DNA of 21,713 nt, from positions 1 through 21,713 of the forward strand of contig JAVRCJ020000071.1 of the NCBI GenBank assembly GCA_034530875.2. The letters are read 5' to 3'. Positions within the stretch are counted from its first letter, which is position 1. Every line of letters starts with the position of its first letter. Both the position numbers and the translations under genes were made by a program. Of this stretch, positions 1-21,713 are shown in pieces. Origin of the DNA: Nostoc sp. DedSLP01 (GTDB lineage: Bacteria > Cyanobacteriota > Cyanobacteriia > Cyanobacteriales > Nostocaceae). Below the pieces are notes generated by a model that was given only the letters and a program-made list of their open reading frames with translations, was not told the origin of the DNA and ran no database searches.

Positions 1-82
1 CTTATTTTTGCGGTCTGACAACAGTAGTGTATTTTACTGCCTAAACTACCCCTTTCTTAAACCCCTACCCTTGAAAGCCCAT

Positions 83-116
83 CCTCCCACACCCCCCACA
101 CCTCCCACACCTCACA
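83..116. repeat. Short tandem repeat (9-mer CCTCCCACA x~3.8), STRR-like
   Basis: cctcccaca-ccccccaca-cctcccaca-cctcaca lies just downstream of the HlyD stop. Such short intergenic tandem repeats are typical of Nostocales. Confidence 0.75.
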
Positions 117-132
117 AGGCGCCACTCCCCAG

Positions 133-1638
133 TTAGACATCTGCAATTAGCCGCGCCTTTCTGAGGAAAAATTGCAGCACACTCTCTTCGCGGGAAATGA
201 TATCAACCTTACCCTCCATTCCTAATTGAATCTGACACTCATTTTTTCCTTTACCTAAAATCAGCTTTTCTGGCTCAATGGTGACTTCGTAGTAATTACC
301 AGCCCTTGGTGATTGCTGACTAACAGACGCATTACCAGTAGAACCATCGCCATCATTCCTTGGGGGAGCAATTGAATCTGGAGAAATCGTCTGGACTTTA
401 CCATTGAGAGTGCCATAATCTGGGTAAGGACAAGCACTAACCCGCATTTGGACTTTTTGCCCGATTTTTAACTTGTTCTTATCTTCGGATGCCACTGCTG
501 CTTTAATGACCTGAGCCACATCGCTAGGAACAATTTGCACTACTTGTTCGCCAGCACGCAAGGTTTGGCCTGTGTTGCGGAGATTAAGTTGAGAAATAAT
601 ACCATCAGCAGTGGCTTTAATCGTGGTTTGACTTAAATCTCTTTCTACTTGTTTGAGGTCGCTGGTATCTCGTTCTAGCTGTTTTTCCAGTTCAATTCTT
701 TGTTTAATTAGGGCTTGGCGGTCTTTTTCTAAAGTTGCTTTGTTGCTTTCGCCTGCGGCTTTTTCTTGGGCAATGCGTTCGGTAGCAACAGCGACTTCAG
801 CATCGCTGGGGTTGAGGGCAGTTTCGGCGCTTTGTCGTCTTGCGAGACTAGCGGACACTGCTTGTTGCAAACGTTCAATTGTTTGTTTTTGGGCCTCAAC
901 AGCACCTCGTTGCGCTTCTACTGATTGTTGTTGCTGTTTGGCAAGCAGTTGTGCTTCTTCTAATTGGTCTTTAGATAAAGCACCTACTTCTGCTACGGTT
1001 TGATAACGTTTTTCCTTTGATATTGCCGCACCCAAAGCTGCTTCGGCAGCAAGCAGATTTGCTTGTGCTGTTTTTAATTGTTCTTTTCCTACCTGCAATT
1101 CTCTTTGAGCAATTCTGACATTAGCATCAGCTTCTTGCAGTTCGGCAGCAGTAGTAATTTTTTTGTCTTTATATTGTCGGTAGCGACCGCTTAATTCGGC
1201 TTCGGCAGCTGTAATAGTTCGCTGAACGCGGTCGTTTTCGGCGCGAATTTGGTTGTTTAAGGCTTGAATCTGGGCATTGGTTTGCACCAGTTGTAATGTA
1301 CCTTGTTGGATACTAGCTTGGAGTTGAGTTTTTCTCGTTTGCAAGCGGGAATCATCAATGGTGGCAATAGCGTCTCCCTTTTTCACAACTTGATTTTCTT
1401 TGACATAAATCTGCATTACTTGGCCTTCGGTTATGGCTTGCACAACCCGCAATTCTCCAGCCGGACGCACAACCGCCTGTCCTTTAACTGTAACTTTATA
1501 TTTAGCGATCGCTGCCACTGGAATTCCTAAACAGAGAATGCCAATGATAATCATTCCCCCGAAGGTAGTCCAACGACCAAGCGGCGGTAAAAATTCGTTT
1601 GTTTCTATTGGGGGTATAAAATCTGTTTTGCTAACCAT
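133..1638 (-). CDS. HlyD-family membrane fusion/periplasmic adaptor protein of a type I/PCAT secretion system
   Basis: N-terminal TM segment, lipoyl-like motif (EGQVMQIYVKENQVVKKGD), long coiled coil, TIKATADGII and C-terminal YGTLNGKVQTISPD/LGMEG motifs. It lies directly downstream of the C39-ABC transporter. Confidence 0.93.
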   Translation of the reverse strand: MVSKTDFIPPIETNEFLPPLGRWTTFGGMIIIGILCLGIPVAAIAKYKVTVKGQAVVRPAGELRVVQAITEGQVMQIYVKENQVVKKGDAIATIDDSRLQTRKTQLQASIQQGTLQLVQTNAQIQALNNQIRAENDRVQRTITAAEAELSGRYRQYKDKKITTAAELQEADANVRIAQRELQVGKEQLKTAQANLLAAEAALGAAISKEKRYQTVAEVGALSKDQLEEAQLLAKQQQQSVEAQRGAVEAQKQTIERLQQAVSASLARRQSAETALNPSDAEVAVATERIAQEKAAGESNKATLEKDRQALIKQRIELEKQLERDTSDLKQVERDLSQTTIKATADGIISQLNLRNTGQTLRAGEQVVQIVPSDVAQVIKAAVASEDKNKLKIGQKVQMRVSACPYPDYGTLNGKVQTISPDSIAPPRNDGDGSTGNASVSQQSPRAGNYYEVTIEPEKLILGKGKNECQIQLGMEGKVDIISREESVLQFFLRKARLIADV

Positions 1639-1666
1639 AATTTAGTAAAGTTTTGAAAAATCCGAT

Positions 1667-3883
1667 TTAATTAATTGCAGCAGGCTTGCCGTTAACGTAA
1701 TTATTAGCTGCGATCGCTAAATCATTTTTCGCTGGAATAATATCATCTAGGTAATGTAAATGTTCGCCTTTGATTTGACGCAATTGTTCTGGCGTACCTT
1801 GAATTTGAATGCGTCCTTGGTCTAGCATGACAATCCAATCTGCTCGCTGGATGACTTTTGGACGGTGACTAATCAAAATAGTCGTCTTACCCTGGCGATA
1901 GTAAAGCAATTGCTCTAATACTTGTGCTTCGCTTACTGGGTCGAGGGCATTGGTAGATTCGTCTAAAATCAGAATCGGCGGTTGAGTAACTATTGCCCTC
2001 GCAATAGCTAACCTTTGCCGCTGTCCGCCAGAAAGATTGGCACCAAATTCTCCTAAAATAGTTTGATATTTATCGGGTAATTTGCTAATAAATTCATCTG
2101 CACCAGCAATCTGACAAGCTTGGACAATACTTTCAAAACTCATGTCAGGATAACTAAACAGAAAATTCTCGATAATTGAACGACTCCAAAAATGTGGTTC
2201 TTGAGGAACTAACACCACTTGTTGTCGCAGACATTCTAAAGACAAATCTTGTTGGTTATAAATACCATAACGAATATTACCCGACTGGCTTTTGTATAAA
2301 CCAGTAATTAATTTAGCCAAGCTACTCTTGCCGCACCCAGATTTCCCAATTACAGCTATTACTTTACTACCAGGAATAGTTAGGGAAAAATCTGACAATA
2401 GATCCACTCTACCTGCGTGGTGAAAGTTGAGCTGAGTGCAGGTAATATCTGCATCTCCAGGAATTTGCACCCAAGGCTTTTTAAAATCATTTTCATCTTC
2501 TGGAGTAGCATCAATCACTTCTGTTAAGCGTTGAATAACTATTTGAGCTGTAATGAATTCATCTATTAACCCAATGGTAGAACTCAGAAACCCCAGAAAA
2601 TTACCACTCAAGCCGTTATACGCAATTAATTGCCCGATACTTAGAGTCTGATTAATTACTAAGATGCTACCTAGCCAGAGTATCCCAATATTAATGAAAG
2701 TCGAAAGCACATCGACGACGGTGCCGCTATAAAGTTCTAATTTCATCATCCCCCAACCCAAGTTAGCAAGCCGACCGTAATTGCTTTGGTACTCTTCCCA
2801 AGCTTGGGGTGTGGCTTGGGTAGTTTTTAAGACTTGGACGCCACGAAAGGTTTCCACGAGAAAGCCTTGGTTTTCTGTACCCGAAACAATCATATTGCGG
2901 GTTTTGTGGCGCATAGCTGGCAAAAACAACAGACTCACACTCGTAATGACGATAAAAGCACTGATGGAAGCGAAAGTCAGTTGCCAACTGTAGAACAGCA
3001 TGATACCTAAGGAAACTACAGCAATAAAAAATTGGCTGGGTAACCCAAGGACAATTTGAGAAACAAGATTATTAATGGCATGAACATCAGCAATACGGCT
3101 AACAACTTCCCCACTGCGTCGGGTTTCAAAGTACGAGAGAGGCAAATGTAGGAGTTTGCGCCCATATTCTAGAATTAGCCCTAATTGGAATTTTTGAGCA
3201 AAATGACCAATTAGATGAGATTGCACTAAGCCAATCGTACTTCTAATCAGGTTCATCGCGATGACGCCAATTGCTACAGTCGCTAACAGTTGAGTGTCTC
3301 CTCGCACTAAGACATCATCTGTCAGCAGTTGCATCATAAATGGAGAAGCCAAAGCAAGGATACCGATCGCAATATTAATGGCGATCGCTTGGGCAATAAT
3401 AAAACGATAGGGATAAATTCTTTGGATATAACGCCCAATACCACCGATTTTATCTGACTCTTGGGTATAAAAGCGAGTTTCGTCAGGAAGCATCAGTAAC
3501 ATCACGCCATTGCTCCAACCCTCCATTAATTCTTTCAAATGGAGATAGCGGATGCCAATTCCAGGGTCAGCAATTACGTATTTTTTGCCTTTTTGTCCGT
3601 ATAATACTACCCAGTGATTACCTTTCCAGTGAATGATAGCTGGTAGGGATATTTTGTGCAGTTGGTCGATGAGTTGGGGAGTGGCTTTCGCTAGGCGCGC
3701 ATTAAATCCTAGTGTTTCTGCTCCCCGCTTCAAGCCTAATAAAGATGTGCCTTGGGAACCCGTACCCGATGCTTCACGGACGCGGTTGAGGGTAAAGGTG
3801 CGTCCATAGTGTTTGGCAATTGTGGCAATGCAAGCAGCACCACAATCCTCTTCATTATGTTGAAGAACAATCTGGTATTTCAT
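1667..3883 (-). CDS. Peptidase-containing ABC transporter (C39 peptidase + ABC TMD + NBD; SunT/LanT/PCAT type)
   Basis: C39 motifs QHNEEDCGAAC (catalytic Cys present), HWKGNHWVV (His) and IADP (Asp). Walker A GKSGCGKS, signature LSGGQRQR, Walker B ILILDE. The ATG at 3883 (MKYQIV) is preferred over the TTG at 3895. Confidence 0.95.
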   Translation of the reverse strand: MKYQIVLQHNEEDCGAACIATIAKHYGRTFTLNRVREASGTGSQGTSLLGLKRGAETLGFNARLAKATPQLIDQLHKISLPAIIHWKGNHWVVLYGQKGKKYVIADPGIGIRYLHLKELMEGWSNGVMLLMLPDETRFYTQESDKIGGIGRYIQRIYPYRFIIAQAIAINIAIGILALASPFMMQLLTDDVLVRGDTQLLATVAIGVIAMNLIRSTIGLVQSHLIGHFAQKFQLGLILEYGRKLLHLPLSYFETRRSGEVVSRIADVHAINNLVSQIVLGLPSQFFIAVVSLGIMLFYSWQLTFASISAFIVITSVSLLFLPAMRHKTRNMIVSGTENQGFLVETFRGVQVLKTTQATPQAWEEYQSNYGRLANLGWGMMKLELYSGTVVDVLSTFINIGILWLGSILVINQTLSIGQLIAYNGLSGNFLGFLSSTIGLIDEFITAQIVIQRLTEVIDATPEDENDFKKPWVQIPGDADITCTQLNFHHAGRVDLLSDFSLTIPGSKVIAVIGKSGCGKSSLAKLITGLYKSQSGNIRYGIYNQQDLSLECLRQQVVLVPQEPHFWSRSIIENFLFSYPDMSFESIVQACQIAGADEFISKLPDKYQTILGEFGANLSGGQRQRLAIARAIVTQPPILILDESTNALDPVSEAQVLEQLLYYRQGKTTILISHRPKVIQRADWIVMLDQGRIQIQGTPEQLRQIKGEHLHYLDDIIPAKNDLAIAANNYVNGKPAAIN

Positions 3884-3911
3884 TTTTAAGTGCAATGATT
3901 GGGGAGAAAAT

Positions 3912-3939
3912 TAAAGTCGGATCGAATGACCCGACTTTA
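3912..3939 (-). terminator. Hairpin/intrinsic terminator between precursor gene 1 and the PCAT gene
   Basis: Minus strand TAAAGTCGGGTC-ATTC-GATCCGACTTTA followed by ATTTT. The stem is fully paired on the minus strand using one G-U wobble. Confidence 0.6.
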
Positions 3940-4070
3940 TTCATATGAGCGTTTGGCTTGTCAGATCGGGCTTCGATCGCTTGGCTGACGCGCTAAAAAG
4001 TCATAGCGCTTGCTTTATCACCCATTTGCAGTATGTTTGAGAAATTCAAAACGTTGAATTTGCTTCAAAT

Positions 4071-4427
4071 TTACCTAATCCGATACAGATTTATATCGTA
4101 AGGATTGCCAGGAGTGCTGTTGTTGTATCTAAATTCATACACACCACCATTGGCCAAATTGTATTTCTTGGTTTGTACGTAGCCACTTCGACCGTCAGCA
4201 TCAAATTTAATTATTCCTCCGCTGTAGGCAGTCCATACAGCAGCACCATTGTAAGGCTTGGAGGCATATCCTGGTGATTTTGTACCATCAACATAATAAA
4301 CTACACTGTATTTCGTTTTGTTTCTAACCGTAAATACTTCGTATCCGCCAGTTAGTGTTTCGGCAGCTTGTTCGTCGAGTTCTTCGAGCAAACCTAAGCC
4401 TTCTAAGAGATTTTGATTGTTGGACAT
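4071..4427 (-). CDS. Double-glycine-leader secreted precursor 1 (28-aa leader + 90-aa basic, Tyr-rich core)
   Basis: Leader ends ELDEQAAETLTGG (L-12, L-4, GG), matching the PCAT leader consensus. Adjacent to the C39 transporter, preceded by purine-rich GAGAAG, and paralogous to 5429-5788. Confidence 0.88.
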   Translation of the reverse strand: MSNNQNLLEGLGLLEELDEQAAETLTGGYEVFTVRNKTKYSVVYYVDGTKSPGYASKPYNGAAVWTAYSGGIIKFDADGRSGYVQTKKYNLANGGVYEFRYNNSTPGNPYDINLYRIR

Positions 4428-4855
4428 AATTTTTCTTCTCGCTCTAAATTGAGTTCGTCGATTGATATTTGGTTAAAGAATAATTTTCCAAGTTAGAATT
4501 TCAAAAGTCAGAACGAGAAAGTGGTGGTTTGCGGCCTGTCACTCTCTGACAAAGCTAAGGCAGTAACTTGGCAGGGTTACCCTGCCAAAACTAGCTGCCA
4601 TTAAATCGCCAACAGGCGAGGCTTTGTATTTGTACCCACTCATAAATTTGCCGTGGTATTTTAGCGGTTTATTCATCCGTTAATCACACAGAATTCAATT
4701 GGAAGATTCTGGCGACTGACTCCTGAACTCTTTCTTGAGAAATTTTCCTTTACCTCATGTATACATTGTTGAAATACAGCAAAATTCAGAATTTGGAGGT
4801 CAAACAGCCTGCTATAGCTAGATTGTTTACTTCATCGATTTGAACTTCGCTATAT
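4428..4855 (-). ncRNA. Candidate structured 5' leader RNA of precursor 1 (unknown family)
   Basis: Hairpin 4774-4855, long-range stem 4471-4511/4716-4754, and internal hairpins 4679-4720, 4606-4619 and 4556-4603. Many + strand A-C mismatches become G-U pairs on the minus strand. The same helices form in the paralogous leader. Confidence 0.55.
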
Positions 4856-4857
4856 TT

Positions 4858-4874
4858 TGTAGTATTCCATGAAA
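4858..4874 (-). promoter_or_regulatory. Conserved putative promoter element (TGGAATACT, J-box-like -10) for precursor 1
   Basis: 17-bp block tgtagtattccatgaaa is identical at 6228-6244 while its flanks have diverged. It lies just 5' of the first leader hairpin. Confidence 0.45.
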
Positions 4875-5428
4875 CAAATTGATATTTGCTTAAAAAATAA
4901 TAAATTTTACTAGCCAAATCTACTGATATCTAACTAGAGCTATTTTTTTTCTGACAAGAAAATACTTAATAGCCTTTTCCTGTGGTTTTTTTGTAAATCA
5001 AGCAAGGCTGAGAACAAAACTCAAAACCAAAATCTCGTTATTAGCTGACGAAATCAAGATGACGATACTTGTAGGGAAAATAGCGATCGCCCCGGTAGTA
5101 CACAAGTATTAAATTAAAAACTCAAGTCGGCTCGAATAAGCTCACTTCAGGCTCGAACCTTCCGAACCCTCCTTCAAAATAAAGGAAATCAGTTCCCCAA
5201 TTCATCCGGGGGGTTGGAAGGATCTTCAGTTGCTAAATAGGGTTAAAAGTAAGCGTCTAGACCTAAATAGCGTACTTCACACTTGTTGAAATCTTTTGTG
5301 TATCAGCCTTTAGCTTGTCATATCTGACTTTTGATAGCTTAGCTGAGGCGCTACAAAGTCATAACGCTTGCCTCATACCCCATTTGCAGCCTCTTTGAGA
5401 AATTCAAAACAGTGAATCTGCTTTAAAT

Positions 5429-5788
5429 TTAGGCAACTCGATAGAGTTCTATATCATACGGATTGCCGACAGTAGTATTGTTGTATTGAAATTCATATAC
5501 TCCACCGTTGGCCAAATTGTATTTTTGGTTTATTACTACGTCGTCTCTACCGTCTTTGTCGAAGCTAATTATTCCTCCGCTGTAGGCAGTCCATACAACA
5601 GCACCGGTGTAAGGCCTTGAGCCATAGTCTGGCGATACTGTACCGTCAAGATAATATTTGACATTGTATCCCGTTCTGTTTCTAACCGTAAACACCTCAG
5701 TTTCGCCACCAGTAAGTGTTTCGGCAGCTTGTTCGTCGAGTTCTTCGAGCAAATCCAAGTCTTCTAAAAGGTTTTGATTGTTTGACAT
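5429..5788 (-). CDS. Double-glycine-leader secreted precursor 2 (28-aa leader + 91-aa acidic, Tyr-rich core)
   Basis: Leader 26/28 identical to precursor 1 and core about 64/89 identical by manual alignment. GGGAGAAG lies upstream of the ATG. Confidence 0.88.
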   Translation of the reverse strand: MSNNQNLLEDLDLLEELDEQAAETLTGGETEVFTVRNRTGYNVKYYLDGTVSPDYGSRPYTGAVVWTAYSGGIISFDKDGRDDVVINQKYNLANGGVYEFQYNNTTVGNPYDIELYRVA

Positions 5789-6221
5789 AACTTTTCTTCT
5801 CCCTTTAACAAGGTAGAGTTCATACAGAGATATTTGATTGAAGAAAAATTTCCAAGCTAGAATTCAGAATTAAAAACAAGAAAGTGGTGGTTTGCGCTCC
5901 ATTACTCTCTTACAAAGATGAGGCAATTTTTTGAAAGGTTCCCCAATTACTACTTAAAGGAACCGCCATCAAATCGCTGAAATTCGGCGCTTTAAAAAAT
6001 TTACACCAAATCTATGATTGGGTGTGATGTTTTACCTTTTATTCATGCGTCAGTCACACAGAATTAAATTAGAAAATTCTGGCGACTGACTCCTGAACTC
6101 TTTCTTGATAAATCTTGCTTCAGTTCATCGGTACATTGTTGCAATACAGCAAAATTCAAAATTGAGAAGTAAAACCCTCGAACTTTAGGTTGTATACTTT
6201 ATCAATTGAAATTTGCTGTAT
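5789..6221 (-). ncRNA. Candidate structured 5' leader RNA of precursor 2 (paralog of 4428-4855)
   Basis: Hairpin 6144-6221, long-range stem ~5835-5869/6091-6127, internal hairpins 6049-6090, 6003-6025 and ~5919-5971. Blocks 5879-5896 and 6076-6108 are identical to those in copy 1. Confidence 0.55.
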
Positions 6222-6227
6222 CTACTA

Positions 6228-6244
6228 TGTAGTATTCCATGAAA
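6228..6244 (-). promoter_or_regulatory. Conserved putative promoter element (TGGAATACT) for precursor 2
   Basis: Identical to 4858-4874 and in an equivalent position relative to the leader hairpin. Confidence 0.45.
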
Positions 6245-6921
6245 TAAATTTCTCGTATCTGAAAAGATAAGAAATTTAATAGTCAAACCATTGACATTTA
6301 AATAGATTTTTCTCTGCCGAGTAAATATTTACAGTCTTATTTATCTGTAGTTTGTACCAGTCAATCAAGGCTGAGAAAAGATTCCAGGTCAGCATTTGAT
6401 TTTTATTTAATAAAATAAAAATATAGCGATCGCCTGAGCAACAATAAAACCAACAATAATACATTATTGGAGAGAAAATTACGCCGGATCGTTCGATCCG
6501 AGTTAACTAAGAGCAAAATTGGTAAATTTCAACGCTCGAAATGAAATTAGTTTAAATGGCTGGAATATTGTTATATTCTCACTAATTTTATGACTACTAT
6601 TACTAATAAAAATTAGAGAATGGATTGCAAAGTTGCTGAAGATGACAATTTGTTAGGTTTGCTAGCTTTATTTTTAGAACTTGCTTCAGATTTGAAGATT
6701 ATATTTACAGGCTTTGAAACGAGCCATTAATAAAGCATTAGGGCTAGATATCATGGGTAAAAATTAAGCAAAATTTCAGAATAAAGAGCTTCTGAGAATA
6801 TTGGAGTCAGAATTTCCGAGAAGATGATGAATTAAGATACCAATCGTATTACAGCCTGATTTCTGGATGGTTTGGAAACAAGTCCTTGGTAAAGCTTTAC
6901 GATTCTTCATCCGTAAAAATT

Positions 6922-6989
6922 CTGCCAGACATAGCTGACGCGGCTACAATCTGATAAGATTTGCAACAAGTAGAATAATTGCTTATTCT
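6922..6989 (+). promoter_or_regulatory. Putative sigma70-type promoter and palindromic operator upstream of porin
   Basis: CTGCCA (6922-6927) - 17 bp - TACAAT (6945-6950), then a perfect inverted repeat AGAATAA-ttgc-TTATTCT at 6972-6989. Confidence 0.45.
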
Positions 6990-7042
6990 CTTTTTCTTGG
7001 ACCGACGGATTTTAGGTCTTTTTTGGGAAAGGAAAATAAAAA

Positions 7043-8821
7043 ATGTCTCATTTATTGTGGAAAACTCTGGTACTCAGTCCAGTAGTTTTGGGAGTGACGG
7101 TGTTGGTTTCTGCTAGAGCGATAGCTACTGAACTAGCAAGCTCTTCTGACAATGCAAATGCAAAAGGTGTTCAAGCAGAACCATCAGAAGCTATTGGTGC
7201 TTCACTATCGATGCAAACAGAGCAACCAACTACAAACGAAAGATTTTTGGTTGCCCAAACAAAGACCGATGATAGTGTTTTAGAACAAGTTAACCGCTAC
7301 AGCAGCGAAGGCAAGAAACAGAATTCACTATCTCAGGTCACATCAGTTTCTCAATTCTCTGACGTACAGCCCACTGACTGGGCATTCCAAGCTTTACAAT
7401 CCCTAGTTGAGCGTTATGGATGTATTGCAGGATACCCTAATGCTACATACCGTGGTAACCGCGCCTTGACTCGTTATGAGTTTGCCGCAGGTTTGAATGC
7501 TTGTTTGGATAGGGTGAATGAACTGATTGCCACAGCAACCGCTGACTTGGTAACGAAACAGGATTTAGCAACCCTCCAGCGTTTGCAAGAAGAATTCTCG
7601 GCGGAACTGGCAACTCTGCGCGGTCGAGTAGATGCTTTAGAAGCGCGTAGCGCTGAATTAGAAGCAAATCAGTTTTCCACTACTACAAAATTAGTGGGTG
7701 AAGCTATTTTTGCTGTTAGTGATATATTTGGCGGTAACACTGGTGATGCAAATAATACTGTCTTCCAAGACAGGGTACGTTTAGACTTGCAAAGCAGCTT
7801 CACTGGTAAAGACGTGCTACACACCCGTCTGGCAGCGGGTAATGCACTAGCCTTTTCTCAAATAGACAACGCTGGTGCTCCTATCGATACTGCTGAAGGT
7901 ACACAAACCTTTCAAATCGGTAGCAGCGGTAACAACAGCGTCAATATAGACTGGCTGGCGTATTACGTACCTATCGGCCCCGCGCAAGTTTACATTGCAG
8001 CCACTGGAGGTATTCACAGCGATTATGCCGCCACCAATAACCCTTACTTTGAGGACTATGACGGTGGTAATGGTGCCTTATCTAGCTTTGCTTCTGAAAG
8101 CCCCATCTATCGCATCGGTGGTGGCGCAGGTGTGGCACTAACTTTACCCTTTGGTAAGGGTGGCAGCATTTTCAGACCAAGTTCGCTGACTGTAGGCTAC
8201 TTGGCATCAAATGCTAGTAATCCTGCACTAAACCAAGGTTTGTTCGAGGGTAACTATGCGGCTCTGGGACAATTAAACTTTAGTATTGGCGATAGCTTGG
8301 CGATCGCTGCTACTTACGTTCACGGGTATCATGGTGCTGGAGGCGGTAATTTATTCGATCTAGGCGGTGGTTTGGGTAGCACTAACCGCGTCGTAGGTAC
8401 TGCTCAAGCTAACACCCTAAATGCCCTAGCTGGTTCTTCTAGTAATTCCTATGGTGTAGAAGCAGCCTTCAGATTCAGTGACAAACTGTCAATTAGTGGC
8501 TTCGTTTCTTACCACGATATTACAGGCTTCGGTGCAGGTGATGATTATGAAGCTTGGAGTTACGGTCTTGGACTAGCTTTACCTGACTTCGGTAAAAAAG
8601 GTAACGTATTGGGCATTTTTGCTGGTGCAGAACCTTATGCTCGTAACCGAGCAGGCTTTGTTGGTAACGATATACCTTATCACTTTGAAGGCTTCTATAA
8701 ATATCGCGTGTCAGATAATATCTCAATCACCCCTGGCGTGATTTGGTTGACTTCTCCTGGCCAAAACAGCGATAACGATGATGCAATTATCGGTACCCTG
8801 AGAACAACTTTCACGTTCTAA
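7043..8821 (+). CDS. Cyanobacterial outer-membrane porin with SLH domain (SomA/OprB, 'iron uptake porin' family)
   Basis: Signal peptide, SQVTSVSQFSDVQPTDWAFQALQSLVERYGCIAGYP SLH motif, coiled coil, FSTTTKLVGE, and a beta-barrel ending GTLRTTFTF (terminal Phe). Confidence 0.95.
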   Translation: MSHLLWKTLVLSPVVLGVTVLVSARAIATELASSSDNANAKGVQAEPSEAIGASLSMQTEQPTTNERFLVAQTKTDDSVLEQVNRYSSEGKKQNSLSQVTSVSQFSDVQPTDWAFQALQSLVERYGCIAGYPNATYRGNRALTRYEFAAGLNACLDRVNELIATATADLVTKQDLATLQRLQEEFSAELATLRGRVDALEARSAELEANQFSTTTKLVGEAIFAVSDIFGGNTGDANNTVFQDRVRLDLQSSFTGKDVLHTRLAAGNALAFSQIDNAGAPIDTAEGTQTFQIGSSGNNSVNIDWLAYYVPIGPAQVYIAATGGIHSDYAATNNPYFEDYDGGNGALSSFASESPIYRIGGGAGVALTLPFGKGGSIFRPSSLTVGYLASNASNPALNQGLFEGNYAALGQLNFSIGDSLAIAATYVHGYHGAGGGNLFDLGGGLGSTNRVVGTAQANTLNALAGSSSNSYGVEAAFRFSDKLSISGFVSYHDITGFGAGDDYEAWSYGLGLALPDFGKKGNVLGIFAGAEPYARNRAGFVGNDIPYHFEGFYKYRVSDNISITPGVIWLTSPGQNSDNDDAIIGTLRTTFTF

Positions 8822-8839
8822 AGGCTGACTGATATAGTG

Positions 8840-8882
8840 TTGGGCCACCGAAGAACTTTACTTTGGTGGCTCAAATTTTTTA
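8840..8882 (+). terminator. Intrinsic terminator of the porin gene
   Basis: TTGGGCCACCGAAG-aacttta-CTTTGGTGGCTCAA stem followed by a T-run, lying between convergent genes. Confidence 0.8.
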
Positions 8883-8905
8883 TTAGTCATTAATTCTTAT
8901 TCTTT

Positions 8906-9478
8906 TTAAAGAATTCCTGCTTGTTGAAAAATTTGTTGGGGTGTAATTTGCAGCCCCGGCAATAGAGAATCTTCTAAACTATCTGTACCCCTTTTTGTTT
9001 GAGGTAGGGCATTTGGATAGAAAATAGTCACTGTTTTAGCTCTTGTATCGACAACCCAAACTCGTTGAACTTTAGCATTGAGATAATTAGTTGCTTTTTC
9101 TGTCATTTCTCCGAAAGTTTGACCGGGTGAGATAATTTCAATTACTAATTCGGGTGCGACAGGACAAGCCTCGTCTTGCAACCAATCAACAGAAAGACGG
9201 TTATAAGAAATATATGTTAAATCAGCTACAGGAACCCAGCCTTGTTGATTTCTAGTTAACTGAATTGCCCATTCAATTACAACCCGCCCCTTTCCTTGTG
9301 CCCATGCAGACAATAGTATAAATAACGCACCTGTTATGGAACTATGAAAAAATTTTGGTGACATCTCATCATTTTTAAATTTTGGGACAGCTTGTCCGTC
9401 AATTAGTTCGTAGATAATGTCACCTTCTGGTAATGCAAAGAATTCTTCTAGGGTGAGTTTGGTGTTAATATGAGCCAT
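8906..9478 (-). CDS. Uma2 (DUF820) family putative endonuclease
   Basis: LTLEEF...YELIDG, PVADL, APELVIEIISP and VWVVD motifs. The likely start is the ATG at 9478 (MAHINTKL), not 9583, which would overlap ureG. Confidence 0.88.
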   Translation of the reverse strand: MAHINTKLTLEEFFALPEGDIIYELIDGQAVPKFKNDEMSPKFFHSSITGALFILLSAWAQGKGRVVIEWAIQLTRNQQGWVPVADLTYISYNRLSVDWLQDEACPVAPELVIEIISPGQTFGEMTEKATNYLNAKVQRVWVVDTRAKTVTIFYPNALPQTKRGTDSLEDSLLPGLQITPQQIFQQAGIL

Positions 9479-9576
9479 AGTGAATTTTAGGGTGGAAATT
9501 CCTATTGCAATGCTAAATAATTTCCGAAAGGAAATAACCTTGACTTCTTTAAAAAATAAGCAATCTGTAATAATGC

Positions 9577-10179
9577 CTAACAAATATTTGTACGAACAAA
9601 GTTAATGACATCTGCAAGCCCTGACTGAGTTTTCAAATTAGTAAAAATAAAAGGTTTATCGCCGCGCATTTTTTTAGCATCTCGTTCCATGACGCTTAAA
9701 TCAGCACCAACATAAGGCGCAAGGTCAGTTTTGTTAATTACTAACAAATCAGATTTAGTAATACCGGGGCCGCCCTTACGAGGAATTTTATCGCCAGCGG
9801 CAACATCGATGACATAAATCGTTAAATCTACCAATTCTGGACTAAAGGTAGCAGCTAAATTATCACCGCCACTTTCCAAAAAGACTAAATCTAAATCAGT
9901 AAAACGTTCTTCTAATTGTTCAATTGCTGCTAAATTCATAGAAGCATCTTCGCGGATGGCAGTATGAGGACAACCACCAGTCTCTACACCCAAAATGCGA
10001 TCGCTTGCTAAAGCCTGAGAACGCACTAAAAATTGAGCATCTTCCTGAGTATAAATATCATTCGTTACCACCGCAAGCTGATATTGCTCGCGCAACTTCT
10101 TGCACAAAGCATCCACCAAAGCTGTCTTCCCGGAACCAACAGGGCCAGCAACACCTACTCTAAATGCGTTCTTAGTCAT
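9577..10179 (-). CDS. ureG: Urease accessory GTPase UreG
   Basis: GPVGSGKT P-loop, TNDIYT, GGCPH metal motif, [19 protein letters not shown]. Confidence 0.98.
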
Positions 10180-10206
10180 TAGTCATTAGTTATTAGTCAT
10201 TGGTCT
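10172..10206. repeat. Heptamer STRR (TTAGTCA)x5 overlapping the ureG start
   Basis: ttagtca-ttagtca-ttagtta-ttagtca-ttggtct, a known class of Nostocales short tandemly repeated repetitive sequences. Confidence 0.85.
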
Positions 10207-10245
10207 TTCTCCTCTGCCCCTCTGCTCTCCATGCCCATTTCGTAT

Positions 10246-10938
10246 TTAACTCCTAAACAATCTTGTATATTGCGTTTGATGCTGCATACTTGCTAGGGAT
10301 AAACCCCAACTCCAACAGCTGAGTTGTTCGTCTTCCAAAGCTAGAATTTCCAGTGCCATAGTAGTAATTAATACTTGCAAATCTAGTAATAACTGTTGTC
10401 CTGCTGTTTGTCCCAAGGGAATAAGTTTGACGCCAGCGGTAATCAAATTACTTGCCCAACTGTGCAGATATGCTAATAATCCGGCTTTGATATTAATTTG
10501 CCAATGGGCAAGCGCGATACCAAAAGCGATCGCATAATTACAAGGATTACCCACAGCATTGCTTATAGGTACAATCTGCGGTTCTAGTTTAGCAAGTAAT
10601 TGGATGAGCGATCGCCCCATTTGCCAACTTGAAAAGCGTAATTCTTCTGTTTCTCTAGCAGCCGATAACCACAGATTCCAAGAGCGTAAAGACTCGAAAT
10701 CACTCATTTTTGCAGATTTCTCAGCTCGTACCATTACCCCTGCCTCTAGCCGAATTGCCCCATAAGTTAATTGTGCTTCTAACCAATGTTTGAGAGCTGC
10801 CTGGTTAGCGATCGTACCATTTTCCACCAATGTTTCCAAACCTTCAGAATAGCTATATGCTCCCACAGGCAAAGCGGGACTAGCCAACTGTAAAATATTC
10901 AAAAAATGGCTATCAGTGAGCGTGATGGTGTTGTCCAT
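10246..10938 (-). CDS. ureF: Urease accessory protein UreF
   Basis: [21 protein letters not shown]-terminal motif, [12 protein letters not shown] and C-terminal RLFRS. Overlaps the ureE 3' end by 26 nt. Confidence 0.96.
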
Positions 10939-11359
10939 AAGCTCCTAATTCTGGCTGAAATGGTAAGATTTCTTCCTTAACTTCTAATCCCAGTTGTTCC
11001 AACATCGTGCAAAGAACCGAATCTGAAGACAAGCGTAAATAAGTCGGCGTAATTTCTACAGGTACATGGCGATTTCCTAAATGATATGCTGCCCTGAGTA
11101 ATAAAAGTGGTGTTTCAGCAAAAGCAGTCATCACTAGTTCTGGTTTAGCAATAATTTTCATTAAATTATTGTGGGTTTCTTCTTGGAGAATATCGCCATC
11201 GTGTAAGACAGTTCCTCTAGGTAAATGCAAAAATACAACTTTTCCATCTTCGGTTTCAAAGCGGTGACGACTGCGGGTGCGTTCTTCTGCTGTTAGCCCC
11301 AGAGTCAAAGTAACTACTGCATTGTCATTAGGTGGCTTGAGTTGGGTAAATCTCAGCAT
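10913..11359 (-). CDS. ureE: Urease accessory Ni-chaperone UreE
   Basis: [31 protein letters not shown] and His-rich tail QHHHAH. Confidence 0.96.
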
Positions 11360-11507
11360 AAAAGTTTCGGCCGATCTAAAACCATCAACTCATTGAATGA
11401 GAAAAAAGACAAGGGGCTGGGGACTGGGACAAGACAAATTAAGGTAGGCAAGTGAGGCAAGGAAGGGGACGCACAAATAAACTGGATATCAATGCAAGCT
11501 AGCTGTG

Positions 11508-11720
11508 CATTGGTGCCAACTTAACGTAAAACCGATGTCCCACAACGAAATGGGCTTCCTTGCTCATAGCAAAAGTTATCGAATAGATAACTCAATATAC
11601 CCAAAATTTTTTAGTCTACTTTAAGTAGACTTTAGCTGAAAGCCAGAGAACTTTAGTTCCAGGCAGGCGGGGAAGCCAACCGAACAGTTAAGCGATTTCT
11701 AATTTAAGTTGACACCAATG
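11508..11720. mobile_element. 213-bp MITE-like non-autonomous element
   Basis: 17-bp terminal inverted repeats CATTGGTGCCAACTTAA (11508-11524) / TTAAGTTGACACCAATG (11704-11720) with 1 mismatch, flanked by TG on both sides, with three internal palindromes. Confidence 0.65.
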
Positions 11721-11764
11721 TGTTCCTTGCCTAAGCAAGTAAGCTAGGGCTTATTTAACTATGC

Positions 11765-11872
11765 TCACTGTCCCAATTGTTGTTCTTCTTCATCAAATAA
11801 AATTTCTGCTAAAAGCGCTAAGCCAGTTAGCCAGAGAAAGAAGCAAACCGAAAACAAAAATATTCCCGTCAT
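11765..11872 (-). CDS. Putative 35-aa single-pass membrane microprotein (not in ORF track)
   Basis: MTGIFLFSVCFFLWLTGLALLAEILFDEEEQQLGQ*. GGAGG Shine-Dalgarno (11881-11885) lies 8 nt upstream of the ATG. About 22 hydrophobic residues are followed by an acidic tail. Confidence 0.65.
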   Translation of the reverse strand: MTGIFLFSVCFFLWLTGLALLAEILFDEEEQQLGQ

Positions 11873-12115
11873 TGCTATTACCTCCAACAAAGCCTCTAGT
11901 TGGCTTGACTTTATTACTTGTTACAAATTGATATCGAAAGTTTCGTACTATTTTCTATTATTTTAACTCCTAAAATCATTTTATCGATCCATAAAGTAGA
12001 TATCATTTATGTTAAGAAATTTATCTTAAAAGCCTATTGGCAGAGAAAGCGCCAAAAAGAGGATTTAGATGCTGACTCTACAGACATCATAGTTCTATAA
12101 ATGCTCGGAAGTCCT

Positions 12116-15100
12116 CTATATCGGCAATTGGATTACAAACTCTGTTCCTTGTCCAGGTGTAGAATTTACCTCAATGCTTCCAGCATGTTTTTCGATGATA
12201 ATTTGACGAGCGATCGCTAATCCTAAACCAGTTCCTTTACCTACAGGTTTGGTTGTAAACAAATGATCGAAAATTTTCTCTTGAACTTCTGGTGCCATCC
12301 CTATCCCATTATCTTTAATTCGTATTAAGACACTCTTCTGGTCTTCCTTGAGCTTGGTAATTAAAGTAATGCGATTGGGATTTAATTTAATCTCATCTAT
12401 ATTGCGCCCTTGATTTAATTCCTCAAAAGCATCAATAGCATTAGCAAGCAGATTCATAAATACCTGGCTAAGTTGACCAGGAAAACATTTGATTAGCGGT
12501 AGGTCTTGATAATTTTTGACTATTTCAATTTCTGGACGATTGTATGATGCTTTCAAACGGTGCTTGAGAATCAAAATTGTACTGTCGATAATTTCAGAGA
12601 GATTGCAAGCAATTAGTTTTTGGGTATCTGCTCTCGAAAAGGTACGCAAACTTACACTCACATCATAAATACGGTTTATCCCCTCTTGCATCGAAGCAAT
12701 TAGTTTAGGCAAATCTTCCCGTACATATTCTAAATCTACTTCTTGGGCTTTTTTTTGAATTTTTGCCACTGGCTGAGGATAGTGGCGTTCATATAAATCA
12801 ACTACTTCTAACAAGTCTTGTACATATTCACTTGCAGGTTTTAAATTGCCAATAATAAAACCAATAGGATTGTTGATTTCATGTGCTATCCCTGATACTA
12901 AATTACCCAAAGTAGACATTTTTTCACTCTGCACTAGTTGCAGTTGTATTTGCTTCAATTCAGCCAGAGAAGATTCTAATTGTTTAGCATAGTTTTGAGC
13001 TTGCTGGTAAAGCCGAGAATTCTCTAAGGAAATAGCAGCTTGAGATGTAATTAGATTGATAATTTTGATGCGATCGCTAGTAAATGCACCTGTAATTATT
13101 TGATTTTCTAAGTACAAAATTCCAATAAATTTACCCTGAGATAAAATAGGAATACACAATATTGATTTTGGTTGATGAAGTTGGATATAAGTATTTGATT
13201 GATAATTAGCCTCAGAGATAGCATCATCTATGACTAAAAATTCTTGTGTTCTTGCAACATAATCAATTATAGGAATTGGAATATCTTCGCTTGTATGAAC
13301 TGGAGTAGATTGCAGAACTATTGAAGAACTTTCTGGAGTATGAATTGCTTCTATAAATAATTCGCTATTTTTAAATAACATCAGACAGCCCTTTTGGGCA
13401 GCTGCATTTTCGATAATTATGCATAAAAGAGTGTCTAGCAGTTTATCTAGAACTATTTCGCTGCTAATTGCTTGCGAAACCTTGAGTACTGTAGTTAAAT
13501 CTAAAGAACCATTACTATCAGTTCTAGTTACCGAATATTTTATTTTTGTTGTAGCGATCGTTCTAGTTACGTCTATTTCTAAATTCTTGCTATTTTCACT
13601 ACGAATAATCAAATTATTATAGCGTTCCTCCAGGTCTTCTACTTTTGCTATAGCTCCCCAACGGATATAACTATAATATGCTTCGGTCATGTACGTTTTG
13701 GCAATTTTTTCTTTACCCAAATCTAGATAAAACTTTGCTGCTAGCTCATTTGCCAAAGCTTCTTCTTGGATATAACCATTTTTCTTAGCTCCTACAATAG
13801 CACTGTCATATAAATCCATTGCTACTTGCACTTTACCCAATACTCTTGCTTTTTCAGCTTCCACTAGCTCGTATTTATGCTGAAAGTTACATGGTGCTTG
13901 TTTCACCCATTTTTTCATTTGCTGCTGATTAGCTGCTACTTGTTTTAAGTATTGATTCTGCTGCAAAGGTAAAGCTTCATTATAAAGGGCAAGCAGAGCT
14001 AGAGAATAATAAAAATTATTAACTACATAAATTAGCAACCCCACGTTATCTTCATGTGTTTTTTCTGCTAAAATTGCATTTTCTACCGCTAGTTCATATT
14101 CATCAAATATATAAGATATTATTGTTTTACAGCCATAATAAAATCCTTTAAAAGAATAATTTTTTAATACTTCTGACGCCATTGTATTTTCATCAAAAGC
14201 CTCACCAATTAAAGTCGATTTTGTTAATGACTTTCCCTGCAAATTTAAAGCTGCTTGTCTAAAAACACTTGTAGCTGCTGCTAGAGATTCAAGCTTTAAC
14301 TTCTGCATTAGATAGACATAGCCGGAGATTTTATTATCTACTAATTCTAAGTTTTCACCTGAAAGTAAAGCATGATAGCCTGCAATTATCGCACAATAAC
14401 CAGCATTTTCGATATTTCCTAATTCTAATCCACTCTGCATTCCTTCCAAAAGCGACGCTATCGTCTTTTGAAGGCGCTCTTTATAAAATCTAATCGTGCC
14501 ATTATGTACAAAATAAACTGTGGCTTTGAGAGAGTTATCATTCATATTTGAAAGTAACTCCACTGCTAGATTTCCTAATTTATATCCTGTTTCAAACTGG
14601 TTAAATTTGTCAGATAAAATAGTACCGTAAGCAGCATAGCCATAAGCTGAAACAGATGATTGTCCGTATTTTATAGATAACCTGACCATAGCCAATACAG
14701 CTAGCAAAAATAGAAAAGACCCAGCTTGACTAGCAGCTGGCACAATTTGCAATAAGATTTGCATAGCTGCTAGTTTATTAGGATCTGACATTTGCGGTAA
14801 TAAAGCTAAATCTTGTATGGGTTTACCTATCAATGTTAGTTTTGTCTTAATTAAGGCTGATAAAACATTTAATTTTGTAGGCTTTTTCGGTAATATTACT
14901 CCTAGCTCTCTGAGAGCTTTTACTCCAATTTCTAGAACTTTTGGCATCTGATTTTGTGCCATGTAAGTTAACATGATTACTTCATATAACTTAACTTTAT
15001 CCAAAATACTATTTGCTCGATCTAGTGCGATATCTGCTAAATAATGAGACTTAGCAAAATTTCCATTTAAATATTCTGTTTCTGTAGTTTCAATATATAA

Positions 15101-17506
15101 ATTCAATGTTAAGTCATAGTATTGCTGCCAACTATTTGCTGTCAAAAGTTCTAAACCTATATTTAAATACCTAGCAGCAGCCTCGTAAGCAGTAGCAGCT
15201 TTAGCTTTTTTCCCAGCTAAAAGGTTAAGTTTTGCTAGTTCAATTTTTTCAGATTCTTGAATTAATAAATGTAAACCAACATTCAACTGATTAACAATAT
15301 CTAAAATATTTTCTGTTAGTAATTCAACAGGTGTCTGTTGCAGTAATAACCGGCCTATTTGTAAATGAGTCCCCTGTTTTTTATTTTCTGGAATCAATGA
15401 ATAAGCAGCTTGCTGAATGCGATCGTGTAAAAATTTATAACTAATTTTTTTACAATCAAAATTTAATTTAGCAGATTCTTCTTGTTCAAAAGCTAAGGGG
15501 ATACGGTAACTATCATCCAAAGGCAAAATTAAGCCACATTGCAATGCAGAGTAAAGTTCGCTTGCAGTACTTGCAGGAGATTTGCCACTAACAATAGACA
15601 GTATATCTAAAGAAAATCTATTGCCAATACAAGCTGCCAGTTTCAATATCTCTTGTGTAGCTACAGGCAGGTTTGCAATTCGGCCGCTAATTAGTTCTAC
15701 GATACTTTTATCAGCAATCCCAATTGTTTGTATTTTCTCTATATCCCACTGCCATGAAGCGGTGTGAAAGTTAAAATTAAAAAACTTTTCTTGGTTTAGT
15801 ACAAGTAATAACTGTGTTAAAAAAAATGGATTACCCGCAGTTTTATTGTAGAGTAATTCTACTAAGGGTTTAATATTTTTTTGTTTTTCATGCAGTGTAT
15901 CAAAAATTAATTCATAAAAATTCTCAATTGAAAGAGATGACAAGACAATATCATTAATAATAGTGTTACTTTTGTGAATATCTTCTATCGTTTGAATTAA
16001 TGGATGGGTAATGCTAACTTCATTATCTCGATAAGCACCAATCAAGAGTAAATATTTGGTGTTCTGATCGCTAATTAGCAGTTGTATTAATTTTAAAGTA
16101 GCTGAATCTGCCCATTGCAAATCATCTAGGAAAATCACTAAAGGATGTTCTTTTTTTGCAAAGACGCGGATAAAATCAGTAAAAACTCGATTGAAGCGGT
16201 TTTGTGATTCTGCTGCACTTAGTTGAACTACTTCTGGTTGTTTGCCTATAACTAATTCCACTTCAGGAATTACATCAATAATGACTTGTCCGTATGACTG
16301 AACAGCTGCTAAAATTTGGCTGCGCCATGTTTCCAGCTTAGTAGCATTTTCTGTTAGCAACTGTCGCATTAAGGAAGTAAAAGCCTGAATTAATGACGCA
16401 TAAGGAACGTTGCGTTGAAATTGATCGAATTTACCGCTAATAAAAAAGCCTTTGGCACGGGTGATTGGTTTATTGACTTCATTAACTACAGAAGATTTAC
16501 CAATTCCTGAATAGCCGGAAACTAAGATCAGTTCTCGCTTCCCTTTGCTAATTCGGTCAAAAGCCTCTAAAAGCAAATCAACTTGAGTTTCTCTGCCATA
16601 AAGCTTTTGAGGGATGAGCAACTGACTTAAAATATCTAAACGACCAGGGATGAAATCAGTAATTTCACCTGTGGTTTCTAACTGTTCCCGACAGATTTCC
16701 AAATCTGCCAAAAGTCCTTTAGCTGTTTGGTAGCGGTCTTCAGCATTTTTCGCCATCAGTTTTTTAACAAGAGACGAGATGGCAGTAGGAATTTCTGGGT
16801 TTAATATTTGAATGTCTATAGGTTCTTTGGCAATATGGCAGTAAACTAACTCTAGAGGGTCATTGCTTTGAAAAGGTAATTGGCCAGTAAGGATTTCATA
16901 GAAAGTAGCCCCAAGAGAATAAAAGTCGCTGCGATAGTCGAGGGTGCGATTCATTCTTCCGGTTTGTTCCGGGGACATATAAACCAAAGTACCTTCTAAT
17001 TCGTTTGGGTTTGCCAGTTGTGGTATTTCTTTATCAAGCCGTGAGGCAATACTAAAATCTGTAAGCTTAACAACCCCAGTTTTTGGATTGATAATGATGT
17101 TGGCTGGTTTAATATCTTTATGGATGATCTGGTAACCGTGTACGGATACTAAGGCTTGTGCTAGTTGAATTGCAATGCTAATAAAACTTTTTAAATCTTG
17201 TCTTTCTTGAACTAGCAGTTCTTTGAGAGAGTAGCCGTCAAAGTCTTCAAATACAATCGCTAAACGATGTTCGTGAGTTTCTAGTTTTAATACCTTAACA
17301 ACGCTTTTTAAATCCAGCTTCTCTGTAATTTTGTATTCGTGTTTGAGACGAGCGATCGCATCTATAGAAGGATAACCTGTTTTCAAAATTTTCAAAATTA
17401 TACGTTGTTTGTTAAGTTGCGATGTAGCCCGATAAATAATCGTATCATCTCCTTCATGGAGTATTTCGTTGAGGTTATACCCTGATATTGAGTCTAATGT
17501 CAGCAT
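12116..17506 (-). CDS. Multidomain Ser/Thr kinase - AAA/NTPase - GAF - histidine kinase (HstK-like family)
   Basis: HKDIKPAN/KLTDFS/YMSPEQ kinase motifs, Walker A GYSGIGKS and Walker B IFLDDLQW, GAF domain (SILCIPIL...GILYLEN), H-box AHEINNP, N-box NLLANAIDA, G-boxes DNGIGM and GTGLGL. Start is the ATG at 17506 or the GTG at 17512. Confidence 0.95.
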   Translation of the reverse strand: MLTLDSISGYNLNEILHEGDDTIIYRATSQLNKQRIILKILKTGYPSIDAIARLKHEYKITEKLDLKSVVKVLKLETHEHRLAIVFEDFDGYSLKELLVQERQDLKSFISIAIQLAQALVSVHGYQIIHKDIKPANIIINPKTGVVKLTDFSIASRLDKEIPQLANPNELEGTLVYMSPEQTGRMNRTLDYRSDFYSLGATFYEILTGQLPFQSNDPLELVYCHIAKEPIDIQILNPEIPTAISSLVKKLMAKNAEDRYQTAKGLLADLEICREQLETTGEITDFIPGRLDILSQLLIPQKLYGRETQVDLLLEAFDRISKGKRELILVSGYSGIGKSSVVNEVNKPITRAKGFFISGKFDQFQRNVPYASLIQAFTSLMRQLLTENATKLETWRSQILAAVQSYGQVIIDVIPEVELVIGKQPEVVQLSAAESQNRFNRVFTDFIRVFAKKEHPLVIFLDDLQWADSATLKLIQLLISDQNTKYLLLIGAYRDNEVSITHPLIQTIEDIHKSNTIINDIVLSSLSIENFYELIFDTLHEKQKNIKPLVELLYNKTAGNPFFLTQLLLVLNQEKFFNFNFHTASWQWDIEKIQTIGIADKSIVELISGRIANLPVATQEILKLAACIGNRFSLDILSIVSGKSPASTASELYSALQCGLILPLDDSYRIPLAFEQEESAKLNFDCKKISYKFLHDRIQQAAYSLIPENKKQGTHLQIGRLLLQQTPVELLTENILDIVNQLNVGLHLLIQESEKIELAKLNLLAGKKAKAATAYEAAARYLNIGLELLTANSWQQYYDLTLNLYIETTETEYLNGNFAKSHYLADIALDRANSILDKVKLYEVIMLTYMAQNQMPKVLEIGVKALRELGVILPKKPTKLNVLSALIKTKLTLIGKPIQDLALLPQMSDPNKLAAMQILLQIVPAASQAGSFLFLLAVLAMVRLSIKYGQSSVSAYGYAAYGTILSDKFNQFETGYKLGNLAVELLSNMNDNSLKATVYFVHNGTIRFYKERLQKTIASLLEGMQSGLELGNIENAGYCAIIAGYHALLSGENLELVDNKISGYVYLMQKLKLESLAAATSVFRQAALNLQGKSLTKSTLIGEAFDENTMASEVLKNYSFKGFYYGCKTIISYIFDEYELAVENAILAEKTHEDNVGLLIYVVNNFYYSLALLALYNEALPLQQNQYLKQVAANQQQMKKWVKQAPCNFQHKYELVEAEKARVLGKVQVAMDLYDSAIVGAKKNGYIQEEALANELAAKFYLDLGKEKIAKTYMTEAYYSYIRWGAIAKVEDLEERYNNLIIRSENSKNLEIDVTRTIATTKIKYSVTRTDSNGSLDLTTVLKVSQAISSEIVLDKLLDTLLCIIIENAAAQKGCLMLFKNSELFIEAIHTPESSSIVLQSTPVHTSEDIPIPIIDYVARTQEFLVIDDAISEANYQSNTYIQLHQPKSILCIPILSQGKFIGILYLENQIITGAFTSDRIKIINLITSQAAISLENSRLYQQAQNYAKQLESSLAELKQIQLQLVQSEKMSTLGNLVSGIAHEINNPIGFIIGNLKPASEYVQDLLEVVDLYERHYPQPVAKIQKKAQEVDLEYVREDLPKLIASMQEGINRIYDVSVSLRTFSRADTQKLIACNLSEIIDSTILILKHRLKASYNRPEIEIVKNYQDLPLIKCFPGQLSQVFMNLLANAIDAFEELNQGRNIDEIKLNPNRITLITKLKEDQKSVLIRIKDNGIGMAPEVQEKIFDHLFTTKPVGKGTGLGLAIARQIIIEKHAGSIEVNSTPGQGTEFVIQLPI

Positions 17507-17798
17507 TCTCACTACCTTTGTTAATCAATACAAAATTGTGTAATTTTATAATGCCCAATTTTGCTATTTTTCAACCAAATTTGGGCTTTTTAATCTTAAA
17601 AAATAATGAATTAAGCAGCAAAAAATATTTGATTATCGAATTTATATACTATTAAGTACAAAATTAGCCTTGCTCTCTAATCTCAACTAGAGATATAAGG
17701 TCTTGGTTTACTCTTTTATATAAGTTTATACAATGAAAATTATTATTAAATATTATTAGTGAGACTGTGTGACTTTTATTTGTAAAATTGAAATATTT

Positions 17799-17830
17799 AA
17801 TTATCGGCTTTTGATAAAAAGCCGATAATT
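17799..17830 (-). terminator. Perfect 14-bp hairpin, probable terminator of the NRPS-like gene
   Basis: AATTATCGGCTTTT-gata-AAAAGCCGATAATT lies 10 nt after the stop codon at 17841. Confidence 0.75.
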
Positions 17831-17840
17831 TAGTTTTTCG

Positions 17841-20800
17841 CTAATAATTTAGCGATTTTATATTTGGGAGTTGTCTGGTAGAGAAATTTTTATCAAATTT
17901 GGGTAAGTACTGTCTCATCAGTTCCTTGTCAATCTTTGGACATAATATACCAGAACCTTGTATCGCATTAAGAGTATTATCTACTTGGCATATAGGAGTA
18001 CGATGGTGTACTTCTAGTATGGTGCTGCGGTCTTGATATACTTTCTCTTGGAAGAAAGAAATCAATGGATACAAGGGATTGTTGGTTGGCAAAGTAGAGA
18101 GAGCATTCAACCAGTTTTTAGGTGAAATTTTTTGTAAGGGATAGCCCAACTCTTTGAAGAACTCAAATATTTCTACATTACTTAATTCCTGCTCTCTAGG
18201 CACAACAATGTTGTAATTGCCACCTATATATTTTGCGTCTGAGGAAATATGAGCGATGACGGCGGCAACATAGTCCACAGGTATAGGATCCCAATATTTT
18301 TCGGGCCAGTCTGGATACATACCCATCTCTATACAACCGCCTATAAACCGATAAAAGGTGTCGTTAAGGTTGGCAGCTCCAGTTTGTCTGTGTCCAGAAA
18401 TAAAACCAGGACGGTAAATAGAGACTGCCAATCCTTTTTCTTTTGCTGACCTCACCATACGTTCGGCAGCCCATTTTGCCTGTACATAGGCGAACTCTAC
18501 AGACATAATTGGGAAGGTCAAATCAATATCAAAATCTTCAGGAACTTTATCAATACCTAACAATGAAGTTACTGCTCCATAAACAGACGCAGTAGATATG
18601 TAATGCATTATTTTGTGACGGCGGTGTGCTGCTAAGACCAGAAGATTCGCAGTTCCATATACATTGGATTTTTTAATTAGGGAATAAGGTTTGATGTAAC
18701 TAGTGTCAGCAGCTACATGATAGATTTGGTCAACTTCCTCACCCAGTTTGTCAAATAATGGTGCTGGTAGTTGCAGTTGTGGTTGTTCGATGTCGCCAGC
18801 GATGACATCTACTTGGGCTAGTTTTGCTGTTGGTAGCTGATATTGAGTAAAGGTTGCACGCAGCCTTGCTTGTGCTGTTATCTCGTTTTCGGCTCGTATC
18901 AAGCAATAAATTTTCCGATAGGTGCTTTTTACGAGCAGTTCATAAAGCAAGTGTGCGCCTAGAAAACCTGTCGTACCTGTAATTAATGCACAGTCAGACT
19001 TAACTTGTGGTGGTTGTTGCCAAATCGATGTATTTATATCTGGAGAAAGTTGTGCTTCTGCTTGCAAGTCAATATGTTTATCATTAGCTGCACTTTCGCT
19101 TTTGAGTTTAAACTGCTCTAATAATCTTGCTAAACTCGATGGTGTAGGATATTCATAAATTAAGCGAGAAGGAAGAGTTACGCCAAAATCGCGATCGAGC
19201 GCATATAAAACATGAGCAATGCACAGCGAACTCCCACCCATCTCAAAGAAATTAGTGTGAGGCTTGCAAGTGCCGGTAGGTAATTCTAAAGCTTCATCAA
19301 AAACTACCGCAATCATCAAAGAGTTATCCATTGTATCAGTCACGAAAGATGGTGTTTGGGGCAGTTCTGGTAAAGCATTCCGGTCTACTTTGCTGCGATT
19401 AGGTAACAAAGGCAATTCATCCATGAAAACAAAACGCCCAGGCACCATATAATCTGGTAGTTGTTCGGCGGCAAAGCGTTGCAGGTGCTTTTCTGTCAAA
19501 AACTGTCCGGCTTTAGGAACGATATATGCGACAAGCATCGATACGCCATAATTTTCTGGCACATCGCTACTTTCTATTCGTGGAGTTCTAATTGCTTTGA
19601 CTGCGTTCGTCTGTACTCCAGGATGCTGGGCAAGTATCATTTCAATTGCTTCTATTTCTATACGCTTGCCGCGAATTTTGACTTGGCGATCGCATCTACC
19701 GGCATAGTGTAACAGCCCCGGTTGATGCGGATCTTCGTAAACGATATCGCCAGTTTTGTAGATTTTGCCCGCACCAAAAGGGTTGTCTAGAAAGCGAGTA
19801 CTTGTAATCTCAGGTTTATCTAGATAGCCTTTAGCTACCCCAATACCACCTACATATAACTCGCCCTTTTCACCACGATTACAAAGTTGAAGTTCTTCAT
19901 CAAGAATGTAGAGTTCTACATTTGGCAGCGCATAACCAATAGGCAGAGTTGTATCCTGTTGTTTAAACTCGTAAATTGTGCAGCAAACTGTTATTTCTGT
20001 TGGCCCGTAGGCATTGAAAAACCGGGTATGGGCTGAAACCCATGCTTTGGCAAGCGATACGGGGCAAGCTTCACCACCTACGACTACCATTTGCAGATCG
20101 GGTAATAGGTGGGAAAAAGGTGTCAATGTTGCGAGTACAGAAGGGGGTAACATCACCCATTGCACTCTTTGTCTAGCGATGAAATTTGCCAACAGTTGCC
20201 CAGGAAGCATTTTCTCTCTTGCACCCAGTACTAAAGTTGCCCCACCACATAATGCTGTAAATATTTCCCACACTGCTGCATCAAAACTGATGGAGGCAAA
20301 CTGAAGTAAACGCAAGCCTGGTTTGATATTAAAAGTGTTACAGCTAGTTTGAGCAAGATTTAGTAAACCTTGATGGGTAAGCATTACACCCTTCGGTACA
20401 CCTGTAGAGCCAGAGGTATAAATAATATAAGCTAGTTGTTCAGGCTCTACTACTGAAGGTAATGCAGAGGATGTAGTTAACGATTCCCAAACAGTAGGGG
20501 TGTCCAAAAAACACATCTGCCCATCCACACCACTCTGCCGCATCGCTGGCTCGATATCAAAAGCAAACTTCTGCTGTGTCAGAATTGTGGTTAATTTAGC
20601 ATCAGCAATCATGTAACTAAGTCGCTGGCGGGGTAAATCTGGATCGAGGGGAACAAAAGCTGCGCCTGCTTTCAAAATGGCATAGATAGCAATAACCATT
20701 TCAAAAGAAGGTTCTATACATAGTCCAACTAAACTATCAGATTTTAGCCAACCTTGTGCTGTTAAGTACTGAGATAACTGTTCTGCGCGCTGCTGTAATT

Positions 20801-20918
20801 GAGCGTAAGAAAACTGTTGAGATTCTATAATTACTGCCAGATGGTCATGATATTTTTGACAAATAAAGTCGATTAAAGAAACAACTGTTGGATGGTTTTG
20901 TGAATTCTGAGTATTCAT
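17841..20918 (-). CDS. Stand-alone NRPS-like adenylation-thiolation-reductase (A-T-R) enzyme
   Basis: A-domain motifs YIIYTSGSTGVPKG, FDAAVWEI, NAYGPTE, YKTGD and QVKIRG. PCP FFEMGGSSL. Thioester reductase ITGTTGFLG and YVQAK (YxxxK). No condensation domain. Confidence 0.93.
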   Translation of the reverse strand: MNTQNSQNHPTVVSLIDFICQKYHDHLAVIIESQQFSYAQLQQRAEQLSQYLTAQGWLKSDSLVGLCIEPSFEMVIAIYAILKAGAAFVPLDPDLPRQRLSYMIADAKLTTILTQQKFAFDIEPAMRQSGVDGQMCFLDTPTVWESLTTSSALPSVVEPEQLAYIIYTSGSTGVPKGVMLTHQGLLNLAQTSCNTFNIKPGLRLLQFASISFDAAVWEIFTALCGGATLVLGAREKMLPGQLLANFIARQRVQWVMLPPSVLATLTPFSHLLPDLQMVVVGGEACPVSLAKAWVSAHTRFFNAYGPTEITVCCTIYEFKQQDTTLPIGYALPNVELYILDEELQLCNRGEKGELYVGGIGVAKGYLDKPEITSTRFLDNPFGAGKIYKTGDIVYEDPHQPGLLHYAGRCDRQVKIRGKRIEIEAIEMILAQHPGVQTNAVKAIRTPRIESSDVPENYGVSMLVAYIVPKAGQFLTEKHLQRFAAEQLPDYMVPGRFVFMDELPLLPNRSKVDRNALPELPQTPSFVTDTMDNSLMIAVVFDEALELPTGTCKPHTNFFEMGGSSLCIAHVLYALDRDFGVTLPSRLIYEYPTPSSLARLLEQFKLKSESAANDKHIDLQAEAQLSPDINTSIWQQPPQVKSDCALITGTTGFLGAHLLYELLVKSTYRKIYCLIRAENEITAQARLRATFTQYQLPTAKLAQVDVIAGDIEQPQLQLPAPLFDKLGEEVDQIYHVAADTSYIKPYSLIKKSNVYGTANLLVLAAHRRHKIMHYISTASVYGAVTSLLGIDKVPEDFDIDLTFPIMSVEFAYVQAKWAAERMVRSAKEKGLAVSIYRPGFISGHRQTGAANLNDTFYRFIGGCIEMGMYPDWPEKYWDPIPVDYVAAVIAHISSDAKYIGGNYNIVVPREQELSNVEIFEFFKELGYPLQKISPKNWLNALSTLPTNNPLYPLISFFQEKVYQDRSTILEVHHRTPICQVDNTLNAIQGSGILCPKIDKELMRQYLPKFDKNFSTRQLPNIKSLNY

Positions 20919-21713
20919 TTAATTACAGATATGGTTTGCTAAAAAAAATCTAAAATTAGAGATAGGACTAGAGCACTACCAGCAATATAATTTCACAGCG
21001 AAATTATAGAAAAATGCTAATTTTAACATCAATTTTTCTAGATATTAAATTAATGATTTGGGAGATTACAAACATCCAACTTCACTTGTAAAAACAAATT
21101 TAATATGGACAAGATGTACACTTCCAAGCAGAAGTTACAACAGGCTAATACGCAGGTATACAAAGTAGTTGATCTATCAATAAAGCCTTTAATGAAAGGT
21201 AGAGTAGCTTCAAAAGATAATAAACATAGGATTCAAAAACTATTTATCAATGGTAAGAATTATGAGTATTTTCCAATTAATAGCATTTAAATGTTTGTTC
21301 AATAAAATAATTTATTTTTTAATTTGATTTGAAAAAGCATCATTGATTTTTATGCACTTTAATATTTTAGGATAGTTAATGATTGTTGCATAAACTTTTG
21401 AAAAGATCTAGAGAGTAATCCAAATCTTTAACTTTATAAAATGACTATAATAGATACCTATGGAAGAATATTTAAGTATGCAAAATAAATTACTTTTGCA
21501 CTTATTCATTGATAAATAACTATTTGGCTTAATCTTTTATGATTAATTTAATTTACTTAGATACGTCTTCAGCAAAGAAATATTTTAATTTCTAAATTCT
21601 CAGTAATTGCACGTAATTAGCCCAACAATAGTAAATATAGAACTTACGCATTGACAGAAAATTGATACTATGCAGCCAAGCTCAACTTCTGTGTTAGGTG
21701 TTCCAAAATAAAG

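Follow-up and report, generated by a model that had tools for sequence, protein, structure and literature searches.

We have analyzed a locus of Nostoc sp. DedSLP01, in which two proteins carrying a double-glycine (GG) leader are encoded next to a PCAT and a HlyD-family adaptor. Our leading, albeit still tentative, interpretation holds that the cores following these leaders are diversifying extracellular binders with a role in surface recognition or adhesion and that the PCAT serves as a general secretion system for miniproteins. The cores are likely non-enzymatic, with variable loops recognizing a target on an extracellular surface.

Organization of the locus and predicted export route

The window, the entire stretch of DNA under analysis, is the whole contig JAVRCJ020000071.1 (21,713 nucleotides), on whose minus strand the genes of the system are located. 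The precursor 1 gene (4071..4427) encodes 118 residues, divided into a leader of 28 residues (4344..4427) and a core of 90 residues (4074..4343) starting with YEVF, and the precursor 2 gene (5429..5788) encodes 119 residues with an equally long leader (5705..5788) and a core of 91 residues (5432..5704), which starts with ETEVF and shares 71% identity with core 1. Both leaders end with ELDEQAAETLTGG and contain Leu at positions –12 and –4, Ala at –8 and –7 and the GG pair, whose columns are almost invariant in the family alignment; the PCAT leader consensus, as outlined in PMC6959990, reads L(-12)xxxE(-8)L(-7)xxxxGG. The cores include 13 and 11 Tyr and neither Cys, His nor Met, have GRAVY values of –0.68 and –0.54, and are of complementary charge, with a pI of 9.5 and 4.7, respectively. 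Tyr-richness and the lack of Cys and His are not invariant in the family, where 97 unique cores show a median Tyr content of 9.8%, with Cys being found in 8 and His in 27 of them.

The precursor genes are part of a tandem duplication (3944..6377) with units at about 3944-5014 and 5301-6377 and a period of about 1360-1370 nt, which are 75.6% identical across 1098 columns and each encompass the gene and about 600 nt of upstream DNA. A 12-bp hairpin on the minus strand (3912..3939) separates precursor 1 from the PCAT gene and may be terminator-like or act in transcript processing, which would favour the levels of cargo over those of the transporter; a similar hairpin is also found at 6484-6501. 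The sequence TGGAATACT is located upstream of both window genes and in 15 of 43 related upstream regions. It was dismissed as the SigJ 'J-Box' promoter for lacking the GGG trio that PMC6495340 describes as required. A sigma-70 promoter scan stayed close to chance (22 vs 16.0 +/- 4.2), and a search for a conserved structured RNA upstream, where the alignment is patchy, found no match in Rfam.

The PCAT gene (1667..3895) encodes a short-type transporter of 742 residues when counted from a TTG codon; since homologues open with MKY, translation probably begins with the ATG at 3883. The protein matches Peptidase_C39 (E 1.6e-36), ABC_membrane and ABC_tran and thus exhibits the fusion of a C39 domain to ABC membrane and ATPase domains by which PCAT type I export is recognized. 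The C39 motifs QHNEEDC (Cys18), HWKGNH (His94) and IADP (Asp110) are all intact and the ATPase contains Walker A, Q-loop, LSGGQ, Walker B and H-switch, with the established roles of these motifs. The HlyD-family periplasmic adaptor (133..1638, 501 residues) matches HlyD_3 (E 4.5e-19) and TIGR01843 (E 2.4e-45, a match under the cut-off of that model). Its stop codon lies 132 nt short of the contig end, so that genes on its 3' side are invisible. TolC-type channels are encoded elsewhere in the genome, with OEP matches on three other contigs. The remaining ORFs of the window, with lengths of 148-230 residues, presumably resemble urease accessory proteins.

A preliminary description of this DNA had reported an intact C39-triad PCAT and HlyD beside two paralogues, 28-residue GG leaders, cores of the above length and composition, and a window devoid of a lanthipeptide synthetase, YcaO, radical SAM or immunity gene. 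Our domain searches and recounts bear this out: LanM, YcaO and radical SAM found no match among the 8 scanned window proteins, and no convincing candidate for an immunity ORF was identified in the window. In the neighbourhood of related loci, 93 clusters of at least 220 residues, scanned over their first 520 residues, contained no LanM/LanC, YcaO or ATP-grasp at E 1e-12, and one radical SAM is found near a family locus, the PCAT-less L025. The 125 intervening ORFs at 52 loci include no conserved membrane or immunity-like ORF; a signal-peptide-like protein of 184 residues recurs among them in 5 loci.

With an intact PCAT and HlyD, a predicted domain that begins at the GG cut and finishes at the C-terminus, and TolC-type channels in the same genome, the locus likely directs the cleavage of two GG-tagged precursors and their export as proteins of about 10 kDa. 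By analogy to PCAT biology, the leader would be bound and cut by the C39 domain, and the unfolded cargo would pass through PCAT, HlyD and TolC to fold outside.

The core domain and its relatives

At the level of sequence, the core was matched to no Pfam or NCBIfam family at E 0.1 in a profile scan and to nothing meaningful in a search of the PDB, in line with the preliminary description, which did not recognize the family. In the AlphaFold model of the core alone (pLDDT 93.9, pTM 0.84), strands span residues 2 to 88 of 90, and this confident model is a β-sandwich, probably of the transthyretin-like class; its buried residues are conserved in the core alignment, where N36, D76, D78, R80, N108 and D111 are invariant. 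Together with the absence of a maturase, this model speaks for the earlier proposal of small folded β-proteins instead of classical RiPPs. The closest solved fold is the extracellular domain of PepT1 (Z 7.8, rmsd 2.9, 87 aligned residues), with further matches to AlgF domains, the T6SS protein TssJ, SPH and CBM25/41. Many transthyretin-like folds head both structural searches, with VIA Z scores of 5.6-7.8 and Atlas TM scores of 0.57-0.64 for DUF4397/DUF2846, the query of the wide structural search being the model including the leader. Since the best Z falls under the tool's bar of 8 and Foldseek E-values are 6.5e-3 or weaker at a threshold of 0.001, the fold yields a class and not a function. 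The core contains no invariant Cys or His and thus no conserved catalytic set. A candidate Ca-binding DxDxDG loop was rejected, as its fifth position is an invariant Arg.

The family comprises 53 clusters at 50% identity and occurs in 58 of the 127 genomes of the genus. Its loci sit upstream of one PCAT clade: at 52 of 57 loci, the PCAT lies 3' of the GG genes, at a median distance of 173 nt, and at 5 a downstream PCAT is absent. The window PCAT shares 62% identity with the PCAT on the alpha plasmid of PCC 7120, which falls outside its clade. A search of PLSDB plasmids with the precursor gave no match. Four weak phylum-level matches (E 0.003-0.009), of which the two inspected seemed spurious, were set aside. 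Going by their titles, many of the carriers are Nostoc associated with lichens, and the free-living Xenococcus, Calothrix, Stigonema and Cylindrospermum are carriers too.

The same domain is found at the end of other proteins, following a CAP domain in P0087 (E 2.2e-8), an acidic HExxH-like region in P0069 (E 3.5e-20) and Sec-type signals, assessed by eye, in P0091, L053, L055, L056, L058 and L089-L091; an Atlas structural neighbour of the core is the non-CAP portion of a CAP cluster. Its occurrence at the end of proteins with a Sec signal or a CAP domain marks it as an extracellular module that has gained a GG tag. Fused forms are few or remote, since none of 7999 candidates reached E 0.001 when alignment A2 was used to search for longer proteins; the C-terminal region of P0087, used as query, matched itself only.

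The leader, in turn, is joined to several unrelated extracellular domains, which makes the locus an example of a modular system, a point that the preliminary description overlooked. The 20 unique non-family GG cargoes in the loci analyzed include 10 C2-like proteins and 6 short low-complexity peptides, besides one crystallin, one META, one other β-rich protein and one fragment. The profile of the 10 C2-like sequences contains five invariant Asp and matches C2 proteins in the PDB (best E 4e-4). The crystallin cargo, with profile matches to crystallin/Inhibitor_I36, also accompanies three more PCAT-group loci of this genome. Both βγ-crystallin and C2-like cargoes are located ahead of the same PCAT clade as the core family; in case of the META and L054 cargo genes, a PCAT is absent within the 5-6 kb read.

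Selection on the cores and competing interpretations

A comparison of models M2a and M1a on core codons gave an LRT of 53.0 with 12% of sites at an omega of 2.5, and that of M8 and M8a an LRT of 36.1, in purpose-written code and with mixed paralogues, where gene conversion could inflate the values; the LRT of a site model was 0 for the C39 control. Significance was kept in both halves with their own trees, upon removal of the gappy loop and in three subsets, and the LRT was at most 4.0 in eight null simulations (true p0 0.5). Selected sites are chiefly loop residues and of eight, K39, Y45, A55, S81, Q85, N103, S104 and P106, 7 are found at one pole (p 0.004 vs all residues, 0.14 vs loop residues only), in a topology that was deduced from DSSP and not from coordinates. 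The dS of 0.42-0.48 in the core compared to 0.17 in the leader suggests exchange between genes.

In our preferred reading of the cores as diversifying extracellular binders, we combine the selection on a subset of core sites with the use of the domain as a module that closes proteins with a Sec signal or a CAP domain and with a leader that also carries crystallin, C2-like and META domains. Hypervariable loops displayed by a conserved scaffold would bind a partner that itself changes. This partner would most likely be a glycan or protein exposed by the sheath, by adjacent filaments or by a host or partner cell. EbfG4 (PMC9981879) and MAM (PMC12184118) are described as precedents for surface-located PCAT cargo. 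In a wider version, which we regard as conceivable if doubtful, one cyanobacterial PCAT clade would serve for general miniprotein secretion, with extracellular domains, namely the transthyretin-like sandwich, C2, βγ-crystallin and META, being captured behind a GG leader, amplified in arrays and positively selected into strain-specific nanobody-like binders for recognizing or fighting fungal, plant and microbial partners.

Diversifying selection is equally compatible with toxins and inhibitors, and the cores might be antagonistic effectors that act on fungi, grazers or distant bacteria, either as toxins or by inhibiting enzymes, where an immunity gene would be unneeded. This somewhat unlikely role would suit the positively selected surface sites, the patchy spread within the genus and the many lichen-associated carriers. 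It would also suit the folds of the co-cargoes, where the crystallin fold has antagonistic relatives in SMPI, AFP1 and killer-toxin-like proteins and the Asp set of C2 domains mediates Ca-dependent membrane binding. Fold matches further include membrane-binding domains of cholesterol-dependent cytolysins (Z 5.4-5.7), but these are generic, a conserved catalytic residue set is missing, the GRAVY values leave no hydrophobic pore-forming segment, the domain is an accessory C-terminal module in other proteins and free-living genera are also among the carriers. Amyloid or matrix proteins of the EbfG1-3 kind, which the preliminary description had named beside lectin/adhesin and toxin options that stay viable, lack support as the leading idea because the model predicts a compact globular sandwich, buried residues are conserved and sites are positively selected. 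The gene order matching ebfG-pteB-hlyD (as given in PMC4997328 and PMC12267927), the β-rich cores, their complementary charge and a tandem amplification that includes its own upstream DNA would all befit structural sheath or biofilm proteins, which polymerize as amyloid or lattice similar to EbfG1-3 or MAM. We nevertheless find this improbable in view of the globular model (pLDDT 94), of a site-specific omega>1 that is not expected in a self-polymer, of the Gly-rich precursors in this genome, whose PCAT, located behind them in the gene order, falls outside the 49-row clade, and of the EbfG cores, for which PMC4997328 describes neither homologues nor domains.

There is little to recommend diffusible strain-specific signals or kin-recognition ligands of a cyanobacterial sensor, similar to plant SPH/PrsS: the variable surface and the match to SPH (Z 5.6) would fit, but the latter is generic, and CHAT-CHASE2 genes, whose nearby products might act as sensor, are found near 18 of the 57 loci, with the CHASE2 cluster missing from the other 39 and from the window. 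Other frequent neighbours encode DUF1822 (23 loci), TPS-domain exoproteins (16), DUF928 (16) and an OprB porin (8). Finally, GG leader, PCAT and HlyD together constitute the export architecture of microcins, and 10 kDa is at the upper range of class II according to PMC12219008. A class II microcin of the classical type, or a RiPP with a modifying enzyme encoded elsewhere, is nonetheless highly improbable for Cys-free cores that are predicted to form a folded hydrophilic sandwich, with neither a maturase nor an adjacent conserved membrane immunity ORF being found in the scanned neighbour clusters and intervening ORFs.

Significance and relation to known systems

Cyanobacterial GG-leader clusters are usually filed as bacteriocins or RiPPs, but the products exported by a large branch are likely small, folded domains with a binding role, a reinterpretation that would alter the reading of hundreds of clusters. 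The cores are candidates for recognition molecules on the Nostoc side of symbiosis or antagonism, of which, to our knowledge, few have been described, and the positively selected residues are direct targets for mutagenesis. For cyanobacterial engineering, the system would offer a secretion route that takes a single step and tolerates different cargoes, as well as a scaffold of 10 kDa that is free of Cys. AlgF/DUF4397, DUF2846, the extracellular domain of PepT1/2, TssJ and SPH share the fold class of the core, but with 6-15% identity and no profile match, and we know of none among them as PCAT cargo.

The architecture of the locus is already known. As described in Wang 2011 (PMC3140520), the group III 'bacteriocin' clusters likewise combine a short-type C39 PCAT and HlyD with arrays of GG precursors (29-129 residues) and contain no LanM. 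The window conforms to this group with no LanM, no second ABC transporter and no CAP_ED extension, related loci standing in for the region past the contig end, 132 nt after HlyD. That work treats the cores as diverse peptides for modification, whereas here they define a conserved family with one folded domain. We found no description of the core family, of crystallin or C2 PCAT cargo or of domain recruitment in the accessible literature on folded cyanobacterial GG cargo and Nostoc exoproteomes, which covers few subscription papers and in which Table S3 of Wang 2011 contains locus tags without sequences.

Class II microcins, as summarized in PMC12219008, share the GG leader, export by PCAT, adaptor and TolC and a size of 5-10 kDa, but the window cores differ by the lack of an adjacent immunity gene and by their predicted hydrophilic folded sandwich. 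MAM of Faecalibacterium duncaniae resembles the cores by description as PCAT-linked, strain-variable GG-leader cargo at the cell envelope, and differs in its Gram-positive host and its predicted hexameric lattice (PMC12184118, PMC8836110). In Synechococcus elongatus PCC 7942, the EbfG1-4 precursors are similarly encoded directly 5' of the C39 PCAT PteB and HlyD (PMC4997328, PMC9981879), and the system illustrates that a non-antibiotic role at the surface or in the matrix is possible (PMC9981879). EbfG cores are set apart by their description as 6-7 kDa proteins without homologues or domains, with EbfG1-3 forming amyloid (PMC4997328, PMC9981879), whereas the window cores are predicted globular domains of 10 kDa, which belong to a widespread family under diversifying selection.

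The precursor-exporter locus

The source genome (8.57 Mb), whose nearest named relatives are Nostoc, carries on contig C71, which is the window, four minus-strand genes in the order precursor 2 (5429-5788) and precursor 1 (4071-4427), both ORF calls, followed by a C39-peptidase ABC transporter (PCAT; 1667-3895) and HlyD (133-1638). The intact C39-triad transporter and HlyD claimed in a preliminary description are borne out by Pfam, which assigns C39, ABC membrane and ABC ATPase domains to the former and a HlyD domain to the latter, and by the C39 Cys/His/Asp motifs and full set of ABC motifs in the PCAT. As also described, the two paralogs have double-glycine (GG) leaders of 28 aa and cores of 90 aa (13 Tyr) and 91 aa (11 Tyr), neither containing Cys, His or Met; their pI values are 9.5 and 4.7. 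The underlying observation is real, and the core family that went unrecognised finds zero matches for either precursor in Pfam and NCBIfam scans. Both genes originate from a tandem duplication that included upstream DNA; TolC-type genes are found in the genome outside the locus. An upstream motif, caTGGAATACT, is conserved at 4860-4868 and 6231-6239 (minus-strand sense) and in 15 related loci; its reading as a J-Box was rejected. The window also contains an SLH-OprB porin (7043-8821, plus strand) divergent from the precursors and a stand-alone adenylation-thiolation-reductase NRPS-like enzyme of 1025 aa (17841-20918, minus strand), unrelated as far as seen.

Fold and distribution of the core family

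AlphaFold models of the precursor combine a low-confidence leader with a confident core. The core alone (pLDDT 93.9, pTM 0.84) shows strands spanning residues 2 to 88, in line with the small folded beta-protein proposed earlier, so that cleavage at GG would free a single complete domain. A Foldseek search found nothing at E 0.001; the top rows, weaker than this, are AlgF, the PepT1 extracellular domain, the HGSNAT lumenal domain, CBM25, CnaB2 and transthyretin. A wide structural search places PepT1 first (Z 7.8, rmsd 2.9, 87 aligned), followed by PepT2, AlgF, cytolysin membrane-binding domains, TssJ and SPH. In the Atlas structural resource, cyanobacterial clusters without a name rank first among the neighbours, ahead of the portion of a CAP cluster outside its CAP domain, DUF4397 and DUF2846. 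As modelled, the core is a transthyretin-like sandwich by class, a Z below 8 naming neither family nor function.

A word-based search identified 44 family proteins among 46 candidates, both window proteins included, and those bearing a name are 'hypothetical'. With a profile of 42 sequences, 53 clusters were retrieved from 1.84 billion representatives at E 0.001, most of them GG-leader proteins of 104-133 aa, some others fragments or leader-only matches. A core profile including distant members matches 58 of 127 genus genomes; at the level of the order, A2, a profile from one family alignment, matches 18 genomes out of 401. Carriers with a name belong, among others, to Nostoc, Calothrix, Scytonematopsis, Cylindrospermum, Stigonema and Xenococcus. 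The 97 unique cores have a median length of 87 aa and a pI below 5 in 64% and above 8.5 in 20%. A close PCAT lies downstream of the GG genes in 52 of 57 loci (median distance 173 nt). An orphan distant member with a GG leader on contig C12 (76481-76867; L070:1462-1848) has no PCAT within 3.2 kb and would rely on an exporter acting in trans. Arrays grow when a precursor is copied together with the 5' end of PCAT, and short pieces of C39 sequence stay behind among the cargo genes. Fragments of 55 aa from C39 lie between precursors in the fetched loci L092 and L093, and short remnants are likewise listed for L094, L011, L031 and L032.

Probable exchange of cargo and leader

Judged by its sequence relatives, the core appears to be a borrowed extracellular module. 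The domain forms the C-terminal end of the CAP protein P0087 and follows Sec-type signals, judged by eye, in P0091, L053, L055, L056, L058 and L089-L091. In P0069, an acidic HExxH-like region precedes a family domain that opens with YEVFT as in a window core; this region (residues 20-112, with an LLEEMGH motif) directly abuts the domain and is possibly another export or carrier module.

Conversely, 20 unique non-family GG cargoes comprise ten C2-like proteins, one crystallin, one META domain, one other beta-rich protein, six short peptides and one fragment. The unnamed C2-like family (L012:8897-9214, L029:8860-12185, L032:10535-12097, L048:786-1064 and L115:3967-4440) has five invariant Asp and no Pfam match, and its profile finds C2 proteins with a best E of 4e-4; as a bacterial C2 domain that stands alone behind a GG leader and would be secreted, it merits separate study. 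The window core family occurs in mixed arrays with C2-like or crystallin genes in L012, L017, L019, L023, L029, L032, L047 and L048. The source genome holds three further loci of the window PCAT group with crystallin/I36 cargo (C85:4032-5004, C62:9229-11170 and C60:22000-22347; L109-L111), the C60 PCAT being truncated. Their six GG-leader genes, with betagamma-crystallin-like cores, front close PCAT paralogs, and Pfam confirms betagamma-crystallin in three of four scanned, the other being unmatched. On named plasmids, PCATs of the window clade accompany C2-like and crystallin-like cargo and one further beta cargo. The META domain (L065:1174-1503, L113; E 5.8e-17) lies behind a GG leader beside ABC efflux-type genes; for this gene, on a 5.9-kb contig, and the L054 cargo gene, no PCAT was found within the 5-6 kb read. 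The same leader type precedes His-rich and Pro/Cys-repeat peptides (L026:9011-9226, L027:8829-9110), possible metal-binding cargo. Domain swapping behind the leader is plausible because PCAT1 studies (PMC6959990) point to specificity residing in the leader and to cargo that is unstructured during transit.

In a quick midpoint-rooted IQ-TREE tree of 51 PCATs, a sample biased towards loci of the window core family, 49 group together (SH-aLRT 100). Outside are a PCC 7120 plasmid PCAT beside microviridin genes and the PCAT fronting Gly-rich precursors in the source genome (C38:26115-28901, L112), an array of five GG-type precursors of which four are Gly-rich and repetitive.

Selection, function and known systems

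Pairwise dN/dS is 0.55-0.60 for cores, 0.30-0.39 for leaders and 0.18 for PCATs. In codon site models (own code; 34 cores, 86 codons), M2a is favoured over M1a (LRT 53.0; omega 2.5 at 12% of sites) and M8 over M8a (LRT 36.1), with an LRT of 0 for 22 control C39 domains from the same loci. The signal stays significant in each half of the set with its own tree (LRT 15.4 and 36.1), after removal of a gappy loop (66.7) and in three subsets (25.4, 17.3 and 12.5); gene conversion among paralogs may inflate it. Selected sites are K39, Y45, S81, N103, S104 and P106 (posterior at least 0.97), and also A55 and Q85. Seven of the eight fall outside strands and, should the topology be transthyretin-like, would gather at one pole next to the invariant N36, D76, D78, R80, N108 and D111; their clustering relative to loop residues alone is not significant (p 0.14).

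Among Pfam-scanned neighbours (93 ORF representatives of at least 220 aa, first 520 aa, from 57 loci), LanM, YcaO and ATP-grasp are absent and the one radical SAM protein is in a PCAT-less locus. Recurrent in these loci are an unnamed 399-aa protein, which we take to be sigma-factor-like (24), DUF1822 (23), CHAT-CHASE2 (18), TPS-domain exoproteins (16), DUF928 (16) and OprB (8). Of the 125 ORFs that separate precursors from PCAT, the recurring ones are remnants of the 399-aa protein and of PCATs. A 184-aa signal-peptide-like protein without a Pfam family occupies this position in five loci (L008:3737-4291, L015, L019, L028 and L032). Across these representatives and intervening ORFs there is no conserved maturase and no conserved immunity-like gene; verified microcin immunity genes are adjacent and membrane-bound (PMC12219008).

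Very probably, the PCAT would cleave the precursor after GG and send the core, still unfolded, out via HlyD and TolC, to fold outside the cell. What the core does there is less sure. We tentatively favour, at somewhat under even chances, a binder without enzymatic activity, whose variable loop face would serve surface recognition or adhesion, because of the lack of a catalytic set, the accessory-module origin, the adhesin-rich neighbourhoods and the absence of an immunity gene. An effector aimed at eukaryotes or at distant bacteria explains the selection and the missing immunity gene equally well; it is less likely, though a serious contender. An EbfG- or MAM-like coat is improbable; the Gly-rich C38 precursors are better EbfG-like matrix candidates than the window genes. 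A strain signal is more doubtful still, and least credible is a classical microcin or RiPP; the locus fails the membership tests applied for either class.

Searches of the open-access main-text literature brought up no account of the window core family or of crystallin, C2 or META cargo on GG leaders, and a term search of the main text of PMC11424642 found no mention of bacteriocin or crystallin. The window locus has the architecture of group III of Wang 2011 (PMC3140520) and resembles in architecture ebfG-pteB-hlyD (PMC4997328, PMC12267927, PMC9981879) and MAM-PCAT (PMC12184118, PMC8836110), and by analogy it would work like these exporters.
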